Part shown: positions 1 through 64,000 of the stretch, one piece after another
How positions within the stretch are numbered: position 1 is the stretch's first letter
Layout of the letters: the number at the start of each line of letters is the position of its first letter
Sequence record: PZ386959.1
Strand: one strand, 5' to 3'
Length of the DNA stretch: 64,000 nt
Source of the DNA: a phage
Made by a program: the position numbers and the translations under genes
Notes under the pieces: model-generated
Database searches by the model: none
The model's input: the letters and a program-made list of their open reading frames with translations, nothing else
What the model was told of the DNA's origin: nothing

Positions 1-1602
1 ATGGACTTAAATGCTGTTAAGCAGAAGCGAGTGGAAGATGTTAGGAAAGTCCTAGCTGGAGAGTTGGGGCTTTCTGATGAAGTAAAAGAAATTATCAAAT
101 CATTCGGTAAAGACCCCTCTAAATTCCTTCCAACTCAAATTCTGACTTTATTAAGATACACACCAGACCAAGTGAGACTTATCTTCAAATTGATGACTGA
201 TAAGAATTATGTAGCCCCTCAACCGGGTTCTCAAGAGGTGTTTTTAAATACTAATGCTGACTTGGTTTTATATGGTGGTGCTGCTGGTGCTGGTAAAACT
301 GCTGCATTGTTAATGGACTCTTTAAGGTTTATTGAAGACCCTAACTATAATGCTGTATATTTCCGTCGAAATACAACACAGTTACAAGGTGGTTTATGGC
401 CTGCTGCAAAGAAACTATTTGGTAAGTTTGGTGGGGTTCCTCACGAGCAGAAGATGACTATCACATTCCCTTCTGGGGCAACTATCAAGTTTACCTACCT
501 AGAACTTGAAAAGCACGCTGAAGGTCATCAGGGTATTGAATACTCAGCTATTTACTTTGACGAAGGTACACACTTCTCTGCTTCACAGATTTCATACCTA
601 CAGACTCGTCTACGTTCTGGTGCTGAAGGTGACTCATACATGAAGATTTCCATGAACCCAGACAGAGACCACTTTATTTACGATTGGGTAGAGCCATTCT
701 TAGATGAAGAAGGCTATCCAGACCCTGAAAAATGTGGTCGTATTCGTTGGTATGTAATGAACGATGGTGTGATGGTTTCTGATTGGGAGAGAGACAAGAT
801 TCTTGAAATGTTCCCTCTTGAGATTCCTCAAACATACACCTTCATCTCTGGTACGATTGATGATAACCCAATTCTTGACTTCTTAGAACCAAAGTATCGC
901 GGTAAGCTTGAAAACAACACTCCTGTAAACGTTGCAAGACTTCGTTTCGGTAACTGGAAGGCTCGTGCAGAAGGTTCAAACTACTGGCAAAGACAATGGT
1001 GCGAGATTGTTGATTCACTCCCAGAAGATGTATTTGATGTTAGAGCATGGGACTTAGCAGCAACTTTACCATCTGAGGTTAACCCTAATCCAGACTGGAC
1101 AGCAGGTGTTAAGATGGGTAAATCTAAAAAAGACGGTTGCTATTATATCATTGATGTAGTAAGATTTAGAGATAGACCCTCTGGAGTCGAAACACAAATT
1201 AATTTGACTGCTGAAAGTGACGGTAAGCGAACTGGTATTTTTATCCCTCAAGACCCAGGCGCTGCTGGTAAATCCTACGCAACATCCCTCATCAGGAAAC
1301 TTGCCGAGAAAGGCTATCGTGCAAGAGCTAAACCAACAAATAAAGATAAAGTTACCCGATTTGCGGGGTTTTCTGCTGCTTCTGAAGCTGGACTTGTAAA
1401 AGTCTTGAGAGGTAGTTGGAATGAAGCTTACTTCCAAGAGCTTGAAGGCTTTTGTGGTGATGGTAAAACTAAAGATGACCAAGTGGATGCTACCAGTGAT
1501 GCTTTCAACAGTCTTAACGAAGTTAAATTATTCAAGCCACCATCAATGGGTGCTCACACAGACTTAGTGAGAGGAAACCCGTATGAGGGGCTTAGACGTT
1601 GA
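1..1602 (+). CDS. terminase large subunit (may be 5'-truncated at the window edge)
   Basis: 533-aa ORF with a P-loop-like GGAAGAGKT segment near the N-terminus; sits immediately upstream of the putative portal gene. Confidence 0.7.
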   Translation: MDLNAVKQKRVEDVRKVLAGELGLSDEVKEIIKSFGKDPSKFLPTQILTLLRYTPDQVRLIFKLMTDKNYVAPQPGSQEVFLNTNADLVLYGGAAGAGKTAALLMDSLRFIEDPNYNAVYFRRNTTQLQGGLWPAAKKLFGKFGGVPHEQKMTITFPSGATIKFTYLELEKHAEGHQGIEYSAIYFDEGTHFSASQISYLQTRLRSGAEGDSYMKISMNPDRDHFIYDWVEPFLDEEGYPDPEKCGRIRWYVMNDGVMVSDWERDKILEMFPLEIPQTYTFISGTIDDNPILDFLEPKYRGKLENNTPVNVARLRFGNWKARAEGSNYWQRQWCEIVDSLPEDVFDVRAWDLAATLPSEVNPNPDWTAGVKMGKSKKDGCYYIIDVVRFRDRPSGVETQINLTAESDGKRTGIFIPQDPGAAGKSYATSLIRKLAEKGYRARAKPTNKDKVTRFAGFSAASEAGLVKVLRGSWNEAYFQELEGFCGDGKTKDDQVDATSDAFNSLNEVKLFKPPSMGAHTDLVRGNPYEGLRR

Positions 1603-1619
1603 TAGCTAGGTGAAGAAGA

Positions 1620-3086
1620 ATGGCAGATATTACAGAAACACAAGAAAGCTTACCACCATTTAGAATGGGTGAAGTAGGTTCTTTGGGTCTGAAGGTTAAG
1701 AATGGAAGAATCTATGAAGAACCTCGTCAGGCACTAAGGTTCCCTGAAAGTATTAAAACTTTCCAATTAATGATGCGTGACCCTGCTGTAGCAGCATCTG
1801 TAAATATTATTAAGATGTTTGTCAGAAAAGTCAACTGGAGATTCGTACCTCCAAAGGGAAAAGAGCAAGACCCTAAAATGCTTGAGAGAGCAGACTTCTT
1901 TAATTCTTTAATGGATGACATGGAGCATGATTGGGCAGATTTTATTAACTCTGTAATGTCATTCTGCACTTATGGGTTCTGTGTTAACGAGAAAGTTTAT
2001 AAGAAGCGACAGGGTAAAAAAGGAAAGTACCAGTCAAAATTTGATGATGGTCTAATTGGATGGGCTAAATTACCAATCAGAAACCAATCAACACTTGATA
2101 AGTGGTATTTTGACGAAGACTTTAGAAAAGTTACTGGTGTTAGACAGAATCTGAGAAATGTTTCACATATTGCTGGAGCAATTAATCTTGGAGAAAGACC
2201 GCTAACAAGAAAACTTCCACGAGCTAAATTCATGCTGTTTAAGTATGACGATGAATATGGAAACCCAGAAGGTCGTTCACCATTACTTAATGCTTATGTA
2301 CCGTGGAAGTATAAAGTTCAGATTGAAGAGTACGAAGCTGTTGGCGTTTCAAGAGACTTGGTAGGTATGCCAAAGATTGGTTTACCACCAGATTATCTGG
2401 ATGAAAATGCAGAACCTGAAAAGAAAGCTTTCGTACAATACTGCAAAACTGTTGTTAACGATATGATTGCTAACGATAGAGCAGGTTTAATCTGGCCTAG
2501 ATATATCGACCCAGATACTAAAGAGGATATCTTTGAGTTCTCATTAGTTTCTAGACAGGGTGCTAAAGCATATGATACAGGTTCTATCATTGACAGATAT
2601 TCCAAGCAAATCATGATGGCATTTATGTCAGATGTTCTTGCTATGGGTCAGTCAAAATATGGTTCATTCTCTCTTGCAGATTCTAAGACAAGCTTACTAG
2701 CAATGTCAGTAGATATTCTGCTGAAGCAAATTAAGAACGTAATTAACCGTGATTTAGTTGCACAGACTTATGCTCTTAATATGTGGGACGATGAAGAACA
2801 TGTACAAATCACTTATGATGATATCGAAACTCCAGACCTTGAAGCAATTGGTTCTTATATCCAGAAGACTGTTGCAGTAGGTGCTTTGGAAGTTGACAAA
2901 GAGCTATCTAACAAGCTTAGAGAGCATATTGGTCTTCCTCCTGCTGATGAGTCTCAACCAGTATCTGAAAAGCTTTCTCCAAATAGCCAAAGCCGCTCAG
3001 GAGATGGTTATAAGACCGCTGGAGAAGGTACTGCAAAGACACCTTCAGCGAAAGACCCAAGCACAGCAAATAAGGCAAATAAATAA
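1620..3086 (+). CDS. portal protein (putative)
   Basis: 488-aa ORF directly after the terminase and before the prohead protease; call is from position and size only. Confidence 0.55.
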   Translation: MADITETQESLPPFRMGEVGSLGLKVKNGRIYEEPRQALRFPESIKTFQLMMRDPAVAASVNIIKMFVRKVNWRFVPPKGKEQDPKMLERADFFNSLMDDMEHDWADFINSVMSFCTYGFCVNEKVYKKRQGKKGKYQSKFDDGLIGWAKLPIRNQSTLDKWYFDEDFRKVTGVRQNLRNVSHIAGAINLGERPLTRKLPRAKFMLFKYDDEYGNPEGRSPLLNAYVPWKYKVQIEEYEAVGVSRDLVGMPKIGLPPDYLDENAEPEKKAFVQYCKTVVNDMIANDRAGLIWPRYIDPDTKEDIFEFSLVSRQGAKAYDTGSIIDRYSKQIMMAFMSDVLAMGQSKYGSFSLADSKTSLLAMSVDILLKQIKNVINRDLVAQTYALNMWDDEEHVQITYDDIETPDLEAIGSYIQKTVAVGALEVDKELSNKLREHIGLPPADESQPVSEKLSPNSQSRSGDGYKTAGEGTAKTPSAKDPSTANKANK

Positions 3087-3586
3087 TGGCTGAAGTTATC
3101 TCTATCTCAAATGCTACACGAGTGCATTCGTATAGGGGTGTCCTTATCATTACTGACAAGTTATCTGTAGAGGCTGGCTCAAGGGTCAGCCTTTCAGGTT
3201 ATGTTAGTGATGGTGGAATCTCTGACGTTTTCACTATTTGCAGGTTACTTGATGCACCAATGAGTGGAAAACCGTTTATTTCAGGAAATTGTAGTGAAAT
3301 TGTTAAAATTCCATTTGACAGTTCATGCCTTTTGGGTGTAAAGTTATATAACTGCGAGAATAAACGTGTCAATGTTAATAGCATTGAAGCCGCTTTCATT
3401 ACCCTCGATACTGCATTTCAATCTCCAATGACAGTTAATAAAGAAACAAACAGACTTGAATACATTTTTTCACAAAATGATTACAAAGTACTTGTCAAAG
3501 GTAAAGTATATGATATGATTGTAAATGTGGTAGATGAATCTGGTAACCATTCAACAGTCCTTAAACAAAAAGTAAGGTTTAATTAA
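3086..3586 (+). CDS. hypothetical head-module protein
   Basis: ORF whose start overlaps the portal stop; no motif recognised. Confidence 0.3.
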   Translation: MAEVISISNATRVHSYRGVLIITDKLSVEAGSRVSLSGYVSDGGISDVFTICRLLDAPMSGKPFISGNCSEIVKIPFDSSCLLGVKLYNCENKRVNVNSIEAAFITLDTAFQSPMTVNKETNRLEYIFSQNDYKVLVKGKVYDMIVNVVDESGNHSTVLKQKVRFN

Positions 3587-3918
3587 TGGGAACATTAACT
3601 ATTGATGGTAAGAATAAAATCCTCGCCACGCTAACCCCAACGACTATTATTTTACACAATGTAGACCCAACGGCAGACCCTACAGCAAATAAGGTTACTC
3701 AGCCAGTGGCTATTTATTTTTCTGAACCGGATAATGGCTTAATTGCCTCAGAAGACACAGTTAATATTACTGTCCCAGCTTCTGCAACGGTCTCACACTA
3801 TAGCTTGTGGGATGCTAACGATAAATGCGTGGCAACTGGTGCTCTTAGCAAACCTCAATTCTTTGCTGAAGAAGGTATCTATGTTATCTCTTCAGTCTCT
3901 GTAGATTTAAACAAATAG
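3586..3918 (+). CDS. hypothetical head-module protein
   Basis: ORF in the head module with an overlapping stop-start junction to the previous gene; no motif recognised. Confidence 0.3.
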   Translation: MGTLTIDGKNKILATLTPTTIILHNVDPTADPTANKVTQPVAIYFSEPDNGLIASEDTVNITVPASATVSHYSLWDANDKCVATGALSKPQFFAEEGIYVISSVSVDLNK

Positions 3919-3929
3919 GGTGAGTAAAA

Positions 3930-5276
3930 ATGAGTTCGAATATCTTCAGACTTGCTGATAGATTATTCAACCAACCTTTACTAGCCACTGAATCATTAGC
4001 TCACTCAGCAGCAACTTATGTGAATAACAGATTGCTGGGTGATGTCCAAGCAGCAGTAAACTTTGATAAACCCAAAGGTGAAGCAAGAAGTCTTTTAAAA
4101 GTAAAAGATGACATTGCTATTATCCCTATTATGGGTGGTTTAACCCATCGTATGACATTCATTGATGCAATGTGCACAGGTGGTTTAAGCTCTTATGAAG
4201 GTTTACGTAGAGGCTTTGACGAAGCTTTAGCAGATGAGTCAATTAAGACTATTGTTCTGCATATTGATTCTGGTGGTGGTGAAGCTTCAGGTTGCTTTGA
4301 ATTAGCACGTCACATTATGGCTTCAAGAGGCCAAAAGAAAATTATTGCTTATGTAGATGAGTTCGCTTGTTCCGCTGCATATGCTCTTGCATCTTCTGCT
4401 GAAGAAATTATTGCATCACCAGATGCAGATGTTGGTTCTATTGGTGTAATCATGGTTCATCAGGAATTAACTAAGGCATTTGAAAAGAATGGCGTAACAA
4501 TTAACGTCATCAAAGCTGGTGAGTTTAAAGGTATGGGTTCACCATTCCAAGCACTCTCAGAAGAAAGCAAAGAAAGACTTCAAAAGAGGATTAATGATAC
4601 CTACGCAACCTTTACAGGTTTTGTAGCCGAATCTCGTAATCTCTCTGAAGAAGCTGTAAAGAATACTGAGGCGAATGTTTATTCTGCTCAGGAAGCTCTT
4701 GAACTTGGTTTAATTAACTCAATCATGTCTCAAGATGATTTCTTAAATTACTTACAAGGTTCTGAAGAGGCTCCTGTAAGTTTAAACGTTAACAATTCAG
4801 GTGAAGAAATGACTGAACAAGAAAAGCAAGAACTAGAAGCTTTGCGTCTTCAGGTTGCTCAAATGAAAGCTAAAGAACAGGAAGCTGCTTTGTCAGATTT
4901 GACTAATAAGATTTCTGCTTCTGCTGAAGCTTTTGGATTTGATGCAAAAGAAGCTGCAACGACTATTTTAGGTGCTGGTCTTGATAACCCTCTGAGTGTT
5001 CTGTTTATGAATGCTATGGAAGGTGCTAACCAGAAACTTAATGAAACTATCGCGTCCCACGCTTCTGCAATGGAAGAAAAAGAATCAGAAATTACCAAGC
5101 TGAAAGAAACTGCTGGTGCTGTTCTTGAACATTCCAACGCTATGGAAGAAATGGGTAATGACGGCGAAGCTGATTTGGTTGAAGAAGAAAAAGAACCAGC
5201 TAAGAATGCTTCCGAAGACACCGCTGAACAACGCAAACTGGCTCTCCAGAATGCTCTAAAATCTCTTATTAAATAA
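3930..5276 (+). CDS. prohead protease of S49/SppA type with a C-terminal coiled-coil scaffold-like domain
   Basis: Segment HIDSGGGEASG...DEFACSAAYALASSAEEIIASPDADVGSIGV resembles the S49 peptidase core; the C-terminal third is Ala/Glu/Lys-rich and predicted coiled coil; sits between portal and capsid genes as lambda gpC/Nu3 does. Confidence 0.65.
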   Translation: MSSNIFRLADRLFNQPLLATESLAHSAATYVNNRLLGDVQAAVNFDKPKGEARSLLKVKDDIAIIPIMGGLTHRMTFIDAMCTGGLSSYEGLRRGFDEALADESIKTIVLHIDSGGGEASGCFELARHIMASRGQKKIIAYVDEFACSAAYALASSAEEIIASPDADVGSIGVIMVHQELTKAFEKNGVTINVIKAGEFKGMGSPFQALSEESKERLQKRINDTYATFTGFVAESRNLSEEAVKNTEANVYSAQEALELGLINSIMSQDDFLNYLQGSEEAPVSLNVNNSGEEMTEQEKQELEALRLQVAQMKAKEQEAALSDLTNKISASAEAFGFDAKEAATTILGAGLDNPLSVLFMNAMEGANQKLNETIASHASAMEEKESEITKLKETAGAVLEHSNAMEEMGNDGEADLVEEEKEPAKNASEDTAEQRKLALQNALKSLIK

Positions 5277-5287
5277 GGAACACAATA

Positions 5288-5665
5288 ATGGCATATGAAG
5301 GTTTTACTAAGCTAGGTAAAAGAGAACCTCTGAATGATATCATTCTTTGGGAACAGATTACCCCAACAGGCCACTCTCGTAAAGAGTACACTCCAGTTGC
5401 TTCAACAGAATACCGTGTAGGTGAAGTTTTGAAAGCAGATGGTACTAAAGTTGCAGCAGGGGAAGAAACTCAGGCTGATTCTGTATGTATCGTTAACTTT
5501 TATGCAGACCTGCAACTGTCTTACCACGGTCAGTTGAAAGTCGTTGGTATTTACCGCGACGCAGAACTGAAAGACCTGCTTACTCTTGAATCAGATGTTG
5601 ATGCTGCTGAGGTCAAGAAAGCTCTGGCTGCTAAAGGTATTGATTTCGTACCAACTGGCCTGTAA
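5288..5665 (+). CDS. head decoration protein-like
   Basis: 125-aa ORF immediately upstream of the major capsid gene, with the same high-expression codon usage (ctg/cgt/ggt); call is from position and size. Confidence 0.35.
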   Translation: MAYEGFTKLGKREPLNDIILWEQITPTGHSRKEYTPVASTEYRVGEVLKADGTKVAAGEETQADSVCIVNFYADLQLSYHGQLKVVGIYRDAELKDLLTLESDVDAAEVKKALAAKGIDFVPTGL

Positions 5666-5698
5666 TAACAATAATAAGACATTCTGGAGAATTTTACA

Positions 5699-6805
5699 AT
5701 GTTGACTAATTCTGAAAAAAGCAGATTTTTCCTTGCTGACCTGACTGGTGAAGTCCAGTCTATCCCAAATACTTATGGGTATATTTCCAACTTAGGTCTG
5801 TTCCGTTCAGCACCAATCACCCAAACTACTTTCCTTATGGACTTGACTGATTGGGATGTTAGCTTGCTTGATGCGGTAGACCGTGATAGCCGTAAAGCAG
5901 AGACTAGCGCACCTGAGCGTGTCCGTCAAATCAGCTTCCCAATGATGTACTTCAAAGAAGTTGAAAGCATCACTCCTGATGAAATTCAGGGTGTACGTCA
6001 GCCAGGCACTGCAAACGAACTGACTACTGAAGCAGTAGTACGTGCTAAGAAGCTGATGAAGATTCGTACCAAGTTCGATATTACTCGTGAGTTCCTGTTT
6101 ATGCAAGCTCTGAAGGGTAAAGTTGTTGATGCTCGTGGTACTCTGTACGCTGACCTGTACAAGCAGTTCGACGTTGAGAAGAAGACTGTTTACTTCGACC
6201 TTGACAACCCTAATGCTGACATCGACGCTTCTATTGAAGAACTGCGTATGCACATGGAAGACGAAGCTAAGACTGGCACTGTAATCAACGGTGAAGAAAT
6301 TCACGTAGTTGTTGACCGTGTGTTCTTCAGCAAACTGGTTAAGCATCCTAAGATTCGTGACGCTTATCTTGCACAGCAGACTCCACTGGCTTGGCAGCAG
6401 ATTACTGGTTCTCTGAGAACTGGTGGTACTGACGGCGTTCAGGCTCACATGAACACTTTCTACTACGGTGGTGTTAAGTTTGTCCAGTACAACGGTAAGT
6501 TCAAAGACAAGCGTGGTAAGGTTCACACTCTGGTGAGCATTGACAGCGTAGCAGACACTGTTGGTGTTGGTCATGCTTTCCCTAACGTTTCTATGCTGGG
6601 TGAAGCAAACAACATTTTCGAAGTTGCATATGGTCCATGTCCTAAGATGGGTTATGCAAATACACTTGGTCAGGAACTGTACGTATTCGAATACGAAAAA
6701 GACCGTGACGAAGGTATTGACTTTGAAGCTCACTCTTACATGCTGCCATACTGTACTCGTCCTCAGTTGCTGGTAGATGTTCGTGCTGACGCCAAAGGTG
6801 ACTGA
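5699..6805 (+). CDS. major capsid protein
   Basis: 368-aa ORF after the protease and decoration-like genes; strongly biased codon usage typical of highly expressed enterobacterial genes. Confidence 0.6.
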   Translation: MLTNSEKSRFFLADLTGEVQSIPNTYGYISNLGLFRSAPITQTTFLMDLTDWDVSLLDAVDRDSRKAETSAPERVRQISFPMMYFKEVESITPDEIQGVRQPGTANELTTEAVVRAKKLMKIRTKFDITREFLFMQALKGKVVDARGTLYADLYKQFDVEKKTVYFDLDNPNADIDASIEELRMHMEDEAKTGTVINGEEIHVVVDRVFFSKLVKHPKIRDAYLAQQTPLAWQQITGSLRTGGTDGVQAHMNTFYYGGVKFVQYNGKFKDKRGKVHTLVSIDSVADTVGVGHAFPNVSMLGEANNIFEVAYGPCPKMGYANTLGQELYVFEYEKDRDEGIDFEAHSYMLPYCTRPQLLVDVRADAKGD

Positions 6806-6825
6806 TAAATTTAGGAGGGTTATGA

Positions 6826-7275
6826 ATGTGTTATACAGGCGACCCAGCCAATAACCCTCTTGATAGAGTAAGAATCCTCTGCACAGACACTAATAATGAT
6901 GAAATCCTTATTGAGCAGTCTGTGCTAGAGTGGTTCTATCTAGAATCTGGAAAGGATGAAAAGAAAGCAGCCATCAAAGCTCTTAAATATTTACTCTTTC
7001 AAGTAGCCAAGATGGGAGATGAGAAGGTTGGTGGTGTTTATTTACGTAACTCTTCCAGATTCAAATCTCTGAAAGCTGTTTATGACGACCTTGTTAAAAG
7101 CTCTGTTTCAGGACTACCCTATGCAGGTGGTATTAATCAGTGTGATATTGACATGCGTCGTCAGAATCCTTGCTCTGTCAAGAAATACACAGAATATGGT
7201 GATGCTGCCAGATACGAAGGCAGAGATTACTGCAACCGTGTTAATGGCGTATTTATTATCGAGCGAGATGAATAA
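6826..7275 (+). CDS. head-tail joining protein (putative)
   Basis: ORF between capsid and tail genes; position only. Confidence 0.3.
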   Translation: MCYTGDPANNPLDRVRILCTDTNNDEILIEQSVLEWFYLESGKDEKKAAIKALKYLLFQVAKMGDEKVGGVYLRNSSRFKSLKAVYDDLVKSSVSGLPYAGGINQCDIDMRRQNPCSVKKYTEYGDAARYEGRDYCNRVNGVFIIERDE

Positions 7276-7757
7276 TGGTTAAAAGGGTTATTCACCCCGC
7301 TAGAGCAAAATTAGTCGGGGCTATGAAGAACTTGCAAACGGCTAATGCTCAAGTTGGGTATTTTCAAGAACAAGGTCAACATAGCTCTGGTTTTTCTTAT
7401 CCTGCTTTAATGTATTTACAAGAAGTTATTGGGGTTCCTTCAGCTTCTGGTAAAGTATATCGTAGGTTGTTTGAAATCACTATGATGCTAAACAAACAGA
7501 CCTTGTTAGAGCAGACTAAGAAGAATCTATATAAGCAACTTAGCAGTCTTAACACAGACCCTTCAAATACCTTAGAAGCATTTGCAAAGAATACTCAAAA
7601 GGCAATTAAAAGGGGTTTTGGTAATTCTGCTATCCTCCCTCCTAACGCACCTTCCACAGTCAAGAAAAAAGGCTTTAACGCACCTCTTGTTGAGACAGGT
7701 GACTTAAGAGATAACCTTGCTTATAAAATTTCTACTAAGAAGGGTATTAAGAAATGA
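7275..7757 (+). CDS. head-tail joining protein (putative)
   Basis: Start overlaps the previous stop; position only. Confidence 0.3.
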   Translation: MVKRVIHPARAKLVGAMKNLQTANAQVGYFQEQGQHSSGFSYPALMYLQEVIGVPSASGKVYRRLFEITMMLNKQTLLEQTKKNLYKQLSSLNTDPSNTLEAFAKNTQKAIKRGFGNSAILPPNAPSTVKKKGFNAPLVETGDLRDNLAYKISTKKGIKK

Positions 7758-8155
7758 GACTCTTAAACAGACACAGCTTTGTAGTAAAGCGTAAAGTCTC
7801 TGAAGATGGTTATTATAACGATGATGGTGATTGGGTATCTTCACAAGATATTGTGGAGGTTAACTGTAAAGGTAATATCCAGCCATATATCAAAGGTTCT
7901 GTAAAGAATGGTACACAGATTGCTTTACCGGAAGGTATTAGGCTCACCGATACAAGAATCCTGTACACCACATATAAGCTTAGAACTTCAGATGATGTAG
8001 AGTGGAATGAGTCTGACATTGTTATGATTGATGGTCATGAGTATGAAGTATTTATGACTATGGATTGGTCACAGCAATTAGCCCATACATCCCATTATGA
8101 ATATATCATTATTAGAAGGGATAAAATGAATGCAGTTAGAAACAGCAGAACTTGA
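7754..8155 (+). CDS. head-tail joining or tail completion protein (putative)
   Basis: Overlapping junctions with both neighbours; position only. Confidence 0.3.
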   Translation: MRLLNRHSFVVKRKVSEDGYYNDDGDWVSSQDIVEVNCKGNIQPYIKGSVKNGTQIALPEGIRLTDTRILYTTYKLRTSDDVEWNESDIVMIDGHEYEVFMTMDWSQQLAHTSHYEYIIIRRDKMNAVRNSRT

Positions 8156-8729
8156 AAAAGGTCTAGTTAGAACCTTAGTGGATGTTATTGGTCACAGATT
8201 AGCTCGTGATAAAAATAATAGACCAAACGTAATTAGAGCTTACCCTTCTGATAACTCAAATGACAAAGGTTTAAAACCTGACCAGCCATTTATTACCGTA
8301 TACTGTCAAGATGCTGCAACACCTTATGGTTGGGTTCTTGATAAGTTTGTTGAGGATGATGTAGTTTGCTACAGAATTGCTTTTCAGATTCCTGTATTAA
8401 TTACGGTGAATGGTAAAGGTGCTCACAGTATTATGCTTGAGCTTAAACAACGATTAGAGATGAGTTCAGTCAGAGATTTAATCCTTGAAGAAACAGGAGC
8501 TACAGTACTGGACACTGGAGCTATCCCGAATGACTATACTTATCTCAATACAGATTTCGAAAATTCTGCACCTCTTGTTGTAACTCTTGTAAAAAACTCA
8601 GTCCTGAAGGATGAACGTGGAAGTATTATTGAGCGTGTCATTGTTGATGGTGAGTTGGTTTATGAAGAAGGACAAGAGCCACCAGAATATACTATCCATC
8701 TAGATGTAGACTCCAAAGGGGTAAAATAA
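8130..8729 (+). CDS. tail completion protein (putative)
   Basis: ORF directly upstream of the putative sheath gene; position only. Confidence 0.3.
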   Translation: MQLETAELEKGLVRTLVDVIGHRLARDKNNRPNVIRAYPSDNSNDKGLKPDQPFITVYCQDAATPYGWVLDKFVEDDVVCYRIAFQIPVLITVNGKGAHSIMLELKQRLEMSSVRDLILEETGATVLDTGAIPNDYTYLNTDFENSAPLVVTLVKNSVLKDERGSIIERVIVDGELVYEEGQEPPEYTIHLDVDSKGVK

Positions 8730-10082
8730 ATGTGGAATCCAATTGTTAATGTAGATATTACATTGAACACCGCAGGAACTACAAGAGAAGGTTTTGGTTT
8801 GCCACTATTCTTAGCTTCAACAGATAATTTTGAAGAAAGAGTACGTGGTTACACTTCCTTAACTGAAGTTGCTGAAGATTTCGATGAAAATACTGCTGCA
8901 TATAAGGCTGCTAAACAACTTTGGAGTCAGACTCCTAAAGTAACTCAGCTTTATATTGGTAGACGCGCTATGCAGTACACTGTATCAATTCCTGATGCCG
9001 TTACTGAAAGCACAGACTACTCAATTACTGTAGCTGCTGGCGGTGGAATTTCTCAACCATACCAGTACACAGCACAAGATTCAGACACTGCTGAGGTAGT
9101 GTTGCAACAGTTTAAAACACAGATTGAAGCTGACCCAACAATCAAAGATAAGGTTTCTGTGAATGTAACTGGTAGCAATGGCTCTGCCACAATGATTATT
9201 ACCAAAGCTGGTGATAATGACTTTGTGAAAGTAACAACCACAGCACAGACTGTATATATTGCAAGTACAACTGCCGATACAGCATCAACTGCTCTGGCAG
9301 CTATCGAAGCTTATTCTACAGACTGGTATTTCATTGCAGCAGAAGACAGAACTCAACAGTTTGTCTTAGCAATGGCTTCTGAGATTCAGGCTCGCAAGAA
9401 AATCTTCTTTACAGCTAACTCCGATGTAACAGCCCTGCAAGGTACAGAATTAGCCAGTGCAAATGATGTTCCAGCACAGCTTGCTAAGAATATGTACACT
9501 CGTACAGTTTGCTTGTGGCATCACGCAGCAGCAGAAGACTATCCAGAGATGGCATACATTGCTTATGGTGCTCCATATGATGCAGGTTCAATTGCTTGGG
9601 GTAATGCTCAGCTAACTGGTGTAGCAGCTTCTCTACAACCATCTAATCAGAGACCTCTGACAAGTATTCAGAAGTCTGCTTTAGATGTACGTCACTGTAA
9701 CTTTATTGACCTTGATGGTGGTGTTCCAGTGGTTCGTAGAGGGATTACTTCTGGTGGGGAATGGATTGATATCGTCCGTGGCGTTGACTGGTTAGAATCA
9801 GACCTGAAAACTTCTCTGAGAGACTTGCTAATTAACCAGAAGGGTGGTAAGATTACTTATGATGATACTGGTATTACCCGTATTCGTCAAGTCATTGAAA
9901 CCTCTCTACAAAGAGCAGTCAACAGAAACTTCCTGTCATCTTACACAGTTAATGTTCCTAAAGCCTCTCAAGTTGCTTTGGCAGACAAGAAAGCTCGTAT
10001 CCTGAAAGACGTTACCTTCGCAGGTATCTTAGCAGGTGCTATCTTGGATGTTGACTTGAAAGGTACAGTGGCTTACGAATAA
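8730..10082 (+). CDS. tail sheath protein (putative)
   Basis: 450-aa ORF followed by a 148-aa tube-sized ORF, the chaperone pair and the tape measure; this is the canonical myovirus order. Confidence 0.45.
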   Translation: MWNPIVNVDITLNTAGTTREGFGLPLFLASTDNFEERVRGYTSLTEVAEDFDENTAAYKAAKQLWSQTPKVTQLYIGRRAMQYTVSIPDAVTESTDYSITVAAGGGISQPYQYTAQDSDTAEVVLQQFKTQIEADPTIKDKVSVNVTGSNGSATMIITKAGDNDFVKVTTTAQTVYIASTTADTASTALAAIEAYSTDWYFIAAEDRTQQFVLAMASEIQARKKIFFTANSDVTALQGTELASANDVPAQLAKNMYTRTVCLWHHAAAEDYPEMAYIAYGAPYDAGSIAWGNAQLTGVAASLQPSNQRPLTSIQKSALDVRHCNFIDLDGGVPVVRRGITSGGEWIDIVRGVDWLESDLKTSLRDLLINQKGGKITYDDTGITRIRQVIETSLQRAVNRNFLSSYTVNVPKASQVALADKKARILKDVTFAGILAGAILDVDLKGTVAYE

Positions 10083-10097
10083 TAGAGGTAAATTGGA

Positions 10098-10544
10098 ATG
10101 GCTATGTATCAGCAATATTCCCCTAAAGACGTTGTATGTAGCTGGAATGGTATTGCCATTGAAGGCTTTGCCCCAGATTCATTCTTGCGTCTACAGAGAA
10201 CATCACCGCTTGTGACACCAGTTGTTGGTGCAGGTGGTCAGGTTGCTCTGACAAGAAATGCAGACAAGACAGGTACTATTGAGATTGAGCTAATGCAGAC
10301 TTCTCTCTCTAACCAGATGCTTTCTGCAATTCAAGCTAAACAAGACAATATGGAACTTGAAGAAGATATCTCTTCTAACTTCGTAATCTACGACCCATCA
10401 GGCTCTGTTCTGGCAACTGGTATTAATGCTTGGTTGCAGGAATTACCGCAGATTGAACTTGGTCGTGACCAGAACTCTAAAACTTGGATTTTTGGTTGTG
10501 AGAAGCTAGACTACACTTCTACAATTCCAGCGTCAAGTGTTTAA
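10098..10544 (+). CDS. tail tube protein (putative)
   Basis: 148-aa ORF after the sheath candidate, followed by a strong terminator; position only. Confidence 0.45.
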   Translation: MAMYQQYSPKDVVCSWNGIAIEGFAPDSFLRLQRTSPLVTPVVGAGGQVALTRNADKTGTIEIELMQTSLSNQMLSAIQAKQDNMELEEDISSNFVIYDPSGSVLATGINAWLQELPQIELGRDQNSKTWIFGCEKLDYTSTIPASSV

Positions 10545-10554
10545 TAAATACTAT

Positions 10555-10588
10555 AAGGGGGAGACTTTAAAAGGTCTTCCCCTTTTTT
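10555..10588 (+). terminator. rho-independent terminator after the tail tube gene
   Basis: GC-rich stem GGGGGAGAC / GTCTTCCCC with loop TTTAAAAG, followed by TTTTTTGTTT. Confidence 0.6.
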
Positions 10589-10617
10589 GTTTCTTTTAAA
10601 AGTATTAAGGAATCACA

Positions 10618-11016
10618 ATGAAAACAGAATCTAGAGTAATTAATGGTAAGAAAGTAAATATCGTTCTGCTTGGGGCAAGAGATGGTATTAAGATGTCTAT
10701 GAAGTTGGGTAAAATTGTTGTTCCAACCTTTGCACAGATGCTATCAAGTCTGACTGACAAGGGTAAGAAGGAAGCTCCAATGGTTCCATTTAAAGAACTT
10801 GTTGAAGCTTGTTTTGACAGAATTGAAGAAATTAACCTTGAAGAGATGGCTACCCTGTTATTTCAAGGGGCAACTGTTGATAACTTCCCACTTAATATTG
10901 ATACATACTTCCAAGCAAACTATGGTGAATTTATTGATTACTTAGCATTTGCGCTGGAGGCAAACTTCGGAAGTTTTTTCGAAGCAAGCATTTTCAAAAG
11001 CCTAACTTCTCAGTAA
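10618..11016 (+). CDS. tail assembly chaperone (gpG-like)
   Basis: Lies immediately upstream of the tape measure gene; contains the slippery heptamer T_TTT_TTC at 10974-10980 near its 3' end. Confidence 0.5.
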   Translation: MKTESRVINGKKVNIVLLGARDGIKMSMKLGKIVVPTFAQMLSSLTDKGKKEAPMVPFKELVEACFDRIEEINLEEMATLLFQGATVDNFPLNIDTYFQANYGEFIDYLAFALEANFGSFFEASIFKSLTSQ

Positions 11017-11018
11017 AC

Positions 11019-11257
11019 ATGGGTAACACTCTACAGACACCACTAACTGATGCTGCTGTAGAGGCAACCTATGAAGAAGCAGACGAGATGAAATTTGTGC
11101 TTGCTATTTATGGTATGGAAGGGTGTAAAGAAACACTTGACCAACTCTTTGCTATGACATTCTCTGATTTATTATCATTGAGACAATTTCTTGAGATTCA
11201 GAGGTCGTATAAAGAGGAAATTGCTTACAACGAACTTAGAAGAGCAGGAAAAATGTA

Positions 11258-11258
<1 letters not shown>
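11019..11258 (+). CDS. tail assembly chaperone frameshift extension (gpGT-like)
   Basis: Its reading frame is -1 relative to the upstream chaperone and is open from 10938; no convincing Shine-Dalgarno before its own ATG; its stop overlaps the tape measure ATG. Confidence 0.45.
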
Positions 11259-19277
<8,019 letters not shown>

Positions 19278-19279
19278 TA

Positions 19280-20467
19280 ATGGCGGTAGGTGAAATTCAA
19301 ATTAGTGCCTTGCCTCAAGCAGCCTTACCAATTGACCTTAGTGATATCTTCCATCTTAAGCAGGGTATTGAGGATAAGAGATGTACTCTTGAGCAATTAC
19401 TTGCTCCACACTCAAGCCTAAGAAATAACCCTCATGGTGTTACTAAAACACAAATTGGTTTAGATAATGTTATTAATGCTCTTCAGTTAGTTGCTGCAAA
19501 TAACTTATCAGATGTTGTTAATGTAGCTGAGGCAAGAGCAAATCTACAGATTATGTCTTCAGAAGAGGTTAATAACCTTGTTCAACAGCATATTCAGGAC
19601 AAGAGCAACCCACACAATACAACTAAGGCACAGGTAGGGTTGAGCAATGTCCAGAACTGGACAACATCGAACCTTTATAACGAAGATGCAGATAAGTATG
19701 CTACAGCAAGAGCAGTAAATAACTTGTACAAGGCTGTTCAGGCTTCTTATCCAGTAGGTACTATCCATCTTTCTATGAACTCTGCAAACCCTTCTACATA
19801 CTTAATTTGTGGAGGAACTTGGGAGTTAGTTTCAAAAGGTAGAGCATTGGTTGGTTATGACTCTGACACAAGACCAGCAGGTTCTGTATTTGGTGCTTCA
19901 ACTGTTACTTTGTCAGTTAATAACATGCCTCAACATTCACACTCCGTGTCTCTTAGTGGTGGTGGTCATGCTCATAATGCAACTGTGTCAATTTCAGCTT
20001 TTGACTATGGAACTAAGACTACCAACTCTTTTGACTATGGAACTAAGACCACTAACACAACTGGTAACCATAACCATGTTGGTAGTGGGTCAACAAGTTC
20101 TGCTGGTGCTCATAACCACAGATTGACCTATGAATCAGGTGGTGGTTTATCGGAAAGACCTGCAATGGTTTGGTCTTCAAGGAATGACCAATCATGGTAT
20201 TCAGCAGATGCTGTCTGTGAAGTAGCTGGTGCACACACTCACTCTTTCAGTGTTACCACTAACACAACTGGTAACCACAACCATACGGTTGGTATTGGTG
20301 CTCACAGCCACACAGTTGGTATTGGTTCACATACACACAATGGTACTGTAACAGTTTCTTCTTCTGAGCATACGCATAGCGGGAACACTAATAGTGTTGG
20401 TGGTGGACAAGCTTTCAACATTGAGCAGCCATCCTTTGTACTGTATGTATGGCAGAGAACAGCTTAA
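19280..20467 (+). CDS. tail fibre protein with C-terminal His-rich collar-type domain
   Basis: C-terminal region has repeated HxH/HxHxH segments (HSHSVSLSGGGHAHNATVS, NHNHVGSG, AHTHSFSV, AHSHTVGIGSHTHNG) and the ending QAFNIEQPSFVLYVWQRTA typical of phage tail collar domains; contains a 30-nt tandem duplication. Confidence 0.65.
   Translation: MAVGEIQISALPQAALPIDLSDIFHLKQGIEDKRCTLEQLLAPHSSLRNNPHGVTKTQIGLDNVINALQLVAANNLSDVVNVAEARANLQIMSSEEVNNLVQQHIQDKSNPHNTTKAQVGLSNVQNWTTSNLYNEDADKYATARAVNNLYKAVQASYPVGTIHLSMNSANPSTYLICGGTWELVSKGRALVGYDSDTRPAGSVFGASTVTLSVNNMPQHSHSVSLSGGGHAHNATVSISAFDYGTKTTNSFDYGTKTTNTTGNHNHVGSGSTSSAGAHNHRLTYESGGGLSERPAMVWSSRNDQSWYSADAVCEVAGAHTHSFSVTTNTTGNHNHTVGIGAHSHTVGIGSHTHNGTVTVSSSEHTHSGNTNSVGGGQAFNIEQPSFVLYVWQRTA
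19999..20058 (+). repeat. 30-nt tandem duplication inside tail fibre 1
   Basis: TTTTGACTATGGAACTAAGACTACCAACTC followed by TTTTGACTATGGAACTAAGACCACTAACAC, encoding FDYGTKTTNS twice. Confidence 0.8.
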
Positions 20468-20476
20468 TTTCTTTAC

Positions 20477-20497
20477 AGGGGCTTGATAGCCCCTTTT
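20477..20497 (+). terminator. weak hairpin/terminator between the two tail fibre genes
   Basis: Stem GGGGCT / AGCCCC with loop TGAT followed by TTTT; short U-tract. Confidence 0.35.
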
Positions 20498-20513
20498 AAG
20501 AGGAAAATTTATA

Positions 20514-22901
20514 ATGGCAGATTACAAGTTGAGTGAATTAAACTCAATTGATACAATCCGTTCAGACGACCTTCTTCATGTCAGAGTTAAAAAGAGACCT
20601 GAAATGCTGGGTGATGAAGACCGTCGAATGACCTATCAAGACTTCTTAGCATCTTTTAAACTTGAAAGATTTGTTCAGATTGCTGGTAGTACTATGACGG
20701 ATGATTTAGGGATTGTTAAGCTACTTTATGGTGGTAAAGTAGTATTTAACCCAACAGGCTCTTCTGAGATTAATATTGGGGACGTTTTAAAGACTTTTAA
20801 AATTAACGCAAATGGTCTTAAGCTAACTGTTGCAGATGCTTCAAGGTCGGCAACTGTTTATCATACTCTGAATAAGCCAAGCCCTAGTGAGCTTGGGATG
20901 AGAACTAATGAAGAGAATGACACGAGATACTCAAGATTAGCTGCAAATAACACCTTTAGAGGTACTCAAGCTATTCTCTCTGACAATGAAGCCCTTATTG
21001 TTAAGAATATCACACAAGGGATGCCACTCTATATTCGTGGTCAAGATGCAGATGGCACCAACAGATGGTATCTAGGCAATGATAATAAAGGCACAGACAA
21101 CCTTGTTTTAAAAAACGTTAAATCTGGTGCATACGTAGCGATTTTAGCTAACCTAATCTCTGTGAATAAATCAATTCAAATCACTGGTCAAGTTCAACCT
21201 TCTGATTGGACTAACTTAGATGCTAGGTATTTTACTCAGACAGCAGCTAATCAGAGGTTTGCACAGTTAGCTGGTGATAATACCTTTAGAGGCGTGAATA
21301 CATTTAATCAAATCCTATCAATTGAGACGAATAGTGCAGCCTTAAGGTTAAAAAATACTGTAGCTAATGGTGCACTGTACATTAAAGGTGAAAGTAATGA
21401 TGGCTCTGGTAAGTGGTATGTAGGTAATGGTGATAATACACCTGCCGTATTAATTCACAACTATACATATGGGTCTAATCTTAGACTCGACAATGGTTAT
21501 GTTGAGGTTAATAAGCAACTTAAAGTCGTTGGTCAAGTTCAACCTTCTGATTGGACTAACATTGATTCTAGATACATTCCAGCGGCTACTTTGAGTAATC
21601 TTGCTAAACTAAGTGATGTAAACACTTTCAGGTCTGTACAGGTTATCAATCTGAATGGCTCATTATTACAGCTAAAGAACACTACACAAGACAGAGAGCT
21701 ATACTTTGCTGGTCATAATGCTGATGGTGTTAGAAGGTGGTACATTGGTAATGGGGAACCATCCAACCCAACAAGGTTTACTATCCGTAACGACAGAACT
21801 GCAACTACGCTTTATATGCAAGATGATTTCTTGTTGGATAAAAATGTCAGAATTACTGGTCAAGTTCAACCTTCAGATTTCTCTAACTTAGATGCTAGAT
21901 ATTTCTTGAAAACAAAACTATTAAACCAATCTTTAATGACAAGGACAGCTAATAGACTGGATGACCCATCATCATTCAACAAAGATTATTCAGGATTTGT
22001 AAGAAACAACGCTATTGAGCAGGGTCTGAAAGATTTAGCCATCCATGTAGCACATTCTGCTGGTATTGCTCATGCCAGAGGTATCGCTTTTACATATGGG
22101 TCTAAAGGTCTTGATGTCTTCACATACGCTTATGGGTCAGATGGAGCATATGTTGGAGAGGCACAGTTGTATTCAACGGTATTTAAACCAACCCCTTCAG
22201 ATATTGGTGCATACACTAAAGTAGAAACTGACCAGAAAATTGCAACAGCAATTAGTGACTCTACAGACCTTAATAAAATCTATCCAGTAGGCATTGTAAC
22301 GTGGTTTAACAGTAATGTTGACCCTAACACAGCGTTGCCTGGGTTAACTTGGACGTACCTGAACAATGGTGTTGGTAGAACTATCAGAATCGCAGCAGCT
22401 AACGGTTCAGATGTTGCTACAACTGGTGGTTCAGATTCTGTAACATTAGCTGTTGGTAACTTACCATCACACACTCACAGCTTCTCTGCTACCACTTCAT
22501 CTTTTGATTATGGTACGAAGAGCACTAATAGTACTGGTGGTCACACCCACACTGTAAGTGGTACAACAAGTGCTGCGGGTAACCATGCTCACCACTTAGG
22601 TCTGCTATTGGTTAATGGTGGTGATGCTCAGTACGGTTATACCACTATTGGTAACAATAAGACAAGAACTCTTGACTGGCTTGACAGAACTGATAACAAG
22701 TTCCCTAACACTAACACAACTGGTAACCATACACACACATGGTCTGGTACTACAAGCAACACTGGCGCTCACACCCACTCTGTAGGTATTGGTGCTCACA
22801 CCCATACAGTTAGTGGTAACACTGGTAGTACAGGTTCTGGTTCAGCATTTAGTGTTACTAACCAGTTCTATAAGTTAATGGCTTGGGTAAGAACTGCTTA
22901 A
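20514..22901 (+). CDS. tail fibre protein (long), with triplicated internal module and C-terminal His-rich collar-type domain
   Basis: Three copies of a module containing ITGQVQPSDWTNLDARYF / VVGQVQPSDWTNIDSRYI / ITGQVQPSDFSNLDARYF; C-terminus has HTHSFSATT, GGHTHTVSG, NHAHH, AHTHSVGIGAHTHTVSG and ends ...FYKLMAWVRTA. Confidence 0.65.
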   Translation: MADYKLSELNSIDTIRSDDLLHVRVKKRPEMLGDEDRRMTYQDFLASFKLERFVQIAGSTMTDDLGIVKLLYGGKVVFNPTGSSEINIGDVLKTFKINANGLKLTVADASRSATVYHTLNKPSPSELGMRTNEENDTRYSRLAANNTFRGTQAILSDNEALIVKNITQGMPLYIRGQDADGTNRWYLGNDNKGTDNLVLKNVKSGAYVAILANLISVNKSIQITGQVQPSDWTNLDARYFTQTAANQRFAQLAGDNTFRGVNTFNQILSIETNSAALRLKNTVANGALYIKGESNDGSGKWYVGNGDNTPAVLIHNYTYGSNLRLDNGYVEVNKQLKVVGQVQPSDWTNIDSRYIPAATLSNLAKLSDVNTFRSVQVINLNGSLLQLKNTTQDRELYFAGHNADGVRRWYIGNGEPSNPTRFTIRNDRTATTLYMQDDFLLDKNVRITGQVQPSDFSNLDARYFLKTKLLNQSLMTRTANRLDDPSSFNKDYSGFVRNNAIEQGLKDLAIHVAHSAGIAHARGIAFTYGSKGLDVFTYAYGSDGAYVGEAQLYSTVFKPTPSDIGAYTKVETDQKIATAISDSTDLNKIYPVGIVTWFNSNVDPNTALPGLTWTYLNNGVGRTIRIAAANGSDVATTGGSDSVTLAVGNLPSHTHSFSATTSSFDYGTKSTNSTGGHTHTVSGTTSAAGNHAHHLGLLLVNGGDAQYGYTTIGNNKTRTLDWLDRTDNKFPNTNTTGNHTHTWSGTTSNTGAHTHSVGIGAHTHTVSGNTGSTGSGSAFSVTNQFYKLMAWVRTA

Positions 22902-22908
22902 TCCCTTG

Positions 22909-22962
22909 TTGACTGATTGTTAAGATGGTGTTAATATTCTTTATGGGTATTCTCACCATCTT
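22909..22962 (+). promoter_or_regulatory. promoter-like site with a 9-bp inverted repeat spanning the -10 region
   Basis: -35 TTGACT (22909-22914), 17-nt spacer, -10 TAATAT (22932-22937); inverted repeat AAGATGGTG (22922-22930) / CACCATCTT (22954-22962). Confidence 0.35.
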
Positions 22963-22980
22963 GGCTGATGAGGTGATTAA

Positions 22981-23178
22981 ATGCCTACAATCCTAGCAAT
23001 TCTTCTAAAAAATCTAGGTAGCTTCTTCTGGAAACTCATTTTATCCCTTCTAAGTGAATACATGATTGAGAAAGTGTTCTTTAGGCTTGCAAGATACCTT
23101 GCGAGTAAAACAGACACACCTATTGATGATGAGTTCGTAGATAACTTAGAAAAAGCTTTTAAGGGGGAGAATAAATGA
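22981..23178 (+). CDS. small hydrophobic protein (possible membrane protein)
   Basis: 65-aa ORF with a hydrophobic N-terminal half (ILAILLKNLGSFFWKLILSLL); lies after the fibre genes behind a promoter-like site. Confidence 0.35.
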   Translation: MPTILAILLKNLGSFFWKLILSLLSEYMIEKVFFRLARYLASKTDTPIDDEFVDNLEKAFKGENK

Positions 23179-23546
23179 AGTGGCTAGAGGAAGCTTTTAA
23201 AAATAATATTGGTGCAATTGTAGTTGGTATTTTTAGTGTTATTGGGATGTATACCACGATGCAAGTTTCAAGTGGTAAACAAGAAGTGTCTGTCACAACA
23301 AAGTTACAGCAGCTAGATAATTATTCCAAAAGTAACTATTCAGCTATTCGTGATTTACAGTCTGACATGAGACTGATTCAGCTAGGGATGGAGAACCAGA
23401 AAGTTCAGTTAGAGAATGTTAAGGGTGAAAACGCAAAACTTACCAAAACTCTTGATAAATTCTCTGACAGTGTGAATAATCTGGCTCAATCAGTATCAGC
23501 CCTCCAAGCTATTACTGAGAAGAACACAAAGAATACTGAAAAATAA
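23175..23546 (+). CDS. single-pass membrane protein with coiled-coil domain
   Basis: 123-aa ORF with N-terminal transmembrane segment (IGAIVVGIFSVIGMY) followed by a heptad-like Q/L/N-rich region; followed by a bidirectional terminator. Confidence 0.35.
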   Translation: MKWLEEAFKNNIGAIVVGIFSVIGMYTTMQVSSGKQEVSVTTKLQQLDNYSKSNYSAIRDLQSDMRLIQLGMENQKVQLENVKGENAKLTKTLDKFSDSVNNLAQSVSALQAITEKNTKNTEK

Positions 23547-23552
23547 AATTTT

Positions 23553-23580
23553 AAGGCTCCTTTTGACGGGAGCCTTTTTT
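23553..23580. terminator. bidirectional rho-independent terminator between convergent blocks
   Basis: Stem AGGCTCC / GGAGCCT flanked by A-run upstream and TTTTTTGTTTT downstream, so functional in both orientations; sits between ORF 23175-23546 (+) and thyA (-). Confidence 0.65.
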
Positions 23581-23583
23581 GTT

Positions 23584-24483
23584 TTATTTACCTACTGACA
23601 AAGGTGCTTCAATCTTTCCTGCATGTTTGTAGTTGTTGATGCCACCAATAAAGTCACTTGCAGTAAGATGTTTTAAGTCACTTAAGGTGTTAAGTTGTAC
23701 ACCAATCTCAAAAGTAGGTGCATGGAACTCTTCATTGTTCATCAGTTCATAAACCTGCTTCATATGGTTCTGGTAAATCTGAGTATCCCCAAAGACACCT
23801 ATCAAGTATCGTGGAGTGTATCCAGTCATCTTACAAAGAACTTCCAGAATAAAACCATAAGACGCAATATTAAATGGAAGCCCTAAAAAGGTGTCTACAG
23901 AACGCTGATACCATTGCAAGTCAACTTCACCTTCGTTGGTGATATAAATCTGAAACAGAACATGACAAGGTGCTAAAGCCATTGAGTTTGCTGCAATATC
24001 TGCTGCATTCCAAGCATTAACAAGCATGTAACGGTCTGTGATATCACCTTTCATCTTCGTTACTAAGGTTTCTAACTGGTCTACAACACAACCATTATGA
24101 CCTTCAAAGTTTCTCCACTGAACCCCGTAGATTCTCCCACCTGCATCTTCTAACCAGTCTTGCTCAGAAGAATAGTTAGAGCTTAACCAACGTTTAAAAT
24201 CATCTGACCAGATAGTCCAACGTTCTCCATCATTTTCACCCCAAGTGCGATAACGGAGTTCACCAAGTTTATTCTCACCGTTCAGGAACCATAAAGCTTC
24301 CCCAATAACTTGCCGTGTAAACACCTGTTTAGATGTCAATAGTGGAAAACCAGTCCTCATATCAAAACGAAACTGAGGTGGAGCGAATGCAGAGATAACA
24401 TCTCCAGTTCGTGTAGTACGCAGTTCACCGACTGATAAAACATGGTTCAGGATATTTTTATAACTTGAATCTGCTTGTGACAT
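23584..24483 (-). CDS. thyA: thymidylate synthase
   Basis: Conserved ThyA segment ...AWNAADIAANSMALAPCHVLFQIYITNEGEVDLQWYQRSVDTFLGLPFNIASY... including the catalytic Cys motif. Confidence 0.9.
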   Translation of the reverse strand: MSQADSSYKNILNHVLSVGELRTTRTGDVISAFAPPQFRFDMRTGFPLLTSKQVFTRQVIGEALWFLNGENKLGELRYRTWGENDGERWTIWSDDFKRWLSSNYSSEQDWLEDAGGRIYGVQWRNFEGHNGCVVDQLETLVTKMKGDITDRYMLVNAWNAADIAANSMALAPCHVLFQIYITNEGEVDLQWYQRSVDTFLGLPFNIASYGFILEVLCKMTGYTPRYLIGVFGDTQIYQNHMKQVYELMNNEEFHAPTFEIGVQLNTLSDLKHLTASDFIGGINNYKHAGKIEAPLSVGK

Positions 24484-24484
24484 A

Positions 24485-25030
24485 TCAAAAGTGTCCTTTT
24501 ACTTGTGGAACATAAATTTCAAAGGTTGCTTTACCATCCTCTGATGGTTTTGACTGTACCTTTGTAAATACACGGTTATCATACAGCTTCTCAAAGAAGT
24601 TTTCAAAAGGTAAATGCACAGTGGCCTCTTCAGTAACTTTATGGAAGACTGTATGGAACACCACACCAGCATACGGTAAAGCATTGACAAGGACACCTGC
24701 ACCACCAATTACAAAGACATCTTCATCAATAGAGCTATCAAGATACTTCAAAAATGCTCCAAATGACTCTTTACTGGCTTTAGCATACATTACATCATCT
24801 TTGCCAAAGTCTATACCTAAGTATGGTACAGAATTTGTTAAGATGAGGTTTGCACGTTCTGGTAAAGGTTTACTACCCAGAGTCTTAAAAGTCTCATTAC
24901 CCATGACTACTAAGTTATTTTTAGTGAGTCTCTTAAACTCTTGCATGTCCTGTTTATGTCGAGGCCACGGCATACCAGTTGGAGTACCAAACTCTCCATT
25001 TTCACCGCTTGCAAAGATTAATTTAATCAT
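24485..25030 (-). CDS. frd: dihydrofolate reductase
   Basis: N-terminus MIKLIFASGENGEFGTPTGMPWPRHKQDMQEFKRLT resembles phage and bacterial DHFR; immediately upstream of thyA in the same operon. Confidence 0.8.
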   Translation of the reverse strand: MIKLIFASGENGEFGTPTGMPWPRHKQDMQEFKRLTKNNLVVMGNETFKTLGSKPLPERANLILTNSVPYLGIDFGKDDVMYAKASKESFGAFLKYLDSSIDEDVFVIGGAGVLVNALPYAGVVFHTVFHKVTEEATVHLPFENFFEKLYDNRVFTKVQSKPSEDGKATFEIYVPQVKGHF

Positions 25031-25287
25031 TTTGTAAATCCTCTCTTAATGAACCAGTTTATAACATTCTTCACAGCTTTATTACTATGGTAGATTAAGT
25101 GTGGTGTAGGTTGGTATGAACCATAAGCCCAGAATGATAGATGCTCACCGCAACCAACACATGTAGTACTCTCTTCAGCTATGTTCCCATTAACAATCAC
25201 ATGAACTTCACCTTGTAAGTCTGTACACCCACAATGTGGACAGCGGATAGGTGCTCCGTCAGGCTCATAGCAGTGTTCAATTTTCAT
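25027..25287 (-). CDS. small zinc-ribbon protein
   Basis: 86-aa ORF with CPHCGC ... CVGCGEH cysteine pairs. Confidence 0.4.
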   Translation of the reverse strand: MKIEHCYEPDGAPIRCPHCGCTDLQGEVHVIVNGNIAEESTTCVGCGEHLSFWAYGSYQPTPHLIYHSNKAVKNVINWFIKRGFTK

Positions 25288-25803
25288 CTATTTAACCTCA
25301 AAAACTGGCTCAAGAACTAATATAAAGTCTACACAGTCGTCTTCTTCATCCAGAATACCATCAAAATTCTTAGGAACGAAGTCGAAGAGGCTCATTGAGT
25401 AGCGGTCAGAAGTAACCCTGATAGCCCCTCCGATGTTCTCTACAGTTAATATTGTACGACTTTCTTTTACCTCATTCAGAAGATTACTCACAAAATCATC
25501 TAGGAAATACTTCATCAGTGACTTGAAACCTTTAGGGTAATCTGTACCAGAGTATGTTTCAATCTGCGGTACAAGCTTAACATTTATACTAGTCTTTGTT
25601 AAGAACGTTTTAGAGAACATACTATCAGGTAACTTACAAACAGTCTTTCCAGTACCTTCATGCTCAATCTCAACAAAACCAGCTTCATCGCCACATGTAA
25701 CTATTTTAAAAGATGCTTCATTCTCATACTGTGAAGCCATAAACTTTTTAAGCATCTCTTTAAGGAAATCTGCATGAGCATCTTGTAAGTAGATATCAAT
25801 CAT
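25288..25803 (-). CDS. hypothetical protein
   Basis: 171-aa ORF in the minus-strand early block; no motif recognised. Confidence 0.35.
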   Translation of the reverse strand: MIDIYLQDAHADFLKEMLKKFMASQYENEASFKIVTCGDEAGFVEIEHEGTGKTVCKLPDSMFSKTFLTKTSINVKLVPQIETYSGTDYPKGFKSLMKYFLDDFVSNLLNEVKESRTILTVENIGGAIRVTSDRYSMSLFDFVPKNFDGILDEEDDCVDFILVLEPVFEVK

Positions 25804-25816
25804 AGTTAATCACCTA

Positions 25817-26176
25817 TTATGGGAACAGACACTTAATGTCATCGTTTTTAAAAACAAAACTTGTGTAGTTGTGACCATCAACATCCAGCCAGACAGCCTG
25901 AACATCCACACCATCAAGATTGTGGTAAAGCTCTTTGATGAAGTGGTCTTTCACAATCTGACTGCTGGTTGTTTCTAGCTTAATGTTCGAGATTGCTGAA
26001 CCTACAGCCATATAGCCCATGACCCGTTTCTTCTCAGTATGCTTAATCTTACCATCTTTGTAAGCCATAATGAGATTGGAAAGAATTTTTACACCATAAT
26101 ACTTTTCAAGGTGAGTAGGTACACCATAAAAGCCTAATGCGAAGTTTTCAGAGTGGATAATGTTTTCACGTTTCAT
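25817..26176 (-). CDS. hypothetical protein
   Basis: 119-aa ORF; no motif recognised. Confidence 0.35.
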   Translation of the reverse strand: MKRENIIHSENFALGFYGVPTHLEKYYGVKILSNLIMAYKDGKIKHTEKKRVMGYMAVGSAISNIKLETTSSQIVKDHFIKELYHNLDGVDVQAVWLDVDGHNYTSFVFKNDDIKCLFP

Positions 26177-26177
26177 A

Positions 26178-26507
26178 TTAATCTGCCAACCTTAAATTGA
26201 AATTAACACCAAATTTTTCACATACTCCCAACATATACTCAAGGGAGACATTACCAGTGAGATGGATTATGTTGGATACACGAGCCTGAGAGATACCACA
26301 AATTTTAGCAACTTGCTCTTGAGAAAGACCTCTGGATTTAATCTCTCTCTTAAAACGATGTGCAACGAAGTCTCTCATTTCGTCTACATCCATTGGACAA
26401 ATATAACTCTCCATTTCAGCCTCTCTATCAGCCTCCCAATCATCTTGTGGGGCATAAGGGTCAAAAACCTCATTCATCTTTCTTCTTCCGTTTGCGTGAA
26501 GTGTCAA
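26178..26507 (-). CDS. helix-turn-helix DNA-binding protein (XRE-like HTH)
   Basis: C-terminal segment RGLSQEQVAKICGISQARVSNIIHLTGNVSLEYMLGVCEKFGV has the pattern of an XRE-family HTH. Confidence 0.5.
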   Translation of the reverse strand: MTLHANGRRKMNEVFDPYAPQDDWEADREAEMESYICPMDVDEMRDFVAHRFKREIKSRGLSQEQVAKICGISQARVSNIIHLTGNVSLEYMLGVCEKFGVNFNLRLAD

Positions 26508-26682
26508 TCAATGAATCTATGTTTGTAGCCCTAACCTTTTCACGTTCATCATTAAGATAATCATCAAGAGCCTTTTCAATCTGTGAATCATCTTGACAGA
26601 TGACTGTAAAGACTGTAAAGCCGTCTGTATCGTCAATTATCTTACCATAACCGCTTCTGGGATGTAACTTTTTAAGAGCCAT
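26470..26682 (-). CDS. hypothetical small protein
   Basis: 70-aa ORF whose 3' end overlaps the HTH gene start by about 38 nt; real status uncertain. Confidence 0.25.
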   Translation of the reverse strand: MALKKLHPRSGYGKIIDDTDGFTVFTVICQDDSQIEKALDDYLNDEREKVRATNIDSLIDTSRKRKKKDE

Positions 26683-26683
26683 A

Positions 26684-27067
26684 TCAAATACCTGTGCAGC
26701 TTCTGTTTTCTAAGAAATACTCCACACCATACATAGCTTTTTGCATCAAATCTTCTTTAAACTGGATACGATGATTGAGCATAGCCTGTACATCAATATC
26801 ATCAGGGTGCTTCTCTTTAATATTTGCAGATTGCAGGAAATACTCTGCAAGAACACGATACTGATAGTCAGTTACCTTATCAGTCATCTCTGTTAAAGAC
26901 TCTTCAGAGATTGGTTTAAGTAGTTCACCTTTAGATAGGGCAACACCTTTAACAATCTGGCAAGTGTCTTCTGGAACACCTGATAAGTCCACATTTGGAA
27001 GTTCTGTTGCATTGACTGGTAAATTCATTGCCATAACCATTGCAGCAGCTAATAAAATCTTTTTCAT
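26684..27067 (-). CDS. secreted (signal-peptide) protein of unknown function
   Basis: N-terminus MKKILLAAAMVMAMNLPVNA looks like a Sec signal peptide with an AxA-type cleavage site; first gene downstream of intergenic module R1. Confidence 0.45.
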   Translation of the reverse strand: MKKILLAAAMVMAMNLPVNATELPNVDLSGVPEDTCQIVKGVALSKGELLKPISEESLTEMTDKVTDYQYRVLAEYFLQSANIKEKHPDDIDVQAMLNHRIQFKEDLMQKAMYGVEYFLENRSCTGI

Positions 27068-27111
27068 AATGACCTCAAAGTTATATTAAATTTTGTATTA
27101 CATTGAGTATA

Positions 27112-27140
27112 AAAATAAGCTATAACACCTGACTTGTCAA
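27112..27140 (-). promoter_or_regulatory. candidate minus-strand promoter for the secreted-protein gene
   Basis: On the minus strand: -35 TTGACA (plus 27140-27135), 17-nt spacer, -10 TATTTT (plus 27117-27112), about 45 nt upstream of the ATG at 27067; lies in the leader segment shared by modules R1 and R2. Confidence 0.3.
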
Positions 27141-27242
27141 CAGATTTTATAGCTTATTTGGCAGATTTTTTATAAGGCTACTGCCATCCTTCCATACCAC
27201 ACCTCACCCAACCATACCATGCCTTACCAGACCGCACCTTGC

Positions 27243-27316
27243 CTTATTAAAAGACCCTGTTTAAAGACCTTTTAAAAAGGTGAGTCTCATTTTAATGTAG
27301 CTGAGACTAACTACCC
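27243..27316. repeat. conserved 74-nt box, copy 1 (contains hairpin AGTCTCA / TGAGACT)
   Basis: CTTATTAAAAGACCCTGTTTAAAGACCTTTTAAAAAGGTGAGTCTCATTTTAATGTAGCTGAGACTAACTACCC; 73/74 identical to copy 2; a degenerate third copy lies at 27519-27553. Confidence 0.85.
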
Positions 27317-27389
27317 ATACATTACCTCGCCTAACCGCACCCGAATCAACCGGACTAGACCAAGCCCCACTGCACATCACCGAACCAAG

Positions 27390-27428
27390 CATCACTTAAA
27401 AATCCTCTTAGAAGACTCTTAAGTGATG
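27390..27428. repeat. long hairpin, copy 1 (10-bp stem, 19-nt loop)
   Basis: CATCACTTAA-aaatcctcttagaagactc-TTAAGTGATG; the two arms are perfect reverse complements. Confidence 0.8.
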
Positions 27429-27541
27429 TAATCGAATTTTTATGTAGCTCCGATTAACTACCCGCACTTTACCAAACCTCACCCTACCCTACCAGACCTT
27501 ACCTAACCGCGCCGTACCTCATTAAAAGACCCTCTTAAAGA

Positions 27542-27569
27542 CCTTTTAAAAAGGAGCCTCCGAAGAGGC
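27542..27569 (-). terminator. minus-strand terminator after the two-gene cassette
   Basis: Plus-strand GGAGCCTCCGAAGAGGCT hairpin (stem AGCCTC/GAGGCT, loop CGAA) preceded by CCTTTTAAAAAGG, i.e. hairpin plus U-tract on the minus transcript, 13 nt after the stop of 27582-28022. Confidence 0.5.
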
Positions 27570-27581
27570 TACCTAGTCAAC

Positions 27582-28022
27582 TTAGAAAGGTTTTCTACGT
27601 TGCTTGTTAATGTTAGCTTTCATAGCAGCTAAATGGTTTTGCTGTTCAATTAGTCGTGAACGTTCTTGATGACTAAGTGCCATAGTGTTCACATTCTCAA
27701 TCGCTTGAGTGGCTTGCTTTAAAGCACGACCAATCTTACCAGACATTTTACGTTTTGCAATAGTTGCTTGATGCTTAGGTTCAACCACACGATAACCAAC
27801 ACCCATTGAAGCAACCAGATAAATCTTCTCTTCTTTAAGAAGCTTCTCAATAAACTTCTCAAGTCGGTTTAGACGTGTAAGCGCATAAGCCTTCATTTCA
27901 TCTTCGTACTTAACAATGTCACCTTGATAAGTTGGTTTCACAATACCTAAGAAGGTATCCATCTCAGAATGTGATACAGTGTCACCGTAACTAAACTTTG
28001 CTGCTAATGCTTTTGTATTCAT
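27582..28022 (-). CDS. hypothetical protein (cassette gene 2)
   Basis: 146-aa ORF with a basic, helical C-terminal half; its stop is followed on the minus strand by a hairpin/U-tract terminator. Confidence 0.4.
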   Translation of the reverse strand: MNTKALAAKFSYGDTVSHSEMDTFLGIVKPTYQGDIVKYEDEMKAYALTRLNRLEKFIEKLLKEEKIYLVASMGVGYRVVEPKHQATIAKRKMSGKIGRALKQATQAIENVNTMALSHQERSRLIEQQNHLAAMKANINKQRRKPF

Positions 28023-28024
28023 AA

Positions 28025-28630
<606 letters not shown>

Positions 28631-28710
28631 TTAGTTGATTGTTAAGTTGTTTGTAAAGAACCCTCAACAGAAGACTCTTTAGAAACTTGGTAGATTTTTA
28701 ACGTGGCTAC

Positions 28711-28900
28711 TACCATCCACCCATACCAGACCAGACCAAGCCAAGCCCAACACTACCGAACCGGACACGACCAGACCTTATTAAAAGACCCTGTTTAAAG
28801 ACCTTTTAAAAAGGTAAGTCTCATTTTAATGTAGCTGAGACTAACTACCCACACCAAACCATAGCATACATCGCATTACCGGACAGAACCATACTTTACC
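28711..28900. repeat. intergenic module R2: two arrays of 5-nt-phased NNACC pentamers (D 28711-28777, E 28841-28900)
   Basis: CC dinucleotides recur at 5-nt (occasionally 10-nt) spacing, for example 28722, 28727, 28732, 28737, 28742, 28747 and 28850, 28855, 28860, 28880, 28890, 28900. Confidence 0.8.
28777..28850. repeat. conserved 74-nt box, copy 2
   Basis: Identical to copy 1 except one G to A change (GGTGAGTC versus GGTAAGTC). Confidence 0.85.
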
Positions 28901-28903
28901 AAA

Positions 28904-28942
28904 CATCACTTAAAAACCCTCTTAAAAGACTCTTAAGTGATG
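28904..28942. repeat. long hairpin, copy 2 (10-bp stem, 19-nt loop)
   Basis: CATCACTTAA-aaaccctcttaaaagactc-TTAAGTGATG; stem identical to copy 1, loop differs at 2 positions. Confidence 0.8.
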
Positions 28943-29157
28943 CTGGTGAGTACCTGTTGGTTTATGCTGCTCAGTATACTCACCAAATTTTCTATGTCAA
29001 CAACTTTTTATAAAAAAGTTCTGATAGCTATATGTGTCACGAAACAAAAGATTGTAAACAAGACACCCATTGCAAAAGATGTGTCCAAAAGCTTACTTGC
29101 AACGTATGACAATACAAAGACAACCAGTATAAACAGAATGACTGTACTGAGCATAGT

Positions 29158-30294
29158 TTATTCATAATCCCTAATAACTAGCCCTACAGGGAACTGTAAA
29201 GACCCCTTACGAGTCATCTTCTGGAACTGAACCGTTAAAGGTTTCCCGATAAACTCTTCAGGATGTTCAGCAAGATACTGTTTCTTCTCGTGTGTAGTTT
29301 TCCATGAAACATCTACAAAGACGTTAGGAAGAGTCTCTACAACGAACTTACCATGACCACGCTTATCGGTCTTTACACCAGTCACTTTAAACTCTTCAGT
29401 GTGCATCTTCTTGTGCTTAATCAAGAAGTATGAACGGTGACAACACTCATAGAAGGAGTCTTCAGAGATTGAACGGTACATTGCACCTTCAAACTTAGCT
29501 TCAACCCACTTATCATGAGCTTCATCAAACTCTTCCCAAGAATTTACACGGATAGTCTGTACAGGAACCACTCTACAGGTATCCCCAAGCTCAACAATAG
29601 GTGAGTTATCAATAACTTCACGACGCTCAGGCCAAGATTTTGAATTGTCACAGATATCATACCAGTAGAATCTAAGAAGGTGACGGTCTGGATTGTCAGC
29701 ATTCTTAATCATAGATACAATATCTTCTAAGTCCCAACCATGAGCATAAATCTCTCCGTCAAAGTCTTCAACTTGCGGATGTAATTTAAGCAACAAAAGC
29801 AAATCTGGGATTAGTTCTGTTGGAACGTTGTAAACAGTATTCTCACGAGAATAAGCTGTGAAACTGACTGAATCAGCATCTCTTGAAATTCTACAACGGA
29901 CACCATCAAGTTTTGGTTGAGCATCAGCAGGGAACTTCAGATACTTTGCATGACTAACCTTTGCAGCATCATGAGCAAGCTGTACACCTACCTTCTCAGT
30001 ATTCTGTGCAGATTCTTTTGTGTAAGCATAACCTTTACGGTCAACTTGCTTTTTATACTTAGCAGCAACTTCAAAGAGAGCTTGCTGTTCAGCGTTACGC
30101 TCATTCTTTTTACCGATGTTTTTAGGTTCTGCTGTATACTCTTCAAACATCATCTTGCCATTTTCTTTACCGTAGGTTGTAATAACTTTGTCACCTACAG
30201 CAACACATGACCAGACGTTGAAGGAACCGTCTTTATTTTGTTTGTACAGAATTGTCATTTTTAACCTCTGAGTGATACCAAGTGTCGCAAGCAT
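29158..30294 (-). CDS. ATP-dependent DNA ligase
   Basis: Contains the adenylation motif I KLDGVRC (KxDGxR); size (378 aa) fits phage ATP-dependent ligases. Confidence 0.8.
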   Translation of the reverse strand: MLATLGITQRLKMTILYKQNKDGSFNVWSCVAVGDKVITTYGKENGKMMFEEYTAEPKNIGKKNERNAEQQALFEVAAKYKKQVDRKGYAYTKESAQNTEKVGVQLAHDAAKVSHAKYLKFPADAQPKLDGVRCRISRDADSVSFTAYSRENTVYNVPTELIPDLLLLLKLHPQVEDFDGEIYAHGWDLEDIVSMIKNADNPDRHLLRFYWYDICDNSKSWPERREVIDNSPIVELGDTCRVVPVQTIRVNSWEEFDEAHDKWVEAKFEGAMYRSISEDSFYECCHRSYFLIKHKKMHTEEFKVTGVKTDKRGHGKFVVETLPNVFVDVSWKTTHEKKQYLAEHPEEFIGKPLTVQFQKMTRKGSLQFPVGLVIRDYE

Positions 30295-30451
30295 TACATG
30301 CGTAAAGCTCTAAGTCGTTTTTATCTGGTTTATGGAAACAGTTTGACCCACAACGACACCGGAATAACTTACCATCAACACGAAGAATGAATGTTTCAAG
30401 CTCACCATCTTCTGTAAGAACTGCGTTCTGAAATTTATTATCTTTACCCAT
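30233..30451 (-). CDS. small zinc-binding protein
   Basis: 72-aa ORF with CRCGSNC ... CNAC cysteine pairs. Confidence 0.35.
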   Translation of the reverse strand: MGKDNKFQNAVLTEDGELETFILRVDGKLFRCRCGSNCFHKPDKNDLELYACNACDTWYHSEVKNDNSVQTK

Positions 30452-30607
30452 TTGTACTCTCGCCTGTGTCAGATTTCATATAATACCTATCACTACGTCT
30501 TTTAATGAAATGTACAACGCATTTTGGTGTATTTTTTGCATCTTTAATGTGCAACCTTTCGAAACTGTGTACTGTGAAGATTGCATCTGTCATTGTTTGC
30601 TTAGATT

Positions 30608-30913
30608 TCATTTTCTCTTACTGCCAATCTCTACGTCGATAACTTGAACATAACCAGCAACATCAAACTTATGAATGATGCTTTCCACAGTGTAAGTCCA
30701 ACCATCAATGCGAACCAACTCACCTTCTCGTGGGACGATGGGATTACGTTGAGCTAAGGTTGTAGTGGAGTGAACAACATCATAACAATAGATATAGTTT
30801 ACTAGGACTTCCATCGTGAAAACCTCACTCAATAACCGTAGTGTGTGATTGACCATTTTTGCCATAGCTATAAGATGTTGTTGTTTGGGAGTTTGGACAT
30901 CTGACAACAACAA
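30608..30913 (-). CDS. hypothetical protein
   Basis: ORF from the track; an internal Met start near 30814 would nearly remove the overlap with the upstream lipoprotein gene, so the 5' boundary is uncertain. Confidence 0.3.
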   Translation of the reverse strand: MLLSDVQTPKQQHLIAMAKMVNHTLRLLSEVFTMEVLVNYIYCYDVVHSTTTLAQRNPIVPREGELVRIDGWTYTVESIIHKFDVAGYVQVIDVEIGSKRK

Positions 30914-31094
30914 TATCTCTGCTTATAGCATCACCATGTAACTTGTATACTCTGCAATCTTGCATCTCTGGTGGGAGACTGTAAGAAGCATTTTTATCTT
31001 CATAAGAAGGGTTGCAGCCAGATAGAAAAACAACACCAAGCGCAATTACTGCTTTCCACATAATACTCCCCCAGAGACTGTACATTTTCTTCAT
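30825..31094 (-). CDS. putative lipoprotein
   Basis: N-terminal signal sequence ending in lipobox-like FLSGC (MKKMYSLWGSIMWKAVIALGVVFLSGC). Confidence 0.45.
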   Translation of the reverse strand: MKKMYSLWGSIMWKAVIALGVVFLSGCNPSYEDKNASYSLPPEMQDCRVYKLHGDAISRDIVVVRCPNSQTTTSYSYGKNGQSHTTVIE

Positions 31095-31324
31095 AGCAAC
31101 TCCAGAATATCAATACGTTCACCTTTGAGTACTCCAGTACGGTCTTTTGCAATCTTACCTTCAACAATAAGAATGTGTGCAGACCTTAAAGTGTCACTGT
31201 TAAAGGTTTTTACGAACCTACTAGGCATGACTACAATGCACATCTCCTGAATCAGCTCTGGAGTATAGCAGTTATCATGAAGTTGCTGAATAACGTCTGC
31301 AAGTGTCATTTTTGATGTCTCCAA
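31091..31324 (-). CDS. hypothetical protein
   Basis: 77-aa ORF, overlapping junctions with both neighbours. Confidence 0.3.
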   Translation of the reverse strand: METSKMTLADVIQQLHDNCYTPELIQEMCIVVMPSRFVKTFNSDTLRSAHILIVEGKIAKDRTGVLKGERIDILELL

Positions 31325-31515
31325 TATTCAATGTCTATAAGCTCTTGTGCAATGCTTTTCAGATTACCTTTCAAGAAAACCTTCTCAGAACCTGAAAGAG
31401 ATGAATTATCAATTAGCCTGTTCATTCTCTCAAACAACTTCTGCTTACGATTCTTGATGGTTTCCTTTGAAGCACCTTTCATCATTGCTGCATGAGTTCT
31501 TCCACGGTGGCTCAT
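31306..31515 (-). CDS. hypothetical small basic protein
   Basis: 69-aa ORF immediately downstream of the polymerase gene on the minus strand. Confidence 0.3.
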   Translation of the reverse strand: MSHRGRTHAAMMKGASKETIKNRKQKLFERMNRLIDNSSLSGSEKVFLKGNLKSIAQELIDIEYWRHQK

Positions 31516-31576
31516 AAGCCCTCCTATATAAGATACAGTATAAGGTACTCTTCCATGAGAACCTTGTCAATACTAA

Positions 31577-34276
31577 TCAGTGAACCTCAAGCCAACTCTT
31601 TCCAACCTTACCTGTACCAGTTACAAGTGTTTCTTTCTTAAGACCTAAGTTCTTAGAAGCTTGCCCGTAATACCAATCAGTAACTGCTTTTACTTCTGCC
31701 GTCATACTCTCTGGACATTCCCAGCTAGTCTCATCGTGATATGCGCACAATAAGCGAGCACCTATAGCTGGTTTACGCCCATTTAGCTTCATCAACCCTT
31801 CGTCAATCATGCGACGACAAGCAAGGTTAATTGCCTCATTTTGAATCTGGGCCTCTGAACCCATCAAAAGGTAGTTCAACAGTTTGTGTGGAGATTTACA
31901 CCACAACCAAGCTCCAGCAACCTTTACAAAACCCCCTTTAGAGATTGCAGCAGTCTTACCAAACACCTCTTCAAGTGCCTTTTTAGTTGCTTTGTAGTCA
32001 GCTTCCAAGTCATCTAGTAGCTTCTTAATTTTAGGCAAACGAATAAAGTAAGTTTGTTTAGTCAGTGCACCTTCCTGAGTAGTTGCAGCTTTAATCGTCT
32101 TAGCAAACTTCTCATCCCCTGCACCGAACAGCAGTGCATAGATACCATTCTTAGCTTTCTTACGGCCTTTGCTAATCTCATGAAGAAGGTTCTCATCCTG
32201 AGTAGCTCGACAAGTCAAGATGTCCTGCTCATCATTCAAGCTAAAGTAAATACTGTTCAGTGTATGTGCATCAGTCCCTGAATAGACAACGTACAGGTCA
32301 TTCTCAGAGTCATAGCGAAGGTACTTATCAATCTCTGGGTTGAGGTACTCATCAAAATGTTTGCAGTAATAGCGTCCATCTTCTTGACGAATAAACTCAA
32401 TCTCTTCTTTACCTTGCGTTACCGCTTTGGTGAACTCTTTATCACCCATAAAGTTACAAAGAAGAACTAGCTGGGCTGAGTTCATATCTACAGAGACAAC
32501 GTTAGTACCTTCCTCACAAATCCACACTGCCCTCATTGGTTCCCCATAGACAGCAGCACCAGACGGTACGTTTACAATACCATATTGTGTCATACGTCCA
32601 GTTGAAGTACCAAACACCATTGCGCCAGCACTAAGGCGACCATCAGGACGAATCTGGTTCAACCAACCTTTTTCATCATCCTTTGAGTTCTCAATAGTTC
32701 TGCGTCTGTGCATCAAAGTATAGTACTTAGCAATCTTCTGTCCAAGCTCACCTTCAATCGTATCATAAGATGATTCCGTAAGTTTTGGTGAAGTACGGAT
32801 TAAGCAAGGTTCAAGCAAATCTGTGTACTTCTTCACAGACCAGTTATGCTCGATGTACTGGACGCCTTCATGCTCGACATAACTCAATCCACACCGTTCT
32901 ACCATCTCCTGCCACTTAGGATGTTTTGTAATCATCTTTTTATTGTCTTTGAAACGACAAACTTTGACAGGGCGACCGTCTGAGTCTTTCTTGTAGTTCC
33001 AGTCATCTGGAATCCAACCAACTGATTTCAAGTAGTCTTTTACAACTGCTACCTGAGTCATACGAGAAACTTCAAACTCAATTGGTGTATATGGTGCATC
33101 AATCAATCCTGTGTAGCGACTTGACTCAAGTTCAAAGTGGTTAACAACGTGGCTGTTATAGTACTTCACAGTTTTGACTGTTTTTACTGGCTTCCAGTCT
33201 TTGCATTTCTTACCAATCTTTGCATTCAACTCATTGCAAATTGCACGAGCATCCTTCATTGCTACAAAGCCTTCCTTGTACTCTTCACCAGTTACAGAGT
33301 TGGTTGGTGTATAGCAATTTCTCTTTTCAATGTTAAAAATCTTTGTAGTTGGCTTACCAAATGGTTTGATTTCATAAGTCTGCATCTCACCATTACGCAC
33401 CTGCTGACGATACTTCGTCTTAGGGTACTTGGTAATTCTTTTCAGTCCATCTGCATGACCAAATGCTTCAACATACTCATTCCAAGCTTTTGCAAACTCT
33501 TCTCCAGTGACTTTACCTTTGGTCTTAATAGTTGGAGGTAGATGTGGTTCAACCTCTGAAGCAAGCTCATTAGTCAACTTGTCAAGTTCCTTTACATGGA
33601 ACTCCATAAGCTCTTTATCAGCTTTCCAACCATTGATAGCTTGTTGACTCATCCAGAAAGATGTTTCTTTAGCTCGCATATAGGTTTCATAAGTGTCTAT
33701 ACCACACTTCTTAAGCTTCAGGTATTCATTATCCAGTGCACGTTTAGTTTTGGCGTTAATACGGATATCTTCTACAACACGAGTGAAGATTTCTGCATTC
33801 CACACACCCCAATGTTCAATCTCTGGTTTACGGACACCAACACGAGCACCCCATGCAGCCAAGCCATGAGCACCTTTATAGCCTTTTGGAGTTGGTCTAT
33901 CCATCCACTGAACACGAGACTGGATAAGAGAATCCTGAAAGAAATTACTCCACGGTTTACACTTTGGATTATCAAAGTTCCACAAATCAGGTGCAATGTG
34001 ATTGAAAACCCACCAGTCATATCCTAGACCATTGTGGATGCAAAGTCGTTTTGCCTTTAACGCAAACTCAATACCTTCACGTAAGCCGCCCTTAATGTAC
34101 TTGGTATACTTGTGACCGAGGATAGGCTCATCTGTAAAGACCCATACAGGTGGCTCTTCATCGTCAGATTTATAGTCTGCGAAAGCCATTACGTGCACTT
34201 TAGTGAACTCAAGGAGTAAACCATCAGTTTCTGTATCACCAACTAAATGTAAGTTTTTAAAATCTACGTTTTCCAT
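31577..34276 (-). CDS. DNA polymerase, family A, with 3'-5' exonuclease domain
   Basis: Exo I motif DTETDGL near the N-terminus; motif B-like RKKAKNGIYALLFGAG and motif C-like YHDE; start moved to MENVDF (RBS GAGGGAG upstream) rather than the track start at 34306. Confidence 0.8.
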   Translation of the reverse strand: MENVDFKNLHLVGDTETDGLLLEFTKVHVMAFADYKSDDEEPPVWVFTDEPILGHKYTKYIKGGLREGIEFALKAKRLCIHNGLGYDWWVFNHIAPDLWNFDNPKCKPWSNFFQDSLIQSRVQWMDRPTPKGYKGAHGLAAWGARVGVRKPEIEHWGVWNAEIFTRVVEDIRINAKTKRALDNEYLKLKKCGIDTYETYMRAKETSFWMSQQAINGWKADKELMEFHVKELDKLTNELASEVEPHLPPTIKTKGKVTGEEFAKAWNEYVEAFGHADGLKRITKYPKTKYRQQVRNGEMQTYEIKPFGKPTTKIFNIEKRNCYTPTNSVTGEEYKEGFVAMKDARAICNELNAKIGKKCKDWKPVKTVKTVKYYNSHVVNHFELESSRYTGLIDAPYTPIEFEVSRMTQVAVVKDYLKSVGWIPDDWNYKKDSDGRPVKVCRFKDNKKMITKHPKWQEMVERCGLSYVEHEGVQYIEHNWSVKKYTDLLEPCLIRTSPKLTESSYDTIEGELGQKIAKYYTLMHRRRTIENSKDDEKGWLNQIRPDGRLSAGAMVFGTSTGRMTQYGIVNVPSGAAVYGEPMRAVWICEEGTNVVSVDMNSAQLVLLCNFMGDKEFTKAVTQGKEEIEFIRQEDGRYYCKHFDEYLNPEIDKYLRYDSENDLYVVYSGTDAHTLNSIYFSLNDEQDILTCRATQDENLLHEISKGRKKAKNGIYALLFGAGDEKFAKTIKAATTQEGALTKQTYFIRLPKIKKLLDDLEADYKATKKALEEVFGKTAAISKGGFVKVAGAWLWCKSPHKLLNYLLMGSEAQIQNEAINLACRRMIDEGLMKLNGRKPAIGARLLCAYHDETSWECPESMTAEVKAVTDWYYGQASKNLGLKKETLVTGTGKVGKSWLEVH

Positions 34277-34472
34277 TTTTACTCCCTCTAAAATCATTAA
34301 CCTCATACATTACTGCAAAAAATTATAAAAAGCAAGTTGACAATGTACTTGACAAGGTGTTAATCTTTGCGAAGTGGGTTTTTACTTAAAAGGTTACTTA
34401 ACAGTTTAACTATACAGATACTTTAAAACTCTTAAAAGATTATTTAATAGCTTTTAAAAAGCTTTAAAGTAT

Positions 34473-34489
34473 AACGTATAGAATACGTT
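34473..34489. promoter_or_regulatory. near-perfect palindrome (possible operator) in the divergent region between polymerase and rightward block
   Basis: AACGTAT-AGA-ATACGTT, 7-bp arms with a 3-nt spacer, in an AT-rich intergenic region rich in TTAAAAG-like motifs. Confidence 0.3.
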
Positions 34490-34533
34490 AAGATAAAAGA
34501 TTAAAACTTAATAGTTACTTAAAAGAGGCTTAC

Positions 34534-34956
34534 ATGCAGAAAATGTTTGTTCACCCAGACATAGCTGACTTTGTTAGAGCTTTGCAGAAGTTGGAAGAAC
34601 TTGACATTGCTGCTCAACGGGAATATGCTCACCATCACAGGAGAATGGTTGATATACAACATGAGATAGAGTTATCCGAAGACTATGAAGATGACTTAAA
34701 ATGTTCTGTATTTGAGCATATGAAAGATGTTGCTACAGCTAGACGTAAAGCTAAAGATACAGTTGCTTTACTAGATTCTCTTAAAAAGAGGTTGCAAAGT
34801 GGTACAGACCTGTGTAACCTAGCATCACTGATTAACGATGTTGAAACGTCTTGGGACAGGCATTACTATCCACGTTCTGAAAAGACACTTGACTTTTCTT
34901 CATCTGAAAACTTAAAATGTTCTAGAAAGAAACTTAACCAACTGAGAGAGAAATAA
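34534..34956 (+). CDS. hypothetical protein
   Basis: 140-aa ORF, first gene of the rightward block after the divergent regulatory region. Confidence 0.35.
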   Translation: MQKMFVHPDIADFVRALQKLEELDIAAQREYAHHHRRMVDIQHEIELSEDYEDDLKCSVFEHMKDVATARRKAKDTVALLDSLKKRLQSGTDLCNLASLINDVETSWDRHYYPRSEKTLDFSSSENLKCSRKKLNQLREK

Positions 34957-34957
34957 T

Positions 34958-35770
34958 ATGAACATGACTGTAGACCAAATGCTTAAAGAAAAAGGTATTG
35001 ATGAAGCATTTTTAATCAATGCTGTAGAAAGCATGGCTATGATTCTTCGTGGAAACAACTATACAGAACAGTTTATGCCAAAAAGCTATAACTTGCCTGA
35101 AGATAAAACTGATAACGGTGCTTTTGCAGAGCAGGTTAATATGATGCTGTGCGACAAAACACTTGCTTTAGCATCTATCGTTGTAGGTGTTGATGCTCTT
35201 GCAGAGTTCATTTTTTATGAAATGCAGAAAAATGACTATGTTGCCATGACCTCTGAAGAGAAAGACCTGCTACTACTCGCAGGTAATGATGAACTAATTA
35301 ACCTGTTAATTTCATCAACGAGTGCTGTAATGGCTGCTCTTGAGAAGCGCATGGAAGAGAAACTTTCACGATATGAAAAACTTGATTGGGGCGTAGAAGA
35401 ATTAAACCCACGAATCAAAGAGATTATCCAGCAAACTAAAGAGTCTTTGGAAAAAGCTGTTGAAAATGACTCTGTAGCTGATATAGAACCACTTCAGGTG
35501 AAAGTTGCACTGATGATTCCAGCTATCTCTACGATGATGAATATCGTTGCACTAATCCAACTTTCACAGATGATGGGTGTGAGTGTTGAGTTCATTGAGG
35601 AGATGACTGGTGGCGTTAGTATGCAAGCAATCAATGATGTTCTTATGAGCATCGGTGCATCAATTATTGAAGAGAAACTACGCATCAACTTTGGTGATGA
35701 GTTTGTGAAGCAAGTTGCAGAGATGGCTGAAAAAGAATCTTCTCAAGTGACTGCTAAACAATTGCACTAA
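34958..35770 (+). CDS. hypothetical acidic protein
   Basis: 270-aa ORF; no motif recognised; followed by a terminator. Confidence 0.35.
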   Translation: MNMTVDQMLKEKGIDEAFLINAVESMAMILRGNNYTEQFMPKSYNLPEDKTDNGAFAEQVNMMLCDKTLALASIVVGVDALAEFIFYEMQKNDYVAMTSEEKDLLLLAGNDELINLLISSTSAVMAALEKRMEEKLSRYEKLDWGVEELNPRIKEIIQQTKESLEKAVENDSVADIEPLQVKVALMIPAISTMMNIVALIQLSQMMGVSVEFIEEMTGGVSMQAINDVLMSIGASIIEEKLRINFGDEFVKQVAEMAEKESSQVTAKQLH

Positions 35771-35785
35771 TCATTTATAAACTTA

Positions 35786-35813
35786 CAAGCCTCCTTAGTT
35801 GGGGGCTTTTTAG
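35786..35813 (+). terminator. rho-independent terminator
   Basis: Stem AAGCCTCC / GGGGGCTT with loop TTAGTT, followed by TTTTAG. Confidence 0.5.
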
Positions 35814-35830
35814 TAATTGATGGAGATAAA

Positions 35831-36574
35831 ATGAGTAATATCATTGCATTTACTGGAAAGGCACGTTCTGGAAAGGACACCTCTTGTTCTATTGTGAAGG
35901 CTATTTTGGAAGATGAGTATGGTTACAATGTTGCAGTAATGGCCTTTGCAGATAACCTTAAGATATCTGCTTCCAAGATATTTGACCTTACTTGGAATGA
36001 CCTTTATGGTGAAACTAAAGAGACTCCACAAGTATTTGATTTATCATACCATGAACTTATGTTTAAAGTTGCGGAAGCTATGGAGTTCACCTTCAAAGAT
36101 GAGAGATACCATCTTGACTTTAAGCTTATGTCAGAATTAACCGGACGATTAATTATGGAGCTTAAAAAGGTTGCTAAACCAACTTTATTAACACGTCTGG
36201 GGTTTAGTAAAAAATATAAATTCTCATCAAGGCAAATCCAACAGATTTGGGGTACTGAAGTTATCCGTAAAGTTATGGGTGATAAATTCTGGTCTAAAGA
36301 CCTTGAAAAAAGGATGGTTAACTTCTTTGACGCTTGTGCAATAAGATATCAAGATGGTGTTGTTTTAATCAGTGATTTGAGGTTTGACTCTGAAGCTGAG
36401 TGGCTTGGAAGATTTCCACACCAAACTATTGAAGTAAAAAGAGACAATGTGGATAAGATTTCGTCACATGTTTCAGAAAATGGTATTTCCACCAAATATG
36501 AGCGTGACATTATTCATAATAATGGTACTCTTGCAGACCTTGAGAACAAGCTAAGAGCTATTCTGAAAATTTAA
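35831..36574 (+). CDS. deoxynucleoside monophosphate kinase
   Basis: N-terminus MSNIIAFTGKARSGKDTSCSIV closely resembles the T4 gp1 dNMP kinase N-terminus and P-loop (…SGVKRSGKDTT…), recalled from memory. Confidence 0.6.
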   Translation: MSNIIAFTGKARSGKDTSCSIVKAILEDEYGYNVAVMAFADNLKISASKIFDLTWNDLYGETKETPQVFDLSYHELMFKVAEAMEFTFKDERYHLDFKLMSELTGRLIMELKKVAKPTLLTRLGFSKKYKFSSRQIQQIWGTEVIRKVMGDKFWSKDLEKRMVNFFDACAIRYQDGVVLISDLRFDSEAEWLGRFPHQTIEVKRDNVDKISSHVSENGISTKYERDIIHNNGTLADLENKLRAILKI

Positions 36575-36582
36575 AAGAGAGA

Positions 36583-36783
36583 ATGAAGATGAGAGTAAAA
36601 GATAATTTTAAAGTTATTGACCATCGTTTAGTGGAACTCTCATCTCTTTCCAATGAAGTGATGTTTGAACGTCTTAAAAGAGTTGAATCACGAAGGAAAG
36701 AGATTGCAGATGAGATTTATGAACTGGACAAGATTGAGAATGGTTTAAAAGCAGAACTACAACGAAGAGGTGCTAATGTCTAA
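36583..36783 (+). CDS. hypothetical small coiled-coil protein
   Basis: 66-aa ORF; overlaps the primase-helicase start. Confidence 0.3.
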   Translation: MKMRVKDNFKVIDHRLVELSSLSNEVMFERLKRVESRRKEIADEIYELDKIENGLKAELQRRGANV

Positions 36784-38761
36784 AGGTCGTAAATTAAAAG
36801 AGGCTGGTCAGTTTGTAGGTCATTGTGCATGTCCACGTTGTGGTTCGTCAGATGCTGGTTCAATCTATCACCATGACGATGGCTCTTACTCAATGACTTG
36901 CTTTAGTTGTAACAAAGGTTTCCCAGAATGGGATTTTGATAAAGGACAAATCGTGAGCACTTATTCTACTGGTTCAGATAGCAAAAATCGTACATTCCGT
37001 GGGATGGATTTAGATGATGTAAAAGATAACCTTGAAGCTATGGACTTAAAAGACAGGAAGATTCCTGCAAAAGTCCTTGAGAGATTAGGTATCAAGGTTG
37101 ATATTGATAGTGATGGTGAAATTGATGCACACTTCTATCCAACTTACAAACGTAATGAAGATGGAAAGCTAGAGCATGTTGGTTACCGTGTTCGTCATCG
37201 TTATCCAGAAGACCACCCAAAAGAACACCTACGTGGTAAGTTAAAAGATTTTTCAGGTGGCGTTGGAGACATCAAAGGTGAACTGGCAATGTTTGGTTCA
37301 TGGATTGCTCCAGAAGGTGGTAATCGCCTATTTATCTGGGAAGGTGAGATGGAATGTGCTACAGCAATCTATATGACTTCTCTTGCGATTAAGGACAAAT
37401 CTCGTCGTAAGAATTACTGTCATGTGTCCGTTCCATCAGGTGCAAACATCAAGTCTATCAAAGATAATTATCAGTACATTACATCATTTGATGAAATTTA
37501 CTTGTGCTTTGATAACGATGAAGCAGGTGCTAAAGCTACTAAGGAGGCTGCTGGTATCTTACCTATTGAGAAGGTTCGTTTATTCCAGTATCCAGAGGGT
37601 GTAAAAGACCTTAACGAATGGTGGACAAAGTTCTATAAAGAGAAAGACACAGTTCTGGAAGGGTTTAAGCAGCGTATCTACAATGCACCTCGTTATTGCC
37701 CTGCTGGTATCAAGAACTTTGCAGATGGTTTTGAGGCAATGAAGAATCGTGGCCAGATTCCATTGATTCCTTTCCCAGAGTCTTTCGGGGATTTGAACAG
37801 ACTGACTTATGGTGGTTATGGTTTAGGTGAGATTACAACTATTGCAGCACCATCTTCAGTAGGTAAGTCAGCTTACACTCGTGAGATGATTTATTCAGCT
37901 TGGAAAGAAACTGATTATAATATCGGTGTAATTCCTGTAGAAGATACTTATGAAGAACTTATGGAAATGCTCTGTGCAATCCACCTAAGTAAGCAGATTT
38001 CTGAGATTCCTTATGACGAACGTGATTGGGATGAATTAAAAGGGGCACACGCAGAACTTTCAAAAGGTCGTCGTATCCACATCGTTGACCATCAAGGGGC
38101 AATTGACCAAGATAACTTACTGGAGTTTGTTGACTATCTGGTTAACAGCCTAGATTGTAAGATTATCATTCTTGACCCTATTACATTGGCTCTGTCACGT
38201 TCCGATACGGATGAAGAGGAAGTTTTGTCTGAGCTATTGCGTCGTTGCAAACGCTACCAGTATGCACAGGTAAACGTCTGTCACGTTCGTAAGAGTGCAG
38301 GTGGTCAGAAAGCTAACTCTGAAGGTGGAGATATCTCTGAAGAGGATATTAAAGGCTCTGGTGCGTATTTCCAGATTTCTATGAACAACATTCTGTTAAT
38401 GCGTAACAAGGTTGACCCAGACCCTGTTAAGAAAAACTTGACAAAAATCAAGTTAACTAAATGTCGTCGTCATGGTAAGTCAACGGGTATTGCTGGTCAT
38501 ACTTGGTACAATCCAGATACAGGACGTCTCATTAAAGCATCTGGTTGTGGAGTTGACATTGATGGTGCAGCAGAAAATATCCGTCAACAGTTTGGTATTG
38601 GTGAGGCTGAAGACCATTACGATGACTCTTTGCCACATTATGAGGATGAAGTGTTTGACCGTGAGACTGGTGAAGTCTATACTGATGAGCAGCGTCAAAG
38701 TTCAACAATTCCACCAGTCGTAAGTGAGGATGCAGATGACTGCCCGTTCGAAACTGAGTGA
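36770..38761 (+). CDS. DNA primase-helicase (T7 gp4-like)
   Basis: N-terminal zinc ribbon CACPRCGSSD...CFSCNKGF; central primase-type acidic region; C-terminal P-loop IAAPSSVGKSAYT of a DnaB-like helicase. Confidence 0.8.
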   Translation: MLMSKGRKLKEAGQFVGHCACPRCGSSDAGSIYHHDDGSYSMTCFSCNKGFPEWDFDKGQIVSTYSTGSDSKNRTFRGMDLDDVKDNLEAMDLKDRKIPAKVLERLGIKVDIDSDGEIDAHFYPTYKRNEDGKLEHVGYRVRHRYPEDHPKEHLRGKLKDFSGGVGDIKGELAMFGSWIAPEGGNRLFIWEGEMECATAIYMTSLAIKDKSRRKNYCHVSVPSGANIKSIKDNYQYITSFDEIYLCFDNDEAGAKATKEAAGILPIEKVRLFQYPEGVKDLNEWWTKFYKEKDTVLEGFKQRIYNAPRYCPAGIKNFADGFEAMKNRGQIPLIPFPESFGDLNRLTYGGYGLGEITTIAAPSSVGKSAYTREMIYSAWKETDYNIGVIPVEDTYEELMEMLCAIHLSKQISEIPYDERDWDELKGAHAELSKGRRIHIVDHQGAIDQDNLLEFVDYLVNSLDCKIIILDPITLALSRSDTDEEEVLSELLRRCKRYQYAQVNVCHVRKSAGGQKANSEGGDISEEDIKGSGAYFQISMNNILLMRNKVDPDPVKKNLTKIKLTKCRRHGKSTGIAGHTWYNPDTGRLIKASGCGVDIDGAAENIRQQFGIGEAEDHYDDSLPHYEDEVFDRETGEVYTDEQRQSSTIPPVVSEDADDCPFETE

Positions 38762-39017
38762 TAGCTATAAAAGAGAGGGGTTCATACCCTTCTTTGAAGA
38801 AAAAAGTTTAAATAAATTTCAGGAAGAGTGTTTGACAAAGGTTGATAGGTTCTATAGAATGCTCTACATGAAATGTGATGGGGGTGTCGAAGTAGAGAAA
38901 AAGTCCTATCACAATACTGTCACAGTCATCATCACTATACCTGAACATAATATTGGTTGGCTGTTTGTAATAAAAGAAAATGTGTTTGAATATCAAGTAT
39001 ATCGGAGAATATCATGA
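38724..39017 (+). CDS. hypothetical protein
   Basis: 97-aa ORF overlapping the primase-helicase 3' end; no motif recognised. Confidence 0.3.
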   Translation: MRMQMTARSKLSDSYKREGFIPFFEEKSLNKFQEECLTKVDRFYRMLYMKCDGGVEVEKKSYHNTVTVIITIPEHNIGWLFVIKENVFEYQVYRRIS

Positions 39018-39170
39018 AACACTCTAAAGCATTTGAAAAAGTTTTTGGGGATTCCTTAAAAGCCACTGCTGGAAAACCAGCAAAATACTATGAAGAGAAG
39101 CGTGTAAGAACTGGAAAAACTGCACGCAAAGCATCTTCTAAAGATAAGCACAACTTCCAGTAATTAATGT

Positions 39171-39199
39171 TTGACAATAGAGTATCAACAAATTAGAAT
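39171..39199 (+). promoter_or_regulatory. sigma70-like promoter upstream of the SSB-like gene
   Basis: -35 TTGACA (39171-39176), 17-nt spacer, -10 TAGAAT (39194-39199), about 37 nt upstream of the ATG at 39236. Confidence 0.5.
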
Positions 39200-39235
39200 T
39201 GGTACTCTTCATAAATTGAGATAGAGGTTTAAATA

Positions 39236-40093
39236 ATGTCTAAAGTTGTTAAAATGAAAGCTCCGGTAGAGAAGTACAACGGTACTGAACGTCAAACTCT
39301 GCGTTACCTTCTGAAAGATGTCTGGTTTTATTACCTGAACACTTCACCACGTCCGGGAAAAGGTAAGTCCATTGATAAGAAATTCCCAGGCAAAGACTGT
39401 AACTACAGCGTTTCAATTCTGGCAGAAGATGGTAACAAGCTGTTTAAAGAGTTTACTAAGTCTAAGAAAAACCCAGAAGGTTGGGATAAAGTTACTACTG
39501 AAGCAGTTGATGCAGATGACTTCGAAGAGAAGTTTGGTTGTAAACCACCTTTTGAAGCAGACACTTACTACATCTTGAAAGTAAGTCGTGCAGCAGCTTA
39601 TAAAGACGGTGCTGTGTGGACAGCTAAACAGTCATTCCCTGTGATGCTGATTGAAGAAGTAAATGGTAAGCGTGTAGCTGTTAAACAGCCGATGAAGAAA
39701 ATCAAAGCTCAAGCATCTGATAAACATGAAGATGACAAGAACTATGATGTAATTCATCCAGATATTGCAGTCGGTAACGGTTCTTTTGGTAGTGTGATTC
39801 TTTCTACTCACTTCTACACTTTTGAGAACAATGTTCTTACAAAACCTATTCAGGAACAGTTTATCATTGATACCCTTGTACCTTACACTGGTGGTAACGG
39901 TGCTAATGGTGAACCTGAACTGGATGAAGATGAACTGGCTATGCTTGGTCTTGATGGTGTTGAAGATAACGGTGAAATCACTGAAGAAGATGCAACAGAC
40001 CACAAACCTTCTAATGCCTCTGATGATGGCGATGACGAAGACTTGCCAGACCCAGATGACGAAGAAGATGAAGACTTCGATACAGAAGACTAA
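39236..40093 (+). CDS. single-stranded DNA-binding protein-like (acidic C-terminal tail)
   Basis: Extremely acidic C-terminus (DDGDDEDLPDPDDEEDEDFDTED) as in phage SSBs (T4 gp32, T7 gp2.5); high-expression codon usage; good promoter and RBS upstream. Confidence 0.45.
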   Translation: MSKVVKMKAPVEKYNGTERQTLRYLLKDVWFYYLNTSPRPGKGKSIDKKFPGKDCNYSVSILAEDGNKLFKEFTKSKKNPEGWDKVTTEAVDADDFEEKFGCKPPFEADTYYILKVSRAAAYKDGAVWTAKQSFPVMLIEEVNGKRVAVKQPMKKIKAQASDKHEDDKNYDVIHPDIAVGNGSFGSVILSTHFYTFENNVLTKPIQEQFIIDTLVPYTGGNGANGEPELDEDELAMLGLDGVEDNGEITEEDATDHKPSNASDDGDDEDLPDPDDEEDEDFDTED

Positions 40094-40110
40094 TCTCTAA
40101 AAAGTTACTT

Positions 40111-40142
40111 TAAAGCCCTGTACTTAGTATGGGGCTTTTTCA
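40111..40142 (+). terminator. rho-independent terminator after the SSB-like gene
   Basis: Stem AAGCCC / GGGCTT with a long loop, followed by TTTTTCAT. Confidence 0.45.
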
Positions 40143-40156
40143 TATGGAGAGCCATA

Positions 40157-41197
40157 ATGGAGAAGTACACATTAACAAAACTTCCAGATTCAGTTACACA
40201 TGTCTTTATTGACTCTGACAGCATTGCCTATAAAGGTGCTTGTGTAGTTGAGAAAGCAAAGTATAAATACGTTAATAAACTCACAGCAGAAGAATCTGAA
40301 CCATTTGATAATGCGAAAGATGCTGCAAGATGGTTAGCAGACCAGAGAATCCTTGTGGAAGAGCTTGGCCTGACATTTGATGAAGATGAATGGGAAAGAC
40401 AAACTTGGAAAGAAGCTAAGAGTGAAAAAGAAGCTATCATGGCTACTCAACAGGTGCTTCAGGAATGGCTTAAGATTGTTGGTAAAGAAAGAACTTGGGT
40501 AGGTTATTTAACAGAGAAGGGTGTGCATAAACATAAAGACATTAAAGGTCTTGAGCACCAATATCAAGGTAACCGTAAAGATGCCGTCACACCAACACAC
40601 TTAGTCGCTTGTCGTGAATACCTTTTATCCAGACCAGAGTTCAAGCTCTTAAAGGGGGGCTTCGAAGCCGATTCAATCGTAATTGCTAAAGCTGAAAATA
40701 TGGGTAAGAAGGCTGCTCTTATGAGTATTGACAAAGACCTTCGACAAGCTGAAGGAACTTATTGTATTGATATGACTTATGAAAAATCACCACTAATCTT
40801 TATTGCTGATAATAATGTTGGTGATATCTGGGATTGTCCTATCAAATCAAAACCAAAAGCTGCAAAAACAGTTGGTGTAGGTTTTAAATTCTTGTGCTAT
40901 CAGGCTGTTGCTGGAGATAATGCAGACAACTACTTCGGACTTAAAGGTGCTGGTAAAGTAGCTGTGATGAATGCTTTAGATGGTAAAGAGACCTACAAAG
41001 AGTGTCTTGATGCTATCTATGAACTTTATGCTAAAAAAGACTCTTATACCTATGTGTCATGGGATGGACAGACTGTTACAAAGACACCGTTAGAGTTAAT
41101 GGAACAGCATTTCTGGATAGCATATCAAGAGAGAAATCCAAAAGATAATTTCTCTTTTAAGAAATATAATTGGGAGCCGTGTATGAATGAAGATTAA
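40157..41197 (+). CDS. 5'-3' exonuclease / flap endonuclease
   Basis: N-terminal acidic motif VFIDSDSIAYKG and an H3TH-like segment VAGDNADNYFGLKGAGKVAVMNAL, both typical of FEN-family 5' nucleases. Confidence 0.6.
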   Translation: MEKYTLTKLPDSVTHVFIDSDSIAYKGACVVEKAKYKYVNKLTAEESEPFDNAKDAARWLADQRILVEELGLTFDEDEWERQTWKEAKSEKEAIMATQQVLQEWLKIVGKERTWVGYLTEKGVHKHKDIKGLEHQYQGNRKDAVTPTHLVACREYLLSRPEFKLLKGGFEADSIVIAKAENMGKKAALMSIDKDLRQAEGTYCIDMTYEKSPLIFIADNNVGDIWDCPIKSKPKAAKTVGVGFKFLCYQAVAGDNADNYFGLKGAGKVAVMNALDGKETYKECLDAIYELYAKKDSYTYVSWDGQTVTKTPLELMEQHFWIAYQERNPKDNFSFKKYNWEPCMNED

Positions 41198-41684
41198 AGG
41201 ATTTGGCAATTGCCCCACCTATGGTCATTGGGTATCTTTATGTGGGGAAGTTGACCCCACTAAACATTTTGGTTTTGTATATTTAGTATATTGTAAGAAA
41301 ACCAGACAATATTATATAGGGAAGAAACAGTTTAATAGCGTGACCAAAAGAAAAGTTGCTGGCAAGACTCGGAAGAAGGTAGTCACTAAGGAGAGTGATT
41401 GGATGACTTACGAGACTTCTTCTGAGTATATTAAAAAAGATATTGAGAGCTTTGGAAAAGAATTTTTTGACTTTTACATTATCCAAACCTACTACACGAA
41501 AGGTGGCCTAGTTTATGGTGAAGCAAACCTCCAACATAAATTCGATGTAATGACAAAAAGGATTGACTCTAAGCTCAGACTCTTCTACAATGCCAACATT
41601 GCAGCAATTAAGTTTATCACTAAAGAAACTTATGAGGATGCTGAAAAAAGAATCCATAAGGTAATGAAAGCAAATTGTGCTTGA
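41187..41684 (+). CDS. GIY-YIG-like nuclease (possible homing endonuclease)
   Basis: Segment FGFVYLVYCKKTRQYYIGKKQ resembles the GIY...YIG motif; small basic protein inserted among replication genes. Confidence 0.35.
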   Translation: MKIKGFGNCPTYGHWVSLCGEVDPTKHFGFVYLVYCKKTRQYYIGKKQFNSVTKRKVAGKTRKKVVTKESDWMTYETSSEYIKKDIESFGKEFFDFYIIQTYYTKGGLVYGEANLQHKFDVMTKRIDSKLRLFYNANIAAIKFITKETYEDAEKRIHKVMKANCA

Positions 41685-41690
41685 TAACTA

Positions 41691-41936
41691 TTGAGAGAGA
41701 ATAAAATGTTTAACAAAAGTAAAGCTGTGAGTCATGTAGCAAAAGTTGACAGCAAGATTGAAGAACTTGAGCGCATCCTTGCAAATGCCAGAGAGGCAAT
41801 AATTAAAGAAGTTGAAGCTGTTGAATCTCAAATGCAGCACCTAATGCTTAAACGTCAAGAGTTACGTGAGCATCTGGAATATATTGAAACACGAGAGCTA
41901 AAAGTTAACAGATTTTTAAGGAGTCCGAATGTTTAA
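41691..41936 (+). CDS. hypothetical coiled-coil protein
   Basis: 81-aa ORF; no motif recognised. Confidence 0.3.
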   Translation: MRENKMFNKSKAVSHVAKVDSKIEELERILANAREAIIKEVEAVESQMQHLMLKRQELREHLEYIETRELKVNRFLRSPNV

Positions 41937-42684
41937 CTCAAGAGAATCAGTAAAAAACTGGAATCTTCGTTGCGGAAACACCCAAAAGCAACCTTACAGT
42001 GATGAGTATTGGGAATCTTTGAAATCCCAGTCTCTGTGTATGCTTGAAGAAGCAAAAGAGCTTGTAAAAGCAATTGAAGAGAAAGACCCCATTGAGACAC
42101 TGGATGCTCAGGCAGATTTACAATATGTTCTTGACGGTTTGATTTACCTGTCACAACATGACCATAACGGTGCTATGGAAGCTGTTTGCCATAATAATGA
42201 CCTGAAGTACACAGATGACTATGAAGAAGCTTTAAAACGTCTTGCAGATATTGAGAAGCGTACTGGTCAAGAGTGTATTATCAGAATGTCAGTAGTTGAT
42301 GGTAAAGAATGGTATGCGATTGTTCGTGCAGCCGATGGGAAGATTATGAAGCAATCAAATCTCCCTAAAGTACAGCTTGGTGAATACATTGTAGAACTTG
42401 AAAGCCAAGAACTTTTTGTGGTAGTATCTGAGACATGCGTTATCTGCAAAGGTATTGTAGATAGCTTAAAGGATTTGGGTGTAGATGGTTTTGTAGAAGT
42501 TAATCCAATTACCTCTAAAGCAGATAAAGATTTCTGTAAAGAGAATGGACTATGGATTGCAGATATTGTCTACTATAATGGTGAGCAGTTCCATGTAACC
42601 TCATACCCGAAACTGAATTATGATGCTAATAACCTGAAGTGCTGGTTAAAAGGGGTTGGTTATAATGGATTCACAGAACATTAA
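41929..42684 (+). CDS. hypothetical protein with a possible MazG-like NTP pyrophosphohydrolase N-terminal domain
   Basis: N-terminal helical region with the EE..EL...E pattern (LEEAKELVKAIEEKDPIETLDAQADLQYVLDGL) loosely resembling MazG-type domains; weak call. Confidence 0.25.
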   Translation: MFNSRESVKNWNLRCGNTQKQPYSDEYWESLKSQSLCMLEEAKELVKAIEEKDPIETLDAQADLQYVLDGLIYLSQHDHNGAMEAVCHNNDLKYTDDYEEALKRLADIEKRTGQECIIRMSVVDGKEWYAIVRAADGKIMKQSNLPKVQLGEYIVELESQELFVVVSETCVICKGIVDSLKDLGVDGFVEVNPITSKADKDFCKENGLWIADIVYYNGEQFHVTSYPKLNYDANNLKCWLKGVGYNGFTEH

Positions 42685-42988
42685 TAAAGAAGGTGTGGCT
42701 CAGAAGAGCCACTTCTCAAACTACAATATTTCTATGACGGTGTTTATGAATGACCCGTTACTAGAAAAGTACGGAGAAACTCCAGATACACTTCTGGATA
42801 ATGAACAAGTTTTAAGAGCAGTTCTGTACAAATACGGGATTGATATTGAAAAAGAGTATTCTTTTGAAATTTGCCAACATAGAAATACTTTTGGTAAAGT
42901 TGTAGTCGCCCCCCTATTCATGGGTGTAGAAAGAACTGACTATGGTTGGTTGTATCTAAAAAGAAACTTGGAGAAATACCGTGTCTAA
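42656..42988 (+). CDS. hypothetical protein
   Basis: 110-aa ORF. Confidence 0.3.
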   Translation: MVIMDSQNINKEGVAQKSHFSNYNISMTVFMNDPLLEKYGETPDTLLDNEQVLRAVLYKYGIDIEKEYSFEICQHRNTFGKVVVAPLFMGVERTDYGWLYLKRNLEKYRV

Positions 42989-43316
42989 AACAAAAAAGCT
43001 ATCTTATGATGACATCATCTCAGGTGCTAAGTTAGGTGTTGACAGTATCGGACAAGATATCAAGCACGGGGACACAGTGATGTACTGTGATGACCGAAGA
43101 GGAAGAAGTGCAATCTTGTTTGGAAGAATTGTTTGCAAGATGCGAGGTAATTACGTTGTTGCAGACATGGATGAGAACACTACACAAGAGCTTGAAGCAA
43201 TTATGAATGGCAACACCTCATCGTGGTTCCTGAATTGTATGCACACTGCTTCAGTCACAAAGGTAAGTGATAAGTTTTACGACATGTGGCAGAATGAGCA
43301 AATTTTCAAGATTTAA
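42981..43316 (+). CDS. hypothetical protein
   Basis: 111-aa ORF followed by a strong terminator. Confidence 0.3.
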   Translation: MSKTKKLSYDDIISGAKLGVDSIGQDIKHGDTVMYCDDRRGRSAILFGRIVCKMRGNYVVADMDENTTQELEAIMNGNTSSWFLNCMHTASVTKVSDKFYDMWQNEQIFKI

Positions 43317-43320
43317 ACTA

Positions 43321-43345
43321 GGGAGCCTCTTCGGAGGCTCTTTTC
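43321..43345 (+). terminator. rho-independent terminator upstream of nrdA
   Basis: Stem GGAGCCTC / GAGGCTC with UUCG-type loop TTCG, followed by TTTTC. Confidence 0.65.
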
Positions 43346-43362
43346 ATCTGTAGGATTTAAAA

Positions 43363-45597
43363 ATGATTAAGACAATTAAAAAATCAAACGGTACAGTAGT
43401 AAGCTTTGACCCAGAAAGACTGAATAAGTGGGCATCATGGGCAGATAAACGTGGAATTATCTGGTCAGAAGTCACTATGGAAGCTATGAAACGTGTCTAT
43501 GAAGGTTGCACTACAAAAGAGATGCACCAAGCCATGATTGATGTTTGTGTTGATAAACAAACTCAAGAGTACTCAGATATGGCTGGACGGCTACTTCTGG
43601 GGATTATCTACAAAGAAGCCTTTGGAGGCTTTACTAAGGTTCCTACGCTGATTACCTTCGTTAAAAATATGGAGAGAGCAGGACTTTGGGAGAAGATGGA
43701 CTATTCACAGGAAGAGCTTGAATACCTGCAAGGTTACATCGTGCACTCAAAAGATATCTCCTACGGTTATGCAGTCTTGAAACAGTTCAGAGACAAGTAT
43801 GGCATCCGTGATATTAAAACGGGAAGACTTTTTGAGTCACCACAATTTATGTTCATGGGTATGGCTATGAAAGCCTTTGAGAAGCAACCAAAGCACCGTA
43901 GACTGCAAGATGTTATCAAGCTGTACACTTACCTATCTGACCTAAAGATTAACGCCCCTACACCTTATTTAAACGGTTTAAGAGCTACTAAATCAGGTTA
44001 TGCGTCATGTTGTTTGATTAAGGCGAACGATACTGCCGAATCACTTGGTATTGCTGCAAAGGTTGCTTATGACATGACTACAAAGCAAGCTGGTATCGGG
44101 ATGCTGATGGAGACTCGCACTATTGGTGATGGTATCCGTCAAAACACGATTGAGCACATGGGTAAGCTGCCTTATTATAAGCTTGTACGTTCATCTGTAG
44201 AGGCAAACAAACAGAAGAGTCGTGGTGGTTCAGCTAATAACTTCTACACTGCTCTAGACCCGCAGATTGAAGATTTACTGCGTTTGAAGCACCCGACAAC
44301 GGTTCCTTCTAAACGTATTAATGAGATGGACTACTCATTCGGCACAAACGATTATTTCTGGCAGTGTGTTCAGTATGATACAGACTGGTTGCTATTCTCT
44401 TACAAAGATGCACCAAAACTCTATGACATGTTCTACACAGCATCTGCTGATGAGTTTGCTATGGCAGTTGGTCACGCAGTACATTCAGGAGTCAAGCACA
44501 GACGAGTCAAGGCTCGTGAAATTGCTAAGCTGTTTATTCAACAGCGTTATGCTACAGGTCGTGTGTATCCATTCTTCACTAACAATGCAAACACACATAC
44601 ACCATTTAAAGAACCATTGAAGATGTCAAATCTTTGCATGGAAATTGTGTTGCCAGTGTATGGTTTTGAGAAAGAGACAGACCTTTACAGAGACGATGCT
44701 GTGAAAGAGGATGGTGAGGTGGCTCTTTGCTTCCTAGCTAGTTTGGTTGCAGGGAGAATTTCAGAAGATGAATACGCTGACGTTGCTTATTATGCTCTTG
44801 CAATGGTTGACTCCGTTATTGACCTTATGGATTATCCGTATCCGTCGATGCGTAACCATGTTCAGAAGCGTCGTTCTGTTGGGATTGGCCTTACAAATGT
44901 GGCTCATTACCTTGCGAAGAACTACGTGAACTACTCTTCACGAGCAGGTAAGACAAAGCTTCATGAGCTTGCTGAAATGCACTCTTACTATCTACATGAA
45001 GCCTCTCTGAGACTTGCTAAAGAGCGTGGAGTTCCAGAGTACATGAAGTTCACTAAGTACCCTGAAGGCTGGGTTCCTCCAAAGACAGCTAACAAGAAGA
45101 TTGATGAAAAGCATGATGCAAAACTACGATATGATTGGGATAACTTAGCACAACGTATCAAAGAAAATGGTGGAATCCGAAACTCTGTATTAGAAGCTTA
45201 CATGCCTAATGAGAGTTCTTCACTAGCAACTAATACGACAAATGGTTTGTACCCAATTCGTGACTTTATTTTAACTAAAAAGTCTGCAACTGGTAACGTA
45301 CTGTTTATTGTTCCAGATTATGAAGAGTTGAAGTATGTCTATGAAATTGCTTGGGATATCGACACCTTTGATATGATTGACTGTTATGCAATTGTTCAAA
45401 AGTTCACTGGTCAAGCTATCTCTTCAGACTTCTATGTTGACTATGCAAAGTCTAAGAAGGTATCATTGGCTCAAGCTCTGAAGTACATGATTTATGCCAA
45501 CTCGGTAGGTATGAAAACCATGTACTATCTGAACAGCCGTATCGGTGTAGGTAAATCTGCACTGCAAGATGCTTATTGCGAGGGTTGTGGTGTTTAG
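43363..45597 (+). CDS. nrdA: ribonucleotide reductase class Ia large subunit
   Basis: 744-aa ORF with an ATP-cone-like N-terminus, the RNR active-site region and a C-terminal Cys pair (CEGCGV); adjacent to nrdB. Confidence 0.85.
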   Translation: MIKTIKKSNGTVVSFDPERLNKWASWADKRGIIWSEVTMEAMKRVYEGCTTKEMHQAMIDVCVDKQTQEYSDMAGRLLLGIIYKEAFGGFTKVPTLITFVKNMERAGLWEKMDYSQEELEYLQGYIVHSKDISYGYAVLKQFRDKYGIRDIKTGRLFESPQFMFMGMAMKAFEKQPKHRRLQDVIKLYTYLSDLKINAPTPYLNGLRATKSGYASCCLIKANDTAESLGIAAKVAYDMTTKQAGIGMLMETRTIGDGIRQNTIEHMGKLPYYKLVRSSVEANKQKSRGGSANNFYTALDPQIEDLLRLKHPTTVPSKRINEMDYSFGTNDYFWQCVQYDTDWLLFSYKDAPKLYDMFYTASADEFAMAVGHAVHSGVKHRRVKAREIAKLFIQQRYATGRVYPFFTNNANTHTPFKEPLKMSNLCMEIVLPVYGFEKETDLYRDDAVKEDGEVALCFLASLVAGRISEDEYADVAYYALAMVDSVIDLMDYPYPSMRNHVQKRRSVGIGLTNVAHYLAKNYVNYSSRAGKTKLHELAEMHSYYLHEASLRLAKERGVPEYMKFTKYPEGWVPPKTANKKIDEKHDAKLRYDWDNLAQRIKENGGIRNSVLEAYMPNESSSLATNTTNGLYPIRDFILTKKSATGNVLFIVPDYEELKYVYEIAWDIDTFDMIDCYAIVQKFTGQAISSDFYVDYAKSKKVSLAQALKYMIYANSVGMKTMYYLNSRIGVGKSALQDAYCEGCGV

Positions 45598-45652
45598 TTT
45601 TAACAACTATGAGGGTCGTAAAAGACCCTCTAAAAATAACTTTGGAGAGAGT

Positions 45653-45910
45653 ATGAAGGACTTAATAGCAAATCATGAGTGGCCAATTTATCTGCTCTAC
45701 AAACCTCGGAAAACGTTGTACTATGTAAGTAGTACAGATATGATGATAAAACAAAATGATGACTCATGGGTCGATGGTGTGTCATACATCTCTACAGCAG
45801 ATGGTAAAATCTATGCAAGACCATATGAGATGTTCAATGAAGAAAATTGGGAAGTTCTAGACCGAAAACAAGCCTTAGAAATGATAAAGAAAGGAGAAAT
45901 CACACTATGA
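45653..45910 (+). CDS. hypothetical small protein
   Basis: Start moved to MKDLIANHEW (RBS GGAGAGAG upstream) because the track start at 45569 overlaps an intergenic hairpin; stop overlaps the nrdB start (ATGA). Confidence 0.35.
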   Translation: MKDLIANHEWPIYLLYKPRKTLYYVSSTDMMIKQNDDSWVDGVSYISTADGKIYARPYEMFNEENWEVLDRKQALEMIKKGEITL

Positions 45911-46980
45911 TTAACCAACACCCAATCTTTTTAGGTGGTGAGAGAAAGACATTTGACTCACTTAATAAACACTACCCAAAAATCTTTGAGCTTTATAAAC
46001 AACAAAAAGCACAAGATTGGTCAGAAGATGAGTTCCCTTTTGAACAATCACGTCTTGATTTTGAGAGTGTCCCAGCATCAATGTCAGGTGTAATGCTTGA
46101 GATTCTTAAGTGGCAGTGGGAAGCAGATACCCAAGTTGCTAAGAGCTTGGCATTCGCCTTTGCACCATTCATCTCTGATGACATCTATGCAACTGCAATT
46201 ATGAAGCAGTCTGAGATTGAAAACCTACATGCTCTTACTTACTCAGAGATTGTAAGGCAATGTATTAAAAACCCTGAAACAATTTTAGATGAGATTAACC
46301 AGAATGTTGCTGTACAAGACCGATTAAAAACTGTGAATCGTGTTCTTGAAGAATTACTGGATGAAGGTATAAACTACCGCCTGAGTTATGTCCGTGATTC
46401 ACTTCTGGACAAAGACCCTTTACACTTCCATAAAGTGATTCTGAAAGGGCTGTTTGCAGTGACTGCACTTGAAGGCATTTCCTTCATGGCATCCTTTGCA
46501 TGTACCTTTGCACTTGATGCTCAGGATAAATTTCAGGGTATTGCTCAAGCTGTCCAGAAAATTATGCTTGATGAAATCCTTCACACCAAAATTGATATTG
46601 AAGTTTTAAAAGAAACTTTAAGAGATGATGAGTGGCAGAAAGCTTTTCAACAAATTCTTCCAGAGATTAAAGTAATCTTAGATGAAGTAGTTGAAAGTGA
46701 AGAGAAATGGTCGTATTATATCTTCTCCGAAGGACGTGCTGTAGTTGGCTTAAACACAAAACTTCTTCATGAGTGGGTTTACTATAATGCTGCCCCACTG
46801 TATGATATGTTTGGCATTCCCAGAGATTTTGTAGCTCCTAAAGAACCACCTTTGAAGTATATGATTAAGAAGATGGAAATTGATAAAGAGCAGAATGCTA
46901 ATCAGGAGCAACAGAACGGTGCGTACCTGTTGAATACTGTTGTAGATGATTTGAATAGTGGATTTTTAGAGGTTCCTTAA
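45907..46980 (+). CDS. nrdB: ribonucleotide reductase class Ia small subunit
   Basis: Start set at MINQHPIF; iron-binding helical protein of the expected size directly after nrdA. Confidence 0.8.
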   Translation: MINQHPIFLGGERKTFDSLNKHYPKIFELYKQQKAQDWSEDEFPFEQSRLDFESVPASMSGVMLEILKWQWEADTQVAKSLAFAFAPFISDDIYATAIMKQSEIENLHALTYSEIVRQCIKNPETILDEINQNVAVQDRLKTVNRVLEELLDEGINYRLSYVRDSLLDKDPLHFHKVILKGLFAVTALEGISFMASFACTFALDAQDKFQGIAQAVQKIMLDEILHTKIDIEVLKETLRDDEWQKAFQQILPEIKVILDEVVESEEKWSYYIFSEGRAVVGLNTKLLHEWVYYNAAPLYDMFGIPRDFVAPKEPPLKYMIKKMEIDKEQNANQEQQNGAYLLNTVVDDLNSGFLEVP

Positions 46981-47222
46981 TGACTTATGTGATTTACTCC
47001 AAAACTGGATGCCCTCAGTGTGAGACTGCAAAGAATTTTGCAAAAGCTCGTGGTATTGACCATGTTGTGAGAATGTTAGGGCAGGATTATGAACTGTCAG
47101 ACCTGATGGATATTGCACAGATGCCAGTTCGTCAGATGCCATTCATCATGAAAACTGATGGACAAAACCTAAAACCTGTTGGAACGCTACAGAATTTTAT
47201 GGCAGAGGTGAATAATGCTTAA
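46980..47222 (+). CDS. glutaredoxin/thioredoxin-like redoxin (RNR electron donor)
   Basis: 80-aa ORF with CPQC active-site motif (MTYVIYSKTGCPQCETAK) immediately after nrdB. Confidence 0.7.
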   Translation: MTYVIYSKTGCPQCETAKNFAKARGIDHVVRMLGQDYELSDLMDIAQMPVRQMPFIMKTDGQNLKPVGTLQNFMAEVNNA

Positions 47223-47421
47223 ACGCCTTTGGGAAGGTCTGGTTGTTGATGCACCAGCCATTGTGATTGGTATGCTGATTGTTAACCTATTTACTGATTT
47301 TGAACAAGGTTCATTGTTTGGGGCCATGTTACTATGGGTTATCTTTGAAATATTAGAGATACAGTTAGGCATCACTGAAAAACTAAGAAAACTCGTTTCG
47401 AAGTTTTCTAAAAAGATTTAA
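47215..47421 (+). CDS. small membrane protein
   Basis: 68-aa ORF with two hydrophobic segments; followed by a terminator. Confidence 0.3.
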   Translation: MLKRLWEGLVVDAPAIVIGMLIVNLFTDFEQGSLFGAMLLWVIFEILEIQLGITEKLRKLVSKFSKKI

Positions 47422-47426
47422 AATGA

Positions 47427-47452
47427 AAGGGTCTCTTCGGAGACCTTTTTAG
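47427..47452 (+). terminator. rho-independent terminator upstream of nrdD
   Basis: Stem AAGGGTCTC / GAGACCTTT with loop TTCG, followed by TTTTTAG. Confidence 0.65.
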
Positions 47453-47469
47453 CATGTAAAGGGGCAATA

Positions 47470-49614
47470 ATGAACAAAGTACAGATTATTAAAAAGAATG
47501 GCTCACTCGAAGAACCTGATATCAAAAAAGTTTTAGCAGCAGTCACAAAGTCAGCTAATAGGGTTGGGTATAAAGAACTCCCACCAGATGTTACTCAAGC
47601 TCTTGAGTCAGCATTTATGAGGATTCTGGTAAAATCTACTAAACAGAATAATTTACTAATTTCGGTAAACGATATTCACAGTATTGTTGAAGGTGCTTTG
47701 GCAGAGGTCAATCACGAGATTTATGAGTCTTACTCAACATACAGAAATTACCGTAAAGAGGTTGCTCAAAATTGGGATGAACTTTACCAAAAGACTAGAG
47801 ACACACTCTTCTTAGGTGACCGTGAAAATGCTAACTTTGACAGCAGTTTAATTTCTACGAAAGGTTCAATTATCCGTGGTTACCTGACTAAAGAAATCTT
47901 TAAACAGTATCATCTAACACCAGAGGAACTTGAAGCCATTGAGAAAGGCTTTATCTATATCCATGATTTGAGAGACCTGATTTTTGGTGGTATTAACTGT
48001 TGCCTGTTTGACATTGGTAAAGTACTAAAAGGCGGCTTTGAAATGTCCGGCATTGAGTACTGTGAACCTAAATCTGTACTGTCAGCGTTGCAGGTTATTG
48101 GTGACGTAGTACTTTCAGCAACTGCACAGCAATTTGGTGGTTTTACTTTAGCAGAGATTGATAAGGTACTTGTACCGTATGCTAAGAAGTCTCTACGCTA
48201 TCATGCTGAGAAAGCATCATCTTATGGTATTCCTAAAGAGCATTACCACAATTATGTAATGGAGCAGTTACAAATTGAACTGACTCAAGGTTTTCAGTCA
48301 CTTGAGATGAAACTAAATACCGTACCTTGTAGCCGTGGTGATTTTGCATTCACAACTTTAACATTTGGTTTACTTGACTCAGATATGTCTAATGATGATA
48401 ATCGACTACAATACATGATTGCAAGTACTCTCCTAGATGTTCGTATGAATGGACAAGGCAAGAGCAAAAAACCTGTTGTATTCCCTAAACTGGTTTATAT
48501 TTATGACCAGAAGAGACATGATGAAAATATCTGTCAAGGTCACCTGTACAGTAAAGCTATTGAGTGTTGCTCTAAAGCAATGTACCCAGATTTCTTAAGT
48601 GTGTCTGGTCATGGTGCTGTAGCAGAGGCTTTTGAGCGTTCTGGTAAGGTAATTTCACCGATGGGTTGCAGAGCCTTTTTATCTCCATATCTTAATGAGG
48701 GTGGAGAAGAGTTCTACGTTGGTCGTGCTAACATTGGTGCTGTATCTTTGAACTTACCAATGATTTACCAGTATTCTAAAGAGAATGGCTTAGATTTCTG
48801 GAAAGAGCTTGATAAGTACCTAGAGATGATTCGTAGTTTCCATAAGAAACGCTACGAAATGATTGCTAATATGCCAGCAAGCTCTAACCCTCTTGCATTC
48901 ACACAAGGTGGTCTGTACAAAGGAACTAAGAAACCTACTGACAAGGTTGGTTGGGATATTGTGAAGTCCTTCACAGCTTCTTTTGGTGTTACTGCGCTTG
49001 ATGAGTTGTCTGTTCTTGCTGAAGGTAAACGACTGCATGAAGTTGGAAGCTATAGTTTTGCATATGATGTTCTGGCATACATTAACATGAAAACCGAAGA
49101 GTTTAAAAATGAAGATGGCTTCTTATATGCCGTCTATGGTACTCCAGCAGAATCACTTTGCGGAACTCAACTAAAACAGTTCAGAGATATGTTTGGCGTT
49201 ATCAAAGGCGTTTCTGACAAGGAATACTTTACAAACAGTTTCCATATGAATGTTGCAGCAGACATCTCACCATTTGAGAAGCAGGACTTAGAAGAACCAT
49301 TCTTCCATATCTGTAGAGGCGGTAGAATCCAGTATGTAAGAGTAGCTAACCCAGAAAACTTATCAGCACTTAAGAGCTGTATTACAAGAGGGATGTTGAA
49401 AGGTTTCTATCAGGGACTTAACTTTGACTTAGCAATCTGTGAGCATTGTGGTAACAGACCAAAATCAGATGTTGAAGAGTGTGAAGTTTGTCACTCACAT
49501 GATATCTCTGTGATTAACAGGGTGTGTGGGTATCTTGGGTGGACTAAGATTAAAGGTGAATCCCGAATGAACGATGCAAAAATCGCTGAGATTCGTGACA
49601 GAGTTTCTATGTAA
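47470..49614 (+). CDS. nrdD: anaerobic ribonucleoside-triphosphate reductase (class III)
   Basis: C-terminal glycine-radical motif NRVCGYLGW and a zinc ribbon CEHCGN...CEVCHSHD; 714 aa. Confidence 0.85.
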   Translation: MNKVQIIKKNGSLEEPDIKKVLAAVTKSANRVGYKELPPDVTQALESAFMRILVKSTKQNNLLISVNDIHSIVEGALAEVNHEIYESYSTYRNYRKEVAQNWDELYQKTRDTLFLGDRENANFDSSLISTKGSIIRGYLTKEIFKQYHLTPEELEAIEKGFIYIHDLRDLIFGGINCCLFDIGKVLKGGFEMSGIEYCEPKSVLSALQVIGDVVLSATAQQFGGFTLAEIDKVLVPYAKKSLRYHAEKASSYGIPKEHYHNYVMEQLQIELTQGFQSLEMKLNTVPCSRGDFAFTTLTFGLLDSDMSNDDNRLQYMIASTLLDVRMNGQGKSKKPVVFPKLVYIYDQKRHDENICQGHLYSKAIECCSKAMYPDFLSVSGHGAVAEAFERSGKVISPMGCRAFLSPYLNEGGEEFYVGRANIGAVSLNLPMIYQYSKENGLDFWKELDKYLEMIRSFHKKRYEMIANMPASSNPLAFTQGGLYKGTKKPTDKVGWDIVKSFTASFGVTALDELSVLAEGKRLHEVGSYSFAYDVLAYINMKTEEFKNEDGFLYAVYGTPAESLCGTQLKQFRDMFGVIKGVSDKEYFTNSFHMNVAADISPFEKQDLEEPFFHICRGGRIQYVRVANPENLSALKSCITRGMLKGFYQGLNFDLAICEHCGNRPKSDVEECEVCHSHDISVINRVCGYLGWTKIKGESRMNDAKIAEIRDRVSM

Positions 49615-49624
49615 AACTTGACAT

Positions 49625-49662
49625 GGTGGTGTGAGTCTTGATAGGCTTACATCACCTTTTTT
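49625..49662 (+). terminator. rho-independent terminator after nrdD
   Basis: 11-bp stem GGTGGTGTGAG / CTTACATCACC (two G-U wobbles) with 10-nt loop, followed by TTTTTT. Confidence 0.6.
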
Positions 49663-49676
49663 ATTGGAGTTGTATC

Positions 49677-50021
49677 ATGGACTTGTGGCTTTATGTAGCA
49701 GTTTGTGGCCTTGCATGTCTCATCATATTAATCATTATCGGTGTCATGCGTTTTAAAGACATTATTTGCTCAGATTTTTGGCCTGAGTTTATCTTTAAAG
49801 CTATGGTAGTGGTATTCCTTATATTTTGTGCTTTTGTTGTATATGATTCGTATAAGGTAATGGCATGGATGGATGCAAACAATTGTGTAAAAACCTCTCA
49901 AAACCGTGAGGTCACTTATTTTGTGAGCGTGCTTAGTGGGAGTACCACTATACTTGTTCCACAAACTTCTGTAGAATATCTTTACACATGTGATAATGGG
50001 AAAACTATATGGTGGAATTAA
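49677..50021 (+). CDS. membrane protein (two predicted TM helices)
   Basis: Start moved to MDLWLYVAVCGLACLIILIIIGV (RBS GGAG upstream) because the track start overlaps the nrdD terminator hairpin. Confidence 0.35.
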   Translation: MDLWLYVAVCGLACLIILIIIGVMRFKDIICSDFWPEFIFKAMVVVFLIFCAFVVYDSYKVMAWMDANNCVKTSQNREVTYFVSVLSGSTTILVPQTSVEYLYTCDNGKTIWWN

Positions 50022-50224
50022 TTATGTCTAAGCTTTTAAAGGTGTCGATACCCATACTGCATATAGCGGTATTCTTCATTGGGGTTAGTGTCACAGTATG
50101 GGGTTTCTCAGACCCACAATGGGAGTTTTCATATCAGGGTCAGATGGATTTGTGGTCATGCTTCAAACCATTTTTAGGGTTAACTATTGCATTTTCTGCA
50201 ATACCAACTAAGGTCAAATTATGA
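50009..50224 (+). CDS. small membrane protein
   Basis: 71-aa ORF with hydrophobic segments (IPILHIAVFFIGVSVTVWGF). Confidence 0.3.
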   Translation: MVELIMSKLLKVSIPILHIAVFFIGVSVTVWGFSDPQWEFSYQGQMDLWSCFKPFLGLTIAFSAIPTKVKL

Positions 50225-50616
50225 TTAAGTTAAGCCAAAAACAATTAGAGTGGATTAAAGATTACGCCTCAGAGTGTGGCTCTTGCGAAAAGAATCACGT
50301 AAAATACTCAACATTTCATACGACCTTCACATTGTATGTTGGTGACAACGTTCTAAGTGATTCCGTAGAAGATGGTGTAGCTTTGCCTAATGAATTACTT
50401 GACAAATTAGCTGTAGTCACTGGAACTTGGTCTGAAGAAGATGGTCACGGGCTATCTGACGATGTTGTCTTCTACAGTCTTGAAAATATTATGAATCCAG
50501 AGTACATTATGCTAATGACTTGTGCACAAGACTGTGTGCCATTACAAAACTTCATTAAAGAGCACTGCGAAGAGTTTATTACTAAACAGGTTCCTTGTCA
50601 GGTGGTGTTTGAATGA
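50221..50616 (+). CDS. hypothetical protein
   Basis: 131-aa ORF; Cys-containing; no motif recognised. Confidence 0.3.
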   Translation: MIKLSQKQLEWIKDYASECGSCEKNHVKYSTFHTTFTLYVGDNVLSDSVEDGVALPNELLDKLAVVTGTWSEEDGHGLSDDVVFYSLENIMNPEYIMLMTCAQDCVPLQNFIKEHCEEFITKQVPCQVVFE

Positions 50617-50912
50617 GTAAAACAATTCGAAGAAAAGGTTTGAAGAACGTTCATGGACTCTATGAGTGGAGAAATGAGGTACGTAACAGAGAAAATGCTT
50701 CAGATGTCTACTTCCATTCTGATATGATGTCCAGAAAAGGTGGCTCTTATGACTTCACAAGCCAGCCTTGTAGGGAGATTAAGAAGGCTACTAAACGTCT
50801 TACAAGAACACAAATCAGGCAGCTTTCTAAGACATCCTTCTTAGACGAAGACTTTGACATTGATAGTAAGTCTCCAAAGAAAGCCGCTAAGAACACTTAT
50901 ATGTATTGGTGA
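50613..50912 (+). CDS. hypothetical basic protein
   Basis: 99-aa ORF. Confidence 0.3.
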   Translation: MSKTIRRKGLKNVHGLYEWRNEVRNRENASDVYFHSDMMSRKGGSYDFTSQPCREIKKATKRLTRTQIRQLSKTSFLDEDFDIDSKSPKKAAKNTYMYW

Positions 50913-50921
50913 GGTAACTAG

Positions 50922-51407
50922 ATGAATTACATGGAGATTCGACCATTTGACACAGCTAATGGTGAAGGGGTTCGTGTAAGCCTCTTCGTAGCTGGTTGTA
51001 AGCATCACTGTGAAGGCTGCTTTAACAGGGAGTCTTGGAAGTTTAATGCTGGTAAAGTGTTTACTTATGCAAACCTCTACGGCATCATTAAATTAATGGA
51101 TGATGAGGCCATCAGTGGGTTGTCAATACTTGGTGGAGAGCCTCTGGATGATAGAAATATTCAAGAGGTTACCAACATATGCAAACGTATTAAAACAGTT
51201 TACCCAGAGAAGTCTATATGGCTCTGGACAGGTTTTCAACTACACGAAAAAATTCACTTAGATGTGATGAAATATGTTGACGTGGTGATTGATGGTAAGT
51301 ATGATTCATCTAAACCAACAGTCAAACCTTATCGTGGTTCTGATAACCAAAACCTCTGGAGAAAAGAGTATGGGTGGCAAGGTGATTGTCAATGGCGAGC
51401 AGAATAA
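50922..51407 (+). CDS. nrdG: anaerobic RNR activating protein (radical SAM)
   Basis: Radical-SAM cluster motif CKHHCEGC (Cx3Cx2C) near the N-terminus; 161 aa. Confidence 0.8.
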   Translation: MNYMEIRPFDTANGEGVRVSLFVAGCKHHCEGCFNRESWKFNAGKVFTYANLYGIIKLMDDEAISGLSILGGEPLDDRNIQEVTNICKRIKTVYPEKSIWLWTGFQLHEKIHLDVMKYVDVVIDGKYDSSKPTVKPYRGSDNQNLWRKEYGWQGDCQWRAE

Positions 51408-51488
51408 ATTTAAATGTTGGTGACAGTATTGTTGGTGTCACTGAAAAGAACTTAAAACATTTTGTGAAAAGATTGAGAGAGATATGAA

Positions 51489-51746
51489 ATGGGACTCTGG
51501 AATAGTTTTAAATCAAAAGTAAAAGCAGCACTAGCTTCATTAGGTATGCTCACTGGTGTTGATGTGGCTCATCTTATGCAGAACTTCAAGATGGATGAGA
51601 AGCTGGCTAATGAGATTATGAAAAGTATCTATGTAGGCCGTGGTAAAGGTGGTAAGAAACAAGCACATCGACCAACTGGTGCAGCAGCAATTAAACGTGC
51701 AGCTAAGAAAGCTCGTAACCGTAAACGTAACAAGAAGGCTAAATAA
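51489..51746 (+). CDS. small protein with highly basic C-terminal tail
   Basis: C-terminus GRGKGGKKQAHRPTGAAAIKRAAKKARNRKRNKKAK suggests nucleic-acid binding. Confidence 0.3.
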   Translation: MGLWNSFKSKVKAALASLGMLTGVDVAHLMQNFKMDEKLANEIMKSIYVGRGKGGKKQAHRPTGAAAIKRAAKKARNRKRNKKAK

Positions 51747-51748
51747 TC

Positions 51749-52069
51749 ATGAGCAAAGTTTATAACACTCGTAAATTACAGATTTTCGTACTGTGCCAGT
51801 TTATGGCTAAAGAGCATAACTACTACTATTGTGGTACAGGATTCATTAGTGATAATGACGGCTCATATCTACCATTCAAAGAGGCTGTAAAGCTCTTCAA
51901 TGAAGAGAAAAGCTCTAAGAAAGATATTGAAAAGGTTAAGCTAACCTACAGCAAGAAAGACAAGAAGATTATCTGCCTAGATAACTTTGTAAAAGTTACT
52001 GGAGAAGCAAAAGAGTTTATGGATGAGAGTGAGATTTCATTCACAAGCATCTTGAAAGTAGCTCAGTAA
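51749..52069 (+). CDS. hypothetical protein
   Basis: 106-aa ORF followed by a terminator. Confidence 0.3.
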   Translation: MSKVYNTRKLQIFVLCQFMAKEHNYYYCGTGFISDNDGSYLPFKEAVKLFNEEKSSKKDIEKVKLTYSKKDKKIICLDNFVKVTGEAKEFMDESEISFTSILKVAQ

Positions 52070-52082
52070 AAAGATACTATAA

Positions 52083-52108
52083 GGGGACTGTAAAGGTTCC
52101 CTTTTTAT
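52083..52108 (+). terminator. rho-independent terminator
   Basis: Stem GGGGAC / GTTCCC with loop TGTAAAG, followed by TTTTTATTTTT. Confidence 0.55.
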
Positions 52109-52123
52109 TTTTGTGGAGATACT

Positions 52124-52639
52124 ATGTACCTGTCAAACCTGAAACGTTCTGCTGCAATATCTGTTCTGAGACTAAGCTTTGAAGAGCGTCAAGAGTTCAT
52201 TGATTCTCACCAATATGACCCTTCCAATTCCAATCACATGATTCTCTGGAACCGTGATAACTTCCGTGAAAGAGCACTTGTCCGTTATTACCCACACTAC
52301 ACAATAGATAACCTGTATGAATGGTGTGTTGTGAAGAACACTATTGCAACACTTAACAATCTTTGCAGGTATACAGGCAAGCAAACATTTACACTAGGTC
52401 ACCACAAGCCTGTTACAAAAGGTGGTGAACATCACTGTGCAAACTGGTTTATCCAAACTAAAGCTGATAACCAGAAGCAAGGAGATAGACTCCTAAGCAT
52501 CCCTAAGATGACCTATGAAGAGCAAGAGAGATATATCAAAAATAATATGCCAGATGTGCTTGACAACAACTATACAGATTTGGCAATATCTCTCCTGTTG
52601 AAGTTCGAGACAGTTTATAGGGCAACTTACAATGGCTAA
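52124..52639 (+). CDS. HNH endonuclease-like protein
   Basis: Segment LGHHKPVTKGGEHHCANWFIQTKADNQKQG fits the HNH (His-Me finger) pattern H-H...N...H/N. Confidence 0.5.
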   Translation: MYLSNLKRSAAISVLRLSFEERQEFIDSHQYDPSNSNHMILWNRDNFRERALVRYYPHYTIDNLYEWCVVKNTIATLNNLCRYTGKQTFTLGHHKPVTKGGEHHCANWFIQTKADNQKQGDRLLSIPKMTYEEQERYIKNNMPDVLDNNYTDLAISLLLKFETVYRATYNG

Positions 52640-52910
52640 AGAGAAGTGGGAAATTTTACCATTAGTGAGTGAAGGCGGTAACGGTTGTGAGATGTACATG
52701 ATACGTGGTCATGTACCAGAACCAATTGCACTTGAGATGGTAAACAATTTTACAGATGGCTCTTACAAAGATTTAGGAGAGCCAACTATAAAGCATCAAT
52801 GGGTCAAACCTGTACCAGACAGCACAGGTAACTGTAGTGTACTTTATCACGTTGTAGACCCTGCAAAATGCAAATCTGCAATGGCAGTAACAAACGTAAC
52901 TTTTGATTGA
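52632..52910 (+). CDS. hypothetical protein
   Basis: 92-aa ORF overlapping both neighbours. Confidence 0.3.
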   Translation: MAKEKWEILPLVSEGGNGCEMYMIRGHVPEPIALEMVNNFTDGSYKDLGEPTIKHQWVKPVPDSTGNCSVLYHVVDPAKCKSAMAVTNVTFD

Positions 52911-53803
52911 GAGAGAAAACTATGAAAACTGTTATTGAAGTCGTTGTCACCGCACAAGAGAAATTCTTCCACACAGAAAAATTTAATATCATCCAATTCC
53001 CATCTGGAGAAATTGGTGGAAACTTCTCTGAAGAATTTGTTAAGTTTACTGAGCGTAATGCTGGTAAGATTGACAATGTTATACTTACTGTGCAGGGATA
53101 TGATAAAGATACTCTGTTTGCATTAGCTTTGGCTAAGGATGCCGTTGACAGTCTTGTTCCATATAAGTCAGCGATGAAAACCGTTGTTTTCGGGTTCTTA
53201 CCAAATGCTCGGTATGACCGCCATATGTTCAAAGGTGATTCAGCAGCACTGAAAGCTTTTGCCAACCTCGTTAATGCAATGGGTTTTGATGCAGTATGTG
53301 CTCTTGACCCTCACAGTAATGTTGCAGAAAACTTATTTAAGTGCTTTCAGAGCATGAAGCAAAAAGATGTAGCAGTACACTTTGCAAGTGACCCACGCAT
53401 TGATTTCTTGGTAGCCCCAGATGCAGGCGCAGCTAAGAAGACTGAAGAGGCTGCTAAAGAGGTGGATAAACCATATATCACAATGTCTAAAGTGCGCAAT
53501 CTTAAGACTGGAGAAATCACTGGTATGCGAATCCTTGACGATGTTGATTTGACCGATAAAACTGTCATGATTCTCGATGATATCTGTGATGGTGGTCGAA
53601 CCTTCATAGAGGCAGCTAAACATCTTCGTGAAGCAGGTGCAAAACGTGTGGAACTCTATGTAACTCATGGCATTTTCTCTAAAGGGGTTGAAAACTTACT
53701 TGACAATGGTATTGACCATATCTACACTACAAACTCTTTAGGAGAAGCTAAAGACCGTGGCTTAACACATTATGCCCAAGTTACTGTAATTACCATTGAT
53801 TGA
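52907..53803 (+). CDS. ribose-phosphate pyrophosphokinase (Prs) family protein
   Basis: Matches Prs blocks: FGFLPNARYDRH (cf. FGYARQDR), LDPHSN (cf. DLHA), and the PRPP-binding loop VMILDDICDGGRTFIEAAKHLREAGAKRVELYVTHGIFS (cf. VLVDDMIDTGGT...THPIFSG). Confidence 0.8.
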   Translation: MREKTMKTVIEVVVTAQEKFFHTEKFNIIQFPSGEIGGNFSEEFVKFTERNAGKIDNVILTVQGYDKDTLFALALAKDAVDSLVPYKSAMKTVVFGFLPNARYDRHMFKGDSAALKAFANLVNAMGFDAVCALDPHSNVAENLFKCFQSMKQKDVAVHFASDPRIDFLVAPDAGAAKKTEEAAKEVDKPYITMSKVRNLKTGEITGMRILDDVDLTDKTVMILDDICDGGRTFIEAAKHLREAGAKRVELYVTHGIFSKGVENLLDNGIDHIYTTNSLGEAKDRGLTHYAQVTVITID

Positions 53804-53849
53804 AACTTTATAGGGGCTTCAAAGCCCCATTTTGAGAGAGATTAAAAAG

Positions 53850-55631
53850 ATGACTAAATCACTTTATGCAGTACCAGCAGGTTTAAACGCAGATGCTTAC
53901 AAATCTGGTCACATTTACCAGTACCCTAGTGCAACAGAGTACTTGATGTTTAACCTGACACCACGTAGTGACAAATGGTTTAACAGTCCCTTAGCAATTG
54001 ATGGTGTGGTTGCTTTTGGTATTCAACGTTTTGTTAAAGATTACTTGATAGACCACTGGAACGCCACCTTCTTTGAACGTGACAAAAAAGAAGCAATTGA
54101 CGAAATCTTAGAAGTCATGAACGGTGTTCTGGGTAAAGATGCTATTGGTCGAGAACATTGGGAAGCACTCCATGACTTAGGTTATCTTCCAGTTGAAGTA
54201 TACGCTGTAGAAGAAGGCACAGTTGTCCCTATGCGTGTACCAATGATTGTCTTCCAGAACACTGTCTCAGGTTTCCATTGGGTAGCGGGGTATCTGGAAG
54301 ATGCTTTCTCTGCTGAGATTTGGAAGGCTTGTACCATTGCAACTATTGCATTGCACTACAAACGTATTTGTAAGAAGTGGTCTGACCTTACTTGTGACAA
54401 TGACTTACATTTGCCTTATCAGTGCCATGACTTTGCTATGCGTGGTATGTCTGGCTTTACTGATGACGCATTTAATGCTGTAGGTCACTTAACCAGCTTT
54501 AAAGGGACTGATAGCTTCCCTGCTGTATACACGGCTAAACGCATCTATGGGCAGTCCTACCCAATCTCTGATATTGGTAGTTCTGTACCAGCCACTGAAC
54601 ACTCTGTAATGTGTGCAAACATTGCTTGGGAAGGTGGTAATGAGTTGATTGAAGAAGAAAGACGCTTTAAAGGTGAGTTACAAACCTTCCGTCGTTTCTT
54701 AACAGAAACTTACCCAACTGGTATTGCAAGTGTTGTTTCAGATACTTATAACTTCTGGAGAACTGTATCAGTTATATTACCAGAACTTCGTAAAGAGATT
54801 ATGGAACGTGATGGTAAACTGGTAATTCGCCCTGACTCTGGAGACCCTGTACATATTGTCACAGGTTATAAAGCAATCCACTTAGAATGTGCTAAGAAGG
54901 CTTATTACGAGCACCTAAGCAAGCTGGAAGCTAGTGACACAATGTTGAATGCTGTTCTGAACATGAAGCTTGAAAACATCAACTATGGCATTGCTGGATG
55001 GCTACTGTCAGAAGGATACGAAATGGTTGTTGACAGAGAAGACTTTGAAGTTGCTGATACAGTGATGTTGAAAAATGCTTATATGGTTGGTTCTGCAAAC
55101 GTTGTAACACGTCCTGTAGCTGAGATTGATGGAGCTATTAAGACACTGTACAACATCTTTGGTGGAGCTATTAACTCTAAAGGGTTTAAGGTACTGGATG
55201 AGCATATCGGCCTTATCTATGGTGACTCTATCACTCTGGAACGTGCAAACGAAATCCTGAAGCGTCTGTATGAAATGGGTTTTGCAAGCTCTAACGTAGT
55301 GTTTGGTGTAGGCTCTTACACTTACCAGTACATGACTCGTGACACCTTTGCATTTGCTGTCAAAGCAACTCTTGCAAGCATTGGTGGTAAAGAGATTATG
55401 CTTGCAAAAGACCCTAAAACAGATAGTGGTGTTAAGAAATCTGCCTTTGGTGGTGTAGCACCTATGTGGGATGGTGATAAGCTGAAAGCTGTAGATGGCT
55501 ATGGATTCCAGAGTTTTGCAGATGTACTTGACCACCCAGCTTGTGCTTTACGTTTAGTCTTTAGTGACTCTGAGCAGTTTGGTTACACAACTCTTGGTGA
55601 TATTCGAAATAATATTGACAAGCAGCTTTAA
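53850..55631 (+). CDS. nadV: nicotinamide phosphoribosyltransferase (NadV/NAMPT) family protein
   Basis: N-terminal ADAYKSGHIYQYP matches the NAMPT TDSYKVTHYKQYP signature; about 593 aa; start set at the ATG (MTKSLY) rather than the upstream TTG used by the track. Confidence 0.8.
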   Translation: MTKSLYAVPAGLNADAYKSGHIYQYPSATEYLMFNLTPRSDKWFNSPLAIDGVVAFGIQRFVKDYLIDHWNATFFERDKKEAIDEILEVMNGVLGKDAIGREHWEALHDLGYLPVEVYAVEEGTVVPMRVPMIVFQNTVSGFHWVAGYLEDAFSAEIWKACTIATIALHYKRICKKWSDLTCDNDLHLPYQCHDFAMRGMSGFTDDAFNAVGHLTSFKGTDSFPAVYTAKRIYGQSYPISDIGSSVPATEHSVMCANIAWEGGNELIEEERRFKGELQTFRRFLTETYPTGIASVVSDTYNFWRTVSVILPELRKEIMERDGKLVIRPDSGDPVHIVTGYKAIHLECAKKAYYEHLSKLEASDTMLNAVLNMKLENINYGIAGWLLSEGYEMVVDREDFEVADTVMLKNAYMVGSANVVTRPVAEIDGAIKTLYNIFGGAINSKGFKVLDEHIGLIYGDSITLERANEILKRLYEMGFASSNVVFGVGSYTYQYMTRDTFAFAVKATLASIGGKEIMLAKDPKTDSGVKKSAFGGVAPMWDGDKLKAVDGYGFQSFADVLDHPACALRLVFSDSEQFGYTTLGDIRNNIDKQL

Positions 55632-55644
55632 AAGTATATGATAA

Positions 55645-55670
55645 GAGGCTCCTACGGGAGCCTTTTTAAT
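55645..55670 (+). terminator. rho-independent terminator after nadV
   Basis: Stem AGGCTCC / GGAGCCT with loop TACG, followed by TTTTTAATTT. Confidence 0.65.
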
Positions 55671-55684
55671 TTCTGGAGAAGACT

Positions 55685-56020
55685 ATGAAAATCAAAGAAA
55701 TGAACATCAACATTGTCTTAGAAGAACGTTGGGAGAACATCAAGAAGACTGAAGATGGTCATAAGTTCCTCAACAAAATTTTAGTAGCAGCTAAAGAAGA
55801 ACTGACTGGAAAGGTTGCAGCAGCAATCACAATAAAGGTTTGTGTAAAAGGTCTTCCACAACATCACCAGTTTGCGCTTGACGAGTTTAAAGAAAGCTTC
55901 TACAATCCAAACAAACAGATGCTTGAAAGTAACTTTGCAGTGTCTACAAGTATCGTCCATGACAGAAGCTTTATCCTTTACAAGAATATGAGAGGTGAGT
56001 CATGCAAGCATATTGGATAG
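55685..56020 (+). CDS. hypothetical protein
   Basis: 111-aa ORF after the nadV terminator. Confidence 0.3.
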   Translation: MKIKEMNINIVLEERWENIKKTEDGHKFLNKILVAAKEELTGKVAAAITIKVCVKGLPQHHQFALDEFKESFYNPNKQMLESNFAVSTSIVHDRSFILYKNMRGESCKHIG

Positions 56021-56178
56021 AAATTTTACTGTCACTTGGTAGTGTAGCAGTATTTGTCTACCTCCTTTGTAAGTACTTTGCAGAGCACAAAAAATGTGAC
56101 TACTGTAATGGAGAGGGGTACATAAGGGCAGGTTGTTGCCCTATGTGTGGTGGTTCTGGTAAAATGTTTAATAAGTAA
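56002..56178 (+). CDS. small membrane-anchored DnaJ-type zinc-finger protein (58 aa, absent from the ORF track)
   Basis: ATG at 56002 preceded by AGAGGTGA; translation MQAYWIEILLSLGSVAVFVYLLCKYFAEHKKCDYCNGEGYIRAGCCPMCGGSGKMFNK has one TM helix and two CxxCxGxG motifs. Confidence 0.45.
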   Translation: MQAYWIEILLSLGSVAVFVYLLCKYFAEHKKCDYCNGEGYIRAGCCPMCGGSGKMFNK

Positions 56179-56206
56179 TTTAACAGTAAACTAAGAGGAA
56201 AGTATT

Positions 56207-58573
56207 ATGCGCATGGTAAACGACCACGCAGAAGTGATTAAGAGTTCAACTTCTTTAGAGACGTCTCAAGCACAGATTACAATGACACCTGAAATGTTCA
56301 GCCTTTTGAGTTCCGGTGTATACACATTTAAAGAAAGGGCAGTGATTCGTGAACTGTCATGTAACGCAGTAGATGCTCAAAAAGAAGCTGGAAAAGAGAA
56401 CATCCCGTTCCATGTGCATTTACCTACTCGATTTGAGCCTTACTTTGAAGTCCGTGACTTTGGAACTGGTTTAACCCATGACAAAGTAATGAGTTTGTAT
56501 CTGAACTATGGGGCTTCTACGAAGAATGACTCTAATGACTACATTGGTGCAATGGGTATCGGCTCAAAGTCACCGTTTGCGATTGCTCAGTCATTCACAG
56601 TGTCTAGCTATGTTGATGGTGTTGTTAATAAGTACTCTGTTTACCTTGAGAATGGTATTCCTCAAGTAACTAAGCTTACTACTAACCAAACAAATGAACC
56701 TAATGGTTTAGCTGTACGTGTGGCAGTTGCTGACCACCGTATTTCAAAGTTCTTTGAAGAGGCTGGTAATGTATACTCATACTTTGCTGTAAAACCAGAG
56801 AGTAATGTGGAGTATAATGATATATTAGCAGATATGGATGTGATTGCTCGTGAAGAAGGTGTCTATGATGCCATGACTCATAAGCATAGCTGGCGTTCAA
56901 GCAGCAATAGAACAGAGTTTAACGTGGTTATGGGTAATATTGCCTACCCAGTTAATATGGAGGCATTACTTGGTGATGATTTCTTCAAAGTATTACCAGA
57001 ATTTTTCCGCAGGAGCATAGACCTTGTAAACATCTACATGCCTATTGGTTCAGTTGCTATTGCAGCTTCTCGTGAAGCATTGCAGATGAATGACACGACA
57101 AAAAATGTTATCATCGAGGCTACTAAAAAGATAACTGAAGCAATTACAAAGGATGTTATCAAGAAAGTTAATAGTCAACCTACACTCATGGATGCTGCAC
57201 AGGCTTATGCTGAGTTACGCTTGAACTCACGAGAGATGTTTAATGCTGTGTGTCCAAAGCTAGAGTGGGGAGGCGTTAAGCTTGATTCTCTGGAAGAAGA
57301 ATTACTAAACATTCGTCGTGGGATTATCTACGCAGAAGACGGCTCAGTCATTTATGAACGTGACGGCAAAGGCAATATTAAGGTTGACAGCAAAGGAAAC
57401 AATATCCCTAAAGTTGACTACCTATACAATCCAGTTGCTTATGTCAAGTTCAACTCTTTAGAGAGTAAGATTCGTGCAACAGCACTTTCCTACACTCAAG
57501 AGGCAAGTATGTTCAATATCTTTGGTGCAATGCGTAAAAGTCAAATTGAACAGTTTTTGTTTGTTATTAATGACCGTCGCAATAAAAACGGTACTGAGAA
57601 GACTGTAGGCCGCAATCAGATTCTGCGTGGTGCATGTCGAGACTACGCCAGTGAGTCCAGTCTGTTTCACAGATATAATGGCATTGTGTTTGTATTCTCG
57701 ACTGAAAAAGAGTTAGATGATTTAATCAATCTACACAAACTTGATAAAAGCTTGTTAAAGATTGTGAAAATGTCTGATAAGGAGCACCATTACCAGCGTA
57801 AAGAAGCTGTAAGGGGTGTTGTAAAACTCTGGAAAGCTGTTCCAGCAGAAGGTGTAGCTTCCTATAAAGAGGTTTCAGAGGACTTTGATACAATTGAAGA
57901 GCCTCAGCTTTACATTAAGGCAGTTGGCGACACAGTTGATGGCGAATGTTTTTGCTCATCTCCAGAAGATGTAGCCAAGTCAGTTGCTAATGTTACAGGG
58001 AAGACAGTCTATGTTTTCCGAAAAGCAAATTGGAAAAAGATACCAGAAGACTGGATTGAAGTAGATGAGAAACTCTTGAACGACAGCTTAACTGATGTTC
58101 ATTGGATTAATCATAACAGATATATGACACGCATCTACATGAATGGTGTTCTTGACCTGACAAGCAGTTGGATTATTGCCAGAAACTTTACGTTCAATAA
58201 CAGGAAGATTTCTCGTGGCTATTGCTATTCACGGGATACAAACAAAACTATCTTCCTAGAAGGAAATGAAGATGCTGTAGAGGCAATGTTTGGTAAAATC
58301 CAATACGTTGCTGCACCATTTGCATACACTTATACTATTAGTGTATTGAAAACTTTGAAAGACTGTCTTGACAATGATACAAAGCTTTACAAGAAAATTA
58401 AGAAAGCTGGTGACCGTATGGTCATTAAGGTGACAAACTACCTTTCAAAAAGAAAACAAGAAAACTTCTTGCTTTCTCATTTGGATTGGAATAAAGTGTC
58501 ACCCATCGAAGTGAGTAAGTTCTTAGGCTTTGATGTAAAATGTGTTCCAGAAGGGACTACAATTTACGATTAA
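56207..58573 (+). CDS. rIIA: rIIA-like protein (GHKL/Bergerat ATPase fold N-terminus)
   Basis: RAVIRELSCNAVDA, VRDFGTGLT and SNDYIGAMGIGSKSPF match the T4 rIIA N-terminal blocks as I recall them (RAVVRELITNMIDA, CRDFGPG, SNDFIGGFGLGSKSPF). Confidence 0.8.
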   Translation: MRMVNDHAEVIKSSTSLETSQAQITMTPEMFSLLSSGVYTFKERAVIRELSCNAVDAQKEAGKENIPFHVHLPTRFEPYFEVRDFGTGLTHDKVMSLYLNYGASTKNDSNDYIGAMGIGSKSPFAIAQSFTVSSYVDGVVNKYSVYLENGIPQVTKLTTNQTNEPNGLAVRVAVADHRISKFFEEAGNVYSYFAVKPESNVEYNDILADMDVIAREEGVYDAMTHKHSWRSSSNRTEFNVVMGNIAYPVNMEALLGDDFFKVLPEFFRRSIDLVNIYMPIGSVAIAASREALQMNDTTKNVIIEATKKITEAITKDVIKKVNSQPTLMDAAQAYAELRLNSREMFNAVCPKLEWGGVKLDSLEEELLNIRRGIIYAEDGSVIYERDGKGNIKVDSKGNNIPKVDYLYNPVAYVKFNSLESKIRATALSYTQEASMFNIFGAMRKSQIEQFLFVINDRRNKNGTEKTVGRNQILRGACRDYASESSLFHRYNGIVFVFSTEKELDDLINLHKLDKSLLKIVKMSDKEHHYQRKEAVRGVVKLWKAVPAEGVASYKEVSEDFDTIEEPQLYIKAVGDTVDGECFCSSPEDVAKSVANVTGKTVYVFRKANWKKIPEDWIEVDEKLLNDSLTDVHWINHNRYMTRIYMNGVLDLTSSWIIARNFTFNNRKISRGYCYSRDTNKTIFLEGNEDAVEAMFGKIQYVAAPFAYTYTISVLKTLKDCLDNDTKLYKKIKKAGDRMVIKVTNYLSKRKQENFLLSHLDWNKVSPIEVSKFLGFDVKCVPEGTTIYD

Positions 58574-58578
58574 AGTGT

Positions 58579-58608
58579 TTGACAAGGGGCTTCAAAGCCC
58601 CTTAAAAT
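58579..58608 (+). promoter_or_regulatory. promoter-like site upstream of rIIB with a GC hairpin in the spacer
   Basis: -35 TTGACA (58579-58584), about 18-nt spacer containing hairpin GGGGCTTCAAAGCCCC, -10 TAAAAT (58603-58608). Confidence 0.3.
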
Positions 58609-58652
58609 GGCATCACAAAATGATTTATTAACTAACAAGAGAGAGTAATAAG

Positions 58653-59762
58653 ATGACTACTAAAACTAAAGCACAGATTGACGCAGAAATTTACAAACTG
58701 GTTAAAGAGGGCAAGCTGACTAAAACCGCTATTGCACAGAAATTTAACACCTCAACCCGTTCAGTCGGTCGTGCTGTAGAGCGTCATGAAGCAACCTTAA
58801 AAGGGAATAAGAAGGTGACTTCTACACCAGCTACGAAGACTTTGAAGCAAGTTGCTAAGACCTTTAAAAAGAAAGCTGACAAACCAGTTGAAAAGGTTGT
58901 TAAAGATGCTGTACAGAAAGCTCCAGTAAATAAACTGCATGAAGCTATGCAGAAAGATGACAAGATTGAGTACATGATTACTGGTGACTCTGTAATTATG
59001 ACTTACGGTTCAGAGTCTGAAATTGTTGAATCTACTCATCCGAACTATCAAGAGATTGTAGTTCATGTTGTGAAAGGTGAGTTTAAGAAAGCCTTTGAAC
59101 TGATGAACATTCGTAAGTCTATCGAAAACTTCACTCAGGGTGCTATCACAATCAAAGGCGACAAACTATTCTACGGTGCTGTTGAGATGCGTTCTACTCT
59201 GGTTGACCGTATTCTTCACATGATGAAGACTGGAGATAAAGGTTTCGAACGCCTTGTGATGTTCTTCGAAAAACTGATGGAAAACCCATCTAAAGATTCC
59301 GTAGAACAACTTTGGGGCTTCGTATCTCACCTTGATGTTGAAATTGATGAAGAAGGCTACATCATTGGTTGGAAGAAAGTATCTACTCGTGAAGGCAAGC
59401 TGGTTGACTCCCACACCTACAGAGTACCTAATGATTTGGGTAACATTGTAGAAATGCCACGTTGGATGGTTGATAATAACCGTAACGTGACTTGCTCTCA
59501 AGGTCTTCATGTTGGTGCTTGGGATTATGTTCGTTGTTTCTCAGGTGATACAATTCTGAAGGTTCGTGTCCATCCACGAGACGTTGTATCCGTACCAACT
59601 GATTACAACGATATGAAGATGCGCTCGTCTCGTTATGAAGTTGCAGCAATCGTTGATAATCAACGTAAAGTGCTGAAAGCATGGGATGGCAAGACTGAAG
59701 CTTTACATGTCATCGTTGGTACTGCTGGAGAACTTATCTCCCAACGTAAACGTGAAATCTAA
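58653..59762 (+). CDS. rIIB: rIIB-like protein
   Basis: C-terminal VHPRDVVSVPTDYNDMKMR and CSQGLHV match recalled T4 rIIB blocks; immediately downstream of rIIA as in T4. Confidence 0.65.
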   Translation: MTTKTKAQIDAEIYKLVKEGKLTKTAIAQKFNTSTRSVGRAVERHEATLKGNKKVTSTPATKTLKQVAKTFKKKADKPVEKVVKDAVQKAPVNKLHEAMQKDDKIEYMITGDSVIMTYGSESEIVESTHPNYQEIVVHVVKGEFKKAFELMNIRKSIENFTQGAITIKGDKLFYGAVEMRSTLVDRILHMMKTGDKGFERLVMFFEKLMENPSKDSVEQLWGFVSHLDVEIDEEGYIIGWKKVSTREGKLVDSHTYRVPNDLGNIVEMPRWMVDNNRNVTCSQGLHVGAWDYVRCFSGDTILKVRVHPRDVVSVPTDYNDMKMRSSRYEVAAIVDNQRKVLKAWDGKTEALHVIVGTAGELISQRKREI

Positions 59763-59778
59763 TAAGTAATTTCTTAAA

Positions 59779-59808
59779 AGGCTGCTTCGGCGGCCTTTTT
59801 TATTTGTA
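59779..59808 (+). terminator. rho-independent terminator after rIIB
   Basis: Stem GGCTGC / GCGGCC with loop TTCG, followed by TTTTTTATTT. Confidence 0.6.
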
Positions 59809-59862
59809 TTTTGTGCAGAGTGCTGTATAATTGTTGTCACGATAAACTAAACAGGAGAACCA

Positions 59863-60411
59863 ATGAAGAAATTGATTCTAGGTTTGTGCTTAATGTTTAC
59901 AGCACACTTATCTTATGCAGTTGACTGCCCAGAGCTATCAATTAGCCAAAAAGTAAACATGTTAAAAGCTTACCAGTATGGTGAGAATAACATGGGTAAA
60001 GGTTGGGGTATCACTCTAGCTGCTATAGCCTTACAAGAGTCAGAGTTAGGTCTGAAGGTAGAGAATAAAAAGACACATGATTATGGTATTTTCCAGAATC
60101 ACTTGAAGACTGTTGTAAAGCGTAACAAAATTAGTCCTAATGTGGCTAAAAAGAAACTCTTAAGAGACTTTGACTATGCTGCAAAGGAAACGCACAAAGA
60201 ACTTGAATTTTGGACAAAGGTGCATGGTCAGCCAAAGTCAAAGAAAACTTTACAAAAAGTTTTAGCATCATATAATGCTGGGTATTCGTACAGAATCCCT
60301 AAAGCTAAAAAATATTCTCAAGATGTCTATAACAACATGAAAGTTATCGCTCAATGTGAATTTGCAACAAACATTTCTAAGGTAAATCATGAAAAAATTA
60401 AGAAAGTTTGA
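59863..60411 (+). CDS. secreted lytic transglycosylase (SLT domain); candidate endolysin or periplasmic murein hydrolase
   Basis: Signal peptide MKKLILGLCLMFTAHLSYA; SLT-like motifs AIALQESELG, DYGIFQ and AYNAG-like LASYNAGYSY. Confidence 0.55.
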   Translation: MKKLILGLCLMFTAHLSYAVDCPELSISQKVNMLKAYQYGENNMGKGWGITLAAIALQESELGLKVENKKTHDYGIFQNHLKTVVKRNKISPNVAKKKLLRDFDYAAKETHKELEFWTKVHGQPKSKKTLQKVLASYNAGYSYRIPKAKKYSQDVYNNMKVIAQCEFATNISKVNHEKIKKV

Positions 60412-61084
60412 TGAAGTACTGTGTCATGCTTATGACTTACATCCTCATGAGTTAGGTCTTGATTCCTGTGTATGGACTCCAGAACAGTGTAGGGATTTTG
60501 AAGACACTGCAAGAGAAGTTGTATGTTCACTTGAAGAGTTTCACACATCAGAGCCAATTGTGAATGTTGTAGATAAAGAGACTGGACAAACTATAGGGGT
60601 AAGTCGTGATAGTTTAGTCATAGTCAATAAAGACCTTGTAGAAAAAGGTAACCTCATCTTAGCAGATATTGATGGTGTTCTTACAAATTTTAATCACGAA
60701 GATTGCTCAACGGAATTGACTGATGGGTCATTCTCACAGTACACTAATCTTCTTGACTCTGTAAGAGCAAAACCAACGTATGTTTTTAGTATTATTGATG
60801 CAATTGCTAATCATGCTGCCATTGGACTCTTGACAGCGAGAGGTGAATCTCAGAGAATACCTACTGAGATGTTTTTAAGGCATAACATAGAGCATGATTA
60901 CTTGCTTTTTATGCGTGGTTTTGGAACTAACTCTATAAGTGCAGAAAGTTTGAAAGTGAGGATGATTCAGTCTTGCATTCTTCCTTACTTTAATATAGTA
61001 TGCTTTATAGAAGATACAGAGAAGAATGTTCAGAAGGTAAACAGAATCCTTCCACACATTAAAACTATGTTAGTTAAACATTGA
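60389..61084 (+). CDS. HAD-superfamily hydrolase-like protein
   Basis: Motif LILADIDGVLTNF resembles HAD motif I (DxDGT/V); otherwise unassigned. Confidence 0.35.
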   Translation: MKKLRKFDEVLCHAYDLHPHELGLDSCVWTPEQCRDFEDTAREVVCSLEEFHTSEPIVNVVDKETGQTIGVSRDSLVIVNKDLVEKGNLILADIDGVLTNFNHEDCSTELTDGSFSQYTNLLDSVRAKPTYVFSIIDAIANHAAIGLLTARGESQRIPTEMFLRHNIEHDYLLFMRGFGTNSISAESLKVRMIQSCILPYFNIVCFIEDTEKNVQKVNRILPHIKTMLVKH

Positions 61085-61560
61085 GAGAAGAACTTATGAA
61101 CAATATCATTACGGTAGCACTGGACGATACGGCAAACAAATCTGAAGTAGTTCGTAAAATGATTCAAGGTAACTTTGAAGGTAAAATTTTCCGTGCTGTT
61201 AATGTAAAAGCTGATGGTAGCATTCGCGAATATCGTGCATTGTTGAACGTTAAGAAGCACGTAAAAGGTGTTGGTTCAACGACTGCACACAAAGAAAACC
61301 TGATGACTATCTATGATATGGGTAAGGCTTCAGAGTTAGGTGCTGAAGGTATCGTTAAAGAAGGCGCTCCGTATCGCTCTTTCAATCTGGAAACTACTCT
61401 TATGCTTTCCTTTACAAGTGGTTCCAAAACAATCACTTATCTCTTTACTGATGCTGCAACGGTATCTGCTATTAAGGATAGTACTGTCAAAGCTGGCGTA
61501 GTTGCTGCTGCAAAAGCTTCTTCGATGGCTGCGAATATCCTTGCTAAAGTCCTCGGTTAA
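61081..61560 (+). CDS. hypothetical protein (highly expressed by codon usage)
   Basis: 159-aa ORF with strongly biased codons (cgt, ggt, ctg, gaa) similar to the capsid gene; strong terminator downstream. Confidence 0.4.
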   Translation: MREELMNNIITVALDDTANKSEVVRKMIQGNFEGKIFRAVNVKADGSIREYRALLNVKKHVKGVGSTTAHKENLMTIYDMGKASELGAEGIVKEGAPYRSFNLETTLMLSFTSGSKTITYLFTDAATVSAIKDSTVKAGVVAAAKASSMAANILAKVLG

Positions 61561-61571
61561 GGTTAAGATAC

Positions 61572-61600
61572 AGGCTCCTTCGGGAGCCTTTTTCATTTTA
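61572..61600 (+). terminator. rho-independent terminator
   Basis: Stem AGGCTCC / GGAGCCT with loop TTCG, followed by TTTTTCATTTT. Confidence 0.65.
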
Positions 61601-61612
61601 GGAGATTGTTAA

Positions 61613-61960
61613 ATGACATTTAAAGAGTTCTGTCAAGCTACTTTCATAATTGTTTTCTTAGTTGGGGCGGGTGTCTGGGGAGGGTACTCTTACAGAGACT
61701 ACCAAGTTGCTGAAACTGAGCTAAACAATCAAAAGCTCATAAGTGTTGCTAAAGATGCTTATCAGGAAGGATTAGTTACACTGAGCACCAATTACAAAAA
61801 TGATTTGAAAGATGTGCTTGCTAAGAATAAGCACACAAAAGAGGTACTAACATATGAAAAAACTAAGCCAGAGTTTTATAATGTTTGTGTTACTGATAAT
61901 TATGTCAGGGTGTTCAACGAACAAAGTGAACAGTACATTCAAAAACTCCCAAGTAAGTGA
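61613..61960 (+). CDS. i-spanin (Rz-like inner-membrane spanin)
   Basis: N-terminal TM helix (ATFIIVFLVGAGVWGG) then a charged helical periplasmic domain; an embedded out-of-frame lipoprotein gene starts within it. Confidence 0.5.
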   Translation: MTFKEFCQATFIIVFLVGAGVWGGYSYRDYQVAETELNNQKLISVAKDAYQEGLVTLSTNYKNDLKDVLAKNKHTKEVLTYEKTKPEFYNVCVTDNYVRVFNEQSEQYIQKLPSK

Positions 61961-62123
61961 GAGTGATAAGTACACTCAAGAAGAGTCAAGATTCACTGTC
62001 AAAGGTAATACTGGTAGTGATGTGGCAGCAGCCCTTGAGTTTTATCGTGATGGTTTTTACCAGTGCACAATTAAAGCTAATAACCTTATTGACATGATTT
62101 TATTAGGGAATAAGCAGCAATGA
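61854..62123 (+). CDS. o-spanin (Rz1-like outer-membrane lipoprotein)
   Basis: Signal peptide with lipobox LIIMSGC (MKKLSQSFIMFVLLIIMSGC); begins inside the i-spanin gene in another frame and extends past its stop. Confidence 0.5.
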   Translation: MKKLSQSFIMFVLLIIMSGCSTNKVNSTFKNSQVSESDKYTQEESRFTVKGNTGSDVAAALEFYRDGFYQCTIKANNLIDMILLGNKQQ

Positions 62124-62389
62124 CAGAGAATCAAGACACTTTCTATGTAGAAGGTTACTTACTGTTGCCACGACCAAAAGAAACTTATATGCGAATTGAT
62201 TTCTTACCAACCATTATGGATAATGTGATGTGCCATATCTTTATGCAAGGTGTCACAGCACAGCTTAAACATGTTGGTAAAGAGTGCAAAATAAAGGTTG
62301 ACACTCATCCAGAAATCAAAGAGAATCACTACACATGGTTCTTACCAGATTCTAAAGAAATCTTAGCAGTTCTTAAAACGAGGAAGTAA
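62120..62389 (+). CDS. hypothetical protein
   Basis: 89-aa ORF. Confidence 0.3.
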   Translation: MTENQDTFYVEGYLLLPRPKETYMRIDFLPTIMDNVMCHIFMQGVTAQLKHVGKECKIKVDTHPEIKENHYTWFLPDSKEILAVLKTRK

Positions 62390-62391
62390 CT

Positions 62392-62718
62392 ATGCAGATT
62401 AATGGAAGAGACTTTGTAGCCGTTTACTACGAGAAAGATAAAGAAGTTGGCGTAGCACAAGTGTCTTATGGCAATGGTAAGTGGCTATATGGAACAATCG
62501 CAGTAGTTGGAACAAGAAGTGATACAAAAACTTTTAAAGATTGTGTTGACCTTCTTGAAGAATCCATTCAGAATCATTGGTGTCTGATATGGATGACTGA
62601 CAATGAAGTGATAGAACGCTTCAAAAAGATTGATATCAACATTGATAGTATTGAGCATGTTGATTTATATGAGCTAACTGAGAAGGTAAACTATGAGAGT
62701 AATTCTAGCCAGAGATAA
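62392..62718 (+). CDS. hypothetical protein
   Basis: 108-aa ORF. Confidence 0.3.
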   Translation: MQINGRDFVAVYYEKDKEVGVAQVSYGNGKWLYGTIAVVGTRSDTKTFKDCVDLLEESIQNHWCLIWMTDNEVIERFKKIDINIDSIEHVDLYELTEKVNYESNSSQR

Positions 62719-62920
62719 AAAGACACGGAAACTCATCCGGTCAGCAGTATTCATTGGAAGAAATGAAGTCATCCCGTTTACAGCAAACGATGTGATAGCC
62801 TACAGGAAAAACTTAGTATTTAGTGATTGCTTGCGTGGCTTCATCTCCCAACCGTTGGAAGACTTTAAAAGCCGTTGTGGTAAAGGTATCATCATTCAAG
62901 AGGCAATTATCAATGGCTGA
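62693..62920 (+). CDS. hypothetical protein
   Basis: 75-aa ORF. Confidence 0.3.
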   Translation: MRVILARDKKTRKLIRSAVFIGRNEVIPFTANDVIAYRKNLVFSDCLRGFISQPLEDFKSRCGKGIIIQEAIING

Positions 62921-63113
62921 CTTCTGCAAAGACTGTTCTATAGAAATGTTTGGACGTGATACAGGTGACTTAAAAGGTCTTATCACTGAAGATGACTTTA
63001 AAGCTGGCTATGCAATGCCAGTAATCTGTGAAGGTTGTGGATGTATCTGGGTAGACCACGAAGGACAGCGTGTAAAACCTTCAGAAGATAAAGAGTCTTG
63101 GGAGAGATGTTAA
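62913..63113 (+). CDS. small zinc-binding protein
   Basis: Start set at MADFCKDCS; two Cys clusters (CKDC ... CEGCGC). Confidence 0.35.
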   Translation: MADFCKDCSIEMFGRDTGDLKGLITEDDFKAGYAMPVICEGCGCIWVDHEGQRVKPSEDKESWERC

Positions 63114-63899
63114 ATGGGTATTGTAAAAATCATCAATGGTGATATCTTTGCAGCATTTGATAAAGGTAAGTTTGATGTCATCGGTCACGGTTGCAACTGT
63201 ATGAATTTAATGGGTGCAGGTATCGCTGACAAGATTTCTAAACTTTACCCAAAAGCATATGAGACCGATACAGAAGTTTATCTATATGCAGGTGGTATAG
63301 GACATAAACCCTGTGAGGATTTACTAGGTAATATCTCTGTAGCACGTTTAGAACAAGGCCGTATAGCTAACCTCTACACTCAGCTTAAAACTGGTAAAGA
63401 TGCCAGATACAGTGCTTTAGAGTCATCTTTGAAGAAACTTAACAGGTACTGTGAAGTCAATCAGTTGAAGAAAGTTGGTTTACCTATGATTGGTGCAGGT
63501 ATCGGTGGACTTGACCCTCAAGCTGTCACCGTTATCATCAATCAGGTGATGAAGAGTGTAGATGTGTATCTATATGTCTATGAAGGAGAGATGTACCACA
63601 AGTTACGCTCAGGTTGGAAGAACTACTGTGAACCAGAATACTTTGCAGGTGTAGTTGTGTTCACGGATAATGCAGTTACCCTCTTCAGACGAAGAAAAGG
63701 TAAGATACATCAAAGTAACCCTCCGGTTGAGAAGATGTCTCTAAGTAACGCTCTAGTTACCCACCTGTCGAAGAGCAATCACAGAATTGCAGTAACATTT
63801 GGCAGTGATGCAGATGCTTATGCCTATGCAAGAACTGATGAGGATATTGAGTTAATCTTCTCTTCACCAGAGCTTACCTTCTTAGACGCAAAGAACTAA
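63114..63899 (+). CDS. macro-domain protein (ADP-ribose binding/processing) with C-terminal extension
   Basis: N-terminal IINGDIFAAFDKGKFDVIGHGCNCMNLMGAGIADKI and later GLPMIGAGIGGLDPQAV resemble the two conserved macro-domain blocks (GDIT...AIVNAAN..GGGV and ...P.I.TG..G). Confidence 0.5.
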   Translation: MGIVKIINGDIFAAFDKGKFDVIGHGCNCMNLMGAGIADKISKLYPKAYETDTEVYLYAGGIGHKPCEDLLGNISVARLEQGRIANLYTQLKTGKDARYSALESSLKKLNRYCEVNQLKKVGLPMIGAGIGGLDPQAVTVIINQVMKSVDVYLYVYEGEMYHKLRSGWKNYCEPEYFAGVVVFTDNAVTLFRRRKGKIHQSNPPVEKMSLSNALVTHLSKSNHRIAVTFGSDADAYAYARTDEDIELIFSSPELTFLDAKN

Positions 63900-64000
63900 G
63901 AAACTTCGTAGTATATTCACAATAGACTAAGCCTTTCTTATCTGGTAAATTTTTCAGGTAAGGAGGGCTTTTTCATTTCAGATTTGTGCAGGTAGAGTTC

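Follow-up and report, generated by a model that had tools for sequence, protein, structure and literature searches.

The question raised by the two adjacent genes between positions 52907 and 55631 is whether a Prs-like and a Nampt-like protein serve classical NAD+ salvage, or whether they rebuild NAD+ directly from the products of a host defense that depletes it. The window, which is the whole 64,000-nucleotide stretch of record PZ386959.1 analyzed here, is the genome of a Felixounavirus and runs collinear with that of Escherichia phage JohannRWettstein (Bas63), MZ501086. Our answer is that the pair is very probably the two-gene NARP1 (NAD+ reconstitution pathway 1) counter-defense operon of Felixounavirus, with adps as the first gene and namat as the second. 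As such the operon is already known, being the ortholog of a published, structurally characterized system.

The 2 open reading frames are located where the preliminary description put them, both on the plus strand, at 52907..53803 (298 aa from TTG) and 53832..55631 (599 aa from TTG). TTG 52907 and TTG 53832 are merely the first start-type codons past the preceding stop, and each falls within a ribosome-binding-like motif, TTGAGAGAGA, situated 15-18 nt upstream of an ATG. The true starts are almost certainly ATG 52922, giving adps at 52922..53803 (+, 293 aa), and ATG 53850, giving namat at 53850..55631 (+, 593 aa), because the Bas63 annotation has the same starts, 27 close homologs are 593 aa long, and the N-terminal MTK is common to SPbetaL1 Namat. 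With these starts accepted, the spacer between the genes is 46 nt and not 28 nt as first counted.

The family assignments and the quoted motifs were both borne out, the family matches being well past anything that chance would give. Protein 1 matches the Prs family through Pfam Pribosyltran (E = 3.3e-12), Pribosyl_synth (E = 2e-09) and TIGR01251 ribP_PPkin (E = 3.8e-39), as well as PHROG 619 (E = 1.1e-98), and contains the PRPP-type loop DDICDGGRTF (53576-53605, +). Protein 2 matches the NAMPT family through Pfam NAPRTase (E = 1.3e-33) and NF006629 (E = 4.4e-139), as well as PHROG 448 (E = 3.5e-200), and contains the NAMPT signature DAYKSGHIYQYP. The Pfam, NCBIfam and PHROG names fit classical salvage, which had been listed as an alternative and is kept here as a rival; it would have a true Prs make PRPP, a true Nampt (NadV) make NMN, and host NadR/PncC complete NAD+. 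That is also the annotation carried by more than 200 related phage records and most GenBank entries, and the pair sits amid genes of nucleotide metabolism, NrdAB and NrdDG among them, the Bas63-type neighborhood. Close relatives of the pair were found in 253 phage records of our collection.

BLASTP aligns Adps without gaps to Bas63_0079 with 280/293 identical residues (96%), and Namat, again gapless, to Bas63_0080 with 583/593 (98%). The Bas63 operon is the one that served to define NARP1, through a phage deletion, measurements of NAD+ and metabolomics (bioRxiv 10.1101/2024.02.11.579819). Deletion of Bas63 genes 79-80, which took out both genes at once, gave about 20-fold fewer plaques on SIR2-HerA (Osterman et al., bioRxiv 10.1101/2024.02.11.579819) and deeper NAD+ depletion; ADPR-PP was seen only with wild-type Bas63 plus the defense system, and counter-defense was independent of pncC/nadR (bioRxiv 10.1101/2024.02.11.579819). 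The last two results count against classical salvage, since the operon-dependent metabolite is ADPR-PP and not part of an NMN route, and the host enzymes that salvage would need were dispensable. The Bas63 protein "did not purify well" (bioRxiv 10.1101/2024.02.11.579819), and therefore substrate specificity in Felixounavirus rests on in vivo metabolomics together with homologs of 30-46% identity, those of SPbetaL1 and ICP1, which are the sole source of the in vitro enzymology and structures. SPbetaL1 Adps formed no measurable product in an assay intended for Prs activity, which the authors read as evidence against its being a Prs, and was active on ADPR + ATP, and SPbetaL1 Namat produced NAD+ from ADPR-PP (bioRxiv 10.1101/2024.02.11.579819). 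Preference for ADPR-PP over PRPP was shown for the SPbetaL1 Namat homolog only (bioRxiv 10.1101/2024.02.11.579819; PMC12774641), and in favor of classical salvage that enzyme still yields NMN from PRPP in vitro (PMC12774641).

By the NARP1 scheme, a host NADase of the SIR2, TIR or SEFIR type would split NAD+ into ADP-ribose and nicotinamide, and Adps would then take the beta,gamma-pyrophosphate from ATP and attach it to the terminal ribose of ADP-ribose, forming ADPR-PP. Namat would join ADPR-PP to nicotinamide, giving NAD+ directly with no NMN and no call on host NadR or PncC. We expect Adps and Namat of the present phage to behave as the Bas63 and homologous enzymes do, judging by their sequences.

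For the first protein, the objective is to place it in either the phage Adps clade or the cellular Prs clade. It scores 117 bits against ICP1 Adps (36% identity), 96 against SPbetaL1 Adps (34%) and 64 against E. coli Prs (27%), with the ICP1 sequence taken from the ICP1 genome record. Against the bona fide Prs models NF002095 and NF002320 it scores only 98-112 bits, far under their cut-offs of 296-297 bits, which is a further point against a true Prs. A PDB search has ordinary PRPS as its top matches, in a copy of the database that does not hold the solved Adps structures. Bas63 Adps was itself the query in the published Adps/Prs tree (bioRxiv 10.1101/2024.02.11.579819), and protein 1 would accordingly be assigned to the phage Adps clade. 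At 293 aa it is shorter than E. coli Prs (315 aa), with an alignment gap in the C-terminal region, and it has lost the C-terminal alpha11-alpha12 filament/regulatory module of Prs, which Adps is described as lacking (PMC13586617).

Residues R97, H131, D167, K190, D219, D220 and D223 of Adps, the Lys190 codon being at 53489-53491 (+), are conserved with residues of ICP1 Adps tested by mutagenesis (PMC13586617). The ICP1 counterparts are the beta-hairpin lysine K185 (K162 in SPbetaL1) and the acceptor residues R87, H121, D161, D212, D213 and D216. They indicate an active enzyme but not its choice of substrate, because the same residues are kept in Prs. A clean signature separating Adps from Prs was sought and rejected: the catalytic lysine and acceptor aspartates occur in Prs too, the ICP1 stacking phenylalanines align unclearly, and the PP loop varies among validated Adps proteins. 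Of the 2 adenine-stacking residues in ICP1, F18 falls in a gap, an unaligned N-terminal stretch, and F92 aligns with M102, which has F103 next to it but is no aromatic itself. The PP loop reads DDICDGGRTF here and DDICDGAASF in ICP1, with DDICDG in common, and DDLSSFGGTF in SPbetaL1. Clade and synteny are the only usable criteria for telling Adps from Prs.

The second protein offers a more specific feature. Its best solved relatives are 9w5w and 9w5x, "Namat" from SPbetaL1 (phmmer E = 8.6e-128), and its AF2 model, with a pLDDT of 93.7, ranks the Namat crystal structures first (Foldseek TM 0.95 on target). The Nampt-like catalytic core is kept in full as D15, Y17, F195, R198, D221, H251, R327 and D329, aligned with D13, Y15, F189, R192, D215, H245, R306 and D308 of SPbetaL1 Namat. 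This core consists of the partner-protomer Asp/Tyr, the Phe and Arg of HDF.xRG, the Asp of GTD, the catalytic His (His251, in PATEHS) and the Arg/Asp of RPDSG (R327/D329, in IRPDSGDP). Beyond the core, residues 488-498 (55311-55343, +) read GSYTYQYMTRD, the adenine-clamp signature defined in PMC12774641, with Met at the phi3 position where Asn or Val is usual. The same site reads GAQTYQRNTRD in HdNadV and GGALLQKVDRD in Xanthomonas Nampt, both aromatics being missing. By the Namat criterion, the clamp loop between beta1 and beta2 has Arg, Lys or Tyr in third position, and stacking falls to position four when that residue is Lys or Tyr. The loop here is S40-D41-K42-W43 (within TPRSDKW, 53958-53978, +), the same as in Bas63, for whose Namat the Lys-then-Trp configuration was published, and the published AlphaFold3 model of Bas63 Namat suggests that W43 would do the stacking. 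The clamp is needed for use of ADPR-PP and not for use of PRPP (PMC12774641), so that its intact state here counts against classical salvage.

The preliminary description had both families right and named NARP1 as a candidate pathway, again rightly, but held that sequence alone could not distinguish reconstitution from salvage. That was too cautious. The distinction can be drawn from the 96% and 98% identity of the proteins to those of the operon that served to define NARP1, and from the Namat-specific adenine-clamp motif in protein 2; taken as sequence evidence, this favors reconstitution. We hold it very improbable that classical salvage is what the pair does.

Given NARP1, it is also of interest whether the pair belongs to one of its elaborations. 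NARP1-AP adds an ADPR-1''-phosphate phosphatase and RyDEP adds a cADPR glycosidase, and NARP2 combines Nampt with an NMN adenylyltransferase, starting from PRPP. Such variants are known in other phages, and 2 genes just upstream of adps, of 171 aa and 92 aa (52124..52910, +), are probably co-transcribed with it and have no assigned function. Pfam and PHROG searches of the 4 genes upstream, the 3 downstream and the interval between adps and namat gave neither a Macro-domain ADPR-1P phosphatase (Adpp) nor a RyR cADPR glycosidase. Likewise no NMN adenylyltransferase, or nucleotidyltransferase family, was found among those 4 upstream and 3 downstream genes, and the annotation of the collinear Bas63 genome lists no such products. 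NARP2 would also leave the Adps partner without a use. NARP2 or an extended NARP1 is likewise very improbable, and with no accessory gene near the pair, the plain two-gene NARP1 is the form we assign. NARP3, composed of PnuC and a NadR-like enzyme, was set aside as unrelated.

The 2 upstream proteins, 171 aa and 92 aa, fall in PHROG 3500 and PHROG 4726; the PHROG 3500 match includes a weak HNH-like stretch, and neither protein matches a Pfam family above its cut-off. The 171-aa gene holds the same position in phages Arno162 and SB18, with 39-43% identity, and is not next to NARP1 in SPbetaL1, ICP1 or L014. The 2 genes overlap by 8 nt, 11 nt separate the second from the ATG of adps, and the previous terminator-like hairpin is upstream of both at 52081-52103. 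Between that hairpin and adps, no sigma-70 promoter dedicated to the pair was detected, and the sole sigma-70 candidate (9/12 match, 52052-52080) abuts the hairpin. The 2 genes probably share a transcript with adps and namat, and any role in the pathway is putative.

Within the 46-nt spacer, the hairpin GGGGCTTCAAAGCCCC at 53813..53828 (+) has the form GGGGCT-TCAA-AGCCCC followed by ATTTTG, and the spacer has a folding energy of −12.6 kcal/mol (z = −2.7). Calling it a weak hairpin was a fair description: the stem is present, but the terminator scan made no call, because just 4 T follow the stem. Its probable role is in weak or partial termination or in RNA stability; the annotation of phage AYO145A has a terminator at the corresponding site, and in VpaE1, Arno162 and SB18, an HNH endonuclease gene is found between adps and namat. 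The strong terminator reported after the second gene is there too, with a 10-bp stem including 5 G-C pairs at 55643-55666 followed by a T run. Terminator scan and folding together place this intrinsic terminator, the end of the unit, at 55643..55671 (+), with stem AAGAGGCTCC/GGGAGCCTTT, a loop with TAC, and −17.7 kcal/mol (z = −3.1).

Residues 340-428 of Namat (54867..55133, +) form an 89-residue insertion, confidently predicted to fold as a small alpha/beta subdomain, which is missing from SPbetaL1 Namat, ICP1 Namat and Nampt and found only in Ounavirinae; short forms of Namat have a linker of 17 residues in its place. A search of the subdomain against solved structures gave no significant match. 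We consider it unlikely, though worth stating, that the insertion adds a function missing from the SPbetaL1 and ICP1 enzymes studied so far. It may serve as a docking site for Adps and so channel ADPR-PP, which is prone to hydrolysis; SPbetaL1 Namat, which is without the insertion, has no stable Adps binding. Another possibility is a regulatory or oligomerization role.

This subdomain is the sole mildly new point at the locus, which is otherwise one further Felixounavirus version of the operon that defined NARP1, adding nothing to what is known of the pathway. NARP1 lets phages escape the NAD+-depleting defenses SIR2-HerA, DSR1/2, type I Thoeris and SEFIR, and is relevant to the choice and engineering of therapeutic phages. 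Databases usually name this pair "ribose-phosphate pyrophosphokinase" and "nicotinamide phosphoribosyltransferase", which misleads; the names to use are Adps and Namat.

Set against the known systems, the pair has relatives among the bona fide Prs and Nampt/NadV enzymes. E. coli prs and human PRPS1 have a fold in common with Adps and transfer the ATP pyrophosphoryl group to a ribose C1 hydroxyl, with E. coli Prs at 27% identity and with a longer C-terminus. Human NAMPT, Xanthomonas Nampt and Haemophilus ducreyi NadV have a fold in common with Namat and add nicotinamide to a ribosyl pyrophosphate, and Nampt genes normally come without a paired Prs-like gene. The NARP1 loci of SPbetaL1 and ICP1, the latter with Adps structures (PMC13586617), have namat right next to adps and after it, as here, with Adps at about 30-36% identity and Namat at about 46%. 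Common to them and the present phage are the catalytic residues, the Namat motif GS[YF]TYQY.TRD, the Adps catalytic-loop lysine and the DD..D acceptor. They differ in the clamp loop, Lys-Trp here and Arg in SPbetaL1 and ICP1; in 2 extra insertions of the Felixounavirus Namat, about 15 aa (258-272) and 89 aa (340-428); and in the spacer, which is 46 nt with a hairpin here, while the SPbetaL1 genes abut. The Bas63 operon is the closest of all. The 2 phages have a genus-level backbone, the gene order and the protein lengths of 293 and 593 aa in common, and the hairpin region, the Namat clamp residues and the 89-residue insertion are all present in both. The 13 substitutions in Adps and 10 in Namat that separate them leave unchanged the residues implicated in catalytic and adenine-binding roles.

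The Prs-like and NadV-like genes, which the preliminary description had correctly spotted as an NAD+ salvage or reconstitution pair, are a real and already characterised system. Megablast with the locus matched 259 phage records, the best at 96% DNA identity, with names mostly from Escherichia, Salmonella, Shigella, and Citrobacter, and the 4 records fetched (AYO145A, VpaE1, Bas63, and locus neighbours) are all Ounavirinae of the genus Felixounavirus. The window is collinear with Bas63 (Escherichia phage JohannRWettstein, MZ501086); here the two coordinate systems differ by about 176 bases. Its Adps, the Prs-like ADP-ribose pyrophosphokinase, aligns gap-free to Bas63_0079 with 280/293 residues identical (96%), and its Namat, the Nampt-like nicotinamide ADP-ribose transferase, aligns gap-free to Bas63_0080 with 583/593 identical (98%). 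NARP1, the Adps and Namat pathway, was discovered in the Bas63 genes 79-80 operon (bioRxiv 10.1101/2024.02.11.579819), and the operon is universal in its lineage.

Both open reading frames lie in the same orientation on the plus strand. Mechanically called TTG starts give 52907..53803 (298 aa) for adps and 53832..55631 (599 aa) for namat. The decamer TTGAGAGAGA occurs at 52907-52916 and 53832-53841 with both TTGs inside it and an in-frame ATG 15-18 nt downstream, and because it precedes both ATGs the mechanical finder arrives at TTG; it is probably a common ribosome-binding or translation-initiation context. We take the starts to be ATG 52922 and ATG 53850, since the resulting 293 and 593 aa are the lengths annotated in Bas63, the closest characterised relative, and found in 27 close database homologues, and since the N-terminal MTK of the window Namat is also present in SPbetaL1 Namat. 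The spacer is therefore 46 nt and not the 28 nt originally claimed; start codons and gene spacing are the 2 points on which the earlier account of the locus did not hold.

In the proposed mechanism, host NADases would split NAD+ into ADP-ribose (ADPR) and nicotinamide, Adps would move a pyrophosphate group from ATP onto ADPR's terminal ribose, and Namat would replace that pyrophosphate with nicotinamide, regenerating NAD+. Gene identity and the key residues come directly from the window sequence. For the phenotype and metabolites, what we expect of the window phage is carried over from the 96-98% identical operon: deletion of Bas63 genes 79-80 gave about 20-fold fewer plaques on SIR2-HerA and deeper NAD+ depletion, and ADPR-pyrophosphate (ADPR-PP) was seen only with operon and defence system together (bioRxiv 10.1101/2024.02.11.579819). 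The enzymology would carry over only from homologues of 30-46% identity. Purified SPbetaL1 Adps made ADPR-PP from ADPR and ATP and gave no measurable product in an assay intended as a test of Prs activity, and SPbetaL1 Namat made NAD+ from ADPR-PP and nicotinamide; the systems that NARP1 overcame were type I Thoeris, DSR1, DSR2, and SEFIR, and type II Thoeris, which is not an NADase system, withstood it (bioRxiv 10.1101/2024.02.11.579819). The window pair may have residual classical activity as well, as SPbetaL1 Namat still converts PRPP to NMN in vitro (PMC12774641).

The window Adps matches Pfam Pribosyltran and Pribosyl_synth, PHROG 619 'ribose-phosphate pyrophosphokinase' (1.1e-98), and TIGR01251 (134 bits), and scores far too low for bona fide Prs models such as NF002095, where it reaches 112 bits against a cut-off of 296. 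Aligned to the SPbetaL1 and ICP1 NARP1 proteins and E. coli prs, it is closer to Adps, with 117 bits to ICP1 Adps, 96 to SPbetaL1 Adps, and 64 to E. coli Prs. The catalytic-loop lysine K190 and acceptor residues R97, H131, D167, D219, D220, and D223 match the ICP1 Adps residues tested in PMC13586617, and the C-terminal end is shorter, a feature reported for Adps. Nevertheless, Adps has no sharp sequence signature, because the conserved residues are common to Prs, the adenine-stacking phenylalanines of ICP1 have no clean counterparts in the alignment, and even validated Adps proteins differ in their PP loop. The basis of membership is the clade, the near-identity to Bas63, and the pairing with Namat, whose gene adjoins 97% of Adps-clade proteins in a pathway found in 859 phage genomes (bioRxiv 10.1101/2024.02.11.579819).

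The window Namat matches Pfam NAPRTase, PHROG 448 (3.5e-200), and NF006629 (464 bits), and retains all catalytic-core residues in alignment. Namat is defined by an adenine 'selectivity clamp', one element being a loop with Arg, Lys, or Tyr third (PMC12774641); the window loop is S-D-K42-W43, the layout of Lys and then a stacking residue described there for Bas63. Residues 488-498 read GSYTYQYMTRD, whereas in the nearest true Nampts of solved structure the motif is GAQTYQRNTRD (Haemophilus ducreyi NadV) or GGALLQKVDRD (Xanthomonas), so that neither aromatic residue is present. The AF2 model (47 homologues, pLDDT 93.7) has its top structural matches to the SPbetaL1 Namat structures 9w5x and 9w5w (TM 0.95 on target), followed by HdNadV and then mammalian NAMPT. 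Among database homologues P0065-P0119 there are chromosomal proteins of about 496 aa from Klebsiella, Cronobacter, Kosakonia, Phytobacter, and Erwinia, annotated 'nicotinate phosphoribosyltransferase', 46-48% identical to phage Namat, and having the clamp motif GS[YF]TYQYNTRD. Judged by sequence, these proteins are candidates for NARP1 copies of bacteria or prophages, such as have been reported for Paenibacillus.

The pair ends a long nucleotide-metabolism block of aerobic and anaerobic ribonucleotide reductases and glutaredoxin, with NrdG at 50922-51407 and NrdD, NrdA, and NrdB placed upstream by Bas63 collinearity; the Bas63 NrdD gene is interrupted by a homing endonuclease. Directly before adps are genes of 171 aa (52124-52639; PHROG 3500, with a weak HNH-like stretch) and 92 aa (52632-52910; PHROG 4726), overlapping by 8 nt and 11 nt short of adps. 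Because they are so tightly packed and follow a hairpin resembling a terminator (52081-52103), adps and namat may belong to a transcription unit of 4 genes instead of 2. The 171-aa gene keeps its position in phages with Adps only 39-45% identical, and was not found beside NARP1 in SPbetaL1, ICP1, or one metagenomic contig.

In the window and Bas63, nothing but the hairpin spacer separates adps from namat (53804-53849), whereas VpaE1, a Felixounavirus, and Arno162 and SB18, more distant phages with Namat, have a gene of about 164 aa there for an HNH endonuclease (PF13392; L010 1215-1706, L012 4497-4991, and L013 4493-4990). An HNH endonuclease is also listed under the spacer-region match in several further Felixounavirus records, and the spacer resembles a site of homing-endonuclease insertion, occupied in some members of the subfamily and empty in others. 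The weak hairpin noted there is GGGGCT-TCAA-AGCCCC at 53813-53828, followed by only 4 T; the folding energy of the spacer is -12.6 kcal/mol (z = -2.7), the terminator scan made no call at the hairpin, and AYO145A carries a terminator annotation at the equivalent site. The strong terminator noted past namat is a clear intrinsic one at 55643-55666, with a 10-bp stem and T run (-17.7 kcal/mol, z = -3.1). Each end of the block has a sigma-70-like promoter match lying directly against a terminator hairpin (52052-52103 and 55615-55666): TTGAAA-17-TACTAT (9/12) at 52052-52080 adjoins the 52081-52103 hairpin, and TTGACA-16-TATGAT (11/12) at 55615-55642, annotated as a promoter at its AYO145A counterpart, adjoins the terminator. 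Transcripts from either would start within the hairpin and escape termination.

Other NAD+ pathways were considered: extended NARP1 forms add a Macro-domain ADPR-1P phosphatase or a RyR-type cADPR glycosidase, NARP2 is Nampt with NMN adenylyltransferase, and NARP3 is PnuC with a NadR-like enzyme. All are excluded, as none of their domains is present in the 4 upstream and 3 downstream genes or annotated in the collinear Bas63 genome, and the window NARP1 is the simple version with two genes. Compared with its SPbetaL1 and ICP1 counterparts, Felixounavirus Namat has 2 insertions, of about 15 residues (258-272) and of 89 residues (340-428). The latter, confidently predicted to fold as a small alpha/beta module, is present in 254 phage records, which are nearly all the same ones that carry the operon; at E < 1e-3 no further phage group has it. 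The Namat structure paper (PMC12774641) does not use the word 'insertion' or discuss this feature. Across the family the site is a length-variable hotspot of 17 to 97 residues, and the insertions are a slightly unusual feature of the Felixounavirus protein.

What the first reader, a model, noticed from the sequence alone, without database searches (positions are those of the whole stretch)
61613..62123. Embedded/overlapped spanin gene pair, separated from the candidate endolysin
A TM-anchored periplasmic coiled-coil protein (61613-61960) contains, in another frame, the start of a lipoprotein gene with lipobox LIIMSGC (61854-62123). This is the classic Rz/Rz1 overlapped architecture. The only murein hydrolase candidate I see (signal-peptide SLT protein, 59863-60411) lies about 1.2 kb upstream, and I found no clear holin next to either, so the lysis functions appear dispersed.
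Basis: partly seen in the sequence, partly recalled or inferred. Interest (0 to 1): 0.35.

Follow-up and report, generated by a model that had tools for sequence, protein, structure and literature searches.

The report
Felix O1-type overlapped spanin gene pair
These are the two overlapping genes a Felix O1-like phage is predicted to use to break the host's outer membrane at lysis; the pair is real but was already catalogued in this phage group, so the finding is ordinary.

Summary
ORF 61613-61960 encodes a 115-aa protein with one N-terminal transmembrane segment. ORF 61854-62123, in the +1 frame and sharing 107 nt with it, encodes an 89-aa lipoprotein precursor (lipobox MSG|C20, Ser at +2). 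The window is a Felixounavirus, 97-98% identical in DNA to many Felix O1-like phages. The 115-aa protein is 100% identical to Felix O1 p014, which Kongari et al. 2018 list as an overlapped i-spanin with a 107-bp overlap. Several GenBank records annotate the pair as i-spanin/o-spanin.

In 29 related contigs both frames are intact. The usual excess of third-codon-position variation disappears in the overlap, so both frames are under selection. Distant relatives (Erwinia, Yersinia and phiEco32-like phages) keep the transmembrane segment, the lipobox cysteine and one periplasmic cysteine in each protein.

The dispersal of lysis genes is real and already published. However, the SLT protein is not the recognised endolysin. 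That enzyme is a 154-aa T4-lysozyme-type protein encoded outside this window. A published putative holin corresponds to 23175-23546. "Coiled coil" is not supported by prediction, and the architecture is P2-like overlapped rather than lambda-like embedded.

Verdict: already known, low interest. Function has not been tested experimentally for this family.

The parts
61613..61960 (+). i-spanin gene. It encodes a 115-aa type II inner-membrane protein, the ortholog of Felix O1 ORF6/p014.
   Evidence: ORF and translation. phrog_1152 'Rz-like spanin', E = 1e-41. 100% identical to the Felix01 i-spanin in Kongari 2018 Table S1. Annotated i-spanin in JLBYU32, radambza and Moogle.
61628..61684 (+). Codons for the single N-terminal transmembrane segment of the i-spanin (residues 6-24).
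   Evidence: Kyte-Doolittle maximum at residues 6-24. A hydrophobic N-terminus is kept in all 35 related loci.
61854..62123 (+). o-spanin gene. It encodes an 89-aa outer-membrane lipoprotein precursor, the ortholog of Felix O1 ORF7. It is in the +1 frame relative to the i-spanin gene.
   Evidence: ORF, lipobox MSG|C20, +2 Ser, 70-aa mature part. phrog_4180, E = 5e-51, and phrog_456 'Rz-like spanin', E = 8e-5. Annotated o-spanin in relatives.
61854..61960 (+). The 107-nt dual-coding overlap. It encodes i-spanin residues 81-115, including the conserved F-x-N-x-C...Y...FN motif, and o-spanin residues 1-36 (signal peptide, lipobox and start of the linker).
   Evidence: Coordinates. The same 107-nt overlap occurs in 29 relatives. 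It is also listed for Felix01, wV8, Moogle and UAB_Phi87. Diversity is 0.044-0.060 at all three codon positions, against 0.23-0.32 at third positions outside the overlap.
61911..61913 (+). Codon of Cys20 of the o-spanin, the predicted lipid-modified residue.
   Evidence: Invariant in alignment A2, which spans Felixounavirus, Mooglevirus, Kolesnikvirus, Yersinia phage P778 and Kuravirus. Present in the 32 of 35 loci where my script chose the right start codon; in the other three (Kuravirus) it picked an upstream ATG.
61600..61604 (+). Shine-Dalgarno sequence AGGAG of the i-spanin gene.
   Evidence: Sequence. The same motif is listed for Felix01 in Kongari 2018 Table S1.
61841..61845 (+). Shine-Dalgarno-like GAGGT, 8 nt before the o-spanin ATG and inside the i-spanin gene.
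   Evidence: Sequence. A ribosome-binding site is annotated at the same place in Moogle.
61572..61599 (+). Intrinsic-terminator-like hairpin (GGCTCC-TTCG-GGAGCC plus a T run) ending 14 nt before the i-spanin ATG. It equals Felix O1 terminator t5.
   Evidence: Whichard 2010 Table 2. A terminator is annotated at the same place in phiEa21-4.
23175..23546 (+). Context only: a 123-aa protein with one N-terminal transmembrane segment. It is the ortholog of the 'putative holin' of Moogle and JLBYU32 and lies 38 kb from the spanin pair.
   Evidence: phrog_4038, unknown function. Holin function is untested.
59863..60411 (+). Context only: a signal-peptide protein with lytic-transglycosylase (SLT) motifs, called Vs.1-like in Felix O1 and phiEa21-4. 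It is not the recognised endolysin.
   Evidence: Pfam SLT scores 18.9 bits, below the 21.3 cut-off. The motifs QES, GIFQ and SYNAGY are read directly from the translation.

Best explanation
The two overlapping genes encode the two-component spanin of a Felix O1-like myophage.

The 115-aa product is inserted in the inner membrane by its N-terminal transmembrane segment, with about 90 mostly helical residues in the periplasm. The 89-aa product is exported, lipid-modified on Cys20 and cleaved by signal peptidase II. Because residue +2 is Ser, the Lol pathway sorts it to the inner leaflet of the outer membrane. Its 70-residue mature part faces the periplasm. The two periplasmic parts bind each other, probably through their conserved C-proximal regions, each of which holds one invariant cysteine. 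The resulting complex is threaded through the murein meshwork. Once the endolysin, which is encoded elsewhere in the genome, has removed the murein, the complexes are free to move. They then fuse or disrupt the inner and outer membranes, which completes lysis.

Shown here: the ORFs, the membrane and lipoprotein signals, selection on both frames, conservation of the pair across distant phages, and family identity with catalogued spanins.

Inferred from lambda Rz/Rz1 and T4 PseT.3/PseT.2: the topology, the complex formation, the role of the cysteines and the fusion step.
For: - Anatomy: one transmembrane segment, and a lipobox with +2 Ser.
- PHROG 'Rz-like spanin' matches for both proteins: 1e-41 and 8e-5.
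- The i-spanin is 100% identical to the Felix01 entry in Kongari 2018. That entry is classed 'ovl', with a 107-bp overlap, in the JH2 i- and o-spanin families.
- The pair is annotated i-/o-spanin in JLBYU32, radambza, Moogle and many others.
- All 35 IMG/VR loci keep both ORFs intact. The 29 closest have identical lengths and overlap.
- The third-position excess of variation is lost only in the overlap.
- Invariant across Ounavirinae, Yersinia phage P778 and Kuravirus: i-spanin Cys92 and FN; o-spanin Cys20-Ser-Thr, Cys71 and E..D...C....N.L.
- In Yersinia phage P778 the homologous pair lies directly downstream of the gene annotated as endolysin.
- In Felix O1, ORF6 is transcribed with its maximum at 25 min. 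The lysin gene ORF35 is in the same class.
- Only one other clear lipoprotein ORF exists in the window, and I saw no transmembrane partner next to it.
Against: - I found no experimental test of this family. The genome and survey papers I read report none, and the literature search was not exhaustive.
- No match to the Pfam Rz (Phage_lysis) or Rz1 models.
- No BLASTP similarity to T4 PseT.3/PseT.2 beyond the signal peptide.
- The o-spanin has no proline at all, unlike lambda Rz1. Pepcoil predicted no coiled coil in the i-spanin.
- Position -3 of the lipobox is Met, outside the strict [LVI] consensus.
- The pair sits behind a terminator, in a region transcribed in the direction of the early genes and far from the endolysin and the putative holin.
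Confidence: 0.9

Rival explanations
1. The pair is a membrane-protein/lipoprotein system with a role other than lysis. Examples would be superinfection exclusion or receptor masking, as with T5 Llp or T4 Imm/Sp. On this view it only resembles a spanin in its targeting signals.
For: - It is not in a lysis cassette. It lies among middle-expressed genes next to polynucleotide kinase, behind a terminator.
- No Pfam Rz/Rz1 hit.
- No proline-rich region and no predicted coiled coil.
- The best PHROG for the lipoprotein is 'unknown function'.
- I found no functional test.
Against: - The overlapped transmembrane-protein/lipoprotein gene pair is the diagnostic arrangement of two-component spanins.
- The pair is conserved as a pair from Felixounavirus to phiEco32-like podophages, with one co-conserved periplasmic cysteine in each partner.
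- It lies next to the endolysin gene in Yersinia phage P778.
- No other spanin candidate is seen in the part of the genome held in this window.
- T4 also keeps its functional spanins away from its endolysin and holin genes.
Confidence: 0.06
2. Only the 115-aa gene is real. The 89-aa ORF would then be an untranslated by-product of the other frame.
For: - Felix O1 ORF7 was not tested by RT-PCR.
- Many GenBank records leave it as 'hypothetical', mis-start it or omit it. Examples are the radambza start, the IMEP8 start, and the vB_Si_DR094 phage, for which only the i-spanin was reported.
Against: - The ORF is intact in 35 of 35 loci.
- It has its own Shine-Dalgarno sequence.
- The lipobox Cys and the C-terminal motif are invariant down to 25-39% identity.
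- Outside the overlap, its third-position diversity (0.32) against first and second positions (0.05-0.08) shows purifying selection on this frame.
Confidence: 0.01
3. The signal-peptide SLT protein 1.2 kb upstream is the phage's working endolysin. With the spanins it would form a loose lysis module that does not need a holin.
For: - The SLT catalytic-type motifs (QES, GIFQ, SYNAGY) and a cleavable signal peptide are visible in the translation.
- One record calls it 'putative lysin'.
- Felix O1 ORF3, ORF4 and ORF6 all peak at 25 min.
Against: - The genome has a canonical 154-aa phage lysozyme, gp35, with high-scoring endolysin domains. This is the protein the literature calls the lysin.
- The Pfam SLT score is below the cut-off.
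- The protein is a homolog of the T4-group Vs.1 proteins, whose function is unknown.
- A terminator-like hairpin and two unrelated genes lie between it and the spanins.
Confidence: 0.05

Closest known systems
Felix O1 ORF6/ORF7 (p014 and its neighbour): the 'JH2' i-spanin and o-spanin families of Kongari et al. 2018 (PMC6139136)
   Same: The i-spanin is 100% identical to the Felix01 entry. The lengths (115 and 89 aa), the 107-bp overlap, the 'overlapped' class and the Shine-Dalgarno sequence are the same. The o-spanin is 100% identical to those of Salmonella phages SEP1 and SLAM_phiST56.
   Different: Nothing of substance; this is the same gene pair in another isolate.
Phage P2 LysB/LysC, the prototype of the overlapped two-component spanin architecture (from my own knowledge and the class definitions in PMC6139136)
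   Same: The o-spanin gene starts inside the i-spanin gene in the +1 frame and runs past its end. The first product has a transmembrane anchor and the second is a lipoprotein.
   Different: No sequence relationship was tested or seen. P2 keeps these genes in a lysis cassette with holin and endolysin genes, whereas here they stand alone.
Lambda Rz/Rz1
   Same: The predicted topology of the two subunits is the same. The role is presumed to be the same: a periplasm-spanning complex that disrupts the outer membrane after murein degradation.
   Different: - The lambda pair is embedded, with Rz1 wholly inside Rz.
- Lambda Rz1 has 10 prolines in 40 residues, whereas this o-spanin has none in 70.
- Lambda Rz has two predicted coiled coils, whereas none is predicted here.
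- Lambda has Cys99 and Cys152 in Rz and Cys29 in Rz1. Here there is one periplasmic Cys in each subunit.
- No Pfam Rz or Rz1 match.
T4 PseT.3/PseT.2
   Same: - The sizes are similar (117 and 99 aa in RefSeq).
- The o-spanin has no proline-rich region.
- The genes lie near the polynucleotide kinase gene pseT and far from the endolysin and holin genes.
- rIIA and rIIB are present in the genome.
- T4 PseT.3/PseT.2 complement lambda Rz/Rz1 mutants.
   Different: - The T4 genes are of the 'separated' class.
- The T4 i-spanin has no periplasmic Cys and the T4 o-spanin has two.
- There is no BLASTP similarity apart from the lipoprotein signal.
- The gene order relative to pseT differs.

Membership tests
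Two-component spanin (functional class, criteria of Summer 2007 / Kongari 2018) | The i-spanin is a small protein with a single N-terminal transmembrane segment and a periplasmic C-terminal domain (type II, N-in/C-out). | tested here: met
   One hydrophobic segment at residues 6-24, followed by about 90 hydrophilic, mostly helical residues. Orientation is inferred, not measured.
Two-component spanin (functional class, criteria of Summer 2007 / Kongari 2018) | The o-spanin has a signal peptidase II lipobox and an outer-membrane sorting signal (no Asp at +2). | tested here: met
   MKKLSQSFIMFVLLIIMSG|C-S. It fits the PROSITE-style pattern and +2 is Ser. Position -3 is Met, outside the strict [LVI] consensus; relatives have ISGC, LSAC or TASC. 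LipoP and SignalP were not available.
Two-component spanin (functional class, criteria of Summer 2007 / Kongari 2018) | The o-spanin gene is embedded in, overlaps, or lies adjacent to the i-spanin gene on the same strand. | tested here: met
   +1 frame with a 107-nt overlap, so the 'overlapped' class. The arrangement is conserved in 35 loci.
Two-component spanin (functional class, criteria of Summer 2007 / Kongari 2018) | Required for outer-membrane disruption: a mutant arrests as spherical cells in Mg2+, or the pair complements lambda Rz-am Rz1-am. | not testable with these tools
   No experiment on this family was found in the papers read.
JH2/Felix O1 spanin sequence families (Kongari 2018) = phrog_1152 (i) and phrog_4180 (o) | Significant sequence similarity over the full length to family members. 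| tested here: met
   100% identity to the Felix01 i-spanin. phrog_1152 at 1e-41 and phrog_4180 at 5e-51. tblastn hits to 402 phage records for the i-spanin and 318 for the o-spanin.
Lambda Rz (Pfam Phage_lysis) and Rz1 (Pfam Rz1) sequence families | A match to the Pfam models at or above the gathering score. | tested here: not met
   No Rz or Rz1 family was listed even at E <= 1. This pair works like Rz/Rz1 but is not a member of those sequence families.
T4 PseT.3/PseT.2 spanin families | Sequence similarity to T4 PseT.3 and PseT.2. | tested here: not met
   BLASTP gives no alignment for the i-spanins. For the o-spanins only the signal peptide aligns (E = 0.06). Profile-level comparison was not done.
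Lytic transglycosylase, SLT family (for the upstream protein 59863-60411) | A match to Pfam SLT above the gathering score, and a catalytic Glu-Ser motif. | tested here: inconclusive
   Pfam SLT scores 18.9 bits against a cut-off of 21.3. The motifs QES, GIFQ and SYNAGY are present in the translation. No relative with a solved structure was found by sequence.

The most novel reading that the evidence does not exclude
The Felix O1-type spanin may work by a variant mechanism. Its o-spanin has no proline at all, and its i-spanin has no predicted coiled coil. Each subunit has exactly one invariant periplasmic cysteine (i-spanin Cys92, o-spanin Cys71) inside its most conserved motif. These two cysteines could form a covalent i-to-o disulfide, rather than the homotypic dimers seen in lambda. 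The evidence here does not distinguish a heterotypic from a homotypic linkage.
Probability: 0.15. Interest if true: 0.3.

Novelty: already known. Interest (0 to 1): 0.08.

Why it matters
It matters little beyond correct annotation. The pair has been in the published spanin catalogue since 2018, and the scattered lysis genes of Felix O1-like phages were noted in 2010 and 2015.

It has two practical uses. First, many Felixounavirus records still label one or both genes 'hypothetical', or start the o-spanin at the wrong codon, so the coordinates and the dual-frame evidence can be used to fix annotation. Second, Felix O1-like phages are used for Salmonella and E. coli biocontrol, and their lysis system has still not been tested genetically: the holin is unidentified and the spanin is unverified.

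Tried and rejected
- Pfam and NCBIfam scans of both spanin proteins gave only sub-threshold chance hits.
- Sequence searches against the PDB for the i-spanin, the o-spanin and the SLT protein found nothing meaningful.
- AlphaFold2 on the i-spanin, with a 14-sequence alignment of close relatives, gave mean pLDDT 51.9. It shows helices only, is too poor for a fold search, and does not settle the coiled-coil question.
- The search for homologous proteins returned only close relatives (at least 52% identical), so I did not repeat it for the o-spanin.
- BLASTP against T4 PseT.3/PseT.2 showed no similarity, so the shared neighbourhood with pseT is not evidence of common descent.
- A literature search for the Felix O1 endolysin under the name LysO1 found nothing relevant in the held library.
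- I considered whether the second lipoprotein ORF (30825-31094, minus strand) could be a second o-spanin. I saw no transmembrane partner among the neighbouring ORFs, and it belongs to a PHROG of unknown function, so I rejected this.
- I considered whether the terminator-like hairpin before the i-spanin gene is special. It is the published terminator t5, and similar GGCTCC...GGAGCC hairpins occur elsewhere in the genome, so I treat it as an ordinary terminator.

Full report
**What the window is.** The 2.6 kb around the finding is 97-98% identical in DNA to many Felix O1-like myophages (genus Felixounavirus, e.g. LF110P2, LMP34, UAB_Phi87, JLBYU32). 256 phage records cover at least 80% of it. 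Mapping against JLBYU32 shows that window base 1 lies at the start of the large terminase gene. The window then runs through the structural, replication and nucleotide-metabolism genes, and ends in the rIIA-rIIB-...-phosphatase region that opens most deposited genomes. About 21 kb of the phage genome (JLBYU32 about 7.8-29 kb) is therefore not in the window.

**The observation.** Both ORFs are present at the stated coordinates.
- ORF 61613-61960 encodes 115 aa. It has an AGGAG Shine-Dalgarno sequence at 61600-61604 and one hydrophobic segment at residues 6-24.
- ORF 61854-62123 is in the +1 frame, shares 107 nt with the first ORF, and has GAGGT 8 nt before its ATG.
- The second ORF encodes 89 aa beginning MKKLSQSFIMFVLLIIMSG|C. 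This is a lipoprotein signal with Ser at +2, which means sorting to the outer membrane.
- The mature part is 70 residues, without any proline and with one further cysteine.
- In the whole window, six frames, only three distinct ATG-started ORFs of at least 40 aa carry such a lipobox.

**Evidence that both frames are real.** I fetched 35 related loci from IMG/VR.
- Every locus keeps both ORFs intact.
- The 29 loci from Felixounavirus, Mooglevirus and Suspvirus have the same lengths (115 and 89 aa), the same 107-nt overlap, the lipobox cysteine, +2 Ser and the same periplasmic cysteines.
- Among 28 distinct sequences, nucleotide diversity at third codon positions is 0.23 in the i-only part and 0.32 in the o-only part. 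First and second positions show 0.05-0.08, the usual sign of purifying selection on one frame.
- In the 107-nt overlap, diversity is 0.044-0.060 at all three positions. That is expected only if both frames are constrained.
- The overlap pairs the most conserved part of the i-spanin (F-x-N-x-C...Y..FN) with the signal peptide, lipobox and first linker residues of the o-spanin.

**Distant relatives.**
- tblastn finds the i-spanin in 402 phage records and the o-spanin in 318. These include Erwinia phages of genus Kolesnikvirus, a Yersinia myophage and phiEco32-like podophages (Kuravirus) at 25-39% identity.
- Alignments A1 and A2 show the invariant residues. In the i-spanin these are Cys92 and the FN motif. 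In the o-spanin they are Cys20-Ser-Thr, Cys71 and E..D...C....N.L.
- In the Kuravirus IMEP8 record the o-spanin is annotated from an internal Met. The reading frame continues upstream to a proper signal peptide with lipobox LSAC.
- In Yersinia phage P778 the homologous pair follows the annotated endolysin gene directly. This links the family to lysis by neighbourhood.

**What is already known.**
- The 115-aa protein is letter for letter the Felix O1 protein p014 listed in Table S1 of Kongari et al. 2018 (PMC6139136) as an overlapped i-spanin. Table S4 of that paper gives a 107-bp overlap for Felix01, wV8, Moogle and UAB_Phi87. The main text places these phages in the 'JH2' i-spanin family (together with phiEco32-like phages) and the JH2 o-spanin family.
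- The same tables give about 66% predicted helix for the i-spanin periplasmic domain, but no Pepcoil coiled-coil segment.
- PHROGs assigns the i-spanin to phrog_1152 'Rz-like spanin' (1e-41). The o-spanin goes to phrog_4180 (unknown function, 5e-51), with a weaker match to the spanin family phrog_456 (8e-5).
- GenBank records such as JLBYU32, radambza, Moogle, Sf14 and SUSP1 name the genes i-spanin and o-spanin.
- The original Felix O1 paper (Whichard et al. 2010, PMC3185647) listed them as ORF6 ('membrane protein') and ORF7 (no function). It showed ORF6 transcribed with a maximum at 25 min, in the same class as the lysin ORF35. It also listed terminator t5 just upstream of ORF6.

**The rest of the lysis system.**
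- Whichard et al. state that holin-lysin cassettes are absent and that, as in T4, no holin gene is adjacent to the lysin gp35.
- The Moogle announcement (PMC4319497) says that in Felix O1-like phages the endolysin, i-spanin, o-spanin and putative holin are scattered around the genome.
- The endolysin is a 154-aa phage-lysozyme on the opposite strand, about 13 kb beyond the spanins (JLBYU32 18962-19426; Felix O1 18691-19155). It is not in this window, and tblastn finds nothing.
- The gene called 'putative holin' in Moogle and JLBYU32 is the ortholog of window 23175-23546. It encodes 123 aa with one N-terminal transmembrane segment and a helical remainder, and sits at the end of the tail-fibre operon, 38 kb from the spanins. 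Its function is untested and its PHROG has no function.
It scores below the Pfam cut-off and is the Vs.1-like protein of T4-type phages, of unknown role.

**Mechanism.** By analogy with lambda Rz/Rz1 and T4 PseT.3/PseT.2, the inner-membrane subunit and the outer-membrane lipoprotein bind each other across the periplasm. They are held in check by the murein layer. After the endolysin has acted, they fuse or disrupt the two membranes.
- The targeting signals, the dual-frame selection and the family identity are shown here.
- The complex, the role of the single conserved cysteine in each subunit, and the fusion step are inferred.
- The pair is not a member of the lambda Rz or Rz1 Pfam families. 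It shows no BLASTP similarity to the T4 proteins. It works like them without belonging to their sequence families.
- The AlphaFold model of the i-spanin is helical but unreliable (pLDDT 52).

**Verdict.** The feature is already described in the literature and in database annotation. Four corrections apply.
1. The architecture is 'overlapped', not the embedded lambda type.
2. A coiled coil is not predicted.
3. The SLT protein is not the recognised endolysin.

Interest is low. The open point is experimental: nobody appears to have tested this spanin family or identified the Felix O1 holin.

Noticed in passing
window 30825-31094, minus strand: This is a second small lipoprotein ORF: 89 aa, MKKMYSLWGSIMWKAVIALGVVFLSG|C with the canonical lipobox LSGC. 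It lies in the leftward early/replication gene block. It matches phrog_902 (unknown function), and I saw no transmembrane partner next to it. It could be an exclusion or envelope-modifying lipoprotein.
   Followed up: partly
window 59863-60411, plus strand: This is a Sec-signal-peptide protein with lytic-transglycosylase motifs (QES, GIFQ, SYNAGY). It is homologous to the Vs.1 proteins of T4-type phages. In Felix O1 it peaks at 25 min, together with the lysin and the i-spanin. The role of a secreted murein-cleaving enzyme that would not need a holin is unexplained.
   Followed up: partly
window 23555-23574, 55647-55662, 61573-61588: There are three hairpins with the same stem, GGCTCC...GGAGCC, where 0.01 would be expected by chance. 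One follows the putative holin gene and one precedes the i-spanin gene. In Felix O1 the hairpin after the lysin gene (t35) has the same stem and loop as the one before the spanins (t5). They are probably just strong terminators, but all three lysis loci are flanked by this sequence.
   Followed up: partly
L008 (Escherichia phage vB_EcoP_IMEP8, NC_070993) 3266-3439; L002 (radambza, MN850639) 6102-6323: The o-spanin genes in these records are annotated from internal start codons, which removes the signal peptide and lipobox. The reading frames extend upstream to proper lipoprotein signals (…MSLSAC in IMEP8, …IIMSGC in radambza).
   Followed up: yes
L009 (Yersinia phage vB_YenM_P778, PP693300), about 2760-3270: Only an 'O-spanin component' is annotated here. 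An unannotated i-spanin homolog (MFTSLQAKLIML…, 121 aa) lies just downstream of the endolysin gene and overlaps the o-spanin frame.
   Followed up: partly
window 22981-23178, plus strand: This 65-aa ORF has a hydrophobic N-terminal half (phrog_402, unknown function). It lies immediately upstream of the putative holin and overlaps it by 4 nt. It could be a holin partner or antiholin, or the true holin.
   Followed up: no
window 60389-61084 with 61613-62123; compare L047 (T4) 4003-5782: In this phage and in T4 alike, the spanin genes lie within about 0.5 kb of the polynucleotide kinase gene pseT, although the spanin proteins show no sequence similarity and the gene order differs. This may be coincidence or the remnant of an old shared module.
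   Followed up: partly

Follow-up and report, generated by a model that had tools for sequence, protein, structure and literature searches.

What might a phage do with a macro-domain protein whose gene lies several kilobases downstream of two genes for NAD+ synthesis? The question is raised by an ORF near the end of a 64,000-nucleotide stretch of phage DNA from sequence record PZ386959.1 (hereafter the window), which belongs to a Felixounavirus, a FelixO1-like myovirus of E. coli and Salmonella. A first-pass annotation made from the letters alone had called the product of this ORF a macro-domain protein with a further tail of about 110 residues. It had also proposed that this protein and a Prs/NadV pair about 8 kb upstream may give the phage several points of action in ADP-ribose chemistry.

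There are 258 records with full-length copies of this macro protein in the phage collection searched, and the copies in about 200 Felixounavirus records share 92-97% identity with it. The 4-kb stretch surrounding the gene is 95-97% identical to dozens of Felixounavirus phages. Relatives are annotated as 'putative phosphatase', 'macro domain-containing protein' or 'hypothetical protein', and the PHROGs family phrog_335 ('phosphatase') spans the full length of the protein (E 1e-111). The features discussed below are as follows.

52922..53803, + strand: Adps ('Prs-like'); the ATG at 52922 is the annotated FelixO1 start, and the mechanical ORF begins at TTG 52907
53850..55631, + strand: Namat ('NadV-like'); the ATG at 53850 is the annotated start, and the mechanical ORF begins at TTG 53832
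62913..63113, + strand: small ORF of 66 aa with four cysteines (CxxC...CxxC; heid_45)
63114..63899, + strand: whole macro gene, 261-aa two-domain protein (ORF call with ATG start and TAA stop)
63114..63584, + strand: macro domain, aa 1-157, Poa1p/Adpp-like (Pfam PF01661; TARG1 and DarG fold matches)
63186-63188, 63195-63197 and 63381-63383, + strand: codons of the key residues H25, N28 and Q90, respectively
63585..63896, + strand: C-terminal domain, aa 158-261, an orphan restricted to Ounavirinae macro proteins
63929..63970, + strand: intrinsic-terminator-like hairpin with a T tract (consensus scan only)

The macro domain

The gene encodes a genuine macro-domain protein, and the call is confirmed far above chance. 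Both macro motif blocks are present in the ORF as first described: block 1, GDI..VIGHGCNCMNLMGAGIA, occupies aa 9-38, and the glycine loop GLPMIGAGIGG occupies aa 122-132. Two loops, MGAGIA (aa 33-38) and GAGIGG (aa 127-132), show no variation within the family. The Pfam Macro profile PF01661 matches aa 25-141 with 31.8 bits (gathering cut-off 22 bits; E 1.5e-7) and is covered from position 2 to 117 of its 118 positions. In addition, a phmmer search of the PDB matches TARG1/OARD1, SARS-CoV-2 Mac1, DarG and Poa1p.

The boundary of the macro domain lies at about aa 157, and some 105 residues come after it. An AlphaFold2 model built from 19 homologues (pLDDT 85.5, pTM 0.86) bears out the macro fold that had been read from the motifs, wherein the N-terminal 157 residues match TARG1 (4j5s, E 9e-10, TM on target 0.82-0.85) and Thermus DarG (5m3e, TM 0.82) in Foldseek searches. 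Among solved structures, TARG1 and DarG, and not Poa1p, come closest when the whole sequence and fold are compared.

The upstream gene pair and a predicted pathway

In the pathway termed NARP1, Adps converts ADPR to ADPR-PP, and Namat joins ADPR-PP with nicotinamide to form NAD+ (Osterman et al., bioRxiv 10.1101/2024.02.11.579819). The supplement to that paper tabulates the orthologues from FelixO1, wV8, UAB_Phi87, Moogle and Mushroom as Adps and 'Adps-associated' Namat (bioRxiv 10.1101/2024.02.11.579819). The Prs/NadV pair of the window is this published Adps/Namat pair, and not an ordinary PRPP synthetase plus Nampt. Both ORFs exist, and the end of the NadV-like gene lies 7.5 kb upstream of the macro start, which makes the earlier figure of about 8 kb a fair one. 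The Adps and Namat of the window are 38% and 37% identical, respectively, to those of Vibrio phage Quinn, and Namat keeps the ATEHSVMC motif, including the His that is mutated in Gary Namat H243A.

In Vibrio phage Gary, the gene for the macro protein Adpp (KNV71_gp137) sits between Adps and Namat (bioRxiv 10.64898/2026.01.28.702374). In vitro, Gary Adpp removes the phosphate from ADPR-1''-P, which the RES-domain defence aRES produces, and thereby yields ADPR; an operon of Adps, Adpp and Namat overcomes this defence (bioRxiv 10.64898/2026.01.28.702374). The same paper reports that the mutation H24A inactivates Adpp (primer and construct in its Table S4), and it names Poa1p as the closest functionally characterised homologue of Adpp (bioRxiv 10.64898/2026.01.28.702374). 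Quinn Adpp is near-identical to Gary Adpp. Published biochemistry on close relatives backs the proposal that ADP-ribose is handled at more than one step.

The explanation that we favour, with about even confidence, is that the macro domain is an Adpp-type ADPR-1''-P phosphatase that would feed ADPR to the phage's own Adps and Namat. Host RES-domain defences such as aRES cleave NAD+ with phosphate to yield nicotinamide and ADPR-1''-P, a compound that the phage NARP1 enzyme Adps is unable to use. The macro domain would strip the 1''-phosphate from this compound to yield ADPR, and Adps (52922..53803) and Namat (53850..55631) would then rebuild NAD+ from ADPR. The three genes of the published NARP1-AP pathway would thereby all be present in the phage, but dispersed. 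The C-terminal stretch of approximately 105 amino acids is a lineage-specific, faster-evolving module. The substrate of the macro domain and its coupling to NARP1 are what we infer here.

The aRES defences have been cloned from E. coli, Klebsiella and Enterobacter, genera that are near the host range of the phages considered here (E. coli/Salmonella/Shigella/Citrobacter).

Active-site residues

The macro protein and Gary Adpp belong to the same phage macro clade and to phrog_335, and both carry the motifs HxCNC..MGxGIA, N-x-Y-x-Q and GLPxIGxG. A BLASTP comparison of aa 3-154 gives 28% identity to Quinn Adpp (E 9e-15), and tblastn gives 29-36% identity to PaGz-1, B09_Aci05, JSF10 and phiPsa-like phages, which appear in Table S1, the phage list of bioRxiv 10.64898/2026.01.28.702374; identity to Table S1 members is 28-36% overall. 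The His that is essential in Gary Adpp is kept, wherein H25 lies opposite H24 of the Gary and Quinn proteins. Likewise, N28 aligns with the conserved Asn, and Q90 aligns with the Gln of the N-x-Y-x-Q motif. All three residues are invariant in 19 two-domain homologues, and in a sample of 48 clade members, the tested Gary Adpp included, the H/N/Q triad is universal but for one lineage. The exception is Kolesnikvirus, whose orthologues carry Gln at the position of the essential His and still keep NARP1.

The two-domain proteins of Ounavirinae group on a single branch of a neighbour-joining tree (no support values), and NARP1-adjacent Adpps are scattered on both sides of it, which suggests one activity shared by the clade. 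Yeast Poa1p (6LFQ-6LFU) is the enzyme that defines ADPR-1''-P phosphatase activity. It has the N-terminal His/Asn motif region in common with the macro protein, although the profile of the two-domain family aligns with Poa1p only over aa 1-60 (E 6e-5).

A different activity within the same subclass would be that of an orphan-antitoxin-like DNA de-ADP-ribosylase of the AdfM, DarG2 or TARG1 type, cleaning phage DNA modified by DarT2-like toxins, in which the C-terminal part would be the counterpart of DarG's toxin-binding domain. A phage macrodomain with such a job is known, since the DarG2-like AdfM of phiKZ-like phages strips DarT2-derived ADP-ribose off DNA by means of catalytic N23 and K78 (PMC13309987). 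The macro protein shares the TARG1/DarG/Poa1p-like subclass and the PHROG with AdfM (phiKZ gp104) and DarG2 (Thermus and M. tuberculosis DarG; 5M3E, 5M3I), and it keeps the equivalent of DarG N22 as N28. DarG is its best NCBIfam and PADLOC model (E 1.9e-12 and 3e-13, respectively), and TARG1 (4J5R/4J5S) and DarG are its top fold and profile matches. The arrangement of an N-terminal macro domain followed by a C-terminal extension resembles the layout of DarG2, and the gene-specific allele replacement described below would fit an arms-race gene.

However, the catalytic Lys of these enzymes is absent. This residue (DarG K80, AdfM K78, TARG1 K84) aligns with the invariant Q90 or the residue adjacent to it, and there is no conserved Lys near Q90 in the family alignment. 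In phiKZ AdfM, which is only 23% identical by BLASTP (E 3e-4), the positions of H25, N28 and Q90 are held by Ile, Asn and Lys. Similarly, a profile alignment to TARG1 places K84 opposite Q90 and D125 opposite G131. Neither the Lys of DarG and AdfM nor the K84 and D125 dyad of TARG1 is found in the macro protein. Of the 338 positions of the DarG equivalog model, only 12-153 are matched, which leaves the protein without a DarT-binding domain, and the fold of the C-terminal part has no match in the PDB. Because an invariant Gln replaces the catalytic Lys that DarG, AdfM and TARG1 share, and with a DarG model score like that of Adpps and unlike that of AdfM, reversal of DNA or protein ADP-ribosylation, which had been offered as an example in the first-pass annotation, is weakened. 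We consider a DNA de-ADP-ribosylase unlikely. The finer sequence tests point to the Adpp side for the macro domain.

Two lines of evidence that might appear to bear on this choice were set aside. The DarG model hit was tried as an anti-DarT lead and dropped after a control with five Adpp/Tk.4-type proteins and AdfM. The macro protein scores 47.2 bits against a cut-off of 250 bits, compared with 34-49 bits for NARP1-linked Adpps, 28 for Tk.4 and 137.8 for AdfM. Because known Adpps score alike and AdfM scores far higher, the hit is a clade-generic signal, and the argument from it was removed. PHROG membership also fails to separate the rival functions, because Adpp, Tk.4, AdfM and the macro protein all fall in phrog_335.

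Gene order and co-occurrence

Both Adps and Namat are encoded in the same genome as the macro gene, as in Gary. Unlike the Gary gene, the macro gene is separated from Namat by 7.5 kb and about 14 genes and lies downstream in a different putative transcription unit, and thus it is not within two genes of Adps or Namat. The interval holds rIIA, rIIB, lysin, a HAD protein, spanins and small ORFs, and a consensus scan finds terminator-like sites at 59776 and 61572 between NARP1 and the macro gene. A transcription unit seems to begin beyond the terminator-like site at 61572..61589 and to end with the macro gene, which follows the spanins and four small ORFs. The terminator-like hairpin downstream, also from the consensus scan only, is located 30 nt past the macro stop codon.

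Despite this distance, NARP1 co-occurs with the macro gene across Ounavirinae. Adps and Namat are located 7-10 kb upstream of the two-domain macro gene in every Ounavirinae-type locus with enough upstream DNA, those from IMG/VR included, and this association extends to relatives whose macro proteins are only 33-45% identical. The order Namat - rIIA - rIIB - ... - lysin - HAD protein - ... - macro is kept in several lineages, and the same order is found in metagenomic relatives with macro proteins only 33-36% identical. Another lineage that keeps it is represented by the Kolesnikvirus phiEa104, an Erwinia phage in which gp114/gp115 are the Prs/NadV genes and gp016 is a 'phosphatase' of 260 aa.

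The most abundant enterobacterial phage relative of the macro protein is the T4-type protein Tk.4 (159 aa), which is encoded between vs and tk. It is 35-37% identical over aa 3-160 and has the same H/N/Q triad. Unlike the macro protein, it consists of a single domain, and Adps and Namat were not seen within 10 kb in the T4-like loci sampled. The activity of the clade is thus not always tied to NARP1, and one may ask which purpose this enzyme serves in phages of the T4 type. A literature search found no specific study of the FelixO1 or T4 Tk.4 macro-domain protein and no published function for Tk.4.

One possibility, which we also regard as unlikely and to about the same degree, is that the protein is the same ADPR-1''-P phosphatase (or performs a related clean-up of ADPR derivatives) and serves RNA-repair by-products instead of NARP1. 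These by-products (Appr>p to Appr1p) would arise through KptA/Tpt1 plus a 2H phosphoesterase, and their clearance would parallel the role of Poa1p in yeast tRNA splicing. The naming of Poa1p as the closest characterised homologue of Adpp suits this possibility, as does the occurrence of Tk.4 in T4-type phages with no NARP1 genes seen within 10 kb of it. In addition, the neighbourhood kept in distant relatives includes, 2 kb upstream, a gene resembling a HAD 'polynucleotide kinase/phosphatase', and genomic context links phage macro domains to RNA repair (PMC9503650). However, there is no Tpt1/KptA, 2H or RNA-ligase gene to be seen in the 28 kb inspected, the HAD protein has no kinase P-loop by eye, and the co-occurrence with NARP1 is strict across Ounavirinae wherever it is visible.

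Our confidence in an Adpp-type phosphatase coupled to NARP1 is held at an even level because the activity is predicted, the gene is non-operonic, no NARP1 genes were seen within 10 kb of Tk.4 in the loci sampled, TARG1 and DarG are the nearest structures, and Kolesnikvirus has Gln for the essential His.

A published survey found a macro gene near NARP1, defined as within two genes, in 15% of NARP1 phages (bioRxiv 10.64898/2026.01.28.702374). The Ounavirinae were missed by this survey because 7.5 kb lie between Namat and the macro gene downstream of it. Should the macro domain prove to be an Adpp, the published 15% would understate how widespread NARP1-AP is, with the whole Ounavirinae subfamily missed by a two-gene count, and these phages would be predicted to resist NAD+-depletion defences that produce ADPR as well as those that produce ADPR-1P. 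Many of the approximately 258 carrier records are Felixounavirus-type phages studied for biocontrol or therapy of Salmonella and E. coli. Phage macro domains are common, wherein 41% of myoviruses have one (PMC9503650), and existing annotations already name the product a phosphatase or macro protein. For these reasons, the main points of this analysis are the testable NARP1/aRES link, the orphan domain and the allele swap.

An orphan C-terminal domain

The macro protein has 261 amino acids, compared with approximately 150-170 for Adpp, and the difference comes from the added C-terminal domain. In the AlphaFold2 model, aa 158-261 are predicted to form one helix, six beta strands and a second helix. 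The tail described in the first-pass annotation is thus confirmed, at roughly 105-110 residues. No Pfam family matched the domain when 16 family members were searched, a profile search of the PDB gave no sequence relative, and a fold search of the PDB gave no match. A Foldseek search of BFVD recovered only the Suspvirus orthologue, and a phmmer search of 1.84 billion representative proteins gave no relatives of the domain outside its own family. PHROGs contains no stand-alone family for this domain, and only the tail of phrog_335 itself was matched. The tail of the phiEa104 protein matches the same phrog_335 tail positions, and so the domain seems to be common to Ounavirinae. The domain is therefore an orphan without a sequence or fold relative outside this subfamily.

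Two candidate relationships were rejected. The domain is not a fused aRad1, an aRES inhibitor with a WxEGY..TGQ loop and a TYWGC motif, as hhalign assigns this match a probability of 0.1%; an hmmsearch of all reading frames of the window for an aRad1 homologue gave nothing under E 0.09. The C-terminal extensions of other long clade members (L056, L080 and L086, and others) are unrelated to it.

The C-terminal domain is real and is under purifying selection; a comparison of 20 distinct close alleles gives it a dN/dS of 0.20, and the macro domain 0.07. It evolves approximately twice as fast as the macro domain. Between sister genera, identity is 43-52% for the C-terminal domain versus 76-80% for the macro domain, and for distant relatives the corresponding values are 15-20% versus 40-54%. 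Any role for this domain is something we infer; our guess is that it contacts another protein, which could be a host factor or a further copy of the same protein.

Such an extra domain is lacking from every characterised Adpp, which counts against the Adpp reading.

Perhaps the protein is bifunctional, such that the macro domain would detoxify the aRES product for NARP1 and the C-terminal domain would bind and block a NAD+-targeting or ADP-ribosylating defence protein of the host, or else would dock the enzyme onto Adps/Namat. We give this combination the same low probability as a role in RNA repair. A bifunctional protein of this kind would mirror the pairing of an enzyme with a binding domain in DarG, with a fold not seen before.

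Allele replacement at the macro gene

Two IMG/VR phages, L036 and L037, are 94-100% identical to the window at the nucleotide level from Namat as far as position 63130. Over the remainder of the macro ORF they share only 45-65% of nucleotides with it, and 42% identity in the protein, and homology picks up again downstream of the ORF. In these two phages, a distant allele replaces the macro gene alone, with the left breakpoint at the start codon. Single-gene allele swaps are common for counter-defence genes, although beyond the macro gene the downstream DNA is generally mosaic. Together, the orphan domain and the gene-specific allele replacement likely mark the macro gene as an arms-race locus, and they would offer a route to a new binding partner.

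Macro domains in general bind ADPR derivatives. The least probable of the alternatives is a sponge or degrader of an ADPR-derived immune signal (His-ADPR or the 2'/3' cyclic-ADPR isomers of Thoeris), or an enzyme for protein or RNA de-ADP-ribosylation: this general binding capacity, the macro domain by which the type II Thoeris effector senses His-ADPR, the known NARP1-adjacent enzymes that convert immune signals to ADPR (RyDEP), and the fit of a fast-evolving extra domain and allele swapping with an anti-defence role all speak for it, but no homology was found to sponges or signal degraders already known, the enzyme described for signal degradation beside NARP1 is a RyR-domain protein and not a macro domain, and the conserved His/Asn/Gln set is that of the tested phosphatase. 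Degradation of cyclic-ADPR signals, the other example in the first-pass annotation, thus gains no specific support.

A conserved small ORF upstream of the macro gene

The TAA stop codon of the 66-aa four-cysteine (zinc-ribbon) ORF overlaps the ATG start codon of the macro gene (TAAATG). Genera whose macro proteins share only 63-69% identity still show strong conservation of this small ORF. Its translation may be coupled to that of the macro gene, or its product may be a partner of the macro protein.

Allele replacement at the macro gene

Two IMG/VR contigs, 3300045988_024527 (L036) and 2974574300_000001 (L037), were compared with window positions 63131 to 63899, which comprise nearly all of the macro gene (63114 to 63899, + strand). 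Both are 94–100% identical to the window at the nucleotide level from Namat, the NadV-like gene of the NAD+ reconstitution pair NARP1, through to position 63130. From position 63131 to the stop codon of the macro open reading frame (ORF), this identity falls to 45–65% for nucleotides and 42% for the protein, and homology picks up again downstream. The macro ORF is the site of a gene-specific allele replacement.

A short ORF abuts the start of the macro gene, and a repeat-bearing region lies on its 3' side in the relative phage heid.

62913 to 63113, + strand: 66-amino acid ORF with a CxxC...CxxC pattern (MADFCKDC...CEGCGC)
L001, about 16800 to 21550: repeat-bearing region of phage heid, 3' of its macro gene and past the window end

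The TAA stop codon of the 66-amino acid ORF overlaps the ATG of the macro gene. This ORF is almost invariant in Suspvirus- and Mooglevirus-like loci, whereas the macro protein there is just 63–69% identical. The distant relative L003 carries a different 63-amino acid CxxC...CxxC ORF in the same position, likewise overlapping the macro gene. The 66-amino acid ORF could encode a partner of the macro gene, or could be translationally coupled to it. On the 3' side in heid, a sequence of some 60–120 nucleotides is present in many copies between small genes, whose order varies among phages. These copies may act as promoter or terminator modules and so promote mosaicism.

Macro-domain homologues in other phages

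L006, 8483 to 9265, and L039, 9998 to 10780: macro orthologues of Erwinia Kolesnikvirus phages
L008, 2498 to 2977: Tk.4, a 159-amino acid macro protein of Shigella phage CM8, a Tequatrovirus

There are three IMG/VR contigs (L066, L067 and L073, one of 247 kb) with single-domain macro genes that share 39% identity with that of the window. A Namat-like gene is located immediately upstream of each, with a gene resembling Adps, the Prs-like member of NARP1, about 4–6 kb off. These are probably additional loci, in uncultured phages, of the NARP1-AP type, wherein the macro-domain phosphatase Adpp supplies NARP1 with ADPR. Both Kolesnikvirus orthologues have Gln (IAQGCNC) in place of the His essential to Adpp (H25 in the window), and yet these phages retain the Prs/NadV pair, which is of the NARP1 type.

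Tk.4, encoded between vs and tk, is the T4-type counterpart of the window macro domain and has the same His/Asn/Gln triad (H25, N28 and Q90 in the window). Neither Adps nor Namat was seen within 10 kb of it in the T4-like loci sampled, and no published function for Tk.4 was found in the literature.

Nearby genes

60389 to 61084, + strand: HAD-type gene with a DxDG motif (LILADIDGVL), annotated as 'polynucleotide kinase' in relatives

By-eye inspection of this product revealed no P-loop kinase motif, and its relatives give only weak or faint matches to Pfam HAD_PNKP. It is probably a phosphatase that carries no kinase part, and RNA ends and phosphorylated derivatives of ADPR are possible substrates.

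The mechanically called ORFs of Adps and Namat in the window begin with TTG, at 52907 and 53832, respectively. The published FelixO1-type proteins start at internal ATG codons, at 52922 for Adps (MKTVIE) and at 53850 for Namat (MTKSLY).
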